From an uncultured Chloroflexia bacterium (GTDB lineage Bacteria > Chloroflexota > Limnocylindria > Limnocylindrales > CSP1-4), in the NCBI GenBank assembly GCA_963708015.1, contig OY970185.1, positions 2,613,486 through 2,677,485 of the forward strand: a stretch of 64,000 nt of DNA, written 5' to 3'. The position numbers and the translations under genes were made by a program. The notes under the pieces were generated by a model that saw only the letters and a list, made by a program, of their open reading frames with translations, ran no database searches and had not been told where the DNA came from. This document shows positions 1 to 64,000 of the stretch, one piece after another. Position 1 is the stretch's first letter; the number at the start of each line of letters is the position of its first letter.

Positions 1-615
1 GTCGTGGCCCACGCCGCCACCCGCTCGCGCGGCTTCACGAACGTCTGCCAGCGGATCGGCCAGGCCCTGGCCGACGCGGCCGAGTCGCTCCTGATCCAGG
101 CGATCACTCGCGAGGAGCTCGCCGCCCAGCGCGACCAGTTCGCCCAGGAAGCCCGGACCGACGCCCTGACCGGACTGCCCAACCGGCTCGCCTGGCAGGA
201 GATCCTCGACGGTGAGGAGAGCCGGCGGACGCGCTACGGCCATCCGGTCACGATCGTGAGCGCCGATCTCGACGAGCTCAAGGCGATGAACGACCAGTTC
301 GGCCACGCGGCCGGTGATCGCCTGATCTGCACCGCCGCCGGGCTGCTCAAGGAGCATGCCCGATCGACCGACCGGGTGGCCCGGGTCGGCGGTGACGAGT
401 TCTATGTCCTGATGCCCGAAACGGACGCGGAGGGCGCAGCGCGCTACGTCGCCCGTCTGCGGGCAGCGATCAAGCGGACCCGGATTGAGGGCACCACCGC
501 GCAGCTCGGCCTGTCGGTCGGCGTGGCCACGCCGCACGATGGCGAGACCCTGGCCGCTGCGCTCGAGCGGGCGGATGCGGCGATGTACGCCTCGAAGCGC
601 CGGCGGGGACGCTGA
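1..615 (+). CDS. GGDEF-domain diguanylate cyclase, C-terminal part (5' end lies outside the window)
   Basis: ORF track 4..615, with the frame open to position 1. Contains 'DALTGLPNR' and 'RVGGDEFYVLM' (GGDEF signature). Confidence 0.85.
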   Translation, partial: VVAHAATRSRGFTNVCQRIGQALADAAESLLIQAITREELAAQRDQFAQEARTDALTGLPNRLAWQEILDGEESRRTRYGHPVTIVSADLDELKAMNDQFGHAAGDRLICTAAGLLKEHARSTDRVARVGGDEFYVLMPETDAEGAARYVARLRAAIKRTRIEGTTAQLGLSVGVATPHDGETLAAALERADAAMYASKRRRGR

Positions 616-677
616 TCCGGATCTCCCTCGGCAGCCGACCCGATCGGCTAGGATCGGCCAGACGTGTCGAGAGCAGG

Positions 678-908
678 TTGCCCATGATCCTGGCCGAAAT
701 CGTCGCCGGCCTTCTCGTCCTGACCCCGTTCGCGCTCGGGGCGATGGCCCTGACCCGCAATCCGCAGACGATGGAGCGCCTCCTGGTCAAGGCGGTCCGC
801 CAGATCCGTGAACCGACCCCCGAGGAGACTCGCCTCGGTGGGCTCGTGATCTTCGGCTTCTTCTACGGGGTGATGTTCCTGTTCCTGGAGATTGGACTGC
901 ACCTCTGA
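678..908 (+). CDS. small two-TM membrane protein, hypothetical
   Basis: ORF track. Two hydrophobic stretches. The track start is TTG at 678; ATG at 684, preceded by 'gagcagg', is the more likely start. Confidence 0.4.
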   Translation: MPMILAEIVAGLLVLTPFALGAMALTRNPQTMERLLVKAVRQIREPTPEETRLGGLVIFGFFYGVMFLFLEIGLHL

Positions 909-985
909 GGGCATGCCTGCCTGCCCGCCCATGACGTTGGGCGAGGCCGCCGCGACAATCGCCCGCCGCCAGTCGTCCTGAGGCT

Positions 986-2314
986 ATGAACACGTCCGAT
1001 TCGCATCGGCTCAGCCTGCTCATCGGGCTCAGCCTGCTGGTCGCTGCCTGCGCCGGTCCCGTCTCGCCGACGCCGGCCGGTTCCCCACCGGCCAGCTCGC
1101 CGGCCGGTGGTTCGAGCGCGCCCAGCGCGAGCCCGGCCGGCTCCGGGGCCGCCGGCTCACCGACGGCAAGCAGCGGGCCGCGCCAGCCCGGCCCGAGCCA
1201 GCCGGGCCCGAGCCAGCCGGCCGGCTCGAGCCCCAGCCCCACCCTGGCCTGTGCCAGCCGGACGCTCGACGGCCTGAACGAGGGCCAGCGAGTCGGCCAG
1301 CTGTTCCTGCTCGGCCTGGCCAATGACCACCTCGGGCCTGACGAGCAGGCGGCGATCGAGACCGACCACTTCGGCTCGGTCTGGTTCACGGCCAAGTCGG
1401 ACCTCGGGGTGGCCGGGATCCGGGCGATCGCCGACGCGGTGCAGGCTCTCGTGCCGAGCTCGGCCGCGGGGCCGGGCACCGCCGGAATCGGCTTCTTCGT
1501 CGGGGCGAACCAGGAAGGCGGCCTGGTCCAGGCCCTGAACGGAACTGGCTTCTCGACGATCCCAAGCGCGCTCGTCCAGGGCACCCGGTCGACCGCCACC
1601 CTCCGCAGCGAGGCGTCCTCCTGGGCGAGTCAGCTCAAGGCGGCCGGGATCAACCTGAACTTTGCCCCGGTGACCGATGTCGTGCCGGTCGCGACCGCGG
1701 CCCAGAACCAGCCGATCGGGGTGCTCGACCGGGAGTACGGCCACACCGCGGCCGTGGCCGGGCCGCACGCCGCGGCCTTCATGGAGGGCATGGCCCGGGC
1801 GGGGATCGTGACCGTTTCGAAGCATTTCCCGGGCCTCGGCCGGGTCGTCGGCAATACCGATTTCACGTCGAACGTCGTTGACCACGTGACGACTTCTTCC
1901 GATCCGAACCTCGGCTCGTTCAGGACGGTCATCGCGGCCGGCGTACCGGTCGTCATGGTCGCCCTGGCGACCTACCTGAAGATCGACCCGGACCACCTCG
2001 CCGCGTTCTCGCCGACCGTGATCGACCACCTCCTGCGGCAGCAGCTCGGCTTCAGCGGGGTCGTCATGTCGGACGACCTCGGGGCAACCGAAGCCGTGTC
2101 GGCGATCCCGCCGGCCACCCGCGGAGTCGAGTTCATCGCTGCCGGGGGCGACATGATCATCTCGAAGACGATCGGGCCGGCCGAGGAGATGGCCGGGGCA
2201 ATCACCGCCATGGCCAGCACGAACGCGGCCTTCCGGGCCCAGGTCAACGAGGCGGCCCTGCGGGTGCTCGAGCTGAAGGCGGCCGCCCACCTCCTGCCCT
2301 GCTCGGCCGGCTAG
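986..2314 (+). CDS. glycoside hydrolase family 3 (NagZ-like beta-N-acetylhexosaminidase) lipoprotein
   Basis: Signal peptide with lipobox 'LLVAACAG', a Pro/Ser-rich linker, and the GH3 motif 'KHFPGLGRV'. Confidence 0.8.
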   Translation: MNTSDSHRLSLLIGLSLLVAACAGPVSPTPAGSPPASSPAGGSSAPSASPAGSGAAGSPTASSGPRQPGPSQPGPSQPAGSSPSPTLACASRTLDGLNEGQRVGQLFLLGLANDHLGPDEQAAIETDHFGSVWFTAKSDLGVAGIRAIADAVQALVPSSAAGPGTAGIGFFVGANQEGGLVQALNGTGFSTIPSALVQGTRSTATLRSEASSWASQLKAAGINLNFAPVTDVVPVATAAQNQPIGVLDREYGHTAAVAGPHAAAFMEGMARAGIVTVSKHFPGLGRVVGNTDFTSNVVDHVTTSSDPNLGSFRTVIAAGVPVVMVALATYLKIDPDHLAAFSPTVIDHLLRQQLGFSGVVMSDDLGATEAVSAIPPATRGVEFIAAGGDMIISKTIGPAEEMAGAITAMASTNAAFRAQVNEAALRVLELKAAAHLLPCSAG

Positions 2315-2358
2315 CTGTGATTCCCGGAGACGTTGTACGAGGACGGTCAGGCCTGATC

Positions 2359-2539
2359 CGGTCAAACGCTTCCTGGAAGACGCCTTGGGTCGACTCGGAG
2401 CGGCTCCTGCTGGCAGAGGCGTTCGAGGGCAGCCCAACCTGAGCCTGGCCGAGCCCCGCGAGCGGGCTTGACGGACGCTCGGCAACCGAGCTCGGGCCGC
2501 GAACCCCGAGTAGCCCTTCCTCAACGAACCGTTTGACCG
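2359..2539 (+). other. structured non-coding segment (candidate sRNA or 5' leader)
   Basis: 10-bp closing helix 'cggtcaaacg' (2359-2368) / 'cgtttgaccg' (2530-2539) encloses several nested GC hairpins. No credible ORF. Confidence 0.25.
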
Positions 2540-2642
2540 CCCGGGCCACTGACCCCCAAGCCTGGGGGAGGGCTCCGCCGTCAACAACCTACCCGGGAAG
2601 CACAGCTAGGCCGTTCGTCGGCGCGAACCCTATAGTTCGGCC

Positions 2643-2975
2643 ATGGATCGCGACGTCGCCATCAGGGTCCGGGCCGCCATCGAAGCCACCCTCAGGGAGC
2701 AGGGCTCCTATCCAACCTTCTCCGAGGGGCTGGTCGAGGCCGAAACCCGCTTTCGGAACGCGATCCAGGAGCTCCTGGCCGACGATGATCCGCGCTCGGC
2801 GGAGTTCCGGGCCCTGTTCCCGGTCTCGACCCCGCGAGCCCGGCCGGCCGGCCTGTCAAGCCGGGAGCGGCTCGACGGCGCCAGCGTCACGAAGAATGCC
2901 CGGATGCACCTGGCCGGAATGTCCGGCTGGCTTCAGGGCCTGATCGACGCGTCGGACACCGGCCGGACGAACTAG
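2643..2975 (+). CDS. hypothetical protein (110 aa)
   Basis: ORF track; coding-like GC3. Its stop overlaps the convergent gene's stop in the palindrome CTAG (2972-2975). Confidence 0.45.
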   Translation: MDRDVAIRVRAAIEATLREQGSYPTFSEGLVEAETRFRNAIQELLADDDPRSAEFRALFPVSTPRARPAGLSSRERLDGASVTKNARMHLAGMSGWLQGLIDASDTGRTN

Positions 2976-3400
2976 CTCGCCGCCGGGCTGGCCCCCGCCG
3001 GCACGTTGCAGGTCGCGAGGCTCTGGTTCGGGCTGCCGAAGACATTCACGAACGTCACCCCGATCGGCTGCCCGGTCGCCGGGTCGGTCGTCGCCCCGGC
3101 CACCGACGAACAGATCGTCGCCGCGGTCGCCTGGCTGACCGCCGTGTTGGGCAGGCTGGTGAAGACGAGGACACTCGTTCCGACGACCTGGACATTCGGG
3201 CCGACGCTCGACTGGAGGAGGCTCGGATACCAGACCTCGTTGGCGAACTGGGTCTGGACGTTCTTGATCATGATCGTGGTGTTCGCTGCGTCGGCGCTGG
3301 ACGAGCTGCTCCCGCTGTTTCCGCGCGTCGCCACGAATGCGATCAGGGCCACGACGACCACGACGACCACGATGATCGGGAGAGCCCGTCGTTGCTTCAT
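2972..3400 (-). CDS. membrane-anchored hypothetical protein
   Basis: Starts at 'MKQRRALPIIVVVVVVVALIAF' (internal ATG of ORF 2972..3631). That ATG overlaps the Fur-gene stop as ATGA at 3397-3400. Confidence 0.55.
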   Translation of the reverse strand: MKQRRALPIIVVVVVVVALIAFVATRGNSGSSSSSADAANTTIMIKNVQTQFANEVWYPSLLQSSVGPNVQVVGTSVLVFTSLPNTAVSQATAATICSSVAGATTDPATGQPIGVTFVNVFGSPNQSLATCNVPAGASPAAS

Positions 3401-3933
3401 CTCACATCCTTCTGGTCGGCCTGGACCGCGCGGGCAGCCTGAGTCCGCTCGCTGAGGATCATACCCTCGGCGGGGCGAGCCTCGGACCTCGATCCTCGGC
3501 AGCCCGAACAGGTCCCGGCCACCGTCAGGTGGCCGATGTCGACGCTGAACCCGGTCGACCGCTCGAGCTCCGCGACGAACCGCCGGGCGTCCTCGGGGGC
3601 GAGCTCCGTCGAGGCTCCGCAGCGCACGCATTGGAGGTGCGCGTGCTCATGTTCTGGCAGGACGTGGAACTCCTCGCGCCCGTCCGGCCCGTGACTGTGG
3701 CTGAGGTAGCCGAGCTCCTCCAGCACGTCGAGCGTGCGATAGACGGTCGAAGGCGTCGTCTCCGCGTCACGCTCCCGGCAGCGGTCGACGATCTCGCTCC
3801 CGGTGACATGGCCGCTGGTGGCGGCCAGGACGTCGAGGATCAGCCGCCGCTGGGGCGTCCAGCGCAGGCCGCGCGAACGCAGCTCGTCGCGAACCGCCAC
3901 CCACGGGGCATCGGCCGGGCGCTCGAGCTCCAC
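3397..3933 (-). CDS. Fur-family metalloregulator (possibly nickel/cobalt-responsive, given its neighbours)
   Basis: Winged-helix N-terminus, His-rich 'HSHGPDG...HEHAHLQCVRCG' and C-terminal 'CSGC' (CxxC...CxxC zinc site). Confidence 0.85.
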   Translation of the reverse strand: MELERPADAPWVAVRDELRSRGLRWTPQRRLILDVLAATSGHVTGSEIVDRCRERDAETTPSTVYRTLDVLEELGYLSHSHGPDGREEFHVLPEHEHAHLQCVRCGASTELAPEDARRFVAELERSTGFSVDIGHLTVAGTCSGCRGSRSEARPAEGMILSERTQAARAVQADQKDVR

Positions 3934-3949
3934 GGTCCGGCCGGCCGGC

Positions 3950-5089
3950 TCAGGCGGGGGTCGAGGGCGGACTGGCCGGGCCGTGATCCAGCTTGTCGTA
4001 GCCCTTCCAGCGGTAGAGCAGGGTCGAGCCGACCCAGCTCAGGACGAAGATGAGCACGATGACCACGCCCAGCACCCCGAAGTCGATGCCGTTGATGAAA
4101 TCCCAGAAGCCGCCTTCGAGACCGAGCTCCCTGGAGATGATGCTGAGCACTTCGATCCCGCCGATGACGAATGCGATCACGACCGAGATGAAGGTGATTG
4201 TCAGGTTGTAGTACAGCTTGCGAACCGGCTTGAGGAAGGCCCAGCCGTAGGCCCCCAGCATCATGATCTGGTCGCTGCTGTCCATCGTCATCATCCCGGC
4301 CGCGAAAAGGGCCGGCAGAATCAGGATGCAGACGATCGGGATCTCCTGGCCGCCGGCGGCGACGGCCAGGCCCAGGAGGGCGACCTCGCTGGCCGTGTCG
4401 AAGCCGAGCCCGAACAGGAAGCCGACCGGGTACATGTGCCAGCTCTTCCGGACGAGCCGGAGCATCGGCCGGAAGATCCGGGCCAGGAGGCCCCGGTTCT
4501 CGAGCAGCTCCTCGAGCGACTCGTTGGAATATTGGCCGCCCTGGGAAACCTCCCGGAAGAGGTGCCAGATGTTGACCAGGACGACCAGGTTGATCGCCCC
4601 GATCAGGATCAGGAAGGTTGCCGAGACCGTCGTGCCAACCAGCCCGCCGATCGCCTGGAGGGCGGGGATGTCCGCCGCCACCGAGGCCGAGAAGGCGAGC
4701 ACGACCGACAGGAGAACCACGATCGTCGAGTGGCCCAGCGAGAAGAAGAAGCCAATGGCCACCGGTCGCTGGCCGTCCTGCATGAGCTTGCGGGTGGTGT
4801 TGTCGATCGCCGCGATGTGGTCGGCGTCGAAGGCGTGGCGGAGCCCCAGGGTGTAGGCCAGGAAGCCGGCGGCGACGAACCCGGGGTAGGCCGAGCCGAG
4901 GGCCAGGAGCAGCCCGAAGGCCACGATCGTGAACAGGGCCAGGAACGCGTAGAGCAGGACGATCCGGGTCCGGGTCGGGCTGGGCGTCCGGACCGCCTGC
5001 CACACAGTCGTCATCGAGGACTCCTCACCGGCCTGGGCATCGTGCCGCTGATGATCGTCGTTATCGCGGCATGTTGCAATACCAAGCAT
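3950..5089 (-). CDS. NiCoT (HoxN/HupN/NixA family) nickel/cobalt permease
   Basis: Signature 'HAFDADHIAAIDNTTRK', then 'FFFSLGHSTIVV' and 'LGFDTASEVALL'; multi-TM. ATG at 5014 ('MTTVWQ') is a plausible alternative start. Confidence 0.9.
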   Translation of the reverse strand: MLGIATCRDNDDHQRHDAQAGEESSMTTVWQAVRTPSPTRTRIVLLYAFLALFTIVAFGLLLALGSAYPGFVAAGFLAYTLGLRHAFDADHIAAIDNTTRKLMQDGQRPVAIGFFFSLGHSTIVVLLSVVLAFSASVAADIPALQAIGGLVGTTVSATFLILIGAINLVVLVNIWHLFREVSQGGQYSNESLEELLENRGLLARIFRPMLRLVRKSWHMYPVGFLFGLGFDTASEVALLGLAVAAGGQEIPIVCILILPALFAAGMMTMDSSDQIMMLGAYGWAFLKPVRKLYYNLTITFISVVIAFVIGGIEVLSIISRELGLEGGFWDFINGIDFGVLGVVIVLIFVLSWVGSTLLYRWKGYDKLDHGPASPPSTPA

Positions 5090-5111
5090 TCGCGACAGGG
5101 CCCCGTTCGGA

Positions 5112-5975
5112 TCAGTCCCCCGGTCTCACCCCCTGTGGGCCCTCGGGCTGACCCGGGTTCGGGCCACGGCGGGCCAGGTAGGCCGCCACGAAACCGGCCT
5201 CCGTCGGGGTGCAGCCCAGGCCGAACCAGGCCCCGGCGCGAACGGCCGGTGGCGGCTCGAGGTTCGAGCCGGCGAGGATGGCCGCGGCCGACCCGTCGAA
5301 GACGACCTCGGGCGGGCCGTCTAGGACGACCCGGCCACCGCCCAGGACGATGATCCGGTCGAAGTTCTCGGCCACGAACCGAAGGTCGTGGGAGATGGCG
5401 ATGACCGTCCGGCCCCGACCGACAGCGCTGGCCACGATCTCCTCGACCCGCCGGATCCCGGGAGCGTCCTGCCCGGTCGTCGGCTCGTCCAGGACGAGGA
5501 TCCCGGTGTCCATCGCCAGGACCGAGGCGAGGGCGACCATCTTCCGGCGGGAGAAGCCGAGCACGAACGGGTTGGCAGCGGCATTCGCGCTCAGGCCGGT
5601 CGCCTCGAGCGCCGCGTCGACGACCTCCTCGAGATGGGCCCCGCGGATCCCGAGATTGCCCGGGCCGAACGCGACCTCCGACCGAATCCGCTCCTCGAAC
5701 AGCTGCAGGTCCGGGTTCTGGAAGAGCAGCCCGACCCGTCCGGCCAGTTCGGCCGTCGTTGTTGCCCGGATGTCGGCTCCGGCCAGGAGCACCCGGCCGG
5801 CCGACGGCCGGAGCAACCCGTTCAGGTGGAGGGCCAGGGTCGACTTGCCGCTGCCGTTCTGGCCGACGATGGCGACCCGCTCGCCGGCCGCGATCTCGAG
5901 GTTGACGCCTTCGAGGGCGAGCCGGCCGTTGGGGTAGCTGAAGCTGACCGAGTCGAGTTCGAGCCGGTCGGTCAC
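5112..5975 (-). CDS. ECF-type transporter ATPase (EcfA'/CbiO-like)
   Basis: Walker A 'GQNGSGKST' and Walker B 'ILVLDEPT'. GTG start overlaps the upstream stop (GTGA at 5972-5975). Confidence 0.85.
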   Translation of the reverse strand: MTDRLELDSVSFSYPNGRLALEGVNLEIAAGERVAIVGQNGSGKSTLALHLNGLLRPSAGRVLLAGADIRATTTAELAGRVGLLFQNPDLQLFEERIRSEVAFGPGNLGIRGAHLEEVVDAALEATGLSANAAANPFVLGFSRRKMVALASVLAMDTGILVLDEPTTGQDAPGIRRVEEIVASAVGRGRTVIAISHDLRFVAENFDRIIVLGGGRVVLDGPPEVVFDGSAAAILAGSNLEPPPAVRAGAWFGLGCTPTEAGFVAAYLARRGPNPGQPEGPQGVRPGD

Positions 5976-6799
5976 GGGTGAGGCCAGCCGCCGAGGGCCT
6001 GGCGGAGCGACCCGGGATCGACCGCGCCGCCGGCGGCCACGAGCGCCCGGCCCAGCCGGAACCGAGCGGGTGGCTCGATCCCGCGGTCGGCGATGCCCGG
6101 CTGGCCGAGGATCGCCTCGGCCGGGCCTTCGTCCACGATCCGGCCGGAGTCCATGACCACGATCCGGTCACACAGCCCGTCGAGGAGATCCGTGCGGTGC
6201 TCGACGATCAGCAGGGCCGTGCCCCGGTGGGCCAGCTCATGGAGCACGTCGGCCACGAGGCGGGTCCCGATCGGGTCGAGCTCCGAGGTCGGCTCGTCGA
6301 GGATCAGGTGACTCGGCTCCATGGCCAGCAGACCGGCGATCACCACGAGCTGGGTCTCGCCCCCGGACAGCTCGGTGGCCGGCTGAAGGGCGAGGTGCTC
6401 GATCCGGACGGCGGCCAGGGCCGCCTCGACCCGCTGGACCGTCCGGGCGGCGTCCAGGCCGAGGTTCATCGGTCCGAGGGCCACCTCCTCGAAGACCGTC
6501 AGCGTCTGGCCCGACAGCTGGCTGACCGGATTGGCCAGGCCGAGCCCCACCCGCTGGGCGATCTCGAACACGGGCCGCCCGGTCATCGCCTCGCCGTCGA
6601 TCTCGAGCCGGCCCTCCAGGGCCCCGCCGACCACCCCCGGAGCCATGCCCGAGGCCACCAGGCATAGGCTGGACTTGCCCGACTCGTTGGCCCCCACCAC
6701 ACCCACGACGCCCCCGTGGGGAACGACCAGGTCGATCTCCTCGAGGGCCGCCACCCGGGCACCCGGATACGTGTACGAGCGGCACTCGAGGTGGAGCAT
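5972..6799 (-). CDS. ECF-type transporter ATPase (EcfA/CbiO-like)
   Basis: Internal start 'MLHLECRSY' of ORF 5972..7543. 'GANESGKSS', 'LSGGETQLV', 'LILDEPTS'. ATGA overlap with the T component at 6799. Confidence 0.85.
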   Translation of the reverse strand: MLHLECRSYTYPGARVAALEEIDLVVPHGGVVGVVGANESGKSSLCLVASGMAPGVVGGALEGRLEIDGEAMTGRPVFEIAQRVGLGLANPVSQLSGQTLTVFEEVALGPMNLGLDAARTVQRVEAALAAVRIEHLALQPATELSGGETQLVVIAGLLAMEPSHLILDEPTSELDPIGTRLVADVLHELAHRGTALLIVEHRTDLLDGLCDRIVVMDSGRIVDEGPAEAILGQPGIADRGIEPPARFRLGRALVAAGGAVDPGSLRQALGGWPHP

Positions 6800-7581
6800 C
6801 AGCCGGCTCGACCGGTGATCCGGACCACCAGGCCGAGCCCGACCACGATGAGGAGCAGCCAGCGCAGGAGGCGCTCCCAGGTCGGGTCCGGCGGGGCCCA
6901 CAGCAGGGATCGCCGGCCCGGATGGCCGCTGGCCCGCGCCTCGAGCGCGATCGTGCGCTCGGACAGCCCGCCCAGCGAGGTGACCAGGGCCGGCATGAGG
7001 ATCGGTGCAGATCGCCGGAGGCGGGTCAGCGGGTTGCGGGCGAGCTGCAGCCCGCGAGCCCGCTGGGCGGCCGAGATCGCTCCAAGCCGGCGGGCCAGGC
7101 CCGGTCCCCAACCCAGCCCGGCAACGGCCGCCGTCGCGAATCGCCGGGAGACGCCGCGGCGCTCGAGGTCCAGCCCGAGGGCAGCCGGCACGACGGTCGT
7201 CGCGACCAGGCCGAATCCCAAGATGATCGCGGCTGCCCGGAACGCCCCGTCCGCCGCGTGCCGGGCGGCGTCCAGGGCCGCACCGCCGCTGGCCATCGAG
7301 ATCAGCCAGGTCAGGCCGCCCAGGACGGCTGCGGCCGCCAGGGCCGGCCGGCCGAGCCGGTCCAGTGATCCCGCCGTGACGGCCAGGGCAACCAGGATCA
7401 GGACCAGGACGAGCGCCCCGACCAGGCTGGGCAGACTGAGGGCGAGAGCGAATGTTGCCCCGCCCAGGACGACCGTCGTGAACGGATTCAAGGCGTGGAT
7501 CGGGCTGGCGAACCGCCGGTTGTCGAGCAGGGCGCGAGCCCACCCGGCCGGGGTCGGGGCGGTGGGTGGGCGAGCGGCCAT
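6799..7581 (-). CDS. ECF transporter transmembrane (T) component, CbiQ/EcfT family
   Basis: Multi-TM protein with the conserved 'AQRARGLQL...' Ala-Arg-Gly region and 'ALEARA'. Sits immediately upstream of two ECF ATPases. Confidence 0.8.
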   Translation of the reverse strand: MAARPPTAPTPAGWARALLDNRRFASPIHALNPFTTVVLGGATFALALSLPSLVGALVLVLILVALAVTAGSLDRLGRPALAAAAVLGGLTWLISMASGGAALDAARHAADGAFRAAAIILGFGLVATTVVPAALGLDLERRGVSRRFATAAVAGLGWGPGLARRLGAISAAQRARGLQLARNPLTRLRRSAPILMPALVTSLGGLSERTIALEARASGHPGRRSLLWAPPDPTWERLLRWLLLIVVGLGLVVRITGRAG

Positions 7582-7754
7582 TGGGCTCCGGGATCGACGA
7601 CTGCGACTATCTCGAGGCGCCGGCCGAACGACGCCGCCGATCGGGCCCAGGCGTCCCTGGACGTAGCGTTTCTTCTGGCGCCTGGTCGAGTGATCAGGCG
7701 GCGACGCGTTTCTGGCCTACCCCGCGATGGTCGAGGCCCGCTGGCGCGCCGTGA

Positions 7755-8009
7755 TCAGGAGGGCGGATTCTTCTGCTGCTCGGCCAGCTGCTTCTGGACC
7801 TCCTTGTCGACCTCGTTCTGGCGGCGCTGCCGGGCGCGCCGGACGATGATCAGGCCCATGATCCACGGCCAGATGAGGGCAACGACCAGGCCGACGAGGA
7901 GGGCCAGGGCCCAGTTTGGTGTGGCCGGCGTGGCCAACCCGCCGGTGAGCCAGTAGACGATGAAGAAGGCCACCACGCCAAGGACGATCCCGGTGATCCG
8001 CCGAATCAT
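7755..8009 (-). CDS. small two-TM protein with charged C-terminal tail, hypothetical
   Basis: ORF track; GGAGGG Shine-Dalgarno 7 nt upstream of the ATG. Confidence 0.5.
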   Translation of the reverse strand: MIRRITGIVLGVVAFFIVYWLTGGLATPATPNWALALLVGLVVALIWPWIMGLIIVRRARQRRQNEVDKEVQKQLAEQQKNPPS

Positions 8010-8195
8010 TGCGAGCCCTCCATCCGTCGGGCGGTCTCACACGTGCTGCATCGCCCTGAACCTGAGCCTAGGCGCCGCGGGGTCGGCCCGTCAACTGGCT
8101 GCGACGAGCGGCGACCCGATCCCTGGCCACGGCGATGATCGCCGCGCTGGAAGCCTACCCTCTCGCCGGCCGGCCAGGGCGAGCATTCGTCCTGC

Positions 8196-8558
8196 TCAGG
8201 CGCGGTCCGAGGCGCGGGACGGTCCACGGCGCCAGGGCGGCACGCCTTCGAGCTCGATCTCGAGCGAGAACGACAGGAAGGTCCGGACCAGCACGATCAC
8301 GCCCAGGGTCGCGGCGTTGAGCAGGGTCAGGTCGACCGTGATCGTCTGGATGATGTCGGCCACGATCAGGATCTCGAGCCCCATCAGGATCGCCCGACCG
8401 AGGTCGTTCCGGAGCGGACGATAGGCGCTCCGACCAGTGCCCGCCGCGACGGCCCGGACGTACGGCACGAAGGCCGCCAGCGAGCCGAGCAGCAGGATCA
8501 GGACGCCGACCACCTCGACCGCCTTGGCCACGGCTTCCATCGCGTCGCTGTAGCTCAT
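8196..8558 (-). CDS. DUF1622-like membrane protein
   Basis: Start at 'MSYSDAMEAV' (ATG at 8556-8558 within ORF 8196..8600). 'LRNDLGRAILMGLEILIVADIIQT' resembles the DUF1622 core. Confidence 0.55.
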   Translation of the reverse strand: MSYSDAMEAVAKAVEVVGVLILLLGSLAAFVPYVRAVAAGTGRSAYRPLRNDLGRAILMGLEILIVADIIQTITVDLTLLNAATLGVIVLVRTFLSFSLEIELEGVPPWRRGPSRASDRA

Positions 8559-8691
8559 CCGGCGATTGTAGGCGGCGCCACGCCGCCCAGATCGTTGCAA
8601 CGTGCCCTCGGCGCTCGCCTGATTCGGGGGCCCGGCTGAAAACGATGACCCCTCGGAGTCGCCTCCGGGGGGTCATTTCGTGCTCAGTCGG

Positions 8692-8766
8692 TGGTGAGCC
8701 GGGGGGGATTCGAACCCCCAACCAACTGATTAAGAGTCAGTTGCTCTGCCGTTGAGCTACCGGCCC
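8692..8766 (-). tRNA. tRNA-Lys (anticodon CUU), CCA encoded
   Basis: The reverse complement folds as a cloverleaf: acceptor GGGCCGG/CCGGCUC, anticodon arm ACUGA-CUCUUAA-UCAGU, T-loop GGTTCGAATCC. Confidence 0.9.
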
Positions 8767-9080
8767 GGGCGAAGGATACCCCATCCGGCACCGGCCACCG
8801 GCCCCAGCTCGGTCCAGCGCGAGCGCGGCCGTCCCCTTCCGCCGGATAGCTCTCGGGATGCTGCTGGGCGGCGGATTGGCCGTGCTGGGCGGCCAGGGAT
8901 CCGCGAAATTCGCCGGCGACCGCGTGGCCCAAGCACAAGATCGGCCGTCAGTCTGGCACCCGGTTCACGAAGACGCTCGCGCGGCTCGCCTAACAGCGCT
9001 GACCACGCTAGGTGGCGAAGACCCGGCGGAATGGCACCGCCGGGTGTGGCGGCCAGCTCAATCCAGCCCCCGGGCCTGGC

Positions 9081-10610
9081 TCAGTCCGGCTGGTTGTCGA
9101 TCTGGGCCCGCTGTAGGCGGCCCGAGAAGTCGACGTAGATCGACTTCCACTCGGTATACGTGTCGAGCGCGGCGTGGCCGGCCTCGCGATGGCCGTTGCC
9201 GGTGCCCTTCGTGCCCCCGAACGGGAGGTGCGTCTCGGCCCCGATCGTGCCCGCGTTCACGTAGACGATCCCGGTCTCGAAATCGCGCATCGCCCGGAAG
9301 GCCGTGTTCGCATCGCTCGTGAAGATCGACGAGGACAGGCCGTAGCGGGTCTGGTTCAGGGCGGTCACCGCGGCCGCGTAGCCATCGACCGGGATGACCG
9401 ACAGGACCGGCCCGAAGATCTCCTCCTGGGCGATCCGGGCCATCGGGGCGACGCCGCTGAAGATCGTCGGCTCGAAGAAGTGGCCGTGCTCCAGCCCGCC
9501 CCCGGAACCCGGCTCGCCGCCGGTCACCAGGTCGCCCTCCCGGCGGCCCACGGCGATGTAACCCGAGACCTTGGCCAGGGCGGCGGCGTTGACGAGCGGC
9601 CCGACATCGGTCGTCGGCTCCAGGCCGGAGCCGAGCCGGAGCGCCTTCGCCCGTCGCTCGAGCCGTTCCACGAGCCGCTCGGCAACGGACCGGTCCACGA
9701 TCACCCGGCTGGCCGCCGTGCAGCGCTGGCCGGTCGTCCCGAAGGCGGACCAGAGGATCCCGTCGGTGGCCAGGTCGAGGTCGGCGTCGGCCATGACCAC
9801 GATCCCGTTCTTGCCGCCGAGCTCCAGGCTAAGCCGCTTCAAGCGAGCCCCAGCCTGTTCGGCCAGGCGCCGGCCCGTCTCGGTATTCCCGGTGAAGCTG
9901 ATCACCGGGATGTCGGGGCTGGTCACGATCGCATCGCCGACCGCGGCCCCCGGGCCGGTCACGAGGTTGACCGTGCCGTCCGGGAAGCCGGCCTCGGCCA
10001 TCAGCTCGACCAGCAGGGTCGCGCAATGGGGCGTGTCGCTCGAGGGCTTGAAGACGACCGTGTTGCCGCTGACGAGGGCCGGCATCATCTTCCAGCACGG
10101 GATCGCCATCGGGAAGTTCCAGGGGGTGATGATCCCGGCCACGCCGATCGGCTCGCGGATCGACATGGCCCACTTGTCGGGCAGCTCAGAGGGCGTCGTA
10201 TCGCCGAACAAGCGGCGCCCCTCGCCGGCCATCAGGAAGGCGATGTCGATACCTTCCTGGACGTCGCCCCGGGCCTCCGCCAGGACCTTGCCCATCTCCC
10301 GGGTCATCGCCCGGGCGAGGCGCTCCTTGTGCTCGGCCATGAGCGCGCCGAAGCGGTACAGGATCTCGCCCCGCTTCGGTGCCGGGGTTCGCTTCCAGCC
10401 TTCGCCGGCCATCTCGGCGGCCCGGATCGCCCGGGCCACGTCGGCGGCCGTCCCGGCCTGGAATTGGCCGACGATGTCGCGGGTGTCGGCCGGGTTGTCG
10501 CTGGCGAATGTCTCGCCGCTGACCGAATTGACCCATTCGCCGCCGATGAACAGCTGGAACATCGGGGCGTCGGTCGTCGTCTCCCTGGTGGCCGGCTCCA
10601 TCGAGGTCAT
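9081..10610 (-). CDS. NAD(P)-dependent aldehyde dehydrogenase
   Basis: Start 'MTSMEPATRE' (ATGA overlap with the thiolase stop at 10607-10610). 'ELGGKN' and the catalytic 'GQRCTAAS'. Confidence 0.9.
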   Translation of the reverse strand: MTSMEPATRETTTDAPMFQLFIGGEWVNSVSGETFASDNPADTRDIVGQFQAGTAADVARAIRAAEMAGEGWKRTPAPKRGEILYRFGALMAEHKERLARAMTREMGKVLAEARGDVQEGIDIAFLMAGEGRRLFGDTTPSELPDKWAMSIREPIGVAGIITPWNFPMAIPCWKMMPALVSGNTVVFKPSSDTPHCATLLVELMAEAGFPDGTVNLVTGPGAAVGDAIVTSPDIPVISFTGNTETGRRLAEQAGARLKRLSLELGGKNGIVVMADADLDLATDGILWSAFGTTGQRCTAASRVIVDRSVAERLVERLERRAKALRLGSGLEPTTDVGPLVNAAALAKVSGYIAVGRREGDLVTGGEPGSGGGLEHGHFFEPTIFSGVAPMARIAQEEIFGPVLSVIPVDGYAAAVTALNQTRYGLSSSIFTSDANTAFRAMRDFETGIVYVNAGTIGAETHLPFGGTKGTGNGHREAGHAALDTYTEWKSIYVDFSGRLQRAQIDNQPD

Positions 10611-11851
10611 CCCGCAACCCGCTCGAAGGCCATCGCGACCGAGCCGCCGCCGCCCAGGCACAGGGTGGCCAGGCCGTAGCGGCCCCGCCGCCGAGCCAGC
10701 TCGTGCAGGAGGGTCGCCACGATCCGGGCGCCGCTCGCCCCGATCGGGTGGCCGAGGGCGATCGCCCCACCGTTCACGTTCACCCTGGACCAGTCGAAGC
10801 CGAGCTCGCGCCCATCGGCCAGGGTCTGGGCCGCGAACGCCTCGTTGATCTCGACCAGGTCGAAGGCCTCGATCGGCAGCTCGATTCGCTCGAGCAGCCG
10901 CCGGACGCCGGTCACCGGGGCGAGGAACAGCCATTTCGGAGCGACCTCGGCCTGGCTGTAGCCGACGACCCGGGCGAGCGGCTTCAGGCCGAGCCGTTCG
11001 ACGGCCCGTTCGCTGGCAACCACGGTCGCGGCGGCCCCGTCGGTGATCCCGGGGGCATTGCCGGCGGTCACGGTCCCCTCCGTCGCCGCGCCCCGATCCA
11101 GACCGTCCGGCAGGGGGAAGACCGGCCTCAGCCGGGCGAGTGCCTCGAGGGAGGAGTCCCGGCGTGGACCCTCGTCGACCGACACGACCGTCTCGCGGCC
11201 CTTGGCATCGCGGATCGTGACCGGAGCCAGCTCGGCTTCGAACCGGCCGGCCTCGATCGCCGCGATCGCCCGCTCGTGGCTCTGCAGGGCAAACGCGTCC
11301 TGATCCTGGCGCGAGACCGCGTCGTGGATCGCGACCCGCTCCGCGTGGGTCCCCATGTGGCAATCCTCGAAGGCGCACCACAACCCGTCGTGGACCGTCG
11401 AATCGATCAGCTTGCCGTCGCCCAGGCGATAGCCGAAGCGGGCGCCCGGGAGCAGGAACGGGGCACGGTTCATGCTCTCCATCCCGCCGGCGACGGCGAT
11501 CTCGGCGTCGCCCGCCCGGATCTCGGCGGCCGCCAGCATGATCGCCTTGAGGCCCGAGCCACAGACCCGGTTGATCGTGGTCGCGCTCGTCGCGTCGGGC
11601 AGGCCGGCCGCGAGCGCCGCCTGGCGGGCCGGTGCCTGGCCGGCTCCGGCCTGGAGGACCTGGCCCATCAGGACCTCGTCGATCGGAGAGCCCCCGGGGA
11701 GTCGCGCCCGCTCAACGGCCGCCTTGATGGCAATTCCGCCGAGCTCGGTCGCGGCCACGCTGCTGAGCGCGCCGCCGAACTTGCCGATCGGGGTGCGCTG
11801 GGCGCTGACGATGAAGACGTCGCCGTTCAGGCCGGCTGGGATCTCGGGCAT
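10607..11851 (-). CDS. acetyl-CoA C-acetyltransferase (thiolase II)
   Basis: 'NRVCGSGLKA' (nucleophile Cys), 'GHPIGASGARI' and the C-terminal 'LCLGGGGSVAM'. Confidence 0.9.
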   Translation of the reverse strand: MPEIPAGLNGDVFIVSAQRTPIGKFGGALSSVAATELGGIAIKAAVERARLPGGSPIDEVLMGQVLQAGAGQAPARQAALAAGLPDATSATTINRVCGSGLKAIMLAAAEIRAGDAEIAVAGGMESMNRAPFLLPGARFGYRLGDGKLIDSTVHDGLWCAFEDCHMGTHAERVAIHDAVSRQDQDAFALQSHERAIAAIEAGRFEAELAPVTIRDAKGRETVVSVDEGPRRDSSLEALARLRPVFPLPDGLDRGAATEGTVTAGNAPGITDGAAATVVASERAVERLGLKPLARVVGYSQAEVAPKWLFLAPVTGVRRLLERIELPIEAFDLVEINEAFAAQTLADGRELGFDWSRVNVNGGAIALGHPIGASGARIVATLLHELARRRGRYGLATLCLGGGGSVAMAFERVAG

Positions 11852-11899
11852 GGCTCGAATCTACACCGGGCGAGCTTCTGAGCCGGGGCCCTTGCCCGT

Positions 11900-11983
11900 G
11901 GCCCGGGCCGGTGCAGCCGGGCGGCCGGTCAGCGGGGCAGGTGGAGAAGCCGCGGCCCGTCTTCTGGCCCAGGTGGCCGGCGG
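11900..11983 (-). pseudogene. degenerate copy of the 3' end (plus about 28 nt of downstream flank) of the 3-hydroxybutyryl-CoA dehydrogenase gene
   Basis: About 84 bp, roughly 90% identical by eye to 12269..12352. Encodes '...AGHLGQKTGRGFSTCPA' versus the genuine '...AGHLGQKTGRGFYTYPR*'. Confidence 0.6.
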
Positions 11984-12024
11984 CCGGCCGCAACACCGTG
12001 CGCGCGGCTCGTCACTGCTCCCGA

Positions 12025-12194
12025 CTCGTCAGATTCCGCTGAGAGCCGCGTCATGACTCGTCGCGGGCCGAAGACCGACCTTCAGCTGACTGCGTCCGCT
12101 TCGCCCGTGCACGAGGTCCCTCGCGAATCACCCGATTCCGAGCCCGCTCGCCTCGCGAGCGACCTTAAGGCGGCCCTGAGCGGAATCTGACGAG
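12025..12194. repeat. imperfect 19-nt inverted repeat pair flanking about 130 bp (MITE-like or long hairpin)
   Basis: 'ctcgtcagattccgctgag' (12025-12043) versus the reverse complement of 'ctgagcggaatctgacgag' (12176-12194): 18/19 match. Confidence 0.55.
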
Positions 12195-12296
12195 AACGCG
12201 GCCGCGGTCGGGACTCCGGGCTGGGCCAGGGCTCCGGCCACCAAACGAGTCCGCGCCGCGCCGGATGTGGCCTGGGCCGGTGCAGCCGGCGGCCGG

Positions 12297-13193
12297 TCAG
12301 CGCGGGTAGGTGTAGAAGCCCCGGCCCGTCTTCTGGCCCAGGTGGCCGGCGGACACGAGTTCGTCGAGAATCGCCGGCGGGGCGAACCGGTCGTCGCCCA
12401 GGCCGCTGTGCAGGACCCGCATCACCCCGAGGCAGACGTCGAGCCCGATGAAGTCGGCCAGCTCGAGCGGGCCCATCGGATGGTTCAGGCCGCGCTTCGC
12501 CCCGGTGTCGATGTCCTCGGCCGTGCCGAGCTGCTCTTCGAGCGCGCGCATCGCCTCGGCCAGGAACGGCATCAGGATCCGGTTGACGATGAAGCCGGGT
12601 CGGTCGGCCGAGGTGATCACGACCCAGGGCTTGCCGCCCTGCTGCCGGACGTGGGCGTCCATCTCGGCGACCAGCTCCCGGATCGCCCCGGCTGTCGCGT
12701 CGTCCGTCTCGTTGCTCCGGATCAGCTCGACCAGGCGCATGACCGGGACCGGGCTGAAGAAGTGCATCCCGGCGAACCGCGGCCGGCGCTCGGGCGAGAC
12801 GGCGGAGGCGAGCGTGGCGATCGCGATCGAGCTCGTGTTCGAGGCGAGGATCGCGTCGGGCCGGGCGAGCCGGTCGATCTTCGACCAGAGCGCCTGCTTG
12901 ACGGCCAGGTCCTCGAAAACGGCCTCGATCACGAGATCGGCCTCGGCCACGTCCGGGAGCCGGTCGGTCGGCCTGATCCGGGCCATCGTCGTGTCGCGGG
13001 TCGCCTCGTCGAGGATCCCCTTCTCGATCCAGCGGTCGAAATTCCGGGCAATCCGCTCCCGGCCCGCGACCGCCCGGGCCAGGTCGGGCTCATAGAGCGT
13101 GACCTGCTTGCCGATCCCGGCATGGACCATGGCGATCCCGTGGCCCATCAGGCCGGCCCCGGCGACGAAGACGCGTTCGATGGTCATCGCCAC
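12297..13193 (-). CDS. hbd: 3-hydroxybutyryl-CoA (3-hydroxyacyl-CoA) dehydrogenase
   Basis: N-terminal Rossmann 'VFVAGAGLMGHGIA'; length and C-terminal domain typical of Hbd/FadB-type enzymes. Confidence 0.9.
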   Translation of the reverse strand: MAMTIERVFVAGAGLMGHGIAMVHAGIGKQVTLYEPDLARAVAGRERIARNFDRWIEKGILDEATRDTTMARIRPTDRLPDVAEADLVIEAVFEDLAVKQALWSKIDRLARPDAILASNTSSIAIATLASAVSPERRPRFAGMHFFSPVPVMRLVELIRSNETDDATAGAIRELVAEMDAHVRQQGGKPWVVITSADRPGFIVNRILMPFLAEAMRALEEQLGTAEDIDTGAKRGLNHPMGPLELADFIGLDVCLGVMRVLHSGLGDDRFAPPAILDELVSAGHLGQKTGRGFYTYPR

Positions 13194-13196
13194 AGC

Positions 13197-14258
13197 CTAG
13201 CGCCGAGGGTCGTCGCGGGTCTCACCCTGGGCGGTCACAAACGCTTCGAGGAGACGCTCGGCGGCGCTCAGCGGATCCGTCTCGTGGGCGGCCACCGCGC
13301 GGACGGCGGCGTCGGTCGCGGCGGCCTGGGCGGGCAGGCGGAGGAGCCGGCCGAGGCGGTCCGCCAGTGCTCCCCGAACCTCGGCGTCGGCCCGGGCCAG
13401 CCGGGCCGCGCCGTCGTCGGCCAGGGCGCCCTCGGCCCGGCGCCGGTCGATCGCGCCGAGCAGCTCGGGCACGCCGGCGCCGGTCGCCGCGGTCGTGATC
13501 AGGACGGGCGGCCCGTGGATCCCCCGGTGGCCGCCCCCGAGCATCGCCCGGAGCTGACTGGCCGTCCGCTGAGCGCCCGGGCGGTCGCCCTTGTTGACCA
13601 CGACGAGGTCGGCCACCTCGAGCAGGCCGGCTTTGATCGCCTGGATCTCGTCACCCATCTCGGGCGCCTCGAGCACGACCGTCGTGTCGGCCGCGGCGGC
13701 GACCTCGACCTCGCTCTGGCCGGTTCCGACCGTCTCGATGAACACGATCTCGAAGCCGGCAGCGTCGAGCACGGCGCAGGCCGCCCCGGTCGTCGACGCC
13801 AGGCCGCCGGCGTGGCCGCGGGCCGCCATCGATCGAATGAACACATCGCGATCGCCCGCGTACGCCTGCATCCGGACCCGGTCGCCCAGGATCGCCCCGC
13901 CGGTGATCGGGCTCGAGGGATCGACGGCCACGACCGCGACCGGCCGACCCGTCCGCCGGATCTCGCCGATGAGGGCCGCCACGAGGGTGCTCTTGCCGGC
14001 GCCCGGCGGTCCGGTGATCCCGACGAGGTGAGCCCGGCCGGCGAGCGGGTAGAGCCGGCGCAGGGCCACCTCGGCGAGCGGGGTCCGGTTCTCGACCGCG
14101 GTCAGCAGCCTGGCCAGGGCGCGGCGGTCGCCGGCCAGGGCCGAATCGCCCAGCTCCGTCGCGCGGGCCACAGCCGAGGGACTCGTGGCCGACGAGCTCA
14201 TCGCCGACGGGTCGTCCGCTTCCGACGGGCCGGCCGGGCCGCCAGGCGGCGGAATCAC
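13197..14258 (-). CDS. meaB: MeaB/ArgK-family G-protein chaperone for B12-dependent mutases
   Basis: P-loop '[11 protein letters not shown]' and 'VVVNKGD' (NKxD). Overlaps the stop of the B12-binding subunit gene. Confidence 0.9.
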
Positions 14259-14665
14259 CCCTGGTCGCGCGGTCGGGCGTTCGCCCGGAAGAAGGTGGCG
14301 ACCTCGCCGATCGTCGTGCCCGGCCCGAACACCGCGCTCACCCCGGCCTCCTTGAGGACCGGGATGTCGTCATCGGGGATGATCCCCCCGACCGAGACGA
14401 GCACATCGCTCAGGCCCTCGGCCCGGAGCAGCTCACAGATCCTCGGGACAAGGGTCATGTGGGCACCGGACAGGATCGACAGGCCGACGATGTCGACATC
14501 CTCCTGGAGGGCCGCCGTGGCGACCATCTCGGGGGTCTGTCGGAGGCCCGTGTAGACGACCTCGAAGCCTTCGTCGCGAAGGCCCCTGGCGAGGACCTTC
14601 GCACCGCGATCGTGGCCGTCCAGGCCGGGCTTGGCGATGAGGACCTTGATCGGTCGGTCGGTCAT
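14255..14665 (-). CDS. acyl-CoA mutase small subunit (cobalamin-binding domain; IcmB/McmB-like)
   Basis: Start '[23 protein letters not shown]' (DxHxxG B12-binding motif); 136 aa. Confidence 0.9.
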
Positions 14666-14724
14666 GGGCCCGATTGTAGGCCGCGCCCCGGCGGACGAGC
14701 GCCCGATCCCAGGCCGGGTTCGCC

Positions 14725-15501
14725 CTAGATCGAGCGCTGGTATGCCCGGAACGTGCTCGTCGCCCAGGCCGTGGTGAGCGCCGCCAGGCCGGCCAGGAGG
14801 GCGATTCGGACGAGAACGAATGACCAGTCGGGACCGGCCGTCATGGCTTCCCGGCCGGCCTCGACGGCCCAGTTGACCGGATTGAAGGTGGCAACCGTTG
14901 CGATCCAGGCGGGGGCCAGCTTGAGCGGCATGAACGCCGCCGACAGGAACGTCAGGGGCAGCGTCAGCAGGGTGTTGATCCCGATGACTGATTCCCGCTG
15001 GCGCAGGACCAGGGCCATCGCATCGGAGAACGAGGCGACGGTCGCGCCGACCAGCATCGCGCTCAGGACGAGGACGGCGAAGCCGGCCGGACCGCCCGGG
15101 AAATGGGCGCCGAGGAGCAGGGCCATGCCGCCGATGATCGCGGCCTGGATCCCGAACGCCACGAGCTCGTAGACGTTGAGACCGACGATGATCGCGCTGC
15201 GATGGATCGGGGTCGACAGCATCCGGTCCATGATCGAGCGGTCGAGGTCCTCGATGATCGACATCCCGCTCCAGCCGCACGAGAACAGGGCGGTCATCAC
15301 CACGACGCCGGGTACGAGGTAGTCGATGTAGCTGGCCGAGGCCGAGAAGCCCGGGATCTGGATCACGCTCTTGAACAGGGCGCCGAACAACAGCAGCCAG
15401 ATGACCGGCTGGATCAGGGACATCACCACGAACCACGGCTGGCGCAGGAAGAAGCGCAGGTGGCGGCCCGCGATGTAGGAGCTCTGGGCGATCGCGGTCA
15501 T
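14725..15501 (-). CDS. ABC-2 type exporter permease (DrrB-like)
   Basis: Start '[18 protein letters not shown]' (ATGA overlap with the ATPase stop at 15498-15501); six hydrophobic segments. Confidence 0.8.
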
Positions 15502-16541
15502 CGGTTTGCCTCCTGGCTCTCGGGCCGGTAGGCCCGGCCGGTATGTCGGAGATAGACGTCGTCGAGCGACGGCCGGGCCACGGTCACCGAGGCAACCTCC
15601 AGGCCGGCCGCGTCGAGTGCGGATAGGACGTTGGGGACCGACCGGGCGCCGTTGTCGGCCCGTGCCCGCAGGGTGCGACCGGCCAAGGCTGGCTCGTGGA
15701 CCCCCTCGATCGGCTCGAGGATGGCGGCGGCCTCGACGTTCCGGGTTGACTCGCCCAGCTCGACGACGATGGCGTCCCCGCGCAGGCTGGACTTGAGCGC
15801 CTCGGGCGTGCCCTGGGCGACGATCCGACCACGATCGATGATCGCAACCTGCCCGGCGAGCCGATCGGCCTCCTCGAGGTAGTGGGTCGTCAGGAGGATC
15901 GCCAGTCCCTCGCCCGACAGGCGCTGGACCTCCGCCCACAGGTCGGCTCGAGCCTCTGGATCGAGGCCGGTCGTCGGCTCATCAAGGAACAGGATCCGCG
16001 GCCGGTGGACGAGGCCGGAGGCCACGTCGAGCTTGCGCTGCATCCCGCCCGACCAGGTCTTGACGATCCGGTCGGCGGCCTCGTCCAGGCCGAACCGGCC
16101 GAGCAGCTCGTCGACCCGCTGCCTGAGCTCACGGCCGGGCATCCCGTAGAGGCGACCCTGGAGCGTGAGATTCTCCCGTCCGGTCGCGTCCAGATCGACC
16201 GCGCCGCTCTGGCCGACCACCCCGATCATCCGCCGGACCCGGTCCGGCTGGGCCGCGACGTCGACCCCGAAGATCATCGCCCGACCGCTGTCGGCCCGCG
16301 ACAGGGTGGTCAGGACCCTGACCGTGGTCGACTTCCCCGCCCCGTTCGGCCCGAGCAGGCCGAAGATCGTCCCGGGCTCGACCGTCAGGCTGATCCCGTC
16401 CAGGGCCCGGATGTCGCCGGGATAGGTCTTCACCAGGTCTGAGGCCTGGATCGCGGCTCCGATTCGAGTTTGGCCGGGCTGAACTGCCGGGACAGGTTGG
16501 CCGGGGCTTGCGCCGGCGACCGGCGGCCGATCGAGAATCAC
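15498..16541 (-). CDS. ABC transporter ATP-binding protein (DrrA-like)
   Basis: '[10 protein letters not shown]', 'WSGGMQRKL', '[11 protein letters not shown]'. The exact start is uncertain. Confidence 0.85.
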
Positions 16542-16563
16542 GGGATCATGTCCTCCATGGCAT

Positions 16564-16615
16564 GCAGATTGCTGAGTTCATCAATTGCGCTATCATGTAT
16601 CTGCGCAGTGCAGAT
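16564..16615. promoter_or_regulatory. candidate MarR operator in a divergent promoter region
   Basis: Locally AT-richer stretch between divergent genes. Palindrome ATCTGC-N5-GCAGAT (16599-16615) plus an extra GCAGAT half-site at 16564-16569. Confidence 0.3.
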
Positions 16616-16636
16616 GATAGCCATGGGAGTCAATTG

Positions 16637-17818
16637 ATGTCAACCGATGAATCGAGCCGGGACGAGCTGCTCGACGCCGTCCTCGGGGCAACCCGCCAGC
16701 TGACGAACCAGGGGATCCAGTTCAGCCAGTCCGTGGCCAACCGCTTCGGGCTCGCCGTCACCGATGCGACCGCGCTCGAGCAGCTGGCCGCGCTCGGCTC
16801 AACGACGGCCGGCCAGATTGCCGAGATGACCGGGCTGACAACCGGGGCCGCAACCCGGATGATCGATCGGCTCGAGCAGTCGGGCTTCGTCCGCCGGACG
16901 ACAGATCCGGCCGACCGTCGGCGGGTGATCGTCGAACCGATCGCCGATCGGGTGGGCGACGTCGAGGCCCAATTCGCCGCAGCCCGGGCCGCCACCAGGA
17001 CGGCCATCGAGCCGTTCAGTGATGCCGAGCTCGAGTTGATCCGCACGTTCCTGACCCGCAGCCTCGACGTCGGCCGAGTCGAGACGGCCCGGGTTGAAGA
17101 GGCCCCGGCCGCGGGGTCATCCGACTCATCGTCGTTCGCGCCGCTCGGCGGCACGACCAGCGGCCGGCTCGTCTTCGTGTCGGGCGCTCCATACCTGACC
17201 CTCACTGCGGATCCGGCTCTCGGCAACCTCTATCGGGCGCGCTTCAACGGCGCGATCCCGAAGGTCCGGGTCCGGGAAGGCGTGGTGACCGTGCGCTACG
17301 GCCGGCTGTCGTGGTTCGACTGGCGAGCCCGGATCGGGAGCCAGATGTTCGAGGCGATGGCCCACTGGCGCGACGACCGGGGCGAGATCGTCCTGAACGG
17401 CAGCGTCCCCTGGACGATCGAGGTCCGGGGCGGCGTGTCGAAGATCAATGCCGACCTACGGGGGCTGGAGCTGGCCGGCTTCGACATCGCCGGCGGGGTC
17501 AGCGCGGTCGAGCTCAACCTGCCCAATCCGAGGTCGGTCGTCCGGATCCGGATGAGCGGTGGCGCGAACGACGTGTCAATCCACCGCCCGGCGGGCGTCG
17601 CGATCCGGCTTCGGTTGAATGGTGGCTCGAACAAGGTCACCGTCGACGGTCAGCAGATCCACCGTCGCGGCCAGGTCACCTTTGCCGACGCCACCAGCCA
17701 GGGCCGCGGCGCGATCCAGCACGAGACGCCGCAGGCCGCCAGCCAGCCCGAGCGCTACGAAATCGAGCTGAACGGCGGGACGAATCGCCTGACGGTCGAC
17801 ACCCGGCCGGCGAGCTGA
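16637..17818 (+). CDS. MarR-family HTH fused to a C-terminal beta-repeat ('toast-rack'/DUF4097-DUF2154-like) domain
   Basis: Start 'MSTDESSRDELL'. MarR core 'LAALGSTTAGQIAEMTGLTTGAATRMIDRLEQSGFVRRTTDPADRRR'. The C-terminus carries five 'xxGGx(S/N)x(V/I/L)' repeats. Confidence 0.75.
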   Translation: MSTDESSRDELLDAVLGATRQLTNQGIQFSQSVANRFGLAVTDATALEQLAALGSTTAGQIAEMTGLTTGAATRMIDRLEQSGFVRRTTDPADRRRVIVEPIADRVGDVEAQFAAARAATRTAIEPFSDAELELIRTFLTRSLDVGRVETARVEEAPAAGSSDSSSFAPLGGTTSGRLVFVSGAPYLTLTADPALGNLYRARFNGAIPKVRVREGVVTVRYGRLSWFDWRARIGSQMFEAMAHWRDDRGEIVLNGSVPWTIEVRGGVSKINADLRGLELAGFDIAGGVSAVELNLPNPRSVVRIRMSGGANDVSIHRPAGVAIRLRLNGGSNKVTVDGQQIHRRGQVTFADATSQGRGAIQHETPQAASQPERYEIELNGGTNRLTVDTRPAS

Positions 17819-17827
17819 GGGCCCCGC

Positions 17828-18508
17828 TCAGGCGCGGGTGTCGCGCCGCTCGAGGTGGGCCAGGAATTCCTCGCGGGTCCGCTGGCTCCGCCGGAACTGG
17901 CCGAGGACCGCGCTCGTGACCATCGTCGTGCCGCCCTTCCGAACGCCCCGCATCGTCGTGCACAGGTGCTGGGCCTCGATCACCACGCCCACCCCGAGCG
18001 GCTCGATCCGGGTCATCAGGAACTCGGCGATCTCCTGGGTCAGGCGCTCCTGGACCTGGAGCCGGCGCGAGTACATCTCGACGATCCGGGGGATCTTGGA
18101 CAGGCCGATCACCCGGTCCCGGGGCAGGTAGCCGACCGAGGCGGTACCGAAGAAGGGCAAAAGGTGGTGCTCGCAGAGCGAGTAGAACTCGATCCCCTTG
18201 ACCACGACCATCTCGCTGTAGTCGACCGTGAAGACCGCCCCGTTCATCAGCCGGTCGGGGTCGACGTGGTAGCCGGCGGTCAGCTCGTGGTACATCCGGT
18301 GGATCCGCTCGGGAGTCCGGCGCAGGCCCTCGCGCTCGGGATCCTCGCCGATCTCGACGAGGATCGCTCGCACGGCCGGCTCGATCCGGCTCGCGTCCGC
18401 CCGATCGGCGGCCGGCCCGCCATCGCGCGCGTCGTTCTCGGCGATCTCATCCGGATCGCTTTCGATCGCGGCGACGATCGACTTGATGTCGTCAGGCAGG
18501 GTGGGCAT
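17828..18508 (-). CDS. folE: GTP cyclohydrolase I
   Basis: '[14 protein letters not shown]', '[10 protein letters not shown]', '[13 protein letters not shown]': near-textbook FolE motifs. Confidence 0.92.
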
Positions 18509-18556
18509 CGAATCGCGGCTCCTCGAGTGGGCCGCGATCGTACCCGATCATCCCCG

Positions 18557-18610
18557 CCCGGCCGTCTGGCCCCGGCCGTCTGGCCCCGGCCGTCAGGCCC
18601 CGGCCGGCGG
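18557..18610. repeat. 14-bp tandem repeat, about 3.5 copies
   Basis: 'cccggccgtctggc' x2, then 'cccggccgtcaggc' and a partial unit. Spans the DUF4349 stop codon and lies 50-100 bp upstream of folE. Confidence 0.7.
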
Positions 18611-19567
18611 GACGGCCGCCGGTGGGACGGCGGCCGGCGGCGGGCCGCCTCGCCGGAGGCGGCGGGCCACGAACAGGCCCAGGCCCACGAGGACGAGCCC
18701 GGCCAGCCCGACCGGCAATCCGACCACCACCAGCCAGATCCCGGCCGAGGCGACCGCCTGCCCGATCCCGAGCAAGGCCGAGCTGGCCTGATCGAGCTGC
18801 GCACCGGGGTCCCAGCCCCGGGACGTGGCGACCGTCTCGGGCGTCGGAGGCAGCGAGAACTGGACCGTCAGGGTGGCCAGCGAGGCCTGGTCCTTGAGCT
18901 GTGCCTGCTGGGTGCTGAGCTGTTCGATCTGGCCCTGGACGTCGCTCAGCTGGGACTCGACGCTGAGCACGTCGGTGATCTTCGTGGCCCGGGCCATGAT
19001 CGCCTGGAGGGCGGCCTCGGTCGTCCGAAGATTGTCGATCCGGGCACCGAGATCCAAGACCTGGCCGGTCACCTCGACCGCATTCGACTTGGCCGAGTCG
19101 ACCTTGGCCGCGATCGCCGTGATCGCATCCACGGCGTCCTGCCAGCGAGCCACGGGGACCCGGTAGGTGACCGATGCCGTCGCCTGGTCGGCCCCATTCG
19201 ACTGGTCCGAATCGCTGACATAGCCGCCGAGGCCGACGATCGCCGTCCGGATCTGGACGAGCGCGGGGTCGACCTTGGGGACCTCGATCGACATCGTGCC
19301 GGTCCGGACAACGTACGTGTTCGGGTCCACGACGAGGCCCGGGTCACCCGGCAGGGCCGAGGCGAGGCTATCCGAGGTGCTCCCAGCTTCCGGGGCTGCC
19401 GCCGAGGCAGCCGGCTGGGCGCCGCCGGTCGCCGGACCGAAGGCCCCGCCGGCCTCGACCGTGCCCGGTCCAGCGGTCGCGCTCGAGGAGCACGCGGCAA
19501 CGACGGCGACAAGCACGGTCGCACCGAGCACAACGACGGCCCTGCGCCGGCTGGTAGTTCGAGTCAT
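18593..19567 (-). CDS. DUF4349-like lipoprotein with C-terminal TM anchor
   Basis: Lipobox 'VVAACSS', coiled-coil-like middle region, C-terminal TM and a repetitive 'PPAAVPPAAVPPAGA' tail. Confidence 0.65.
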   Translation of the reverse strand: MTRTTSRRRAVVVLGATVLVAVVAACSSSATAGPGTVEAGGAFGPATGGAQPAASAAAPEAGSTSDSLASALPGDPGLVVDPNTYVVRTGTMSIEVPKVDPALVQIRTAIVGLGGYVSDSDQSNGADQATASVTYRVPVARWQDAVDAITAIAAKVDSAKSNAVEVTGQVLDLGARIDNLRTTEAALQAIMARATKITDVLSVESQLSDVQGQIEQLSTQQAQLKDQASLATLTVQFSLPPTPETVATSRGWDPGAQLDQASSALLGIGQAVASAGIWLVVVGLPVGLAGLVLVGLGLFVARRLRRGGPPPAAVPPAAVPPAGA

Positions 19568-19602
19568 GGATCGTCTCCCCTGCCCGATTCCGACGGATCG
19601 GC

Positions 19603-20589
19603 TCAGGCGGAGGACGACGTCCGGCGACCGTTGGTTCCCTGGGCGATCGCCAGGATCGCCTGGCTCAACTCGACGGGCCGATAGCGCATCAGGTTGTGTC
19701 CGGCCGACGGGAGGTCGACCCGCTCGAGCGGCTGCTGGTGGCGGGCGACCCGGGCGGCGTCGATCGCGTCGAGCGCTGCCCGGCGCCCGGCTGGGTCGTC
19801 GGTCGCAGCCAGGACGGCCACGACGGGACCGGGCAGGTCGGCCAGAGCGGTCACCGGGTCGTAGCTGAACATCGCCTCGACCGAGCCGGCCAGGGCATGC
19901 GGTCGGACCGCCGGCACGACCCGGCCCGCAGGCACCTCGACAACCGTGCTCCGGGCGGCCTGCTCCTGGTCGGCGTCCCAGCTCGCCGGGTCGAAGTCGC
20001 GCCGGTCAGCCAGGAAGTCGGCCATCGAGCGGAGCACCTCGGGTGGCTCCTCGAGGTCACGCAGCCACTCGTCGGGCGTCAGCCCGGTCTCGGACGCGAT
20101 GTCCTCCCAGCCGCCGTCGACCAGGACAACCCCGGCGCAGCGTTCGGCCAGGCGGGCAGCGGCCCAGGCCGCCACGATCGCGCCGTAGCCGTGGCCAACC
20201 AGGACGAGCCGGTCGTCCGGGGCGGCGAGCAGGCCCGACCCCTCGGCCACGGCGATCACGTCGGCGCTCAGCTGCGCCTCGGTATAGCCCGATGTCGGAG
20301 CGTCAGACAGGCCGTGGCCGCGCAGGTCGAGCGCGACCGTCCGCCCCCGGCCCCGGATCCGGCGGGCGACCGGCGACCAGGCCCAGGCCGTCGCGTTCAG
20401 GCCATGAATCAGCAGGAAGCCCGGGGCGCGCACGGCCTGCCTCGAGGCATCGGCTCCCGGGCCGGCCGGCGGACCGGCCCAGTCAAGAAAGTGGATCCGC
20501 TCCCCCGGCACGATCTCGACCAGGAACCCGTCCGGGACGGCGGCATGGTCGGGGGCCGGAACCCTGTCCCGGGCTGAGGTCGGGTCCAT
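19603..20589 (-). CDS. alpha/beta-hydrolase-fold protein with Gly at the nucleophile position
   Basis: Start 'MDPTSARDR' (internal ATG of ORF 19603..21006). 'FLLIHGLNATAW', nucleophile elbow 'LVGHGYGA', C-terminal 'SAGHNLM'. Confidence 0.75.
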   Translation of the reverse strand: MDPTSARDRVPAPDHAAVPDGFLVEIVPGERIHFLDWAGPPAGPGADASRQAVRAPGFLLIHGLNATAWAWSPVARRIRGRGRTVALDLRGHGLSDAPTSGYTEAQLSADVIAVAEGSGLLAAPDDRLVLVGHGYGAIVAAWAAARLAERCAGVVLVDGGWEDIASETGLTPDEWLRDLEEPPEVLRSMADFLADRRDFDPASWDADQEQAARSTVVEVPAGRVVPAVRPHALAGSVEAMFSYDPVTALADLPGPVVAVLAATDDPAGRRAALDAIDAARVARHQQPLERVDLPSAGHNLMRYRPVELSQAILAIAQGTNGRRTSSSA

Positions 20590-20610
20590 CGGCCTTAGGA
20601 TACGGACCTC

Positions 20611-21051
20611 ATGCCGATCCGACGCCGGGGCAGCCGGGCCGCCAGGCCCCTGACCACCCTTCCGCCCGAGCATCTCGCGCCGCGCTCCCGCCCGCTCTCG
20701 TTCGAGGCGCTCGTGGGCGAGGCCCTCGACGGGATCCCCGAGCCATTCCAGCCGGCCCTCGCCCAGGTCGCGATCGTGATCGAGGATGAAGCCTCCGAGG
20801 AGCAGCTTCGGTCGGCGGGCGTGCGTCCGGGGGGCGACCTGTACGGGCTCTACGAGGGTGTGCCGCGAACTGCCTGGGGCGCCGACCTGGCGCCGGTTCC
20901 GAACAAGATCAGCCTGTTCCGGATCCCACTCCAGGCTGACTTCCCCGATCCGGACCGGCTCGCGATCGAGGTCCGTCGAACGGTCGTCCACGAGCTCGCC
21001 CATCACGTCGGGATCGACGACGACCGCCTGGACGAGCTCGGGATGGGCTAG
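20611..21051 (+). CDS. zinicin-like metallopeptidase family protein (DUF1025-like)
   Basis: 'VVHELAHHVG' (HExxH) near the C-terminus; size typical of the family. Confidence 0.7.
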   Translation: MPIRRRGSRAARPLTTLPPEHLAPRSRPLSFEALVGEALDGIPEPFQPALAQVAIVIEDEASEEQLRSAGVRPGGDLYGLYEGVPRTAWGADLAPVPNKISLFRIPLQADFPDPDRLAIEVRRTVVHELAHHVGIDDDRLDELGMG

Positions 21052-22079
21052 GTCGCGGGCAGCGGCCTGGCTCCGGGCAGAGGACTCGCCCCGGCGAACA
21101 GCTCAGTCAGCCGGCCGACCTCGACGTTGCCGCCCGAGGCCAGGGCCAGGACTCGATCGCCGGCTCGGAGTGGAATCCGGCCGGTCAGAAGCGCGGCCAG
21201 GGCGGCCGCTCCCGCCGGCTCGAGGACCTGCTTGAGCCGTTCGGCCGCGAAGCGCATGCCGGCCAGGATCGTCGGGTCGTCCAGCAGCTCGATCCCGTCG
21301 AGGTAGCGCCGAGCCATCGCTAGGGTCCATTCCCCCGCGAACGGCGCGCCCAGGCCGTCGGCCACGCTGACCGGCTGGATCCGGACAACCTCGCCCCGTT
21401 CGAGCCCGATCGAGACCGCATTCGAGCGCTCGGGCTCGACCCCGTAGACCCGGACCTGCGGCCGGGACTCCTTGAGCGCCCCGGCGACACCCGAGATCAG
21501 TCCCCCGCCCCCGACGCCGACGACGACGACGTCGACCTCGGGCAGGTCCTCGAGGATCTCGAGCCCGATCGAACCGTGGCCGGCGATCACGAACGGGTCG
21601 TCGAACGGGTGGCAGTAGGTCAGGCCCCGGGCCTCACGCAGGCGCTCCATCTCGGCCAGCGCCTCGCCCACGTCCGCGCCGTGCAGGATCACCTCGGCGC
21701 CATAGCCCAGGCAGGCGTCGACCTTCGAGCGGACGGCCCCGGCCGGCATCACTACTGTGACCGGCACGCCTGCCGCCCGGCCTGCCCAGGCGTAGGCCTG
21801 GGCGGCATTGCCGGCCGACAGGGTGATGATTCCCCGTTCGCGCTCCTCGGCCGTGAGCGAGGCAACCTTCCAGGACGTGCCCCGCGGCTTGAACGAGCCG
21901 GTCTTCTGGAGCTGCTCGGCCTTGAAATAGAGCCGCCCATCGGCGAGCTCGGGGCCGGCTGCCGCCTGGATGAACCGGGCCGCCGTGGCCGAGCTCAGGA
22001 CGGGTGTCCGGTGAACCCGGCTGGCGACGAGCGGTCGGGCCGCCTGGATCTGGGCGAGGGTCACGAGCTGGTCGGCCAT
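21048..22079 (-). CDS. PLP-dependent threonine/serine dehydratase (fold type II)
   Basis: 'EQLQKTGSFKPRG' (PLP lysine) and the glycine loop 'GVGGGGLISG'. No ACT domain. Confidence 0.85.
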   Translation of the reverse strand: MADQLVTLAQIQAARPLVASRVHRTPVLSSATAARFIQAAAGPELADGRLYFKAEQLQKTGSFKPRGTSWKVASLTAEERERGIITLSAGNAAQAYAWAGRAAGVPVTVVMPAGAVRSKVDACLGYGAEVILHGADVGEALAEMERLREARGLTYCHPFDDPFVIAGHGSIGLEILEDLPEVDVVVVGVGGGGLISGVAGALKESRPQVRVYGVEPERSNAVSIGLERGEVVRIQPVSVADGLGAPFAGEWTLAMARRYLDGIELLDDPTILAGMRFAAERLKQVLEPAGAAALAALLTGRIPLRAGDRVLALASGGNVEVGRLTELFAGASPLPGARPLPAT

Positions 22080-22091
22080 GGCCCGAGTATG

Positions 22092-23768
22092 TCAGGAGGC
22101 GAGCTGCTTGTAGCGGAGCCGGTGAGGCTGGTCGGCGGCGGTCCCCAGCTCGCGGTGGCGGAATGCCTCGTAGTCGCTGAAGTTGCCCTCGAACCAGCGC
22201 ACGACGCTCTCGCCCTCGAAGGCCAGCACATGGGTCGCGATCCGGTCGAGGAACCAGCGATCGTGGCTGATCACCACGGCACAGCCCGGGAAGGATTCGA
22301 GGCCGGCCTCGAGAGCGCGCAGGGTATCCACGTCGAGGTCGTTCGTCGGCTCGTCGAGCAGGAGGACGTTGCCACCCGACTTCAGGAGCTTGGCCAGGTG
22401 GACCCGGTTGCGCTCGCCCCCGGAGAGCTTGCCGACGGGCTTCTGCTGGTCGGTCCCCTTGAAGTTGAAGCTCGAAACATAGGCCCGGGCGGGCAGCTCG
22501 CGCGGGCCGACCTTGATGAACTCGTTGCCCCCGCTGATCTCCTCGTAGACCGTCGCCTCGGCCCGCAGGTCGTCGCGGCTCTGGTCGACATACTCGAGCT
22601 GGACGGTCTCGCCGATCGTGATCGTGCCGCTGTCGGGCTGCTCCTGGCCGACGATCATCCGGAACAACGTCGTCTTGCCGGCCCCGTTCGCGCCGATCAC
22701 CCCGACGATCCCGGCCTTGGGCAGCGAGAAGGTCAAGTCGTCGATCAGGAGCCGGTCGCCGAATGCCTTGCGCAGGTCCTTGACCTCAATGACCGTCTCG
22801 CCCAGCCGTGGCCCGGGCGGAATCGCGATCTCCAGCTCGCGCGCCGCGACCTTGGCATCGTTTGCCTCGGCCAGGAGCTTCTCGTAGGCGCGGAGCCGGG
22901 CCTTGCCCTTGGCCTGGCGGGCCCTCGGCGCAAGCCGGACCCATTCGAGCTCGCGGGCCAGGGTCCGCTGGCGGGCCGAGCCGGCCCGCTCCTCGCCGGC
23001 CAGCCGCTCGAGCTTCTGCTCGAGCCAGCTTGAGTAATTGCCCGCGAACGGGATCCCCCGGCCACGATCCAGCTCGAGGATCCACTGGGCGACATGGTCG
23101 AGGAAGTAGCGGTCGTGGGTGATCGCCACGACGGTGCCCGAGTACTCCTGGAGGAACCGCTCGAGCCACTCCACGGACTCGGCGTCGAGGTGGTTCGTCG
23201 GCTCGTCGAGCAGGAGCAGGTCGGGGTGGCTCAGGAGCAGCCGGCAGAGGGCCACCCGGCGCTTCTCGCCGCCGGACAAGGTGGCCACGTTCGCATCGTC
23301 GGGCGGGCAGCGCAGGGCGTCCATCGCAATCTCGACGTTGCGCTCGAGGCTCCAGGCATCGGTAGCCGCGATCCGGTCCTCGAGGCTCGCCTGCTCCGCC
23401 CCGATCGCCTCGTAGTCCGCGTCGGGCTCGGACCAGCGAGCCATGACGGCGTTGTACTGCTCGATCAGGTCGTGGACCTCGCGGACGCCGTCGAGCACGT
23501 TGCCCTTCACGTCCTTGGCCGGATCGAGCTCTGGTTCCTGGGCCAGGTAGCCCACGCTGAAGCCCGGGGTCAGGCGGGCCTCACCGCTGAACCCGTCGTC
23601 GAGCCCGGCCATGATCCGGAGCAGGCTCGACTTGCCCGCCCCATTCGACCCGATCACCCCGATCTTGGCGCCCGGGTAGAACGAGATCGAGATGTTCTCG
23701 AGCACGGTCCGGTCGGGCGGATAGTGCCGGGCGAGCTTGGATGTCGTGTAGATGAATTCCTGGGGCAT
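22092..23768 (-). CDS. ettA: ABC-F ATPase, energy-dependent translational throttle protein EttA-like
   Basis: Start '[18 protein letters not shown]'. Two cassettes ('GSNGAGKSS'/'LSGGEKRR' and 'GANGAGKTT'/'LSGGERNR'); 558 aa; no TM segments. Confidence 0.9.
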
Positions 23769-23805
23769 CGCCCAAGGGTAGCGAACCTCGTGGCCCGGCT
23801 GGTAC

Positions 23806-23834
23806 TTGCGCGTTTGCGCAACTGGGTATATATT
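23806..23834 (+). promoter_or_regulatory. sigma-70-like promoter for a leaderless arsR-trx transcript
   Basis: TTGCGC (23806-23811), 17-nt spacer, TATATT (23829-23834); GTG start at 23841. The palindrome TTGCGCAA overlaps the spacer. Confidence 0.4.
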
Positions 23835-23840
23835 CGGGCG

Positions 23841-24137
23841 GTGGAACAGGTTGCCCCGTCCTCCGAGCTCGAACGACAGCGCTATGCCGCGGTTGGCCGG
23901 GCCCTGGCGGATCCCAAGCGCCTGTGTGTGCTCGAATGCCTCGCCCGCGGCGAGCAATCGGTCGGTGACCTGTCCGGCCAGGTTGGCTGCCAGATCCCGA
24001 ACATGAGCCAGCACCTGGCCGTCCTGCGCAGCGCCGGTCTGGTCACGACCCGGCGTGACGGCAGCACCATCTATTACCGGCTCTCCGACCCGCGGGTCCT
24101 GGAGGCCTATCAGCTCATTCAGGCATTTACCCGCTGA
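23841..24137 (+). CDS. ArsR/SmtB-family transcriptional regulator
   Basis: GTG start in frame with ORF 23094..24137. '[47 protein letters not shown]'. Confidence 0.75.
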
Positions 24138-24162
24138 CGGCGGGAGAAAGGATCATCCGGCC

Positions 24163-24525
24163 ATGGCCGAGATCAAGGCAGTTACCGACGCAACCTTCGA
24201 AGAGATGGTGCTCAACAGCGATCGACCCGTTCTGGTCGACTTCTGGGCCACCTGGTGCGGGCCGTGCAAGATGGTCGCCCCGGAGATGGAGAAGATCGCC
24301 GCCAAGTACGACGGCGCGGTCAACGTGGTCAAGGTCGACGTCGACGCCAACCCGAGCCTGTCCCAGAAGTACGGAATCATGAGCATCCCCACGATCGCCT
24401 TTTTCCGCCCTGGCCAGCAGCCGATGGGCGTGGTCGGCTTCCGGCCGATGGAGCAGCTCGAGCAGCAGTTCGGCCTGGCCAGCTTCACGAAGCCGGTCCC
24501 CGACGTCGCGACCGAGACCGCCTAG
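24163..24525 (+). CDS. trxA: thioredoxin
   Basis: 'VDFWATWCGPCKM' active site; SD 'GGGAGAAAGGA' upstream; 120 aa. Confidence 0.92.
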   Translation: MAEIKAVTDATFEEMVLNSDRPVLVDFWATWCGPCKMVAPEMEKIAAKYDGAVNVVKVDVDANPSLSQKYGIMSIPTIAFFRPGQQPMGVVGFRPMEQLEQQFGLASFTKPVPDVATETA

Positions 24526-24587
24526 CCCAGGCGCTGCCCGGCGGCCGCCCTCGCGGTCAGCCCTGACGGCCTCAGCCGCCGGCGAGA

Positions 24588-24626
24588 GCAAAAGACCCCG
24601 TTCGACCATCGAACGGGGTCTTTTGC
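24588..24626. terminator. bidirectional intrinsic terminator
   Basis: Perfect 18-bp stem 'gcaaaagaccccgttcga'/'tcgaacggggtcttttgc' with a 3-nt loop and a T4 run on both strands. Confidence 0.75.
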
Positions 24627-25019
24627 TGCCCGGAACGCTCGAACAGACTCCCCTTGCAGTGCTCGTCCAGCCAGCGCGGACCAGGCCAAGCACCGTTGCC
24701 CGTCTCAACTTCAGCGGGGAACCTTCTCCTAGGCCCGCTCGTGCCGGGTGGATGGACACTTGGAGCAGACCGAGTTTCCCGAAGAGGCTGCCCCGACCGT
24801 GCATGAGCTTGGATCGCCCGGCCGTGCTCGGGATTGGAGCGTGACACCCGCGGCCGACGACGGAATCCGGCTCACTCGGCGCGCTAGGCGATCGGCCTGC
24901 GCTCAGAGTGACCATGCACCCGGAATCCCTGCCGCCAACGTGGCCGACGGCGGACGAAGGGCCGAAAGGCCGAGGCTGCCCAACCCCGGAATCACCTCTG
25001 GCCGGTTGGAGCTCGAGCT
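24627..25019. other. about 390-bp non-coding spacer between convergent genes (candidate ncRNA locus)
   Basis: No ORF with the local high-GC3 coding signature. Internal repeats 'gaggctgccc' x2 and 'cggaatc' x3. Bounded by the bidirectional terminator. Confidence 0.25.
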
Positions 25020-25511
25020 CTAGGCCGGCAAGGATCCTGAGGCCGCGCCGAGGACCGCGGCCAGGTCGTCGGCGTGGGCGGCGTAGTGGTCGGTCGTCTC
25101 GTCCAGGAAGAACTGCTCGTACTCGCTGTTCTTGAGCCAGCGCGTCTCGGGCACGACCGTGAGGTAGCCCCGCAGCTCGCCCGGAATCGAGACGAAGCGC
25201 GCCCGGAGCTCGTCGATCGTCAGAGCCAGGTCGGCTAGCCGGATCGCCTCGTTGAGCTCGTCTCCACGGGCCTCCCACTCGACGTCGGAATCGATCTTCG
25301 TCTGGCTCGTCTCGCGCAGGGCGAGCTCCTGGGCGACGGTCAGGGCGACCCCCTGCCAGTGCGACAGGTGGCTCATCAGGTCACGCCCCGACCAGCCGTG
25401 GGAGCCCTCGAGGGGCACCGACAAGTCGGCGTCGCTGAGCTCGAGGAGCGCCTCGAACGGGCGCCACGCCTCCCGCTCGTCCTCAAGGAATTCCAGTGCG
25501 TCACGGTACAT
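25020..25511 (-). CDS. DinB/ClbS-like four-helix-bundle protein (tentative)
   Basis: ORF track. 'GWSGRDLMSHLSHWQ' and the C-terminal 'DHYAAHADDL' resemble DinB/DUF1706-type bundles. Confidence 0.45.
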   Translation of the reverse strand: MYRDALEFLEDEREAWRPFEALLELSDADLSVPLEGSHGWSGRDLMSHLSHWQGVALTVAQELALRETSQTKIDSDVEWEARGDELNEAIRLADLALTIDELRARFVSIPGELRGYLTVVPETRWLKNSEYEQFFLDETTDHYAAHADDLAAVLGAASGSLPA

Positions 25512-25553
25512 GTCGCGATGGTACTCGCCAGCGGCCGACGCCGGCCGCCCCGG

Positions 25554-27314
<1,761 letters not shown>

Positions 27315-27371
27315 GGCCGCGACTCTAGCACGGGCCCGTTCGGCCTCAGGGCGAGGCCGGCCGGGCCGGCC

Positions 27372-27983
27372 TCAGTGGAACGCGGCCAGGGCGGCCTGGA
27401 GGTCAGGAGCGTGGGTGTTCGAGGCAATCAGGATGTGCAGCCGGCCGGCCACGTCGGTCGGCCAGATGATGACCTCCTGCTGGAAGTCGTCGTTCTCGAT
27501 GTCGAGGCGCTGGCCGGCGATCCCGTTCACGGTCACGTCCTTGGACGTGAGCAGGTGGACCTTCGGGGCGTTGGCGGCGCCGTAGCCATAGGACTGGATC
27601 GCGTTGTCCACGGTCAGCCCAGTCGCCTCCATGATCGTCATCTGGATACCCGAGCCGCCATCCCGATTCCAGACGGCGCTCCCGAAGTGGGTCTCGCGGA
27701 TCCCGCTCGTGTACAGCGTGCCGAGCGTGGTGGCCGAGCAGAACCGCCCGGACACGAGACTCGTCGGGGCGACCCCGTCCAGGCTCGTCGGCAGGAGCGC
27801 CTCGAGCTCCGGGTAGGCCCCGGCCATGATCTGGCTGTCGGCCCCATTGCAGGCCGCGGCCGGGTTGAACGAGGCCGGCGCGTCGGGATCGGCCTGGCAG
27901 GCGGCAAGCAGCGCGCCGGCCACGAGGATGGCCACGATCGGGAAGGCGCGGCGGGACACGGAACGGACCGACAGCGAAGGCAC
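27372..27983 (-). CDS. hypothetical lipoprotein
   Basis: Signal peptide and lipobox 'GALLAACQ'. Confidence 0.6.
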   Translation of the reverse strand: MPSLSVRSVSRRAFPIVAILVAGALLAACQADPDAPASFNPAAACNGADSQIMAGAYPELEALLPTSLDGVAPTSLVSGRFCSATTLGTLYTSGIRETHFGSAVWNRDGGSGIQMTIMEATGLTVDNAIQSYGYGAANAPKVHLLTSKDVTVNGIAGQRLDIENDDFQQEVIIWPTDVAGRLHILIASNTHAPDLQAALAAFH

Positions 27984-28091
27984 GGATCCGAGGATACGTC
28001 GAGCCGGGCGGAAGCGCCGACGAGTGCTCAGACGCGTCGACAGGCCCCGACGGACGCCTCCTCAAGGCGCCCGAGGCGCTATCGTCCGGCG

Positions 28092-29396
28092 ATGACCGCC
28101 GGCCGCGCGCTCGCTGGAGCCCAGCCCAACAACCCATTCGAGCTGCGCCGGGGGGACCTGCCCCCGACCGCCGACCTGGTCGTGGTGGGGGCCGGGGTGG
28201 TCGGCTGCGCAACGGCCTTCTGGGCAACCGCGGCGGGCCTGCGCACGGTCGTGATCGACGCCCGGCCTGCCCCGGCCACCCTGACCACCGCCGCCGCAAC
28301 CGGGGCGTACCGCCTCCAGCACGACAACGCCGAGGAGCTGGCTCTCGTCCGTGAGGGCGTCGACCTGCTGTTCGACGTCCCGGACCGCCTCGGCCTGCCC
28401 GGCTACGACATCCGGCTGCGGCCCCAGGGCTACCTCTTCTGCACGACCGAACCGGCCACGATCGAACGCCAGCGCCGGATGGTCGCTCGCCAGCACGGCT
28501 TCGGGCTGTCGGATGTCGAGCTCCTGAGCGGGGACGAGACGCGAGCCCGGTTCCCCCACGTCTCGCCCGACGTCGTCAGTTCCCGGTTCCGGGCCCAGGA
28601 CGGGTTCATTGACCAGGTCCGGGTCGCCCTCGGCTATGCCCTCTCGGCCTCGAACGGTCCGGGCGTCGACCGGCCGGCCGGCAGCGCTGCGGCGACATTC
28701 TGCCTCGGCCGGCCGGTCACGGGGCTGCGCCTGGCGGGCGACCGGATCGAGGCCGTCGAGACCGCCGAAGGGAGCGTCTCGGCCCCGCTCGTGGTCCTCG
28801 CGACAGGCCCGTTCCTGGCCGAGACCGCCACGCTCGCCGGCCTGTCGATCGCCCTGGCCCCGACGATCCGCCAGCGAGTGGCGGTGCCCGACCTGGCCGC
28901 GGTCCCGCCCGGCGCCCCGATGACGATTGACGAGGAGACCGGGGCCCATTGGCGTCCGTGGCTCAAGGGCGCGCTCGTCCTGCACACCGATCCGGCCACC
29001 GCGCCCGGGCTGCCGTCCTGGTCGCCGTCCGGCACCGCCGAGGCCGCCTTCCGTCTGCTCGATCCGGCCTCGCCGGTCTCGGTCGCCCGGATCAGCCCGT
29101 TCTGGGCCGACGCCTGGCGATCGGGCGGCGTGCCCTTCTCGGTTCAGGCCGGCCAGTACGAGATCACCCCGGATCACCGGCCGTACATCTCGCCCAGCGC
29201 GATCGACGGGCTGTGGCTGAATGGCGGGTACAGCGGGCACGGGGTCATGGGCTCGGCCGGGGGCAGCCGCCTGCTGATCGACCTCGTCACCGGGCGCTCG
29301 ACGGCGCCGCCCGGGGGGCTGACGGCTGACGGCGAGGGCCGATCCCCGTTCCGGGTCGATCGGGTCTTCGAGGAGCGCGAGCGGGACGTCCTCTAG
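28092..29396 (+). CDS. FAD-dependent oxidoreductase (DAO family)
   Basis: Internal ATG of the shadow-extended ORF 25770..29396. 'DLVVVGAGVVGCATAFWAT' dinucleotide-binding motif. Confidence 0.8.
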   Translation: MTAGRALAGAQPNNPFELRRGDLPPTADLVVVGAGVVGCATAFWATAAGLRTVVIDARPAPATLTTAAATGAYRLQHDNAEELALVREGVDLLFDVPDRLGLPGYDIRLRPQGYLFCTTEPATIERQRRMVARQHGFGLSDVELLSGDETRARFPHVSPDVVSSRFRAQDGFIDQVRVALGYALSASNGPGVDRPAGSAAATFCLGRPVTGLRLAGDRIEAVETAEGSVSAPLVVLATGPFLAETATLAGLSIALAPTIRQRVAVPDLAAVPPGAPMTIDEETGAHWRPWLKGALVLHTDPATAPGLPSWSPSGTAEAAFRLLDPASPVSVARISPFWADAWRSGGVPFSVQAGQYEITPDHRPYISPSAIDGLWLNGGYSGHGVMGSAGGSRLLIDLVTGRSTAPPGGLTADGEGRSPFRVDRVFEERERDVL

Positions 29397-29881
29397 GCCG
29401 CTTCGCCGGGTGCCACGGGCCGCCTCCGGTGCGCGCACCGGTACCTCCGTCCACGGAGTGGTGCGTCGGTGCGCCCGACCATGGGGTCGGCCCGAATCGG
29501 ACGGATAGGCCATGGCCCTTGGCCGCCCCCGGGGCGTACCGTTTGGGCACGCCGTCGAGCGAGCCATCCGGGGAGGAACCCGGGGCGTCGGTCACGGATC
29601 TGGAACCGGAAGAGCTTCACTTTCAGGGCGGTCCAGGGGAATCCCGGGGATCGTCGACGAGGCCCATCCACTCCGGGTCACGAGCCGAGCAACCATGATC
29701 ATCGGCCAGCGGGCCCGGGACTCGTGACAAGACGGCAGGCCTCATCGGCACCATCATCAGATCACGATCGAACGCCTCTGAGGGCACTCGGAGGCGTCCG
29801 ACGATTCCGGGCCTCGAAGCCCGATCCGCCGCGCCAGCCTCCGCCGGCCCCGGGCCGGCCGACGACCAACCGGTCGGGGCC
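29397..29881. other. about 485-bp hairpin-dense non-coding spacer between convergent genes (candidate ncRNA locus)
   Basis: 16-nt palindrome CCGGTGCGCGCACCGG (29426-29441), several 6-7-bp hairpins (e.g. ACGCCTC/GAGGCGT at 29772-29797), and no credible ORF. Confidence 0.2.
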
Positions 29882-30664
29882 TCAGTCGGGCGGAGGTGGG
29901 ACGGGCCGGCTCGAAGGGTGGGCCCTCCGCACGACGCCCCGGCGATCGAGCTCGGCCCGAACCACCCGGGCCGCCGCGACGAGGTCGGGCTCGCGGGTGA
30001 TCGTGCCGGACACCCAGTCAATGTAGCTCGGCTCGAACGCCGCGATCTGGCCAAGGGTGTGGCCGTGAAACTTGCCGAAGGTCATCTCGGTCGCCAGGGC
30101 CAGCTCGAGCGGCGGTGGGACCGGCGCCCGGAAGTTGCGCAGCCGACCCCGGCGGAGCGGCCCCGTCGGGTCGGACGCTCGGCGCGGCCCGAGATCGGCG
30201 GCGCGCGACCGACGAGCCCGCTGGCCAGGCGATCCGGGGCTGCCGTGGACGCTCGTCCGGCCGGTCGAATCCGGCCGCGTCGTCGTCCGGTTCCGCGCAT
30301 GCAGGACCTCGCTCGTGTCGAGGCGGGCGGTCACCGGCCGGGTCGGCTTCGGTGGCGGCGGCCCGCCGGTGCCGCGCCGGGTACCCGAGGCGTCGAAGGC
30401 GGCGGCATCGGCCGATGCCCGGGTAGTCCGATCGCCGGGGCGCCGTCCGGCGCGGCCGCCCGGCGCCCCATCGGCCCCCTGGAGCTGCTCGTAGGCCGAG
30501 TTGATCTCGGCCATTCGGACGTTGGCGGCCCGGGCAGCCGCGGGATCACCGGCATTGAGGTCCGGATGGTTGGCCCGGGCAAGTCGTCGCCAGGCGCCCT
30601 TGACGGTCGCCGACGAGGCGCCGGGCTCGATTCCGAGGACGACGTACGGATCCCGTTTCTTCAC
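29882..30664 (-). CDS. J-domain protein with Arg/Pro-rich linker and DUF3820-like C-terminal domain
   Basis: 'DPYVVLGIEPGAS...ARANHPDLN' (HPD motif). The C-terminal 'MTFGKFHGHTLGQIAAFEPSYIDWV' resembles the DUF3820/ExoX-C motif. Confidence 0.75.
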   Translation of the reverse strand: MKKRDPYVVLGIEPGASSATVKGAWRRLARANHPDLNAGDPAAARAANVRMAEINSAYEQLQGADGAPGGRAGRRPGDRTTRASADAAAFDASGTRRGTGGPPPPKPTRPVTARLDTSEVLHARNRTTTRPDSTGRTSVHGSPGSPGQRARRSRAADLGPRRASDPTGPLRRGRLRNFRAPVPPPLELALATEMTFGKFHGHTLGQIAAFEPSYIDWVSGTITREPDLVAAARVVRAELDRRGVVRRAHPSSRPVPPPPD

Positions 30665-30700
30665 CCACCGAGTCTAGCGGCCGTCCGAACGCAGCCGCGC

Positions 30701-30729
30701 TTGACAGGACGGGCCCGCCGTCGTCCCAT
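30701..30729 (+). promoter_or_regulatory. sigma-70-like promoter for a leaderless transcript
   Basis: Perfect TTGACA (30701-30706), 17-nt spacer, TCCCAT (30724-30729); ATG at 30737. Confidence 0.4.
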
Positions 30730-30736
30730 TTGGGCG

Positions 30737-31834
30737 ATGTCCAAGGTTCGCCGGGCGGGCCTCGTCGCGACGACCGCCGCCGTGCCGGTTGCCCTCGCCT
30801 ACCGCTTCACCCGGATCTACCGCCAACGGGCCGGCTTCCCGCGTCGACGGGCGCCGCAGTTCGACCCGGCCGACTTTGGGTTGCCCTTCGAGGAGACGGT
30901 CGTCCGATCGGCCGGGGGCGACCTGCCGGCCTGGTTCGTGCCGGCCAACGGCGGCTCACCAGGGCCTGGAGTCGCCCTGATCCACGGCTGGGACTCGGCC
31001 CGCGACCGGATGCTCGGCAACATCGAGTTCCTCCACGCGGCGGGCTTCCACTGCCTGACCTTCGACGTCCGCGGTCACGGGGCGAACCCGGCCGAGGCGC
31101 TGCCGATCAGCGGCGGCGAGTTCGGGTCCGACGGGGGCGCCGCGTTCGCCACCCTGGTCGACCGGCCCGAGGTCACCGTGGGTGGCCTGTTCGGCCACTC
31201 GATGGGCGCCGTCGGGGCCATCCTCGCGGCCGCGGCCGATCCCCGGGTGGCCGCCCTGGTCAGCTCATCGGCCCCTTCCGATCCGCGCCGCCTCGTGGCC
31301 GAGACGTTCCGGCTGGCCCACTTGCCCTTTCCCGCCCCGGTTGCCGCCCCGCTGAGCTGGCTGACCAGCCGCGAGTTCGTCCGCCCCCGTGGCCATCGGG
31401 TCGACGAGGTCAGCGCCGGGGGCGCGATCGGGCGGTTCCGCGGACCGATCCTGATCGTCCACGGTGAGCACGACCAGGTGATCCCTGTGGCCCATTCCGA
31501 GCGCCTCCGCTCGGCGGCCATGGCCGGACGGTCCGAGTTCGACCCGCCGGTCGAGCTGTACCTGGTCAAGGACGGAGGCCACACCTGGCTCTACGAGGAT
31601 CCGGGCTATCGCCGGAAGGTTGCCTCGTTCCTGGCCGGGGCCCTGGGCGGTCCGCTCGAGCCCGAGCTGGCAGGCGAGATCGCTGCCGCCCTACCCGTCC
31701 TGCGCCTGCCCGAGCCCGAGCAGCCGCTCGTCGGGACGCGAGCCGACAACCTGGTCGGGGCGATGCTCGCCGGCACGCCGACGGCAGCTCCCGTTGCCGC
31801 GGCCCCGATCGCCGGATCGGACGACCCGGGCTGA
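30737..31834 (+). CDS. alpha/beta hydrolase (canonical Ser nucleophile)
   Basis: Internal ATG of ORF 29918..31834. 'ALIHGWDS', 'LFGHSMGAVGA', 'IVHGEHDQVIP', 'KDGGHTWL'. Confidence 0.8.
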   Translation: MSKVRRAGLVATTAAVPVALAYRFTRIYRQRAGFPRRRAPQFDPADFGLPFEETVVRSAGGDLPAWFVPANGGSPGPGVALIHGWDSARDRMLGNIEFLHAAGFHCLTFDVRGHGANPAEALPISGGEFGSDGGAAFATLVDRPEVTVGGLFGHSMGAVGAILAAAADPRVAALVSSSAPSDPRRLVAETFRLAHLPFPAPVAAPLSWLTSREFVRPRGHRVDEVSAGGAIGRFRGPILIVHGEHDQVIPVAHSERLRSAAMAGRSEFDPPVELYLVKDGGHTWLYEDPGYRRKVASFLAGALGGPLEPELAGEIAAALPVLRLPEPEQPLVGTRADNLVGAMLAGTPTAAPVAAAPIAGSDDPG

Positions 31835-31891
31835 GCCGGACCGGCTCGGGTCGCAGGCCGGCTGACCCGCCCGGCGGCGGTCAGGCCGGGC

Positions 31892-32998
31892 TTACTGCCA
31901 CTTGAAGAAGCGGGCCGAGATCCCGAAGCAGACGACCGTCCAGGCGACCAGGACCGCGATGCAGAACCACAGCGGCGAGAAGGCCGTCCCGCCGACCATG
32001 ACCTGGCGGAGGGCATCCCCGAGGTAGGTCAGGGGGATCAGACGAGCCACGACCTGGAGTGGCTGGGGCAGCGCACTGAGCACGAAGAACGTCCCCGACA
32101 GGAACATCATCGGGAACTGGATCACGCTGACCATCCCGTTCGCGGCGTCCTCGGTGGCGGCGAACGAGGCGATCACGTAGCCCAGGGACAGGAAGGTCAG
32201 GGCCCCCAGGACGACCAGGAAGGCAACCATCAGGAGGCTCCCGGTGACCTGCATCCCGAACAGGGCGGTACCGACCGAGACGATGATGATCGTCTGGACG
32301 ATCCCGATCAGCAGGCGCATGACGACGTTGCTGCCGACCAGCTGGCCGCGGTGGAGCGGTGTCGCATTCAGCCGCTTCAGGATCATCTTCTGGCGATCGG
32401 CGACGAGGGGGACCGCGGCGAAGATCCCGAGCTGCATCAGGGCCATCCCCAGGATGCTCGGCACGAGGTAGCTGATTGCGTTCAGGTTCTGGGTCTGGAT
32501 CGTGGTCGCCTGGGCTGCCACGACCGGCGGCCTGCCGCCCAGGTTGACCACCCCGAGGACGCTCCCGACGACCTGCTGGATGATCCCCGACGTCGTCGGC
32601 TGGGTCGGGTCGGTGTAGACCTTGACCTGGACCGGATCCGACGAGGCCGCGCTGCCGGCGAGGCCCGCCGCGACGGCGGCCCCGTAGCCCTGGGGGATCT
32701 CGATGATCCCGTCGACCTTGCCCGTCTTCATCAGGTCGGTGGCCGTGGCCAGGTCTGTGTCGGTCAGGTGGACGCCCTCGATCGACGCGAACGCCTCGTG
32801 CAGGGTCGTCGAACCGGCCGGGCCGGCCGACTGGTCGAGATCGACCCAGGCCAGGGTGATCGAGGTCGAGCTGCCCTGGAAGATCAGCCCGAACAGGACC
32901 ACGAAGATGAGCGGGAAGGCGATCGTCCAGAACAGGGCCGCCCGGTCGCGGGTGAAGCTCCGGATGTTGGCCAGGCTGAGCTGGCGGAGCGCATGCAT
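31892..32998 (-). CDS. ABC-2 type exporter permease with large extracytoplasmic loop
   Basis: ORF track. TM1, then a soluble loop of about 150 aa, then five TM segments. Confidence 0.8.
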   Translation of the reverse strand: MHALRQLSLANIRSFTRDRAALFWTIAFPLIFVVLFGLIFQGSSTSITLAWVDLDQSAGPAGSTTLHEAFASIEGVHLTDTDLATATDLMKTGKVDGIIEIPQGYGAAVAAGLAGSAASSDPVQVKVYTDPTQPTTSGIIQQVVGSVLGVVNLGGRPPVVAAQATTIQTQNLNAISYLVPSILGMALMQLGIFAAVPLVADRQKMILKRLNATPLHRGQLVGSNVVMRLLIGIVQTIIIVSVGTALFGMQVTGSLLMVAFLVVLGALTFLSLGYVIASFAATEDAANGMVSVIQFPMMFLSGTFFVLSALPQPLQVVARLIPLTYLGDALRQVMVGGTAFSPLWFCIAVLVAWTVVCFGISARFFKWQ

Positions 32999-33002
32999 CG
33001 GC

Positions 33003-34007
33003 TCAGTCCCGGAGCGCCCGGCCGGTCAGGTCGAGGAACAGGTCTTCGAGGGTCGGCTTGCGGATCCCGAGGTTGCCCGGCTCGACGCCGAGCGCCTCCG
33101 TGGCGGCCAGCAGGCCGCCGATCGTGCCTGGCACGTCCTGGGTGTACAGGACGGTCACCCCGTGATCGTGCTTGACCGACTCGACCCCGGCCAGGGAGGC
33201 CAGCTGGGATTCGCTCAGGGCGTCGATCTGGTCGAACCGGACCGAGCGGTCCTTGAACCGGTTGGAGACCAGCTCATCGACCCTGCCCATGGCCAGGATC
33301 CGGCCGTGGTCCATGATCGCCAGGCGGTCGCACAGGACCTCCGCCTCCTCCATGTAGTGGGTCGTGAGCAGGATCGTCTTGCCCTGCGACTGGAGGCGCT
33401 GGACGAGGTCCCAGAGCGAGCGCCGGGCGGCTGGATCGAGCCCCGTGGTCGGCTCGTCGAGGAAGACGACCTCGGGGTCGTTGACCAGGGCGAGGGCGAT
33501 CGCCAGGCGCTGGCGCTGGCCACCCGACAGCTCGCGGGTCTGGGCCCTGCGCCGCTCGCCCAGGTCGAGGAAGTCGATCAGCTGGTCGGTCGGGAGTGAG
33601 CGGGCGTAGAAGCTCCGGAACAGGTCGAGGACCTCGACCACGGTCAGCTTCGGGTAGAGCTCCGCCGTCTGGAGCGTCACACCGACCCGCTGCTTGAGCG
33701 CATCCGGGCTCCGTGCGGCGTCGATGCCGAGCACCTCGAGCCGGCCGGAGTCGGGCTTGCGCAGCCCCTCGAGCATCTCGACCGTCGTCGTCTTGCCCGC
33801 TCCGTTCGGCCCGAGGAGTCCGAAGATCTCGCCCTGGGCCACCCCGAAGGTCACGCCGTTCACGGCCTGGACCGAGCCGTAGCGCTTGAACACGTCCTCG
33901 ACCCGGATGGCCATGGCGGCGGCCGGAGCGGGCAGGCCCGAGTCCGGGCTGGTCGACGTGGTCGGGGCCATCGTGCCGCCCGGGCCGGCGGAGCCAAACG
34001 TCGTCAT
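33003..34007 (-). CDS. ABC transporter ATP-binding protein
   Basis: 'GPNGAGKTTT', 'LSGGQRQRL', '[11 protein letters not shown]'. Start 'MTTFGS' at 34007, 5 nt after the upstream stop; the track ORF runs to 34100. Confidence 0.85.
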   Translation of the reverse strand: MTTFGSAGPGGTMAPTTSTSPDSGLPAPAAAMAIRVEDVFKRYGSVQAVNGVTFGVAQGEIFGLLGPNGAGKTTTVEMLEGLRKPDSGRLEVLGIDAARSPDALKQRVGVTLQTAELYPKLTVVEVLDLFRSFYARSLPTDQLIDFLDLGERRRAQTRELSGGQRQRLAIALALVNDPEVVFLDEPTTGLDPAARRSLWDLVQRLQSQGKTILLTTHYMEEAEVLCDRLAIMDHGRILAMGRVDELVSNRFKDRSVRFDQIDALSESQLASLAGVESVKHDHGVTVLYTQDVPGTIGGLLAATEALGVEPGNLGIRKPTLEDLFLDLTGRALRD

Positions 34008-34011
34008 CGGC

Positions 34012-35013
34012 TCATTCTGGCATGGGCTCCGGAGAAGGTTCGAGCGGGTCGAATCCGGCCTCGGCGGCCGGATCCGCGCCGGCCTCGGGGGCGGGCGCAC
34101 CCTGGGCCAGGTAGGAGTCCACGGCGACCGCCAGGCCGACGTCGCGGCCGGCCTGCTCGGACAGGAGCCACTTGTGCTCGAGCACGTCGCAGTAGGCCTG
34201 GATGATGTCCCGGTCCGGCCCGACGACCGTCGCCAGCCGGGCCGTGGTCGGCCTGAACACCTCGTCGAGCCAGCGTCGGGCGGCCTCCGGCCGCTCGATC
34301 CGGCGGCTCTCGAACCACTGGAGCCAGGTCCGGTATTCGCGCAGGTCGTTCATCAGGATCCTGGCCTGGCCCTCGAGCGCGACCAAGCCGGTTCGCGCTG
34401 CGAGCTCCCGGGCATGGAACCGCCGGGTCGCCACGGCGATCCGGAACCGGAGGCGGCCGCCGCTGCCGGGCTCCAACTCGATTTCGTCGATGGCGAATCC
34501 CAGGTCATTCAGGCGGCGGACCCGGCTGGTCATCGCGAACCGGTCACCGGGCGCAACCTCCTCCTCGGCATGGAGCTCGACCCACAGCTGGCGATAGCGG
34601 GTCCGGACGCTCTCTGCCTCGCTGATCGCCTGGTCCTGGCCCGCGCCATCCAGCTCGCCGCCCCGGCTGTAGGCGGCCAGGTCGGCAAGCCCGAAGGCGA
34701 CGTTCTCGACCAGCACGTCCAGGTCGTATTCGCGCTGGCCAGCGGACAGATCCCGGTGGACCTCGCTCGTCTCGGCATCGACCAGGTAGGCCTGGATCAG
34801 GTCACCGTCGCGCCGGAAGAGGGTGTTCGCGAGCGAGCAGTCGCCCCAGTAGACGCCGCCCCGGTGGAGGTCGACCAGCAAGGAGGCCATCGCGTCGAGC
34901 AGGCGATCGCGGCCGGCCGACGGCCCGGTCGGCAGGCGCATGAGCAGCCGCCGGTACTGGAGCGAGTGTTCCAGGAATTCGGTCACCAGGATCGCGCTCG
35001 CCCGGCCGGGCAT
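34012..35013 (-). CDS. DUF4032-like / lipopolysaccharide-kinase-like protein (5' end probably longer)
   Basis: 'GGVYWGDCSLANTLFRRDGDLIQAYLVDAETSE'. A stop-free frame with coding-like GC3 continues upstream to 35319 without ATG/GTG/TTG (see finding). Confidence 0.65.
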   Translation of the reverse strand: MPGRASAILVTEFLEHSLQYRRLLMRLPTGPSAGRDRLLDAMASLLVDLHRGGVYWGDCSLANTLFRRDGDLIQAYLVDAETSEVHRDLSAGQREYDLDVLVENVAFGLADLAAYSRGGELDGAGQDQAISEAESVRTRYRQLWVELHAEEEVAPGDRFAMTSRVRRLNDLGFAIDEIELEPGSGGRLRFRIAVATRRFHARELAARTGLVALEGQARILMNDLREYRTWLQWFESRRIERPEAARRWLDEVFRPTTARLATVVGPDRDIIQAYCDVLEHKWLLSEQAGRDVGLAVAVDSYLAQGAPAPEAGADPAAEAGFDPLEPSPEPMPE

Positions 35014-35284
35014 CTCGGCCAGGCCGAGGGGCAGGACTGCCGGCAGCCCGAGCGTTTCCAGCCGTCGCAGGACGGCGTACTCGCTCCGGGCAACCTCGAT
35101 TGGCTCCTCCTTCAGGGCGACCAGGCGGTTGTCGTCCCGGACGAACCGGACGAGATGGCGGGATGGCCCGATGGGCAGCTCGCGCAGGTCGGCCTGGCCC
35201 GCCGTCCAGGCTTCGAGGGGGAGCTCCCAGGGGAGCGCGATCAGGTTCGGCGACGCGCTCCGGAGGCGGAGGTGGGGGAAGTCC

Positions 35285-35731
35285 TCAGCGACCAGGGAGG
35301 CGCTTCCGGAGATAGGCGGTCAGGCTGGCGTCGTAGCCGAGCGACTCGTACAGATGGCGGGCGCCCGGCCGATGATGGCCGGCCGTGACCTCGGCGAAGG
35401 CGGAATCGTGGCCCTGGCCGAAGCGCTCGGCCTCGGCCATCAGGGCGCCCCCGATCCCCCGCCCGCGGACCGACGAATCGACGACCAGGGCGACGATCCG
35501 GACAATCGACTCGTCGTGCTCGAAGCGGGGCACGATGTGGAGCGCAATGAATCCGAGGATCTCGCCATCATGATCGGCCACGATGACCGTTGAGTCGTCG
35601 CTGCCGAAGTGGCCGAGGCGCGCCTCGATCGCCGAGGCGCCCACGGGGTAGCCCTCGTCGGTGAACAGGGCCGCGATCCGCCCGGCGTCGGCCGTCGTGG
35701 CCGGGCGGAGGGCGATGTCGGTCTCGATCAT
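35285..35731 (-). CDS. GNAT-family N-acetyltransferase
   Basis: Start 'MIETDIALRPAT' (ATGA overlap at 35728-35731). 'VVDSSVRGRGIGGALM' acetyl-CoA-binding motif. Confidence 0.85.
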   Translation of the reverse strand: MIETDIALRPATTADAGRIAALFTDEGYPVGASAIEARLGHFGSDDSTVIVADHDGEILGFIALHIVPRFEHDESIVRIVALVVDSSVRGRGIGGALMAEAERFGQGHDSAFAEVTAGHHRPGARHLYESLGYDASLTAYLRKRLPGR

Positions 35732-36192
35732 GGCTCGGATGGTACCCGGTCTGCCTCGACGAGGCTCAGCCGAAACGGGCCGGCCACGGGTCCGTCCAGC
35801 TCGAGCAGCTGCGGACCGAGCGGGCCGTCCCCGGCCCTCGTGCGGCCGTCCGCCGGACCGGTCGCCGGACGCCGGTAGACCGCAACGGGGCCCTCGCCAC
35901 GCCGGGCCAGGGCGGCGGCCAGCCGGCCCTCGGTGCTCGGCTCGAGCAGGATGACCCTGAACAGGCCCTCGGCCGGATCTGCCGGAGCCTCCCGGATCCA
36001 CGCCCGCCCGCCGAGGAGGCGATCCGCGGGCGCGGCCTGCCACCGGCCGCCGAGCTCGCCGGCGGTCCGCTCGAAGTCGACCGTCGCCCAGCCGATCGCA
36101 ACCACCTCCCGGTGATCCCCGGGTCCGAGCGCTGCCTCGAGCCAGGTGGGCAGCCTCTCGCCTTGTCTCGCCTCTGCCGGGGATCGGGTCAC
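35728..36192 (-). CDS. hypothetical protein, glyoxalase/VOC-like (tentative)
   Basis: GTG start 2 nt after the upstream stop. 'AIGWATVDFERTAGEL...ILLEPSTEGRLAAALARRGEGP'. Confidence 0.4.
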   Translation of the reverse strand: MTRSPAEARQGERLPTWLEAALGPGDHREVVAIGWATVDFERTAGELGGRWQAAPADRLLGGRAWIREAPADPAEGLFRVILLEPSTEGRLAAALARRGEGPVAVYRRPATGPADGRTRAGDGPLGPQLLELDGPVAGPFRLSLVEADRVPSEP

Positions 36193-36193
36193 G

Positions 36194-37204
36194 TCAGCTC
36201 CGGCGGCCCACGAACAGGCTGGCTCCCGATGGCAGGTCGACGATCGTCGGCTGGCCGATCCCGGCCGCCTCGAACAGGTCGGCGAATCCGGCATGGTCGA
36301 GCAGACGGGTGCCCTGGAAGAGCTGGTCGAGCTGGATCCCCCACATGATTGCCTCATGCACCGAGCGGGCCCCGTCGTCCTGCTCCGGCAGGGCCCAGTC
36401 GAGGACGACCAGCCGGCCGGCCGGCCGGACGCAGGCCCAGGCCGCCCGGAGCGAGGCGACCGGATCCTGCAGGTCGTGGATGGCGTCCTGGAAGTAGACC
36501 AGGTCGAACTGGCCCGGCCAGGGCAGGTCCTCAGCGGCCCGGCCCTCGATCGTGATCCGGCCGGCCAGGCCGGCCTCCTGGATGTGGCGGGTGGCTCGGG
36601 CGAGCGAATCCGGCTCGAGCTCGACCCCGACCAGGTTCGTCTCGGGAAACGTCGTGGCGACTGCGATCAGCCAGCGCCCGCCGCCGCAATGGACATCGAG
36701 GACGTGGCCGCCCGCAGCCAGGTCAGCGGCCAGGTCGGGCAGCGCGGCCAGGCCCTCCTGGAAGAACACGGCGATGTCCTGGGCGGTCAGGACCTCGACC
36801 GCCCGGTGGTAGCGGGCCGGCCGGATGTCCATCGTCCGACCGGTCCGGGCGTACTCCACGAGCCCGTCGTGATCAAGGCTGTTGACGACGGATGAGACGA
36901 ACTGGCCGCCGAGGTACTCGGGCCGCTGGTCATCGAGCAGGACGGCCGCGACCTGCTCGTCGATCGTCGCCCGGTCGCCGGCCAGGTCGACCAGGTCGAC
37001 CGCGTGGGCCAGGCGCAGCCAGGCCCTGACGAACTCGGATTGGCAGCCGGCCTGGGTGGCCAGCCCGGCCGCGCTGATCCCCGACGGAGCGGCGGCCCGG
37101 ATCCGCCGAAACAGGCCGAGCTCCAGGCCGAGGTAGACCGCCCAGGTCTGGTAGAACCCGGCCAGGCCGGCGGCCAGCTCGTCGAAGCGATCGCCGATCG
37201 ACAT
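36194..37204 (-). CDS. class I SAM-dependent methyltransferase (O-methyltransferase-like with N-terminal dimerisation/wHTH domain)
   Basis: Start 'MSIGDRFDEL' (internal ATG of ORF 36194..37747). Motif I 'VLDVHCGGGRWL'. Confidence 0.8.
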   Translation of the reverse strand: MSIGDRFDELAAGLAGFYQTWAVYLGLELGLFRRIRAAAPSGISAAGLATQAGCQSEFVRAWLRLAHAVDLVDLAGDRATIDEQVAAVLLDDQRPEYLGGQFVSSVVNSLDHDGLVEYARTGRTMDIRPARYHRAVEVLTAQDIAVFFQEGLAALPDLAADLAAGGHVLDVHCGGGRWLIAVATTFPETNLVGVELEPDSLARATRHIQEAGLAGRITIEGRAAEDLPWPGQFDLVYFQDAIHDLQDPVASLRAAWACVRPAGRLVVLDWALPEQDDGARSVHEAIMWGIQLDQLFQGTRLLDHAGFADLFEAAGIGQPTIVDLPSGASLFVGRRS

Positions 37205-37394
37205 GGTCCGGATTGTCGCACGGGCGAATCCGTGTCCGACCCGCGAATCGGTTGCCGATTCCGATCCAAAATACTGGCTAGTGCCAAGTAGCCAATGGCG
37301 GTCGGACCGGCTACGATGGGCACGACCGCTGGCAGATGACCACCGACCGGATGGCTCAAGGCCGGCTGCCGGCGCTCGATGGAAGGCTCGAACG

Positions 37395-39464
37395 ATGACC
37401 CGCCTCGCACTCCCGATCGGCCTGGGCCTCGCCGCCCGCGATGACATCGGCGACGTCGTCGGCTGGGCCCGTGACGTGCGCGACGCCGGCCTCGATTCGA
37501 TCTGGATCCACGACTCGTACTTCGAACGTGACGCGATCAGCTTCGCGACTGCGGTCGCCCGGGCGTTCGAGCAGGATGGTGACGACGAGGAGGGCGGCTT
37601 CCGGGTCGCCCTCGGCGCGGTCAACCCGAACACCCGCCATCCGGTCGTCCTGGCCATGACCGGTTCAGCCCTCGACGAGATCCTGCCCGGCCGGATCGTC
37701 ATAGCCCTCGGGACCGGCCTGCCCCTCCGGCTCAAGCAGATGGGCATCCCCTACGAGCCGGCGGCCGCACTCGAGGGCGTCTCGACGGCGATCGACCAGA
37801 TCCGCCTGCTGTGGCGCGGCGAGCGGCTGCCGTCGGCCACGCCGGGCCTGCCTCCGATCCAGCCGATGTTCGCCCCGACCCATCGGATCCCGATCCACAT
37901 CGCGGCCTACCGCCACGAGTTCGTGACCCTGGCCGGCCAGAAGGCCGACGGCTACCTCGCCCGGCCGGCCGAATCGATCCCGTCGCTCCGGGGGATCCTC
38001 GAGCGGCTTCGGCTGGCCGCGACCGAGGCGGGCCGCGACCCGGCCGAGATCGAGACCGAGGGCTATCTCCTGTCGCTCGTGGACTCGACCCGACGCGAGG
38101 CGCTCAACCGGGCGAAGCGGGAGCCCTTCGTGATCTACATGATGTCGGTCCTGGGCGACGTGTCGCTCAAGCGGGCGGGCTTCGAGCCGGAGCTGCGCGA
38201 CCGGATCGCGGCCGCCTGGCGGGCGGAGGACTATCACGGCGCCGGGGCCCAGATCCCGGACGAGCTGCTCGACGCGTTCATGCTGTGCGGGACGCGCGAG
38301 GACGTTGCCGCCCGGGCGATGGCCTTCCACGTCGAGGCCGGGCTCGGCCTGCCGCTCCTGCAGCCCGTGCTCCAGGAGGACCACCAGATCGCCGAGCTGA
38401 CCGCGGCTGCGGCGCTCTACGCCGGCCTGCCCGATCCCTCCCGGGCGCGCGCCTCGCAGGCGGCCGCGGCCGGGCGTTCCGCCGGCGCGGACGCGCACGA
38501 CGTCGGCGGGCCGGGAGACCTGGCCGACGACCGGACGCTCGGCCTGGCCGATCGCGCCGGGCGACGCCTGGGCGCCCTGTGGGAGATCCTCCGGCCGTTC
38601 GCCTACACGGCGTCGGTCATCCCGGTCATGACCGGGGCCGCCCTGGCGGTGGTCGACGAGCAGTTCAGCTGGGCCCCGTTCGTCGCCGCCCTGCTGGGCG
38701 GGGTCCTGCTCCACTCGGGCACGAACATCGTCAACGAGATCTACGACGTCCGAAAGGGCATCGACACGATCATCTCGCCGCGGGCCAGCCACGCCCTGCT
38801 CAAGGGCCGCCTGACCGAGCGCCAGGCCTTCGCCGCGGCCTTCGCCGCGTTTGGCCTGGCGACCCTGGTCGGGCTATACTTGGTCGCCTTGCGCGGGCCG
38901 GCCATCGTGGGGCTGGGCCTGCTCGGCCTGCTGGGCGGCTACTTCTATACGGCCCCGCCGTTCGAGTACAAGTACCACGCCCTGGGCGTGCCCCTCGTGT
39001 TCGTCCTGATGGGCCCCCTGATGGTCGTTGGGACCTACTTCGCGATCACCGGCACCTGGAGCACGACCGCCCTGGCCGCCTCGATCCCGGTCGGCCTGCT
39101 CGTCGCGGCGATCCTCGACGGCAACGAGTGGCGCGACATCAGCGAGGACAGCCGGGCCGGCATCTCGACTCTGTCGGCCAGGCTCGGCCGGGAACGGGCC
39201 CACTACTTCTACGTGGCCCTCGTCCTGGGTGCCTACATCGCCCTGGGCCTGACCGTCGCGGTCGGTTGGCTGCCCCCCCAGAGCCTGCTCGCGATCGTGT
39301 CGCTGCCGTTCCTGGCCCAGGTGATCCGGGCGGCGGAGCTGGGCTCGACCGGCCAGCAGCGGGCGATCGCGATGCTCGACGTGCAGACGGCCCGGCTCCA
39401 CCGGACCTTCGGGGCGCTCCTCGTCGTCGGCCTCCTGCTCTCGAACGTGCACCTCGGTGGCTGA
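37395..39464 (+). CDS. fusion protein: LLM-class (F420/flavin-dependent luciferase-like) oxidoreductase plus UbiA/MenA-family prenyltransferase
   Basis: Start 'MTRLALPIGL' with GGAAGG SD. Complete LLM domain of about 345 aa, a linker of about 50 aa, then a UbiA domain with 'NEIYDVRKGID' and 'NEWRDISEDSRAGISTL'. No stop codon between the domains. Confidence 0.8.
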   Translation: MTRLALPIGLGLAARDDIGDVVGWARDVRDAGLDSIWIHDSYFERDAISFATAVARAFEQDGDDEEGGFRVALGAVNPNTRHPVVLAMTGSALDEILPGRIVIALGTGLPLRLKQMGIPYEPAAALEGVSTAIDQIRLLWRGERLPSATPGLPPIQPMFAPTHRIPIHIAAYRHEFVTLAGQKADGYLARPAESIPSLRGILERLRLAATEAGRDPAEIETEGYLLSLVDSTRREALNRAKREPFVIYMMSVLGDVSLKRAGFEPELRDRIAAAWRAEDYHGAGAQIPDELLDAFMLCGTREDVAARAMAFHVEAGLGLPLLQPVLQEDHQIAELTAAAALYAGLPDPSRARASQAAAAGRSAGADAHDVGGPGDLADDRTLGLADRAGRRLGALWEILRPFAYTASVIPVMTGAALAVVDEQFSWAPFVAALLGGVLLHSGTNIVNEIYDVRKGIDTIISPRASHALLKGRLTERQAFAAAFAAFGLATLVGLYLVALRGPAIVGLGLLGLLGGYFYTAPPFEYKYHALGVPLVFVLMGPLMVVGTYFAITGTWSTTALAASIPVGLLVAAILDGNEWRDISEDSRAGISTLSARLGRERAHYFYVALVLGAYIALGLTVAVGWLPPQSLLAIVSLPFLAQVIRAAELGSTGQQRAIAMLDVQTARLHRTFGALLVVGLLLSNVHLGG

Positions 39465-40206
39465 CCACGGGCCAGGCGATGCCGGGACCGCGGCCCCGGC
39501 CGAAGGCGGCCCCGGGGCGATCGCCCTGCTCGTCGGCCTGACCGGCGCCGTAGCCGCCTTCACCGCCACGTTCAACGGCCCGCGCGACCGGTTCTGGAGC
39601 CGGATGAGCTACACCGGGATCGGGCTCGGCTCGTGGGCCCTCCTCCGCTCGAAGAAGGCTCGCCGGCTCGGCCTGCGCTGGTGGCACGTGCCGGTCGGCC
39701 TGGCCTCGGCCAACGTCCTGTACCTGACCTTCCGGGTCGGCGACGCATTCGCCCGCCGGTTCGTACCTGGCGGCGACGCTCAGATCCGCCAGATCTACGA
39801 GCTGCGGACGAGCCGCCCGCGCGGCGAGATCGCGGCCCGACTGGCCCTCCTGATCGGTCCGGCTGAGGAGATCTTCTGGCGCGGCCTCGTCCAGGCCGCC
39901 CTGATGGACCGAGTCGGGCGCTGGCGCGGGGCGGCGCTCGCCGCCCTGGCCTACGGCGGCGTCCACGTCGTCACGGGCAACTTCACCCTGATGGGTGCCG
40001 CGGGCGTGGCCGGCGCCCATTGGTGCGCCCTGTACGCGGCGGGGGTCCCGTTGGGCGCCCTGATCGTGAGCCATTCGAGCTGGGACATCTGGATCTTCCT
40101 CGTCCAGCCGACCGGAGAAGTCGAGGCGATCGACGGCACCGGGCGGACGATCCGGCTGGCCGGATTCGGCCCGGATGCAACGGGCCAGGGATCGCTCGTG
40201 TTATGA
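39457..40206 (+). CDS. CPBP-family intramembrane glutamic protease (CAAX protease/Abi-like)
   Basis: 'PAEEIFWRG' (EExxxR), 'AYGGVH' (FxxxH-type) and 'SHSSWD'. Overlaps the fusion gene by 8 nt. Confidence 0.75.
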   Translation: MADHGPGDAGTAAPAEGGPGAIALLVGLTGAVAAFTATFNGPRDRFWSRMSYTGIGLGSWALLRSKKARRLGLRWWHVPVGLASANVLYLTFRVGDAFARRFVPGGDAQIRQIYELRTSRPRGEIAARLALLIGPAEEIFWRGLVQAALMDRVGRWRGAALAALAYGGVHVVTGNFTLMGAAGVAGAHWCALYAAGVPLGALIVSHSSWDIWIFLVQPTGEVEAIDGTGRTIRLAGFGPDATGQGSLVL

Positions 40207-40213
40207 ACGGGCG

Positions 40214-40840
40214 ATGGATCAAGACGAGCTCCCGGGGCGTCTCGCAGCCGACCTCGACGCGGCCTTTCCGGGCTTCCTCGAGCTGGAGCAGGGCCGGGTC
40301 TACTCGATCGCCCTGCGCCTGACCGGCCAGCCGGCCGAGGCCGAGGATCTCGCCCAGGACACGTTCATCCGGGCCTACCGGGCGCTCAGCAGCTGGGAGC
40401 CGGCCCGGATCCGGGAGCTGGCGGTACGGCCCTGGCTGGCCAGCATCGTGGTCAACCTCGGGCGCAACCGGGCCCGGGCCCGGGCGGCGCGGCCGGCCAC
40501 CGTGAGCCTGGTCGATGAGCTGGCTCACCCGCGGATCGCCCCGGCCGAGACGCCCCACGGCCGGCTCGAGCGACGGGCCAGCACGGAGGAGTGGGCGGCT
40601 CGCCTGCTCGCCCTGCCGGAGCGCTACCGGGGCCCGGTCGTCCTGCGCCACGTCGACGGACTGTCCTACGACGAGATCGGGCTCGCCCTCGATCGCCCGG
40701 CCGGGACGGTCAAGGCCCAGGTCCACCGGGGCATGGGGATCCTGCGGACGATGCTCGCTGCCGAGCAATCCAGCCTCCTCGGCCAGGCCCCAGGCCAACC
40801 GTCTCGAACCGCAGCCCGCCCACTGGAGGTGGCCCGATGA
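40214..40840 (+). CDS. ECF-type RNA polymerase sigma-70 factor
   Basis: Region 2 'AEDLAQDTFIRAYRAL' and region 4 'LSYDEIGLALDRPAGTVKAQVHRG'. Confidence 0.85.
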   Translation: MDQDELPGRLAADLDAAFPGFLELEQGRVYSIALRLTGQPAEAEDLAQDTFIRAYRALSSWEPARIRELAVRPWLASIVVNLGRNRARARAARPATVSLVDELAHPRIAPAETPHGRLERRASTEEWAARLLALPERYRGPVVLRHVDGLSYDEIGLALDRPAGTVKAQVHRGMGILRTMLAAEQSSLLGQAPGQPSRTAARPLEVAR

Positions 40841-41658
40841 GCCCCACGTCAAGCCCGATCAATCTCGCTGACCCCGCCGACAGCCCGGCGATCGAGCTGG
40901 CCCTCGGCGGCCTGCTCGTGGAGGCTCCGGCCGGGCTGGCCGATCGCACCCTCGTGGCGGTCGGTTTGGCCGACGCCTACGCCCCGATCGAGACCGTGAT
41001 CGGCCGAATCTGGGTCGCCTTCAACGGGCTGGGCGTGGACGCGCTCGAGACGGCCGATTCGGCCGAGGCGTTCGCAGAGCAACTTCGGGCAACCCACGGC
41101 CGGCCGGCCCATCGCCTGGCCGAGCTGCCACCCCGCCTGAGCGCGGCGATTCAGCGCCGGCTCGACGGCGATCGACGGGTCGCGATCCCGCTCGACCTGC
41201 GGGGCCACTCGAGCTTCGAGCGGGACGTCTGGATGAAGGCCCTCGAGATCCCCCGGGGGGAGGTCCGGCCGTACGGCTGGATCGCTGCCGAGATCGGCCG
41301 GCCGAAGGCGGTCCGGGCGGTCGGGACAGCCCTCGGGCATAACCCGGTACCGCTCATCGTGCCCTGCCATCGGGTCGTCCGGACCGACGGGACGATCGGC
41401 CAGTACTCGCTCGGCGGGCCGGCCAACAAGCGGACCCTGCTTGCCTCGGAAGGCCTTGATCCCGAGGCGATGGAGGCGCTGGCCCGGGCCGGCACCCGCT
41501 ACATCGGCTCGGACACGACCCGGATCTACTGCCTGCCGACGTGCCATAACGCGAAGCGGATCAGCCTCGCCCACCGGGTTTCCTTCCACTCGGCCGAGGA
41601 CGGCGCACGAGCCGGCTATCGGGCCTGCCTGTCCTGCCGGCCGGCCATCGCGGCCTGA
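40837..41658 (+). CDS. O6-alkylguanine-DNA alkyltransferase (Ogt/MGMT) fused to an Ada-type Zn(Cys)4 domain
   Basis: ATGA overlap with the sigma gene. 'HNPVPLIVPCHRVV' active site. C-terminal 'YCLPTC-X27-CLSCRP' matches the Ada Cys-X3-Cys...Cys-X2-Cys pattern. Confidence 0.85.
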   Translation: MSPTSSPINLADPADSPAIELALGGLLVEAPAGLADRTLVAVGLADAYAPIETVIGRIWVAFNGLGVDALETADSAEAFAEQLRATHGRPAHRLAELPPRLSAAIQRRLDGDRRVAIPLDLRGHSSFERDVWMKALEIPRGEVRPYGWIAAEIGRPKAVRAVGTALGHNPVPLIVPCHRVVRTDGTIGQYSLGGPANKRTLLASEGLDPEAMEALARAGTRYIGSDTTRIYCLPTCHNAKRISLAHRVSFHSAEDGARAGYRACLSCRPAIAA

Positions 41659-41667
41659 CTTCGGTGG

Positions 41668-42804
41668 GTGTATTCTCGCGACTTGGACCAACCGACTGAG
41701 CCAAACCTGACGCCGGCCGACAGGCGCGCCCGGAGCAAGGCCACGCCGCTGGCGATCCTGGCCGGGATGCTCGTGCTCTACTTCGTCTGGGGCTCGACCT
41801 ACATCGCGATTCGGCTGGCCGTCGAGACGATCCCGCCGTTCCTCATGGCCGGGTTTCGATTCCTCGTCGCCGGGCTGATCCTGCTGGGCTGGGAATGGCT
41901 CGCCGTCCGGCGGATCCGGGCCGATCCGAACGTCGGCCCAACCGACCGCCCCGGCCGCCCGACAGGCCGCCAGCTGCGAGACTCGGCGATCGTCGGGGGC
42001 CTCCTCCTCGGCGGCGGGATGGGCCTCGTCGCACTCGGCGAGCGGACGGTCCCGGCCGGGATCACTGCCTTCCTGATCGCGATGCTGCCGGTCTGGGTGG
42101 CCGTCTTCGGGCGAGCTTTCTTCGGCGAGCGGCTGCCCCGGGCCGTCCTCGCCGGGGTCATCGTGGGCATCGTCGGGGTGGCAATCCTGGTCGGGCCAGT
42201 CGGGACGTCCGGGGGCGGGCTGGCCTTCGACCCGCTCGGGCTGGCCGTCCTGATCGCCTCGCCGATGTGCTGGGCGACCGGTTCGCTCTACTCGAGCCAG
42301 CGGGCGGTCCTGCCGCCCCGACCGCTGACCGCGACCGGCTTCCAGATGCTCTTCGGGAGCGCGATCCTGCTGGTGGCGGCCGTCATGACCGGCGAGCTGC
42401 GCGGCTTTGACCCGAGCGCGATCATGGCCCGTTCGGCAGCCGGGCTGCTGTACCTGGTCGTGTTCGGCAGCTTGCTCGCCTTCACCACGTTCGTGTGGCT
42501 CCTCCGAGTCGCCCCGCTGCCGAAGGTCGCGACCTACGCCTACATCAACCCGATCGTGGCGATCGTCCTGGCCGGCCTCGTCCTCGGCGAGCCGATCGAG
42601 CCGCGAACGGCGATCGCGGGCGCGGTCATCGTCGCCGGAGTGGCCCTGATCGTGACGGCCCGGGGCCGCACCCAGGCGGTCGAATCGGTCATGCCGACGC
42701 CGCCGGGCGGGGCGGCCCAGGCCGGCCCGGCCGGGCTGCTGGAGACCCCGGCTGGAGCCGCGGCCGCCCCTCTCGAGCGAGGTCCCGAGCTCAGCCCTCG
42801 CTGA
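41668..42804 (+). CDS. EamA/DMT-superfamily transporter
   Basis: Ten hydrophobic segments; 'YFVWGSTYIAIRLAV' and a duplicated EamA half. Confidence 0.8.
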   Translation: MYSRDLDQPTEPNLTPADRRARSKATPLAILAGMLVLYFVWGSTYIAIRLAVETIPPFLMAGFRFLVAGLILLGWEWLAVRRIRADPNVGPTDRPGRPTGRQLRDSAIVGGLLLGGGMGLVALGERTVPAGITAFLIAMLPVWVAVFGRAFFGERLPRAVLAGVIVGIVGVAILVGPVGTSGGGLAFDPLGLAVLIASPMCWATGSLYSSQRAVLPPRPLTATGFQMLFGSAILLVAAVMTGELRGFDPSAIMARSAAGLLYLVVFGSLLAFTTFVWLLRVAPLPKVATYAYINPIVAIVLAGLVLGEPIEPRTAIAGAVIVAGVALIVTARGRTQAVESVMPTPPGGAAQAGPAGLLETPAGAAAAPLERGPELSPR

Positions 42805-44827
42805 GGATCGTCCGCGAGACGCGCCGGGCGAGGGCCATCACGGTGATCATCGGATTCGCCCCGATTGCCGTCGGGAAGAGCGAGGCGTCGGCGACGTACA
42901 GGCCGCGCACGACCTGGCCGGCCAGGCCGGTCCGGATGCGTCCCTCCGGGTCGCACGGATGGCTCCGCCCGTCGCTGCCCATCCGGACCGAGCCCATCTG
43001 GTGGGCCGAGAAGAGCGAGCCCCGATTCGGCCGGAAATCGAACGATCCGAGGCGCTCCTCGAAGTGCTCGAAGGCGCGCGCCTCGCCGCCCGGTCCGAAG
43101 GCCTGCGGCCCATGCCACAGCGGGGGCGTGCCATTGGCCACGATCTCGAGGGCGCCCGCCGCCCGGGCGATCCGGGCCATCTGGACGAGCGCGTGGCGAA
43201 GGGTGGCCATCCCGCTCGAATCGAGGGCGTAGTCGATCCGGACGTTGCCCGCCTTCGACAGGCTGACCCGGCCCTCGCCACCGTCCCGGGTGATCGCGAT
43301 CAGGGGCACGTACGAGCGGACTCGTTCCATCAGCGTGGCATGAGCCTCCGAGCCCTCCCAGGCGAAGGCCAGGGCGATCAGTCCCGGCGACCCCGGGGCC
43401 AATTCGATCACGTAGCCGTTCCGGCCCCGCTCGCCGGTCATGAACTCGGTGACGCTGGCGGCCTGCATCACCCCGTTCCACATCTGGATCAGGTCGGGGA
43501 CCCGGGCGCCGACGACCGGCACCGGATGGAGCCGCAGGTTTCGGCCGATCGCCGGGTGGCCCAGCCCGCTCCGGATCAGGACCGCGGGGGTGCGCAGGGC
43601 GCCCGCGGCCATGACCACCTGGCGGGCGCGCACGGTCAGCCGGCGCGGGCCTGGCCCGCCCTCGGCGATCGCCGGCGAAGCGCCGGGATCCCAATCAAGG
43701 GTGGCCTCGACGCCGCTCACCCGGCCGCCCTCGACAAGCACCCGGTCGACCCGGGCGTTGGCCACGAGCCGGGCGCCGCGCAGGGTCGCATCGGCGAGGT
43801 GGGCCTGGAGGCCGGAGCGCTTCGTGCCGGCCCGGCAGCCGAACGGGCACGAGCCGCACGCGGTGCAGGCCGACGCGTTCCGCTCGGTCGGACCGGCCGA
43901 GATCCCGACGGCTCGCGCGCCGGCCACGAGGGCGGCGTCCTTGGGTGGCAGGGCCGGGGCGGGACTGACCCCGAGCTCGCCCCGGACCGCCGCGAAGTCC
44001 TCGTCGCCGGGCGGGCCGTCGAAGCCGGCCAGGCCGTGTTCGTTGGCCCACTCGTGCCGGACCGGGATCGGCGCGTCGAAGCAGGTCATCCAGTTGATCG
44101 TCGTGCCGCCGCCGACGCTGGCCCCGGCCAGGATCGAGATCGCGCCGTCCCAGGTCGAGGTCAGGCCGTGGTCGAGGTAGAGCCGGTCAAATGCGGCCAG
44201 CTCGTTCGTGGGCATCTCGGGCTCGGGGACGAACGGCCCGGCTTCGAGGATGACGACCGCACGGCCGGCCTTGGCCAGCTCTCGGGCGACCACGCCGGCC
44301 CCGGCGCCCGAGCCGACCACGACGACATCGGCATCGAGGCTGACCTGGCTGACGGCCAGGGGCTTGATCGGCGTCGGCCGCTCGGTCAGTTGCGGGACGT
44401 CCGGCCGGTAGCCGATTCGGGCCCAGTACGGATTGCCCGTCGCGGTCTCGCCGGGATCGGCGTAGGCCAGGAAGCAGAGCAGCTTGCGAAGCGCCTGGTA
44501 GGCCGTCCGGCGCTGCTCGAAGCGGGAGTTGCCCCAGGCCAGGAGGTATTTCTCGCGCTCCGCCGGCGAGAGGTCGCGGAACGGCTTCGATCCCCCGCCC
44601 AGGACGAGGTTGACTGCGGGCCGCTCGAGCAGGCGCAAGACCATCCGCAGGTCGGCGACCTGTTCCGGATCCACGGCCAGGTCGAGGGCTGCCGCGGCCA
44701 GGTTGGCCCGACGGGTTGCGGCGCCCCGGACGAACGTCTCGGCGACCGCGGCCAGGGTAGCCAGCTCGGCCTCCGACCAGGGCGTCGGCCCGGTGTCGCC
44801 GCCCTGGTCGGGGTCGAGACCGGTCAC
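42791..44827 (-). CDS. GMC-family FAD oxidoreductase (long-chain alcohol oxidase-like, with N-terminal extension)
   Basis: 'VVVVGSGAGAGVVARELAKAGRAVVILEAG' and the C-terminal 'HQMGSVRMG...LYVADASLFPTAIGANPMITVMALA'. Confidence 0.85.
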   Translation of the reverse strand: MTGLDPDQGGDTGPTPWSEAELATLAAVAETFVRGAATRRANLAAAALDLAVDPEQVADLRMVLRLLERPAVNLVLGGGSKPFRDLSPAEREKYLLAWGNSRFEQRRTAYQALRKLLCFLAYADPGETATGNPYWARIGYRPDVPQLTERPTPIKPLAVSQVSLDADVVVVGSGAGAGVVARELAKAGRAVVILEAGPFVPEPEMPTNELAAFDRLYLDHGLTSTWDGAISILAGASVGGGTTINWMTCFDAPIPVRHEWANEHGLAGFDGPPGDEDFAAVRGELGVSPAPALPPKDAALVAGARAVGISAGPTERNASACTACGSCPFGCRAGTKRSGLQAHLADATLRGARLVANARVDRVLVEGGRVSGVEATLDWDPGASPAIAEGGPGPRRLTVRARQVVMAAGALRTPAVLIRSGLGHPAIGRNLRLHPVPVVGARVPDLIQMWNGVMQAASVTEFMTGERGRNGYVIELAPGSPGLIALAFAWEGSEAHATLMERVRSYVPLIAITRDGGEGRVSLSKAGNVRIDYALDSSGMATLRHALVQMARIARAAGALEIVANGTPPLWHGPQAFGPGGEARAFEHFEERLGSFDFRPNRGSLFSAHQMGSVRMGSDGRSHPCDPEGRIRTGLAGQVVRGLYVADASLFPTAIGANPMITVMALARRVSRTILSEG

Positions 44828-44839
44828 CGCCAGGCGGCC

Positions 44840-46051
44840 TCAGGCATGGACGGGCCGCTCGAAGCCCTGGGCCGGCCAGGGCTCGCAGCGGAGCGGCCGA
44901 TTCTCGCGATAGCCGAGGGCGTAGTCGGCCTGGATCAGGGTATGGAGCTGGCTCGTCCCCTCGTAGATCACGCTCGCCTTCGAGTTGCGCAGGTAGCGCT
45001 CGACCGGGAACTCGGTCGAATACCCGTTGGCGCCGTGGACCTGGATCGCGTCCAGGGCCGCCTGGACGGCGTGGTCCGTGGCATGCCACTTGGCCAGGCT
45101 CGTCTCGCGCGTGTTGCGCAGGCCCTGGTTCTTGAGCCAGCCGGCCCGCCACACGAGCAGCCGGCCGATCTCTGTGCCGGCGGCCATCTTCGCGATCATC
45201 TGCTTGACCAGCTGGTGCCGGCCGATCTCCTCCCCGAACGTCTGGCGCTCATGGGCGTACTTCAGGCTCGCGTCGAGGCAGGCCTGGGCCAGCCCGACGC
45301 TGCCGGCGGCCACCGTATAGCGACCCTGGTCGATCGCACTCATCGCGATCAGGAAGCCCTCGCCCTCCTCGCCCAGCCGGTTCTCGAGGGGGACCTCGCA
45401 GTCCTCGAGGTTGACGATCCCGGTGTTGCCGGCGTGGATCCCGAGCTTTCCCTGGAGGGTCGAGGTCGAAAGCCCCTTGAACGAGCGCTCGACCAGGAAG
45501 GCGGTCACGCCCCGGTGCCTGAGGGCCCGGTCGACGGTCGCGAACACGAGGAAGTGATCGGCCAGGTCGGCCAGGCTGATCCAGGTCTTCTGGCCGTTCA
45601 GGACGTACCGATCGCCCTCCCGCCGGGCCGTCGTCTGGAGCGCCCCGGCGTCCGTCCCGACGCCCGGCTCGGTCAGGCAGAAGCCGGCCAACTTCTCGCC
45701 CCGGGCCTGGGGCACGAGGTAGCGCTGGCGCTGGTCCTCGGTCCCCCACTGGAGCAGGGTCAGCGAATTCAACCCGACGTGGACGCTTTGGACGACCCGG
45801 AAGGCGGTGTCGGCCCGCTCGAGCTCTTCGCACAGGATGGCGAAGCTGATGTAGTCCATTCCGGCTCCGCCGTAGCGCTCCGGGATCGGGGCGCCCAGGA
45901 AGCCGAGCTCGGCCATCTTCGTGAAGACTTCGGGATGGACCTCCCCGGCGCTGTCCCAGGCCCGGATGTGGGGCAGGATCTCGGCCTCGGTGAAAGCCCG
46001 GGCGCTGGCCTGGACCAACCGGTTCTCCTCGCTCAGGCGGAAATCGATCAC
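44840..46051 (-). CDS. acyl-CoA dehydrogenase
   Basis: GTG start ('VIDFRLSEEN') in frame with ORF 44840..46246. 'FCLTEPGVGTDAG', 'GQKTWIS' and 'IYEGTSQL' near the C-terminus. Confidence 0.85.
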   Translation of the reverse strand: MIDFRLSEENRLVQASARAFTEAEILPHIRAWDSAGEVHPEVFTKMAELGFLGAPIPERYGGAGMDYISFAILCEELERADTAFRVVQSVHVGLNSLTLLQWGTEDQRQRYLVPQARGEKLAGFCLTEPGVGTDAGALQTTARREGDRYVLNGQKTWISLADLADHFLVFATVDRALRHRGVTAFLVERSFKGLSTSTLQGKLGIHAGNTGIVNLEDCEVPLENRLGEEGEGFLIAMSAIDQGRYTVAAGSVGLAQACLDASLKYAHERQTFGEEIGRHQLVKQMIAKMAAGTEIGRLLVWRAGWLKNQGLRNTRETSLAKWHATDHAVQAALDAIQVHGANGYSTEFPVERYLRNSKASVIYEGTSQLHTLIQADYALGYRENRPLRCEPWPAQGFERPVHA

Positions 46052-46188
46052 GGGGCGGGGACCTCTGGTGGGACCGAGGCTGGAGGAGGGTCGGGCAACG
46101 CTCCGAACGCTTCGGCGAGCGGGCTCGATCCGGGCCATTGTGCCATTGCTGGCGGCGGCTCCGGCCGGCATTCCGGTATCCTCGGCCG

Positions 46189-47490
46189 ATGGATCGACCG
46201 ACGACCGGGACGGAACCTTGGGCCATCGCCCAACCCAGCCTGTCACCTGTCCTGGGCCGCTATTTCGAGCGGAGCTGGAGCCACGGCGCCGGCCATCGCC
46301 TGTTTGACACGGCCGGGCAGAGCTACCTCGACTTCGCCAATGGGATTGCCGTGTCGGCCCTCGGCCACGGCCACCCCGCGGTGAACCGGGCGATCCACGA
46401 GCAGGTCGACCGGCTGATCGTGCCGACCGGCGCGATCGGCTACGCCGAACCGGTCGTGCGCCTGGCGTCCGAGCTCGCGGCGACCTTCTCGGACCCGCTC
46501 GACACGGTGATGTTCCTGAACTCTGGATCAGAGGCGATCGAAGCGGCCCTCAAGCTCGCCCGGCGAGCTACCGGCCGGGCCGGGATCGTTGCCTTCCGGG
46601 GCGGCTTCCACGGGCGGACCTTCGGGGCGGCCTCGGTGACGAGCTCGGCCCTGAACTATCGGATCGGCTACGAGCCGCTCCTGCCGGGCGTCCACCTGTT
46701 GCCCTTCCCCGCCGTCTACCGCGACTTCGAGGGCGACGAGGACCGGGCGACGGCGACCTGCCTGGCCGCGCTCGACGAGCTCGCCCGAACGGTCCTCCCG
46801 GCCGACGGGATCGGCTCGATCCTGGTCGAGCCGGTCCAGGGCGAAGGCGGCTACTACCCGGCCCCAGCCGCCTTCCTGCAGGGCCTCCGGCGGTTCGCCG
46901 ATGAGCACGGGATCGTGTTGATCGCCGACGAGGTCCAGACCGGCTACGGCCGGACCGGGCGGATGTGGGCGTTCGAGGCGGCCGGGATCGTGCCCGATGT
47001 CGTGTGCGTGGCCAAGGCGATCGCGAACGGCCTGCCGCTCTCGGCGATCGTCAGCCGGCGCGAGCTCCAGGAGCGCTGGGGCCGGAGCGCCCACGGCAGC
47101 ACGTACGGGGGCAACCCGGTCTCGTGCGCGGCGGGCCTGGCCGTGCTGGCCACGATCCAGGCCGAGAAGCTCATCGAGAACGCGGCAGCGCGGGGAGCCG
47201 AGCTGACCCGGGGCCTCGAGGCCATGGCGGCCGAGGATCCCCGGATCGGCGACGTCCGCGGGCCGGGCCTGATGATCGGGATCGAGCTCGTCACGGACCG
47301 GGCCACGAAGGCGCCGGCGGGAGACCTGGTCAATGCCCTCGTCGCCGGCTGCGCCGATGCCGGCCTGCTCGTCCTCTCGTGCGGCCGGGACCACAACATC
47401 GTGCGCCTGATCCCGCCCCTGGACGTGACGCCCGAAGAAGTCGGCGAGGCCCTCGGGATCCTCGACCGGACGCTTGCCTCGCTGAGCTAG
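46189..47490 (+). CDS. class III PLP aminotransferase (4-aminobutyrate/acetylornithine aminotransferase-like)
   Basis: Start 'MDRPTTG'. 'LIADEVQTGYGRTGRMWAFE', and 'CVAKAIANGLPLSA' carrying the PLP lysine. Confidence 0.88.
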   Translation: MDRPTTGTEPWAIAQPSLSPVLGRYFERSWSHGAGHRLFDTAGQSYLDFANGIAVSALGHGHPAVNRAIHEQVDRLIVPTGAIGYAEPVVRLASELAATFSDPLDTVMFLNSGSEAIEAALKLARRATGRAGIVAFRGGFHGRTFGAASVTSSALNYRIGYEPLLPGVHLLPFPAVYRDFEGDEDRATATCLAALDELARTVLPADGIGSILVEPVQGEGGYYPAPAAFLQGLRRFADEHGIVLIADEVQTGYGRTGRMWAFEAAGIVPDVVCVAKAIANGLPLSAIVSRRELQERWGRSAHGSTYGGNPVSCAAGLAVLATIQAEKLIENAAARGAELTRGLEAMAAEDPRIGDVRGPGLMIGIELVTDRATKAPAGDLVNALVAGCADAGLLVLSCGRDHNIVRLIPPLDVTPEEVGEALGILDRTLASLS

Positions 47491-47629
47491 CCCCGACCTC
47501 GGTCCGCTGGCCGCCATCGACCAGTCAGAGCAAGCTCAGGTCGACGGACAGCAGCGAGCGCCCGCCGCCCAGCGAGCGCTCGAAGACGACCCTGATTTCG
47601 AACAGGGCGGAGGCGGCCGCCGGCGGGAT

Positions 47630-47842
47630 CTAGCGGTTGCGCGCGAGGAACGCCATCACGTCATCCAGGCGGAAGCGTCGGTCGCCCCGCTTGCAGACGC
47701 GATAGAACGGAAGCTCGCCACGGTCGCCGAGCCGCTTCACCGTGTTCACGTGCAGGTGAAGCATCTCGGCAACTTCGCTCGCGGTGAGCATTGGTCCCAG
47801 GTCGGTGGCGGCCATTGATGCCATCGGTCGAGTTTGCCTCAC
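47630..47842 (-). CDS. excisionase/MerR-like HTH_17-family DNA-binding protein
   Basis: 'MLTASEVAEMLHLHVNTVKRLGDRGELPFYRV...RFRLDDVMAFL'. The true start is probably one of the internal Met codons. Confidence 0.65.
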   Translation of the reverse strand: MRQTRPMASMAATDLGPMLTASEVAEMLHLHVNTVKRLGDRGELPFYRVCKRGDRRFRLDDVMAFLARNR

Positions 47843-48153
47843 GTCGGTGCGTCTTCGGCCGTTCCGGGCCCGTTCGGTTGTAACGGGTAGAGTGCGGCCT
47901 GCTGCTGGGTGGAGCGTAGGGGTGCGGCCTATTCACCGCCAAGCCGTACATTCGTCCCGTCCGGAGGTACCACGGCGACCCCTGGCGGCCCCTACGTCAG
48001 CGCGTTCACGCCCTTCCCCGCCGCAGCTCGGGACCGGCCTGGGCGGCGCCGGCTCGTGCGCCAAGTGTTCCCAGACATGAAGACGCCCCCGCTGCTCCGG
48101 CCCAGGGGACCGGCACGGGGGCGCCGTCGAGGGTGCCTGACGTCGGCCCTCGG

Positions 48154-48327
48154 TCAGACCGAATGGCCCACGTTGCTGATCATGCCTTGCAGGTTGCCGC
48201 CGATGAATGCCAGGGAAAGAATTGCGACGATCGCGACGAGGGAAAGGATAAGTCCGTATTCAACGAGGCCCTGGCCTGCATCCCGGCACCGATCACGAAG
48301 GATCGGCTGGAAATGCCACCTGTTCAT
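48154..48327 (-). CDS. flp: Flp/Fap-family type IVb prepilin (57 aa; below the ORF-track length cutoff)
   Basis: My own translation: 'MNRWHFQPILRDRCRDAGQGLVEYGLILSLVAIVAILSLAFIGGNLQGMISNVGHSV'. It has a Gly followed by the 'xxxVEYGLIL' Flp motif and a hydrophobic helix. Confidence 0.7.
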   Translation of the reverse strand: MNRWHFQPILRDRCRDAGQGLVEYGLILSLVAIVAILSLAFIGGNLQGMISNVGHSV

Positions 48328-48396
48328 TGCTCGTATGTTCGCCTCCCAGCTGCGTGATTCGTCCGAATCAACTCCTGACCACCCAGTCAGGACTCA

Positions 48397-48424
48397 AACG
48401 TAGATCGAGATCCACGCTCGTCAA
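48397..48424 (-). promoter_or_regulatory. candidate sigma-70-like promoter for flp
   Basis: On the minus strand: TTGACG (48419-48424), 16-nt spacer, TACGTT (48397-48402), about 70 nt upstream of the flp ATG. Confidence 0.35.
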
Positions 48425-48546
48425 GGCCCCTATCCGGGTCGACGGTGCCATGTTGCATCAGCCGATGGTCCTGGGGAACAGCCAGCTCGCTGAGGACAAT
48501 TCCCTATTGGTGAGCGCCCGCTGATTGGTCGGGGCAGCTGGGTGGG

Positions 48547-48622
48547 TGGCGTCCCCGGAAGGGTTCGAACCTTCGACCTACCGCTTAGAAGGCGGTTGCT
48601 CTGTCCACTGAGCTACGGGGAC
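48547..48622 (-). tRNA. tRNA-Arg (anticodon UCU), CCA encoded
   Basis: Reverse complement GTCCCCGTAGCTCAGTGGACAGAGCA-ACCGC-CTTCTAA-GCGGT-...GGTTCGAACCC...CGGGGACGCCA folds as a cloverleaf. Confidence 0.9.
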
Positions 48623-48760
48623 GGGGCTGGCGCTCGACGATTATCGCGGCCGTCGTCCAGTCAAGCCACTCCCTGGGCGCGGGGCCCGGCGTTTCTTGAA
48701 CGTTTGTCGGCCGGCCCACCCCATAGCCGATGTCGTCGGTCGAAGGTGGAGGTGGCTCAG

Positions 48761-49861
48761 ATGGCTTGGCGAAGGCGGCGGCCGGAGCTGGTCGCACTTG
48801 TCTGCGGATCGATCATCGTTCTCGCAGCCTGCTCGGGCGGGCCGGCCGGAGGAGGATCGAGCTGGCAGTCGGTGAGCAGCCTGCCGCCGTCGTTGGGCGG
48901 AGCCCTCTCGAGCATCACCGTCCAGGGCTCCACCTTTTATGCCGCTGGATACCGGGGCGTTCGTGGTCCAGGCCTGGTCTGGAGCTCGGCCGACGGCCGG
49001 GCCTGGACTGCCGCTCCGGAGTCGAGCACCCTCGCTGCATTCCCATTGAGGGCCGTGACCACAGGCCCGAAGGGCCTCCTCGCCCTGGGTAACGACTGCT
49101 CCGGAAGCGGAGAGTGTGGCCTGGAGTTCTCGAATTCCTTCCTCTCCCCCGACGGCTCGACGTGGACGGCCGGAGGCCTGGTCGGGGGCAGCCTGGTGGG
49201 TATGTGGGACGCGGCCTGGACCGGCACGCTGTACGTCGCGGTCGGACGTGACGGCAACTCCGAGCCCGACACGGGTCGCCTCTCGACCTCGCCCGACGGC
49301 GTGACATGGACGATGGCGACCGTTCCTTCCATCGACGCCTCCCAGGCCCAAAGTGTTGCCGCTGGCAAGCAGGTCGTCGTCGCCGTCGGCCATAGCCAGC
49401 TGGCTGACGGCACCTGGCGGGCGGCTTCCTGGGCATCGGCCGACGGCCAAACTTGGAAAGCGTCCGACAGTCAGGCCTCGCTGCGAGGCGGAGATATGCT
49501 GGCGGTCGTGGCCGGGGGCCCCGGCTTCGTGGCCGTCGGGACTGGGGCCGACGGCGCGGCGGCCTGGACTTCGACGGACGGGCTGACATGGACCGCGGTG
49601 GCCGACGGCCCCGATCTCAAGGGCGCGACGATGGACGCAGTCACGACAACGTCGAATGGGTTCGAAGCGGCCGGCTACGACAGCGACGGAGCACGAATCT
49701 GGTCGTCGACCGACGGGTCCACCTGGAGTCGTGATGCCGTGCTGCCGAACGCCGCGAAGACCGAAGCCACGGCCGTCGCGTCGATCGGCCAGACCGTGGT
49801 CGTGGTTGGCCGGGCGTCACCGGCCGGAACGGACCAGGCCTATGTCTGGGTCAGGCAATAG
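48761..49861 (+). CDS. lipoprotein with six BNR/Asp-box-like repeats (beta-propeller-like)
   Basis: Start 'MAWRRRRPELVALVCGSIIVLAACSGG' with GGTGGAGG SD. Repeats 'SSADGRAW', 'SPDGSTW', 'SPDGVTW', 'SADGQTW', 'STDGLTW', 'STDGSTW'. Confidence 0.75.
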   Translation: MAWRRRRPELVALVCGSIIVLAACSGGPAGGGSSWQSVSSLPPSLGGALSSITVQGSTFYAAGYRGVRGPGLVWSSADGRAWTAAPESSTLAAFPLRAVTTGPKGLLALGNDCSGSGECGLEFSNSFLSPDGSTWTAGGLVGGSLVGMWDAAWTGTLYVAVGRDGNSEPDTGRLSTSPDGVTWTMATVPSIDASQAQSVAAGKQVVVAVGHSQLADGTWRAASWASADGQTWKASDSQASLRGGDMLAVVAGGPGFVAVGTGADGAAAWTSTDGLTWTAVADGPDLKGATMDAVTTTSNGFEAAGYDSDGARIWSSTDGSTWSRDAVLPNAAKTEATAVASIGQTVVVVGRASPAGTDQAYVWVRQ

Positions 49862-50437
49862 GTGGTCGAGCAGGATCGGCGGGCGTTGATCGGTGCCGCC
49901 CAGCGCGGTGACCAGGATGCGTTCGCCGTCGTGGCGATCGACTCGGCGGACCGGCTGTACGCGATCGCCATCCGGATCCTGCGCGACCCCGACCTGGCTC
50001 GGGACGCCGTCCAGGAGGCGCTCCTCAACGCCTGGCGAGACCTCCGTTCGCTGCGCGACCCCGATCGCCTCGACCCGTGGCTGTACCGGCTGGTCGTGCG
50101 CGCCTGCTACCTGGAGGCGCGCAACCGACGGCGGACGATCGGCCTGACCCGGCTGGCGACGATCCGGCCGCTGGCCGAGCTGCCGCCGACCGCCGTGGAT
50201 GACCACGACCAGCTCGAGCGGGGATTCCGGTGGCTCTCGCCGGAGCAGCGAACCGTGGTCGTCCTGCGGTACTACCTCGACCTGCCCCTGGCCGACGTGG
50301 CCCAGATCATGGCCATCCCCGAAGGCACCGCTCGGTCGCGGCTCCATTACGCGATGTCCGGCCTGAGGGCCGCCCTCGAGGCCGATGGCCGGCCGGGCGA
50401 GCCGGAGTGCGGCCGGCGGGCGAGGAACAGCGCATGA
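49862..50437 (+). CDS. ECF-type RNA polymerase sigma-70 factor
   Basis: GTG immediately after the preceding stop. 'ARDAVQEALLNAWRDL' (region 2) and 'LPLADVAQIMAIPEGTARSRLHYA' (region 4). Confidence 0.85.
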   Translation: MVEQDRRALIGAAQRGDQDAFAVVAIDSADRLYAIAIRILRDPDLARDAVQEALLNAWRDLRSLRDPDRLDPWLYRLVVRACYLEARNRRRTIGLTRLATIRPLAELPPTAVDDHDQLERGFRWLSPEQRTVVVLRYYLDLPLADVAQIMAIPEGTARSRLHYAMSGLRAALEADGRPGEPECGRRARNSA

Positions 50438-51678
50438 GATCGGACGACACCGAGCGGCGCGTTCGCAACTGGCTCGCCGAGGCGCCCGAGCGCGCGCCCG
50501 ACGACGTGATCGAGTCCGTCCTGGCCGAGGTCCCAGCGACGAGACAGCGCGGCCCCTGGCGCGCCTACCTGCCATCGAACTCAATGTGGCCGCGCCTGGC
50601 TGGCCTGGCGGCAGCGGCGCTCGCGGTCCTCGTCGTGATCACCCTCGCCTGGTCCGGCCGTCTGGCGGGTCCGACGAGCGCGGGTCCGCGGCCGGGCCAG
50701 GTCCAGCCGATCGATATGACGCCGTTCGGTCACGCCGCGATCACCGACGTGATCGACGGGCCGTCCGGGCTGCTCGCGACGGGAACGCTCGTCGAGAACG
50801 GCCACGACCAGGTGGCGGTCTGGTCGTCGAACGACGGCCTCGCCTGGACCCGGGACGCGGACGCCGGCCTCTCAAAGGACACGACGGCGGGCCGCCTCGC
50901 CCAGAACGGGACGACCACGGTCATGGCCGCCCTGACCTGCCCGCCGGGCCCCACCTACTGCGGCGACACGATCGTCCTGGCCAACGTGGCCGGCGGCGGC
51001 TGGCAGCTGGCCAGCGGCACCGGGGATGGGCCCACGACGATCATCGCCGGCGGTCCGGGCTTCGTCGCCGCCGGATCCAACCAGGACGGGAATGGACCGA
51101 CAGGCGTCGTGATGACCTCCACCGACGGAACGAGCTGGACGGTCGAGCCGTCGATCCCGGTCTTCGTCGGGGCCTCCATCGGCGGACTCGCGGGCGACAC
51201 GGCCCACGGCTTTGTGGCCGTCGGACAGGTCGAGGGTGCGCCGGTCGTGTGGACCTCGGCGGACGCACTGACCTGGACCCGGGCCGCCCCAGCGGACACG
51301 ATGTCGGGTGATCAGCTGACCGACGTTGCCCTGGCTGGGCCGGGCTGGGTCGCGGTCGGGAATGGCCCGGCCGGTGGGCAGGCCTGGTCGTCCGGCGACG
51401 GCCGCGCCTGGCTGGCGGCACCGGGCGATTCGGGCCTCGATGCGGCGAACCTCAGCCGGGTGGTCGCGCTGGGCTCGGAGGTCCTAGCCCTCGGAACGTC
51501 GACGGGTGGAGAAGGGGCAGCCTGGGTCTCGTCGGATGGCGCGACCTGGGCCAGGTTGACGACAGGCAGCGAGTTCGCCTCGGCCCAGATCACCGCCGTG
51601 ACCGAGATCGACGGTCGCTACCTGCTCCTCGGGCTGACCGCCACGGGCAGCCCGGTCGGTGCGCTCGTCGCTCCCTGA
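50434..51678 (+). CDS. single-pass membrane protein with extracytoplasmic BNR-like repeats (candidate anti-sigma/sensor)
   Basis: ATGA overlap with the sigma stop. N-terminal region of about 50 aa, TM 'LAGLAAAALAVLVVITLAW', then 'SSNDGLAW', 'STDGTSW', 'SADALTW', 'SSGDGRAW', 'SSDGATW'. Confidence 0.7.
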   Translation: MRSDDTERRVRNWLAEAPERAPDDVIESVLAEVPATRQRGPWRAYLPSNSMWPRLAGLAAAALAVLVVITLAWSGRLAGPTSAGPRPGQVQPIDMTPFGHAAITDVIDGPSGLLATGTLVENGHDQVAVWSSNDGLAWTRDADAGLSKDTTAGRLAQNGTTTVMAALTCPPGPTYCGDTIVLANVAGGGWQLASGTGDGPTTIIAGGPGFVAAGSNQDGNGPTGVVMTSTDGTSWTVEPSIPVFVGASIGGLAGDTAHGFVAVGQVEGAPVVWTSADALTWTRAAPADTMSGDQLTDVALAGPGWVAVGNGPAGGQAWSSGDGRAWLAAPGDSGLDAANLSRVVALGSEVLALGTSTGGEGAAWVSSDGATWARLTTGSEFASAQITAVTEIDGRYLLLGLTATGSPVGALVAP

Positions 51679-51682
51679 GCCG

Positions 51683-53095
51683 CTAGTCCTGGCTGCCGCC
51701 CGCCACCGTGAACACGAGCAGCTCGGCCGGCCCGCTGCCCGAAGTCGTGAGCGTGGCCGTGGTCCCCGGTGAGACCAGGGTCGACTCCCGGGTGCCCACC
51801 GTGCTGGCTGTCCCGCTCTCGCCCTGGACCTCGACCGAGCCATCGAGGACGACGATCACGGTCGGGCCGGTCGAGGCGAACGCCTGGCTGGAGCCCGGAT
51901 CCAGGCGGACCCGGTCGAGCGTCTCCGTGTACGGTCCGGGCGCGAACGGCCCGACGTCCGGCGACTCGAACAGCCGCTCGGACGTCGCCAACGGCATCTC
52001 GGCGTTCCGGCCACCGGCCGAGCGGATCGAGATGAACAGCCAGTCGTTCGAGCCGGGGCTCTGGATCGCCAGGCCCGAGGTGCCGATCAAGGCCAGCAGG
52101 GCAATCGAGAGCAGCCCAATTCGGGCCGGCCGGCGAGCCGCCAGGAGGACGACAACGCCGACCAGGAGGAGGAGGGCCACGGCCAGGAAGGCCCCGGCCG
52201 GAACATCCTGGACGTTGCGGTGGGCGTGGACCTGGCCGGCGACGATGAAGCCAGCCTGCCCTCGCGGGACGGCGACGGTTGGCCCCGTCGCGAACCCGAT
52301 CGTGGCCACCCCGTCGAGGCCGTATGCCACGCCCGAGTACGTGTGGACGTGGGGTCCCAGCACCGCCCCCGGCGGCTGGGACAACTCGATCACGCTCACG
52401 AAATCCTTGCCGGTGGGCAGCGAGGCCACCGTCTGGCGGGCGACCTGGGTCGTGGTCGCCGGCGATGGGTCGGCCAGGCTCGACTCGGCCCGCAAGCCGG
52501 CGAGGACCAGGGCCGGCACGAGCGCCAGTGCGAGCCCGGCCACGACCAGGACGCCATCCCTGCTGGACGTCCTCTGCGGGGACGCAGGGTCCGGATCGAT
52601 GGCGACCAGCGCGATCCCGGTTCGTTCGGCCGGCACGGCGACGCCCGCCCCCAGCACCAGGCCGAAGGCCAGCCAGGCGATCAGGGCCTCGATCGGTGCC
52701 CCGAGACCGAGCGGCAGCATCATCAGGGAGCCCCGCATCGGATCGGCCGTGGTCACGGTCGTGGCCGGAGCGAGGAGCCCGAGCAGGGGCATGAGCACGA
52801 CCCCGGCAATCAGCCAGCACAGGATTCCGAGGCCCGCTCCGGATCCAATCCGGGCTGGCACCCGCCCGGATCGGGCCAGGGCGACGAACAGGCCGGCCAC
52901 GAGCACGAGCCCGACGACGAGAATGATCCAGCCCGGCCAGGAACCAGGGTCGTCATGAGGCACCGCGACCAGGTTCAACATGGCGGCGGAGGCCAGTGAT
53001 GGCAGTCCGAGAGCGGGGGCGACGGTCAGCCAACCCAGCCAGACGGTGGTGGCGGCAATGATTCCAAGAGCGGATCGAGACGACCAGGCGGACAT
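51683..53095 (-). CDS. polytopic membrane protein with two cupin-like beta-barrel domains
   Basis: Start 'MSAWSSRS' (the track ORF extends to a TTG at 53236). Several TM segments, cupin motif 'GPHVHTYSG...AGQVHAHRN', and a second barrel without metal ligands. Confidence 0.6.
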   Translation of the reverse strand: MSAWSSRSALGIIAATTVWLGWLTVAPALGLPSLASAAMLNLVAVPHDDPGSWPGWIILVVGLVLVAGLFVALARSGRVPARIGSGAGLGILCWLIAGVVLMPLLGLLAPATTVTTADPMRGSLMMLPLGLGAPIEALIAWLAFGLVLGAGVAVPAERTGIALVAIDPDPASPQRTSSRDGVLVVAGLALALVPALVLAGLRAESSLADPSPATTTQVARQTVASLPTGKDFVSVIELSQPPGAVLGPHVHTYSGVAYGLDGVATIGFATGPTVAVPRGQAGFIVAGQVHAHRNVQDVPAGAFLAVALLLLVGVVVLLAARRPARIGLLSIALLALIGTSGLAIQSPGSNDWLFISIRSAGGRNAEMPLATSERLFESPDVGPFAPGPYTETLDRVRLDPGSSQAFASTGPTVIVVLDGSVEVQGESGTASTVGTRESTLVSPGTTATLTTSGSGPAELLVFTVAGGSQD

Positions 53096-53891
53096 GTCAG
53101 ACCCCCTCGACGTGATTCCGATGAGCCGGCGCTGGCAGGGAATCTTGAACGGCGATTCGGCCCTGGCGACCGGCGAGCGGCTTGGACGCCGCCTCTTCTC
53201 CCTCGTTCCAGCCCAGCTCCGCTGCCGGTTCTGCAACGCCCCGTTCCGAGGCCCCTACGCAGGCCCGTTCGGCAAGCTCGGTTATACCCCATCGCGCAAG
53301 AACCCAAGCATCTGCGAACGCTGCATCGAGCGTGCCCCCGAAGGCGGTGCGCTCGTTCCCGTGAGCATCCTCTTCGCCGACGTGCGAGGCTACACGACGA
53401 TCGCCGAGCGGATGTCGAGCGTCGAGACGACCGCCCTCCTGCACCGCTTCTACCAGGCGGCCTCGAAGGCCCTCCTGGCCAACGACGCGATCCTCGGCCA
53501 GATCGCCGGTGACGAGGTCATGGCGATCTTCGTGCCCGGCCTGGCCGGCCGGGAGTTTCCCCGCCAGGCGGTCCGGGCGGCCGACGCCCTCCTTCGCGCG
53601 GTCGGCTACGGGACCCACGATGGCAACTGGCTCGACGTCGGAATCGGGATCTGCACCGGCGAGGAGTACGTCGGCAACGTGGGCGGTGGCGGCTTCAAGG
53701 ACTTCACCGCGATCGGCGACACCACGAATACCGCGGCCCGCTTCCAGGCGGCGGCCGGCGGCGGGGAGGTGGTCGTCTGTGCGGCGACCTATCGGACGGT
53801 CGAGGAGACCTACCCGCGGGCCGAGGCGCGCGCGCTCCAGCTCAAGGGCAAGCAGGTGCCGGTCGAGAGCTTCCGCTTCCGTGTCGGGTGA
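53094..53891 (+). CDS. class III nucleotidyl cyclase with N-terminal zinc ribbon
   Basis: 'CRFCNAPF...ICERCIE' ribbon. Cyclase motifs 'ILFADVRGYT', 'IAGDEVMAIF', 'IGDTTNTAARF'. The start is uncertain (alternatives at 52980 and 53121). Confidence 0.8.
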   Translation: MSDPLDVIPMSRRWQGILNGDSALATGERLGRRLFSLVPAQLRCRFCNAPFRGPYAGPFGKLGYTPSRKNPSICERCIERAPEGGALVPVSILFADVRGYTTIAERMSSVETTALLHRFYQAASKALLANDAILGQIAGDEVMAIFVPGLAGREFPRQAVRAADALLRAVGYGTHDGNWLDVGIGICTGEEYVGNVGGGGFKDFTAIGDTTNTAARFQAAAGGGEVVVCAATYRTVEETYPRAEARALQLKGKQVPVESFRFRVG

Positions 53892-54087
53892 CGTTCCACC
53901 CGTGGTTGCAACCCAGGGCAGCATAATTCCTCCCGCTTGTTTGCCCACCGGGATTGGGGCGGCGACCGGCTGATTCGTTCAATCTGGCGGTGGCCCGAGC
54001 GTCCGGAAGCCTGGAATCGGCGTGCTACACTCCGCCTCCGCCGCGCAGGAATCGCGGCAGTGATCGCTCCGGAGGTACCACTCGAAC

Positions 54088-55521
54088 GTGCCGCGCGCCC
54101 AACGCGCCAGGGCCGGGGACCAGCCGATCCCGGACATCGCGACGATTGCCAGGGCCGGGCAGCTCGCGCTCGAGCTGCCGGCCGAGCTGCCCCACCTGGC
54201 GATCGCCCCCGAGTGGAAGGACCAGCAGCGCCTGTGGGGCCACACCTTCCACCCGATGTGCTCGTACCTGGCCAGCTTTCCGGCGAGCCTGGTCCACGCC
54301 TTCATCGCCCGCTGGTCGCGACCCGGGGACGTCGTGTTCGATCCGTTCAGCGGGCGCGGAACCACGCCCCTCCAAGCCTGCGCCGAGGGCCGGATCGGGG
54401 TGGGCAACGACCTCAATCCGTTCGCCTACCTGCTCACGGCGGCCAAGGTCGAGCCGGCCAGCCCGGCCGAGGCCCGGACCCGCCTGACGGCCCTCCGCCT
54501 GCGCTGGGCAAATGAGGGCTCGGCCTGGCTTGCCCTGTCGCTGCGCCTGCTCGCGCCGGCCGGTCACGAGGAGGTCCTGGTCCCGGCCGCTGGTTCGCTG
54601 GCCGGCCCGACCGAAGGCGTCGAACCGGTCCCGCTCGAGGTCCGGCTGGCCTTCCATCCGCGCACGTTCGGGCAACTCCTGTTCGTCCGGACGATGCTCC
54701 GGCTCGACGATCGGGTCGACCGCTTTCTCGCCGGGGCGCTGACCGGCATCCTCCACGGCAAGTCGGCCGGCTACCTCTCCGAGGTCATGCCCAACACCTT
54801 CAGCATGGCCCGCGGCTACGTGCGCGACTTCGTCGCCCGGACCGACTTCCAATCGCCCGAGCGCGACGTCTTCGCCTGCCTCGACCGGAAGCTCAGCCGG
54901 CTGTACCGCCAGCCGCTCCCCGCCGTGACCGGGATTGCCCTGCTGGGCGACGCCCGTGATGCCGGAGTGCGGGCCCGGTCGGCCCTTCGGGCGCGGGCCC
55001 TGCCCGAGCGTGCCCGCCTGGTCGTGATGTCGCCACCGTACCTGCGGGTCGTGAAATACGGCTATTACAACTGGATGCGGGCGTGGCTCGTCGGTGAGGA
55101 TCCGGCCCGGATCGACGCGACGCTCGACGATGCCCACCACCGGACGGCCTACCTCCAGTTCCTGCGCGAGGTCCTCGACGGGCTGCGGCCAGCCCTGGCC
55201 GACGATGCCGTGGTCGTGATGGTGGTCGGTGACGTCGAGCGAGACCGCGGACGGGACCTGGCCGGCGGGGTGGGCCTGGCCGAGAAGGTCTGGGCCGAGG
55301 CCGCGTTACCGGCGGGCTATCGCCTGGCCGGGGTCGCCCTGGACGACGTTGCGGCCGGCCGGAAGATGACCAAGCTCTGGGGCAGCGAGGCCGGGCGGGC
55401 GACGAAGCTGGACCGAATCCTCGTCCTGGGCGCGACCGAGGCCGGCCGCCGCCGGGCCCTCGCTGGGGCCTCCGTGCCGGTCGACTGGACCTGGCCGGTT
55501 CGCCGCCTGCGCGCACTCTAG
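54088..55521 (+). CDS. N4/N6 DNA methyltransferase (PF01555-like), orphan
   Basis: AdoMet motif 'VVFDPFSGRGTT' at aa 84-93 and catalytic 'SPPY' at aa 315-318. GGAGG SD before the GTG start. Confidence 0.75.
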   Translation: MPRAQRARAGDQPIPDIATIARAGQLALELPAELPHLAIAPEWKDQQRLWGHTFHPMCSYLASFPASLVHAFIARWSRPGDVVFDPFSGRGTTPLQACAEGRIGVGNDLNPFAYLLTAAKVEPASPAEARTRLTALRLRWANEGSAWLALSLRLLAPAGHEEVLVPAAGSLAGPTEGVEPVPLEVRLAFHPRTFGQLLFVRTMLRLDDRVDRFLAGALTGILHGKSAGYLSEVMPNTFSMARGYVRDFVARTDFQSPERDVFACLDRKLSRLYRQPLPAVTGIALLGDARDAGVRARSALRARALPERARLVVMSPPYLRVVKYGYYNWMRAWLVGEDPARIDATLDDAHHRTAYLQFLREVLDGLRPALADDAVVVMVVGDVERDRGRDLAGGVGLAEKVWAEAALPAGYRLAGVALDDVAAGRKMTKLWGSEAGRATKLDRILVLGATEAGRRRALAGASVPVDWTWPVRRLRAL

Positions 55522-55604
55522 CCGGCGCCGGCCAAGTCGGGCCCGAGCGGCTGAGGCGACTCGAGCGCCTCGAGCCTGGACGACTCGCTCGCTAGAATGA
55601 GCCG

Positions 55605-55832
55605 ATGCAGGAGATGTACGACCCGGCCGACCTGGCCGCGATGGATCCGCTGGTCCTGATGAAGAACCTCGATCACGTCCGGATGAGCAGCCGGCGCCTG
55701 AGCTACGTCCTCCAGCAGCAGGTCCACCTGTACACCCCCGAGGCGAACGACATCCGCGATCAGATCGATCGGTATGTCGAGGCCGAGCGCCAGATCGAAG
55801 GCGAGATGGCTCGCCGCAAGATCCGCGCCTGA
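55605..55832 (+). CDS. hypothetical helical protein (75 aa)
   Basis: ORF track; high GC3. TAGAAT (55593-55598) lies 6 nt upstream of the ATG, which suggests a leaderless transcript. Confidence 0.5.
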   Translation: MQEMYDPADLAAMDPLVLMKNLDHVRMSSRRLSYVLQQQVHLYTPEANDIRDQIDRYVEAERQIEGEMARRKIRA

Positions 55833-55903
55833 CCCACTCCCCCAGAGTCCGTGTCAGGGTCCGTGCGGGGCCGCCCCAGGGGTGCCCAGGCGGCCCTGAA
55901 TCC

Positions 55904-55935
55904 AACGGCCCCGGTCGGATCCGACAGGGGCCGTT
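55904..55935. terminator. hairpin between convergent small genes (possible bidirectional terminator)
   Basis: 'aacggccccggtcgga/tccgacaggggccgtt', a stem of about 15 bp with one mismatch, followed by a short T run. Confidence 0.45.
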
Positions 55936-55959
55936 TCATTCCTCCCGTTCAGGCCCCCG

Positions 55960-56271
55960 TCAGTGGGCCACGACCGGGACGCCCGGGCTCGGCCGTCTGT
56001 CCGTTTCTTCGTGCGGACGGCGCTCCGATTCCTCCCGGACGATATCCGCTGCGACCCGGGCGAGGGCCGGCGTCTCGAACAGTGAGAAGCCGATTCCGTG
56101 CTCGGACAGCTCCTCCAGCCCCCAGCCCTGGTAGAGCCCACGGTTCGCAACGGCGCACATCTCGTCGTACAGCTCCGGCCAGCCGACCCGCTTGCGGTGG
56201 TAGCAGAACCGCACGAACTCGATTGCCTCCGGGGACAGGGTCGCCGGGGCAGGCGTGCGCATATCTGGCAA
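55960..56271 (-). CDS. hypothetical protein (103 aa)
   Basis: ORF track. TTG start 7 nt after a strong GAGGAGGAGGG SD. High GC3 in the first two-thirds. Confidence 0.5.
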   Translation of the reverse strand: MPDMRTPAPATLSPEAIEFVRFCYHRKRVGWPELYDEMCAVANRGLYQGWGLEELSEHGIGFSLFETPALARVAADIVREESERRPHEETDRRPSPGVPVVAH

Positions 56272-56483
56272 CAGAGAGCCCTCCTCCTCTCGCGTCTACT
56301 GGGCGCGCTCGACCGCGGAAGCGGGCGGTCTGGCCGCATGGATTCGGGGTGGCGAGGGCCTTCTCCCGGGGCCCCTCAGCCCGTCCCCCAATAATAGGCC
56401 GAGGGCCGGACCGGGGGCAGGCACTTTGTCCACGTTCTCGTCCACCAAGTTGTCCACAGGCCGAGCTCCGACCCGGTCGAGGG

Positions 56484-57596
56484 TCAGTCCGGGCGGCGCC
56501 GAATCCCGAGACCCGGATCTTCCGTCAACCGCCAGCGGCTATCTGCACCCAGCTCGAGTCCCTCGAACGGATCGCCCGCGATCAGCAGGCAGCCGTCGAG
56601 GTCGATCCAGTCGGCCAGCCCGGCCACGTGGGCCGAGGCCGCGATTCCGAGCGACGTCTCTTCCATGCAGCCGAGGAACGTTCGGAAGCCGAGCGCCCGG
56701 GCCCGGGCCAGCATCCGCCGAGCCGGACCGGGTCCGCCGCACTTGGCCAGCTTGACGTTGACCCCGGCGACGACGCCGACGAGCCGGTCGAGGTCATCGA
56801 TCGTGACCGCGCTCTCGTCCGCCACCAGGGGCAGCTCCGAGCGTTCCTGGAGCCAGGCCAACTGGTCGAGCCGGTGAGCCGGGAAGGGCTGCTCGATCAG
56901 CTCGACCCCGAGCCGGACGAGATCGGGGATCAGCGCGGCCCCCTGCTCGGGCGTCCAGCCGGTGTTGGCGTCGATCCGGATCGGGCCGGCGAAGACGCGC
57001 CGGACGGCTTCGAGCGTCTCGAGATCGGCCGGGCCACCGACCTTGATCTTGAGCGCCGGAAAGTGCCCGGCTCGCTCGGCCCGGGCGGCGACGACCGCCG
57101 GTTCATCGAGACCGATCGTGAAGTCGGTCGGGCCGATCTCGGGCGACAGGCCGAGCAGCCGACAGACCGGCTGTCCGAGACGTTTCCCAACGAGGTCGTG
57201 CAGGGCAGTATCGAGGGCGCACTTGGCGGCGCCGTGCCGGGCGATTGCGGCGTCGAAGCCCCCGGCGAGCGTCTCGAGCAGGCCCGCCCCGTCCTCCGGC
57301 GTGACCGCCCCCAGCTCGCCGGGATCAATCGTCGCGAGGAGGCGCGGCAGGACGACCGCGACGGTCTCGAGGGTCTCGCCGTAGTACGGATCCGGGTAGC
57401 CCTCGCCATAGCCGACGAGGCCCGGCCAGGCCGGGTGTCGGAGCTCCACGACGACCGAGCTCATCCCGTCGGCGCCATGCGCCCGGGCGATCCGGAAGGG
57501 CTCCCGGTAGGGCAGCCGGATCACCTCCTGGCGAAGGTCGAGTCCGTTGCCGGCTTCCGCGGCCGGGTCATCGCCTGAGCCCGGCGAAGGGCTCAT
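56484..57596 (-). CDS. enolase-superfamily dipeptide epimerase / N-acyl amino acid racemase (DgcA-like)
   Basis: Start 'MSPSPGSG' (ATGA overlap at 57593-57596). 'ALKIKVG' (KxK), 'IDANTGW', 'IEQPF', 'LVADES', 'VKLAKCGG'. Confidence 0.85.
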   Translation of the reverse strand: MSPSPGSGDDPAAEAGNGLDLRQEVIRLPYREPFRIARAHGADGMSSVVVELRHPAWPGLVGYGEGYPDPYYGETLETVAVVLPRLLATIDPGELGAVTPEDGAGLLETLAGGFDAAIARHGAAKCALDTALHDLVGKRLGQPVCRLLGLSPEIGPTDFTIGLDEPAVVAARAERAGHFPALKIKVGGPADLETLEAVRRVFAGPIRIDANTGWTPEQGAALIPDLVRLGVELIEQPFPAHRLDQLAWLQERSELPLVADESAVTIDDLDRLVGVVAGVNVKLAKCGGPGPARRMLARARALGFRTFLGCMEETSLGIAASAHVAGLADWIDLDGCLLIAGDPFEGLELGADSRWRLTEDPGLGIRRRPD

Positions 57597-58690
57597 CGGT
57601 CGAGCGCTTCGACGCCGGACTGGATCCCGGCCCACAGGCGAGCTGGTCCGAACCGGACCGGATCGTCGACCGGCAGGCCGGTCTGGGCCGCGATCTCATC
57701 GATCACCCGGCGGGCGTCGGCCTCGTCCGGGTAGAGCGACGTGTTCAGGGCGACGCCCACGACCGTCGAGGGTGCGACGATCCCGGCGACCTGTTCGTGG
57801 AGCTTGATGAAGCTCGAGAGCGGCTGGAGCGGGAACTCGCGGCCGTCGATGTGGTCCCAGTCGTGCTCGGCCAGGCCCGGCTTGTGAACCATGACCATCG
57901 CCTGGGGGGTGGTGCCGTGGATCAGCCCCAGGGTGACCGCGCTGTAGGCCGGGTGGTCGAGCGAGCCCTGGCCCTCGACGATGATCCAGTCGCCCTTGGA
58001 CTCGGCCTGCTCGACGAGCCACTCCCCTGTCCCGTTCGAGAAGTCGCTGATCACCCGGTCGACGGCCACGCCCCAGCCATCGATCATCATCCCGGTCTGG
58101 CCGGTCGGCACGAAGACGGCCGCGAGGCCGGCTTCGACGGCCGCCCGCCGGAGCTCCAGGGCGACGCTCATCTTGCCGATCGCGCAGTCGGTCCCGACGG
58201 TCAGGATCACGTGCTTGCCCGGCGCGTGGCCCCGGCCGATCGCCGTCTCCTCGCGGGCCGGCGGACGGCGATAGTCGATGATCTCGACCCCGGAGGCCCG
58301 TGCGGCCGCGGCGAGCTCGGGATCGTCGCCCAGCAGGGTGTGCAGGCCGGACAGGATATCCAGGCCGGCCGCAATCGCCTCGAGGATCGTCCGTCGCCAG
58401 GCCGCCGGCAGCTTGCCCCCGGTCGGAGCGATCCCGATCAGGAGCGCTGTCGCGGCTCCCCGGCTGGGGGCCAGGGCCAGGCCGTCCGCGAGCGAGGCGA
58501 CGATCGGGATGTCGAAGCGGGGCCGTTCATCGAACCACTCCCGGACGTTGCGCCCGGCGTTGGTCGAATCGATCACGGCCACGATCGGATCGGGTCCGTA
58601 GCGGATGACGCCCATCGCAGTCTTGCCGTCGTGGGGGCCGAAGTGGCCCTCGGCCAGGATGATCAGGCGACGTTCCGAGGGCGTGGTCAC
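57593..58690 (-). CDS. DUF1611-family protein (DgcN-like putative D-glutamate N-acetyltransferase)
   Basis: GTG start 'VTTPSERRLIILAEG'; the longer track ORF would overlap tRNA-Glu. 'VGTDCAIGKMSVALEL' P-loop-like motif and 'EGQGSLDHPAYS'. Confidence 0.8.
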   Translation of the reverse strand: MTTPSERRLIILAEGHFGPHDGKTAMGVIRYGPDPIVAVIDSTNAGRNVREWFDERPRFDIPIVASLADGLALAPSRGAATALLIGIAPTGGKLPAAWRRTILEAIAAGLDILSGLHTLLGDDPELAAAARASGVEIIDYRRPPAREETAIGRGHAPGKHVILTVGTDCAIGKMSVALELRRAAVEAGLAAVFVPTGQTGMMIDGWGVAVDRVISDFSNGTGEWLVEQAESKGDWIIVEGQGSLDHPAYSAVTLGLIHGTTPQAMVMVHKPGLAEHDWDHIDGREFPLQPLSSFIKLHEQVAGIVAPSTVVGVALNTSLYPDEADARRVIDEIAAQTGLPVDDPVRFGPARLWAGIQSGVEALDR

Positions 58691-58733
58691 GGGGCCTCCC
58701 TGGGCCGTCGCCCGGTCCCAGCTCGAACGTCGC

Positions 58734-58810
58734 TGGTACCGCATACCGGATTCGAACCGGTGATCTCCGCCTTGAGAGGGCGGTGTCCTGGGCCTCTAGA
58801 CGAATGCGGC
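58734..58810 (-). tRNA. tRNA-Glu (anticodon CUC), CCA encoded
   Basis: Reverse complement GCCGCATTCGTCTAGAGGCCCAGGACA-CCGCC-CTCTCAA-GGCGG-...GGTTCGAATCC...ATGCGGTACCA; the D-arm is typical of tRNA-Glu. Confidence 0.9.
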
Positions 58811-58893
58811 AGGTTGGCCGGTGGCGTCGAGCGCCGGACCGGCCGGAATGATACCAGTCGGAGCCGCCGGACCGGGAGGCCCCTGCCCGGGAC

Positions 58894-59778
58894 CTAGAGC
58901 CGGTTCGCCTCGAGGAAGGACCGGATCGTCTCGGCGACCTGGACGTGGCTCGACTCGCCCACGATCAGGCCGTAGTGGGAGTGGGCCCCGAATGGCTCGT
59001 ACTCGGCCGAAAGCCACTCAGCGAGGCGCTCACTCGAGGGTTCCGGGACGTACCGGTCCAGGCCGGCCCCGATCACCAGGATCGGGATCCCGGCCAGGCG
59101 GGCCTGCTCGAGCGGGATGCCCGCGATCACCTGGCGCCGGGCGGCACCCAATTCGTGGGGCTTCTGGCCGAACAGGTGCTGGATCCTCAGGATGTCGGCC
59201 AAGGCGAGGTCCTTGTGGTCGCGCTGGAGCCGCTCGGGCAGGGTCTCCCAGCCGAGCAGGTCGCGCCCGTACACGTCGGGCACCTCGCGCAGCTCGTGGG
59301 GGTGGGCCGGCGGGCGAAGCTCCCGGGGCAGCTCGGACGAGAGGAGGATCAGCCCGCCGACCGGCCGTCGCTCGGCGGCCTTGAGGGCGAGCAGACCGCC
59401 CATCCCGTGGCCGACGACAACGACCGAGCTGCCCAGCCGCTCGATCGCCTCGAGCACGTCCTCGGTGTACGTCTCGAAGGTCAGGGTGGTCGGATCGGCC
59501 GTCTGCGACCAGAAATGGTTGCGCAGGTTGAGTGCGTGGCCTTCCCAGCCCCGGGCGGCGAAGTACTGGAGGTGCCGCTCCCAGACCCACGAACCGGCCA
59601 GCTCGCCGTGGACGAACAGGAGCGGTCGTCGGCGTGAGCGCCGCTCGGGCAGCCACGACTCGAGGTAGATCCCGCGCTCGCTCAGCTCGATCTCGTCCTT
59701 GCGGACCGGGCGGGTCGTCACGGGCGGGGCGGGCAGGCGCCCGCCGGTCGCGGTTTCGGTCATCGTCTCACCACTCAT
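58894..59778 (-). CDS. alpha/beta-hydrolase-fold protein with Gly at the nucleophile position
   Basis: 'LLFVHGELAGSW', nucleophile elbow 'VVVGHGMGGLLAL', 'GAGLDRYVP', 'GAHSHYGL'. Confidence 0.75.
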   Translation of the reverse strand: MSGETMTETATGGRLPAPPVTTRPVRKDEIELSERGIYLESWLPERRSRRRPLLFVHGELAGSWVWERHLQYFAARGWEGHALNLRNHFWSQTADPTTLTFETYTEDVLEAIERLGSSVVVVGHGMGGLLALKAAERRPVGGLILLSSELPRELRPPAHPHELREVPDVYGRDLLGWETLPERLQRDHKDLALADILRIQHLFGQKPHELGAARRQVIAGIPLEQARLAGIPILVIGAGLDRYVPEPSSERLAEWLSAEYEPFGAHSHYGLIVGESSHVQVAETIRSFLEANRL

Positions 59779-60634
59779 GGGGATTGATCACGAGGCCGGT
59801 CAGGGGCCTCGCCAGGTCCGCGCCGTCGGCCGGCGCCTCCACGAACAGGGTCAGGATGTAGTCGAACGCGGGGTCTTCCTCGCAGGAACGGCTCATCCGG
59901 CGCTCATCACGGTAGCGCAAGGCGGCCTCATAGGGCTCGATCCGACCGACAATCGTGACCGGTCCGGCGCCGACCACCTTGATCAGGGTCGCGACGCCCT
60001 CGGCATCGGGCCCATCGGCGGCCAGGGCCCACATCCGGTGCCGGACGCCCCGGTCGTCGACCAGGTCGATGAGGGGGCTCGTCCGGGCGGCCGCCTCCAG
60101 GACGCGCCCGGCGGCCCCGCTGGGATCCCCGAACAGGCCGACGATCGGGCTCGTGTTCACGCCGGTCGCCCGGAGCAGGCGGTAGCGCTCCTCGCGCGGG
60201 CCGGCTCCGGCCGGGCCGGCCGGATCGCCCGGCTCGGCCGAGATGACGCTGGCCGCCGGGTCCGAGCCGCCCGGGCTCGGCGGCTCGAGCCGGAGCCGGC
60301 CGAAGAAGCCCCGGCGAACCACCTCAGCGGGCGACCCCGAGGCGTGATCGAGCTGCTCGTAGGCGTACAGCGAGGGCCGGGGGTCCTTGCGGAGCGTCCC
60401 GTCCGAGCGCCACCCGGCCAGGGTCCGAGCCGTTCGGCGGTAGCGATCGTCGGGCTCGTCTCCCTGCTGGTCGATCGGCTGGTCGAGCCGGACGGCGTTC
60501 TTCGGGTGGCGGGCGGTCAGCTCGGCCAGGCGGGTCGAATCGATTTCGTCGCCGGGCGGGCTGACAACGGCCGCGAGGTCACCCACGACCTCGGGCTCGT
60601 AGCGCAGGGCGCGGAAGGGTCGGACTTCGGGCAC
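59768..60634 (-). CDS. DUF1015-family protein (shorter than I would expect for the family)
   Basis: N-terminus 'MPEVRPFRALRYEPEVVGDLAAVVSPPGDEI' matches the characteristic DUF1015 start. Confidence 0.75.
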   Translation of the reverse strand: MPEVRPFRALRYEPEVVGDLAAVVSPPGDEIDSTRLAELTARHPKNAVRLDQPIDQQGDEPDDRYRRTARTLAGWRSDGTLRKDPRPSLYAYEQLDHASGSPAEVVRRGFFGRLRLEPPSPGGSDPAASVISAEPGDPAGPAGAGPREERYRLLRATGVNTSPIVGLFGDPSGAAGRVLEAAARTSPLIDLVDDRGVRHRMWALAADGPDAEGVATLIKVVGAGPVTIVGRIEPYEAALRYRDERRMSRSCEEDPAFDYILTLFVEAPADGADLARPLTGLVINPHEW

Positions 60635-60803
60635 AGGGGTCCTCGGACGGGGACGGGCGGACGGGCTGCAATCCTACGACACGTCGGCCCCGCCGGCGAC
60701 AGGCCCGACCGACCCTCGGCCGACGCTGGTCACCAGCTCCAGCACGACCTGCCGAGACGGGCCGCCACAGGCGACCCGGCCGGACTGGTGGTAGCCTCGG
60801 GCA

Positions 60804-61310
60804 GTGCCCCGCTTGATCCCGCGCTCCGGATCGCTGCTCGCCCTCGTGGCCGGCCTGAGCCTGATCGTAGCCGCCTGCGGGGCGAAGACGGCCGACCTGC
60901 CGGCGCCCAGCCCGGCCAACTTCCAGGGGATCGTGTCGGCCCTGGCGGACGCCGGGATCACGGTCACGAAACAGGTCGCCGGCGATGCCGGCTGCAACGA
61001 CGCAAAGCTCATCCCGACCGCGATCGGGTTCACCGCCGACGGACTCGACCAGGCGGCGCCGGTCCGGATCCACATCTACATCTTCGCCGACTCGGCGACC
61101 TGGAACCGCCTGTCGATCGAGGCGGCGACCTGCGCCCAGAGCTACGTGACCGACCCGTCGACGTACGAGTCGGTGAGCCCCTCGCCGTACATCGCCTCGG
61201 GCCAGGGGCCGTGGGGCGCCCAGTTCAAGGCGGCCATGCAGTCGGCCCTGACGACAGCCGCCGGGGACGGCGGCAATGGCAGCGACGGCGGAGGCGGCGG
61301 GAACCCCTAG
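60804..61310 (+). CDS. hypothetical lipoprotein
   Basis: Lipobox 'LIVAACG'; Gly-rich C-terminus. TAGCCT lies 6 nt upstream of the GTG start. Confidence 0.6.
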   Translation: MPRLIPRSGSLLALVAGLSLIVAACGAKTADLPAPSPANFQGIVSALADAGITVTKQVAGDAGCNDAKLIPTAIGFTADGLDQAAPVRIHIYIFADSATWNRLSIEAATCAQSYVTDPSTYESVSPSPYIASGQGPWGAQFKAAMQSALTTAAGDGGNGSDGGGGGNP

Positions 61311-62515
61311 ACGACCCGCAGGTCGAGGATCCGTCGGGCGATCACGAGCCTCTGGATCTGGCTCGTTCCCTCGCCGATCTCAGTCAGCTTGGCATCGCGC
61401 AGGAAGCGCTCGACCTTGAACTCCTCGACGTAGCCATAGCCGCCATGGACCTGGATCGCGGCATTCGTGGCCCGGGAGCTGACCTCGGACGCGAACAGCT
61501 TGGCCTGGGCCGCGGCGAGGGTGTAGTCGCGACCCTGGTCCTTCAGCCAGGCAGCTCGCCAGACCAGCTGGCGGGCTGCCTCGATCTCGGTTGCCATGTC
61601 GGCGATCAGGAAGGCCACGCCCTGGAAGGTGCCGATCGGACGACCGAACTGGCGCCGTGTCCGGGCGTAGGGGATGGCCGCGTCAAGTGCCGCCTGGGCC
61701 AGGCCGACGGCCAGGGCGCCGATGCTGATCCGGCCGCCGTCGAGCGTCCGGAGGGCGATGTGGAAGCCGCCGCCGCGCTCGCCGAGCAGGTTGGCCGCGG
61801 GGACCCGGGCCAATTCGAAGATCAGCTCGCCGGTCGCCGAGGCGTGCAGGCCCATCTTCTCCTCGAGCCGGCCGATGCTGAAGCCGGGCGTGTCGGCCGG
61901 CACGATGAAGGCGCTGATCTCAGCCGAGCCGCCGCTCCCGGCGCCCTCGGTGCCGTGGCCGCCGCCCGGCCGGTCCGGGCGGGTGCCGGTCCGGGCGGTC
62001 ACGACGTACGTTCCGGCCTGGCCCGCGTTCGTGATGAAGCGCTTGCCGCCGTCGAGAATCCATGACCCGCCATCGGGTCCGGCCTCGAACCGGGCGGTCG
62101 TCCGGGTTCCGCCCGAATCGGATCCGGCGCCGGGTTCGGTCAGGCCATAAGCCCCGATCGTCCGGCCCTCGGCCATCGGCACGAGGTAGCGCTCCTTCTG
62201 CTCGTCCGTCCCCGAGGCATGGAGGGGCCCGCAGCCGAGGCTCGTGTGGGCGGCCACGATCAGGCCGAGCGAGCCCCACACCCGGCCGATCTCCTCGACC
62301 GCGAGGGCATAGGCCAGGGTATCGAGGCCTGCCCCGCCTTCGGCCTCCGGAAAGGGGATGCCCAGCCAGCCCAGCGAACCCAGGCGATCGACGATCGCCC
62401 GCGGGAACCGCCTCGCCCGCTCGTGCTCGTCGACGACCGGCTCGACCTCGGCCCGCATGAACTCCCGGATCGTGTCCCGGAGCAGGGCATGCTCGAGTGA
62501 CAGGTCGAGGTCCAT
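61307..62515 (-). CDS. acyl-CoA dehydrogenase (with a Gly-rich insertion of about 20 aa)
   Basis: 'YGLTEPGAGSDSG', 'GGKRFITNAG', 'EIGEGTSQIQR'. The insertion 'RPDRPGGGHGTEGAGSGGSAE' precedes 'ISAFIV'. Confidence 0.88.
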   Translation of the reverse strand: MDLDLSLEHALLRDTIREFMRAEVEPVVDEHERARRFPRAIVDRLGSLGWLGIPFPEAEGGAGLDTLAYALAVEEIGRVWGSLGLIVAAHTSLGCGPLHASGTDEQKERYLVPMAEGRTIGAYGLTEPGAGSDSGGTRTTARFEAGPDGGSWILDGGKRFITNAGQAGTYVVTARTGTRPDRPGGGHGTEGAGSGGSAEISAFIVPADTPGFSIGRLEEKMGLHASATGELIFELARVPAANLLGERGGGFHIALRTLDGGRISIGALAVGLAQAALDAAIPYARTRRQFGRPIGTFQGVAFLIADMATEIEAARQLVWRAAWLKDQGRDYTLAAAQAKLFASEVSSRATNAAIQVHGGYGYVEEFKVERFLRDAKLTEIGEGTSQIQRLVIARRILDLRVV

Positions 62516-62625
62516 CGGCCCGAGGGTACACCGGCAGGGACCGCCGAGGCCGGCCGGCGGTGCTCGCCTACCCGTGTTCGCCCGGTCGCCAGCACGAGCG
62601 TCCGGCCTCTGCTAGCCTCCCCCAA

Positions 62626-63357
62626 ATGGGTGGCCCACAACCCGGAGATCCACAGGCGGCCGGAACGATCGCTCCGCCCGGCCATGCCGGCGACGCAGGG
62701 GCCACCGGTCACGACGGCCACGCCCCAACCCTCCGGCGCGAGCTCGTGCTGGCCCTGCGCACGGCCGGGCCAAGCTCACCGGACCAGCTCGCGGCGGCGG
62801 TCGGAGCGAGCCGGACGGGGGTCCTCCAACAGCTCCGGGTGCTCGAGACCGATGGCCTCGTCTCGCGCCGGACCGAGCGGCACGGGGTCGGCCGGCCACG
62901 CCACCTGTACGACGTCACGCCCAATGCCCAGCGCCTCTTCCCGGCCAACTACGACGGGCTGGCCGCCGGCCTGATCGCGGCAATCGATTCGATCGGCGGG
63001 CGGAAGCTGGTCGACCAGGTCTTCCAGGCCCGCCGGACGCAGACGGCCGAACGGATCCGTCGGCGGCTCGATGAGGTCGTCCCGGACGAGGCGCCCTTCC
63101 TCGATCGGGTGCGCGAGCTGGCGGTGATCCAGGACGAGCAGGGTTACCTGTGCGGAGCGGAGCTGTCGGCTGACGGGACGATCCGGATGCGCGAGCACAA
63201 CTGCGCGATCTTCCACGTGGCGGCCGACGACCCGGCGGCCTGCGACGCCGAGCTCCAGCTGTTCCAGGACGTGCTGGGCGCCGACGTCACCCGCGAGTCG
63301 CATATCGCCTCGGGCGACCGCTGCTGCACCTTCCGGATCAGCCCCCGGCCCGACTGA
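62626..63357 (+). CDS. ArsR/COG2345-type (SufR-like) HTH regulator with C-terminal Cys cluster
   Basis: 'LRRELVLALRTAGPSSPDQLAAAVGASRTGVLQQLRVLETDGLVSR'. Cys residues in 'YLCG', 'HNCAIF', 'AACD' and 'RCCTF'. The start is uncertain. Confidence 0.7.
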   Translation: MGGPQPGDPQAAGTIAPPGHAGDAGATGHDGHAPTLRRELVLALRTAGPSSPDQLAAAVGASRTGVLQQLRVLETDGLVSRRTERHGVGRPRHLYDVTPNAQRLFPANYDGLAAGLIAAIDSIGGRKLVDQVFQARRTQTAERIRRRLDEVVPDEAPFLDRVRELAVIQDEQGYLCGAELSADGTIRMREHNCAIFHVAADDPAACDAELQLFQDVLGADVTRESHIASGDRCCTFRISPRPD

Positions 63358-64000
63358 TCAGGCTTCCTCGCGCTCGACCTCGACCCGCCGGGCGGGCTCG
63401 AGGACCGACGGGATCACGTCGGTCACGTTCGGCACGAACGAGGCCGCCAGGGCCGTCTCGATCGCCTGGCGCTGGTCGTCGGGTGACAGGATCCCCAGCC
63501 GGCCGAGCGTCTGGAGCTCGTCCCGGATGTAGGTCTTGAGCATCTCCGGGCCGTCCGTGTTGATCGTGAACCGGACCTCGTTCCGGCGGAACTGGTCGAA
63601 GATCCAGCGGAACTCCTCCCAGCTGGCCACGACCCGGGTGTTCAGGTTCGAGGCCGGGCAGATCTCGAGCACGATTCCCCGATCGCGCAGCATCTCCATC
63701 GCCCGCGGGTCGTAGGCCGCCTTCACCCCGTGCCCGATCCGGTCGGGCTCGAGCAGCTCGATCACCCGGGCCACCTCCTCGACCGGGCCCGACTCGCCCG
63801 TGTGGACGGTCAACCCCAGGCCGAACTGGCGGGCCCGCCGGAAGAGGCGGCGGTAGTCGGCCACCCGGAAGGTCGCGCTCTCGGGACCGGCGATGTCGAC
63901 CCCGACGACGCCCCGGTCGTGCCAGGCGATCGCCTTCTCGACGATGATCTCGTTGAGCTCGAACGGGAAGGCCCGGTCGAGGCAGAAGATCAGGCCCGGC
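63358..64000 (-). CDS. add: adenosine deaminase family protein, C-terminal part (5' end outside window)
   Basis: 'VHTGESG', 'ICPASNL', 'FTINTDGP'. My translation shows the frame stays open from 63864 to the window edge ('...VGVDIAGPE...'). Confidence 0.85.
   Translation of the reverse strand, partial: PGLIFCLDRAFPFELNEIIVEKAIAWHDRGVVGVDIAGPESATFRVADYRRLFRRARQFGLGLTVHTGESGPVEEVARVIELLEPDRIGHGVKAAYDPRAMEMLRDRGIVLEICPASNLNTRVVASWEEFRWIFDQFRRNEVRFTINTDGPEMLKTYIRDELQTLGRLGILSPDDQRQAIETALAASFVPNVTDVIPSVLEPARRVEVEREEA

Follow-up and report, generated by a model that had tools for sequence, protein, structure and literature searches.

A DNA-alkylation repair protein coupled to an ECF sigma factor gene in at least six bacterial phyla and its probable role as a damage sensor

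Introduction

An ECF sigma factor gene is usually expected to be accompanied by the gene of its anti-sigma factor, and the locus examined here raises the question of why this position is occupied instead by a DNA-alkylation repair protein. The locus lies in a stretch of 64,000 nt (hereafter the window) of contig OY970185.1 from an uncultured Chloroflexia bacterium (GCA_963708015.1). A preliminary description, made from the sequence alone, proposed that this protein, which carries both alkyl-acceptor sites of Ada but no DNA-binding domain, could be an alkylation-sensing partner of the sigma factor, either an anti-sigma factor or a co-factor, and stated that no characterised example was known. 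We confirmed the sequence features on which this proposal was based, and then examined by comparative analysis whether the proposal itself is supported.

Sequence features of the two genes

All features given below with a range of coordinates are on the forward (+) strand. The sigma factor ORF (40214..40840) encodes 208 aa, with Pfam Sigma70_r2 (PF04542) at aa 25-91 (E 7e-15; about 40286-40486) and Sigma70_r4_2 (PF08281) at aa 128-174 (E 7e-12; about 40595-40747). These domains and the score for the generic ECF model TIGR02937 (68.4 against a cut-off of 42.9) assign it to the ECF (group 4) sigma factors, although it passes no named equivalog model. Its closest solved relatives are mycobacterial SigE (E 4e-22) and Bacillus subtilis SigW (E 5e-19). 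The stop codon overlaps the start of a 273-aa ORF (40837..41658) by ATGA at 40837-40840, which implies translational coupling, and a GGAGG Shine-Dalgarno sequence for the downstream gene is found inside the sigma ORF at 40825-40829, 7 nt before its ATG.

The 273-aa protein consists of an N-terminal extension, an Ogt N-domain, an MGMT catalytic domain and an Ada-type zinc module. The catalytic domain (aa 127-206; 41215..41454) matches PF01035 (E 1e-30), and the protein scores 96.6 for TIGR00589 ogt against a cut-off of 46.4. The acceptor Cys177 (codon 41365-41367) sits in IVPCHRVV; P176, C177, H178, R179, N169, R160 and E205 are invariant, and Y146 is nearly invariant (at least 90%), in 23 relatives down to 34% identity. 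A Pfam scan of the N-terminal 126 aa alone found no family, and PF02870 is not detected, but the Ogt N-domain is nevertheless present, because the profile match to the PDB runs over Mycobacterium tuberculosis Ogt residues 4-153 and the AF2 model matches 1SFE with TM 0.76.

The zinc module (aa 219-269; 41491..41643) matches PF02805 Ada_Zn_binding with 38 bits against a cut-off of 23, over profile positions 15-64 of 65. The spacing is C-x3-C-x27-C-x2-C, as in the preliminary description, with Cys232 at 41530-41532, Cys236 at 41542-41544, Cys264 at 41626-41628 and Cys267 at 41635-41637, and all four are invariant in the 23 diverse relatives. The profile match to the PDB covers N-Ada residues 31-79 in 1WPK, 1ADN, 1ZGW and 1U8B (E of about 6e-6), and Foldseek matches 1U8B and 1WPK with probability 0.98-1.0. 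The protein has exactly five cysteines (177, 232, 236, 264 and 267) and no H-x3-C-x2-C motif; it has no TM segment, the maximum 19-residue hydropathy being 1.33, and no HTH family was hit at E up to 1. Its match to the full-length Ada model NF011964 is only 111.7 bits against a cut-off of 345.

Conservation of the gene pair and its promoter

A single ATGA overlap is common, as are ECF sigma genes in high-GC genomes, but conservation of the overlap in homologous pairs across phyla is not. An ECF sigma gene lies directly upstream in 74 of 75 informative species-representative loci: Chloroflexota 30/30 (counting locus L051), Actinomycetota 32/32, Acidobacteriota 7/7, Dormibacterota 3/3, Entotheonella 1/1 and WPS-2 1/1. 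The one locus without a sigma gene also lacks the N-terminal extension. The 4-nt overlap (ATGA, GTGA or TTGA) is found in 60 of 74 pairs analysed (61 of 75 with L051), and pairwise identities of the sigma factor and the MGMT protein correlate (r = 0.84). In four further look-ups that started from sigma homologues, the MGMT-AdaZn gene was always at +1.

When all neighbouring ORFs were clustered to search for another conserved partner, only lineage-restricted synteny appeared, and no other conserved neighbour could serve as the anti-sigma factor. An EamA-family transporter gene (41668..42804) starts 9 nt after the MGMT stop, with no terminator or sigma-70 promoter between them, and is downstream in 24 loci, which are the closest (Limnocylindria-type) relatives; it is possibly a lineage-specific third gene of the operon. 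The upstream Rce1-like ORF was considered as a PrsW-like site-1 protease for this system, but this was rejected because it is conserved only in the seven closest loci and the promoter lies inside its 3' end. The downstream acyl-CoA dehydrogenase gene, considered as a possible AidB, has a standard ACAD domain set on the opposite strand and no promoter motif.

A bipartite motif of the ECF promoter type, TGCAAC-N16-G(T/G)GTT, was found upstream of the sigma gene in 63 of 70 loci at 10 or more of 12 matches, and in 0 coding-region controls. In the window (40176..40203) the -35 element TGCAAC is at 40176..40181, inside the 3' end of the Rce1-like ORF, and the -10 element GTGTTA is at 40198..40203, ending 10 nt before the sigma ATG. 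The spacer is 16 nt in 59 of 63 loci, and the distance from the -10 end to the start codon is 6-11 nt in most loci, although the apparent invariance is inflated because instances were picked as the best match per locus. An AAC-containing -35 element is typical of ECF promoters, as in the Streptomyces sigma-E promoter table. This position predicts a leaderless or nearly leaderless mRNA, although the start site, like promoter recognition by this sigma factor, is inferred; it also makes an alternative upstream ATG at 40175 unlikely to be the sigma start. The motif is the only PWM hit in the 64-kb window, where the simpler pattern has 1 match against 0.07 expected, and no second copy that would define a local regulon was found. 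In three actinobacterial loci (L071, L072 and L082), however, the same motif also precedes Oxygenase-NA genes (PF09859, E 4e-80), and in L082 it precedes a canonical Ogt gene.

Homology of the N-terminal extension to an anti-sigma domain

The preliminary description noted the lack of an HxxxCxxC anti-sigma motif, but this lack does not mean that there is no anti-sigma element. In 11 of 150 cluster representatives and three genome loci, a zf-HC2 domain is followed by the same MGMT and AdaZn body downstream of an ECF sigma gene; relatives such as P0274 (a protein) and L061 and L079 (loci) carry this canonical zinc anti-sigma domain. Their N-termini match RsiW (5WUQ_C, E 2e-7; residues 1-71, including VEAPADFTANVMAKL), RslA, DdvA and ChrR. 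The 46-aa extension of the window protein lacks helices 1-2 and the zinc site of the class I domain and gives no zf-HC2 hit, but hhalign of the short-extension profile against the zinc-finger-type N-termini gives probability 88% and E 3e-6. The homologous part, residues 17-43 (PAIELALGGLLVEAPAGLADRTLVAVG; 40885..40965), runs from the end of helix 3 through the linker to helix 4, and we regard it as a two-helix remnant and the proposed sigma-binding element. Across 30 diverse extensions P31 is invariant, and L39, G43 and D46 are at least 90% conserved. The short-extension profile alone finds no anti-sigma structure in the PDB, giving only a chance hit. At equal divergence of the MGMT core, the sigma clade tracks the class of N-terminal extension, and SigW, one of the closest solved relatives of the window sigma factor, is the partner of RsiW.

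About 32 of 150 representatives lacked a detectable Ada-Zn motif despite an N-terminal extension. Some of these are clean 191-214-aa proteins, but many are fragments or frameshifted ORFs; the zinc site therefore appears not to be required for the coupling.

Interpretation

On the basis of these results, the proposal of an alkylation-sensing partner is supported, and we consider it somewhat more likely than not that the two genes form an autoregulated sigma/anti-sigma module sensing DNA alkylation, although binding and sensing are inferred and not shown. In this model the unalkylated protein holds the sigma factor through the N-terminal extension, with helix 4 on sigma2 regions 2.1/2.2, as published for class I anti-sigma domains (PMC7406223), and thereby keeps the positive feedback loop off. 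Irreversible alkyl transfer from O6-alkylguanine to Cys177, and/or from methylphosphotriesters to Cys232, would change or destabilise the protein and free the sigma factor. The sigma factor would then transcribe its own operon, replacing the spent suicide enzyme one-for-one, and in some lineages further alkylation-repair genes (Ogt, Oxygenase-NA), until fresh protein that is no longer consumed recaptures it.

The possibility that the enzyme is merely a member of the regulon, with sigma activity set elsewhere (for example by an unlinked anti-sigma factor, by proteolysis or by transcription from another promoter) and the extension being a structural add-on to the Ogt N-domain, is less likely but should be kept in mind. 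The extension helices have pLDDT 70-85 in the monomer model (pTM 0.72) and may therefore pack on the Ogt N-domain rather than being free, the window protein has no zinc anti-sigma motif, and a 2022 review lists ECF122, a group with MGMT neighbours, among groups without cognate anti-sigma factors (PMC8999054). An AF2 model of a sigma-MGMT ORF (P0392), which may be a natural fusion or an indel artefact, showed no confident docking (pTM 0.39; pLDDT of about 57 for the helix-4 equivalent), but without PAE it neither shows nor excludes docking. This reading, however, does not explain why relatives place a complete RsiW-like domain in front of the same enzyme, why the extension is homologous to the tail of that domain and co-varies in class with the sigma clade, or why the +1 position and the overlap are kept across six phyla while all other neighbours change; moreover, an autoregulated ECF promoter with no inhibitor would lock the loop on.

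It is also unlikely, though not excluded, that the protein is an Ada-like positive co-factor, which when alkylated, especially at the Cys232 zinc site, gains affinity for DNA or for sigma4 and helps the ECF holoenzyme at the promoter. The zinc module is a close match to N-Ada including the acceptor position, methylation of that site switches Escherichia coli Ada into an activator, and the GCAA within the -35 hexamer may resemble the Ada box B, which is a lead only. Against this view, the protein has no HTH, the element that gives Ada its sequence specificity, the homology of the extension is to an inhibitory domain, and the clean 191-214-aa relatives, considered here without their genomic context, keep the extension and the MGMT domain but lack the zinc module. 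Chance adjacency or an annotation artefact is already refuted by the conservation of the pair, the overlap and the promoter and by the correlated identities.

A more far-reaching possibility, which we put forward only tentatively, is that the suicide alkyltransferase is a stoichiometric, consumable anti-sigma factor: each repair event would destroy one inhibitor molecule, so that the load of O6-alkylguanine or methylphosphotriester lesions is converted directly into free ECF sigma, and the 1:1 translationally coupled, leaderless operon would then reset the system. If so, this would be the adaptive response to alkylation in Chloroflexota, many Actinomycetota, Acidobacteriota and Dormibacterota, built on sigma/anti-sigma logic instead of the Ada activator, which explains this response in only part of the bacterial world. 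It would add DNA-lesion transfer as a new input class to ECF signalling and, if the window sigma factor belongs to ECF122, assign a mechanism to an ECF group currently labelled as unknown in this respect. The series of full zinc anti-sigma domain, two-helix remnant and no extension also shows how anti-sigma domains can be pared down.

Comparison with known systems

The association itself is not unrecorded, because the review lists 6-O-methylguanine DNA methyltransferases as the conserved genomic neighbours of group ECF122 (Casas-Pastor et al. 2021 classification, as summarised in PMC8999054), with an actinobacterial example and an unknown regulatory mechanism; the window and the related loci share this neighbourhood. 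Literature searches for a characterised MGMT anti-sigma factor found nothing beyond this listing, and the main text and preprint of the classification paper do not mention it.

E. coli Ada likewise has both irreversible alkyl-acceptor modules, the gene here is apparently autoregulated, and other alkylation-repair genes carry the same promoter in some genomes. The domain order is reversed, however, with MGMT first and the zinc module last, there is no AraC-type HTH, and the transcriptional output is proposed to go through a separate ECF sigma factor, by sequestration and release rather than by DNA-bound activation. In CnrY-type (class II) anti-sigma factors the sigma-binding element is reduced to about two helices, equivalent to RsiW alpha3'-alpha4' (PMC5358783), the same part with which the window extension aligns, but CnrY is membrane-anchored and controlled by a periplasmic partner. 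With the class I zinc anti-sigma factors (RsiW-SigW, RsrA-SigR, RslA-SigL, ChrR-RpoE) the present protein shares the +1 position with translational coupling to an ECF sigma gene, the segment equivalent to the helix 3 tail and helix 4, and, as in RsrA, a soluble and cytoplasmic nature. It differs from them in lacking helices 1-2 and the H-x3-C-x2-C zinc site, and in that the proposed sensor is a suicide DNA-repair enzyme, not a redox-sensitive zinc site or a membrane or periplasmic domain.

Sequence features of the sigma and alkyltransferase ORFs

We first examined the two ORFs in detail, and all features listed in the preliminary description were confirmed. The sigma ORF (40214..40840, forward strand, 208 aa) and the following ORF (40837..41658, forward strand, 273 aa) share the ATGA at 40837-40840, and a GGAGG at 40825-40829 precedes the second start codon. 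The sigma ORF has Sigma70_r2 and Sigma70_r4_2 hits and passes only the generic ECF model TIGR02937. The 273-aa ORF has PF01035 at aa 127-206 (E 1e-30) and PF02805 Ada_Zn_binding at aa 219-269 (38 bits against a cut-off of 23). It has five cysteines, namely the MGMT acceptor Cys177 in IVPCHRVV and Cys232, Cys236, Cys264 and Cys267, and neither an H-x3-C-x2-C motif, a hydrophobic segment nor an HTH was found. A profile of the family matches M. tuberculosis Ogt (E 6e-28), E. coli C-Ada (E 2e-25) and four N-Ada structures over Ada residues 31-79. An AF2 model (pLDDT 82, pTM 0.72) superposes on 1SFE with TM 0.76, and its C-terminal module matches 1U8B and 1WPK.

Distribution and genomic context

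The PF01035 plus PF02805 architecture of about 270 aa is abundant: 6770 cluster representatives were found at E < 1e-10, mostly named Chloroflexota or Candidatus Limnocylindrales. A scan of one genome per species returned 80 loci, which come from Chloroflexota, Actinomycetota (Acidimicrobiia, Nonomuraea, Actinomadura, Streptosporangium, Spirillospora, Pseudonocardiales and Mycobacteriales), Acidobacteriota, Dormibacterota, Entotheonella, WPS-2 and Methylomirabilis. Of the 75 loci with upstream DNA, 73 have a detectable homologue of the window sigma directly upstream on the same strand. One further locus, L051 of Ktedonobacteria (3144..4700), has a much more divergent ECF sigma that also overlaps by 4 nt, giving 74 of 75. 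The single exception, L066 of Candidatus Methylomirabilis (1557..2300), is also the only MGMT-AdaZn gene found to encode a protein with no N-terminal extension. The start/stop overlap is exactly 4 nt in 60 of 74 pairs, and pairwise identities of the two proteins correlate with r = 0.84. We also started from sigma homologues in four cases, and the MGMT-AdaZn gene was found at +1 in all four.

In contrast to the sigma gene, the other neighbours are restricted to close relatives, and clustering of all neighbouring ORFs found no other conserved partner. A luciferase-like monooxygenase fused to a UbiA prenyltransferase (37203..39464, forward strand) overlaps by 8 nt an Rce1-like CPBP intramembrane protease ORF (39457..40206, forward strand), and these genes are found upstream of the sigma gene only in the seven closest loci. 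On the downstream side, an EamA-family transporter gene (41668..42804, forward strand) starts 9 nt after the MGMT-AdaZn stop with no terminator between them. This gene is found in 24 loci, all among the closest (Limnocylindria-type) relatives, and thus the operon may have a lineage-specific third gene.

In several records (cluster representatives P0391, P0392, P0393, P0277, P0332 and P0341), the sigma and MGMT-AdaZn reading frames are joined in one ORF. In L083, the locus of P0392 (4001..5392), a TAA in another frame overlaps the internal ATG (cgtcTAATGgcg) and the internal Shine-Dalgarno is kept. The joined ORFs could reflect either an assembly indel or a true fusion.

Promoter and candidate regulon

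An unbiased count of bipartite words upstream of sigma gave GCAAC...GTGT in 38 of 70 loci and in none of the coding controls. When mismatches were allowed, TGCAAC-N16-G(T/G)GTT(C/G/A) was present in 63 of 70 loci; the spacer is 16 nt in 59 loci, and the -10 element ends 6-11 nt before the sigma start codon in most loci. In the window, the elements are at 40176-40181 and 40198-40203, inside the last 31 nt of the Rce1-like ORF, and they are the only hit in 64 kb. This supports 40214 rather than 40175 as the sigma start, and predicts, by inference from sequence alone, a leaderless or nearly leaderless mRNA. The AAC-containing -35 element and the spacing are typical of ECF promoters, as in the Streptomyces sigma-E promoter table. 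Loci of the zinc-finger type, explained below, carry a one-base variant, CGAAC-N16-GTGTT.

In three actinobacterial loci, belonging to Mycobacteriales and Pseudonocardiales genomes, the same motif (TGCAAC-N16-GTGTTC) occurs a second time. It directly precedes Oxygenase-NA genes (PF09859, an AlkB-like DNA demethylase family, E 4e-80) next to the sigma/MGMT-AdaZn pair in L071 (2612..4795), L072 (3267..6109) and L082 (2729..5540). In L082 it also lies in front of a canonical Ogt gene (PF02870 plus PF01035), and both motif copies in this locus are immediately followed by the start codon, i.e., in a leaderless arrangement. L072 has a canonical Ogt gene too, directly after the MGMT-AdaZn gene, but without its own motif. 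These occurrences tie the regulon to alkylation repair.

The N-terminal extension

The window protein has 46 residues in front of the Ogt fold, and these residues are conserved within the family. An exhaustive search of cluster representatives gave three classes, though many entries are fragments or frameshifted ORFs: approximately 37 with a short extension, MGMT and AdaZn (typically 250-275 aa); approximately 32 with a short extension and MGMT but no detectable AdaZn (191-214 aa for the clean members); and approximately 11 with H-x3-C-x2-C, extension, MGMT and AdaZn (about 300 aa). A further type of extension, which is long, has no zinc motif and contains a 'DPxF...LR' segment, was found in L051 and in representatives P0273, P0280 and P0301. 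Concerning the zinc-finger class, Pfam calls zf-HC2 in representative P0274 and in loci L061 and L079, and a profile of these N-termini matches the solved anti-sigma factors RsiW (5WUQ_C, E 1.9e-7, over RsiW residues 1-71), RslA, DdvA and ChrR.

Profile-profile comparison places the short extension (window aa 17-43) on the last 27 columns of that domain, with probability 88% and E 3e-6. The region corresponds to the RsiW segment ...VEAPADFTANVMAKL, and the window has VEAPAGLADRTLVAV. According to published structures and coevolution analysis, the fourth helix of class I anti-sigma domains binds sigma2 regions 2.1/2.2, which form the core-RNAP contact surface (PMC7406223), and CnrY inhibits its sigma with only the equivalents of RsiW alpha3'-alpha4' (PMC5358783). 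We also compared sigma factors at equal divergence of the MGMT core (43-52% identity): sigma alignment scores are 250-420 in loci with the short extension and 131-192 in the five loci with a zinc-finger or long extension. The sigma clade therefore tracks the extension class, as expected if the extension is the sigma-specific element. Among solved structures, the window sigma is closest to SigE and to SigW, the partner of RsiW.

Possible mechanism

The two genes form a real and strongly conserved module, which is shared across phyla with its own ECF-type promoter and translational coupling, keeps two intact alkyl-acceptor sites and an anti-sigma-derived N-terminal element, and is linked to other alkylation-repair genes. 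On this basis, we infer that the unalkylated protein sequesters the sigma factor, that alkyl transfer to Cys177 and/or Cys232 inactivates or destabilises it, and that the freed sigma factor re-expresses the operon. The preliminary description, in which the protein was proposed to be an alkylation-sensing partner of the ECF sigma, is supported by the computational evidence, and is sharpened by the finding that the extension is an anti-sigma remnant.

We regard this mechanism as only somewhat more likely than not, because binding of the two proteins is inferred rather than demonstrated. AF2 prediction on the fused ORF P0392 gave pTM 0.39 and low confidence on the helix-4 equivalent, without PAE, and in the monomer model the extension is fairly well ordered and so may pack on the enzyme. 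The possibility that the protein is purely a regulon member with no regulatory role remains but is considered unlikely, and an Ada-like positive co-factor is still less likely, while chance adjacency is highly improbable.

Relation to known systems

The sigma-MGMT neighbourhood itself is already recorded for group ECF122, which a 2022 review lists under 'unknown mechanism'. In the literature searched, we found no paper describing the Ada zinc fusion, the relatives that carry an anti-sigma domain, the homology of the extension, the promoter or the wider phyletic spread. If the inferred mechanism is correct, what differs from known sigma/anti-sigma pairs is the use of a suicide DNA-repair enzyme as the sensor. 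The protein is not an Ada regulator, because it has no HTH and its domain order is reversed, and it is also not a canonical zinc anti-sigma factor, because it lacks helices 1-2 and the zinc site; it combines parts of both.
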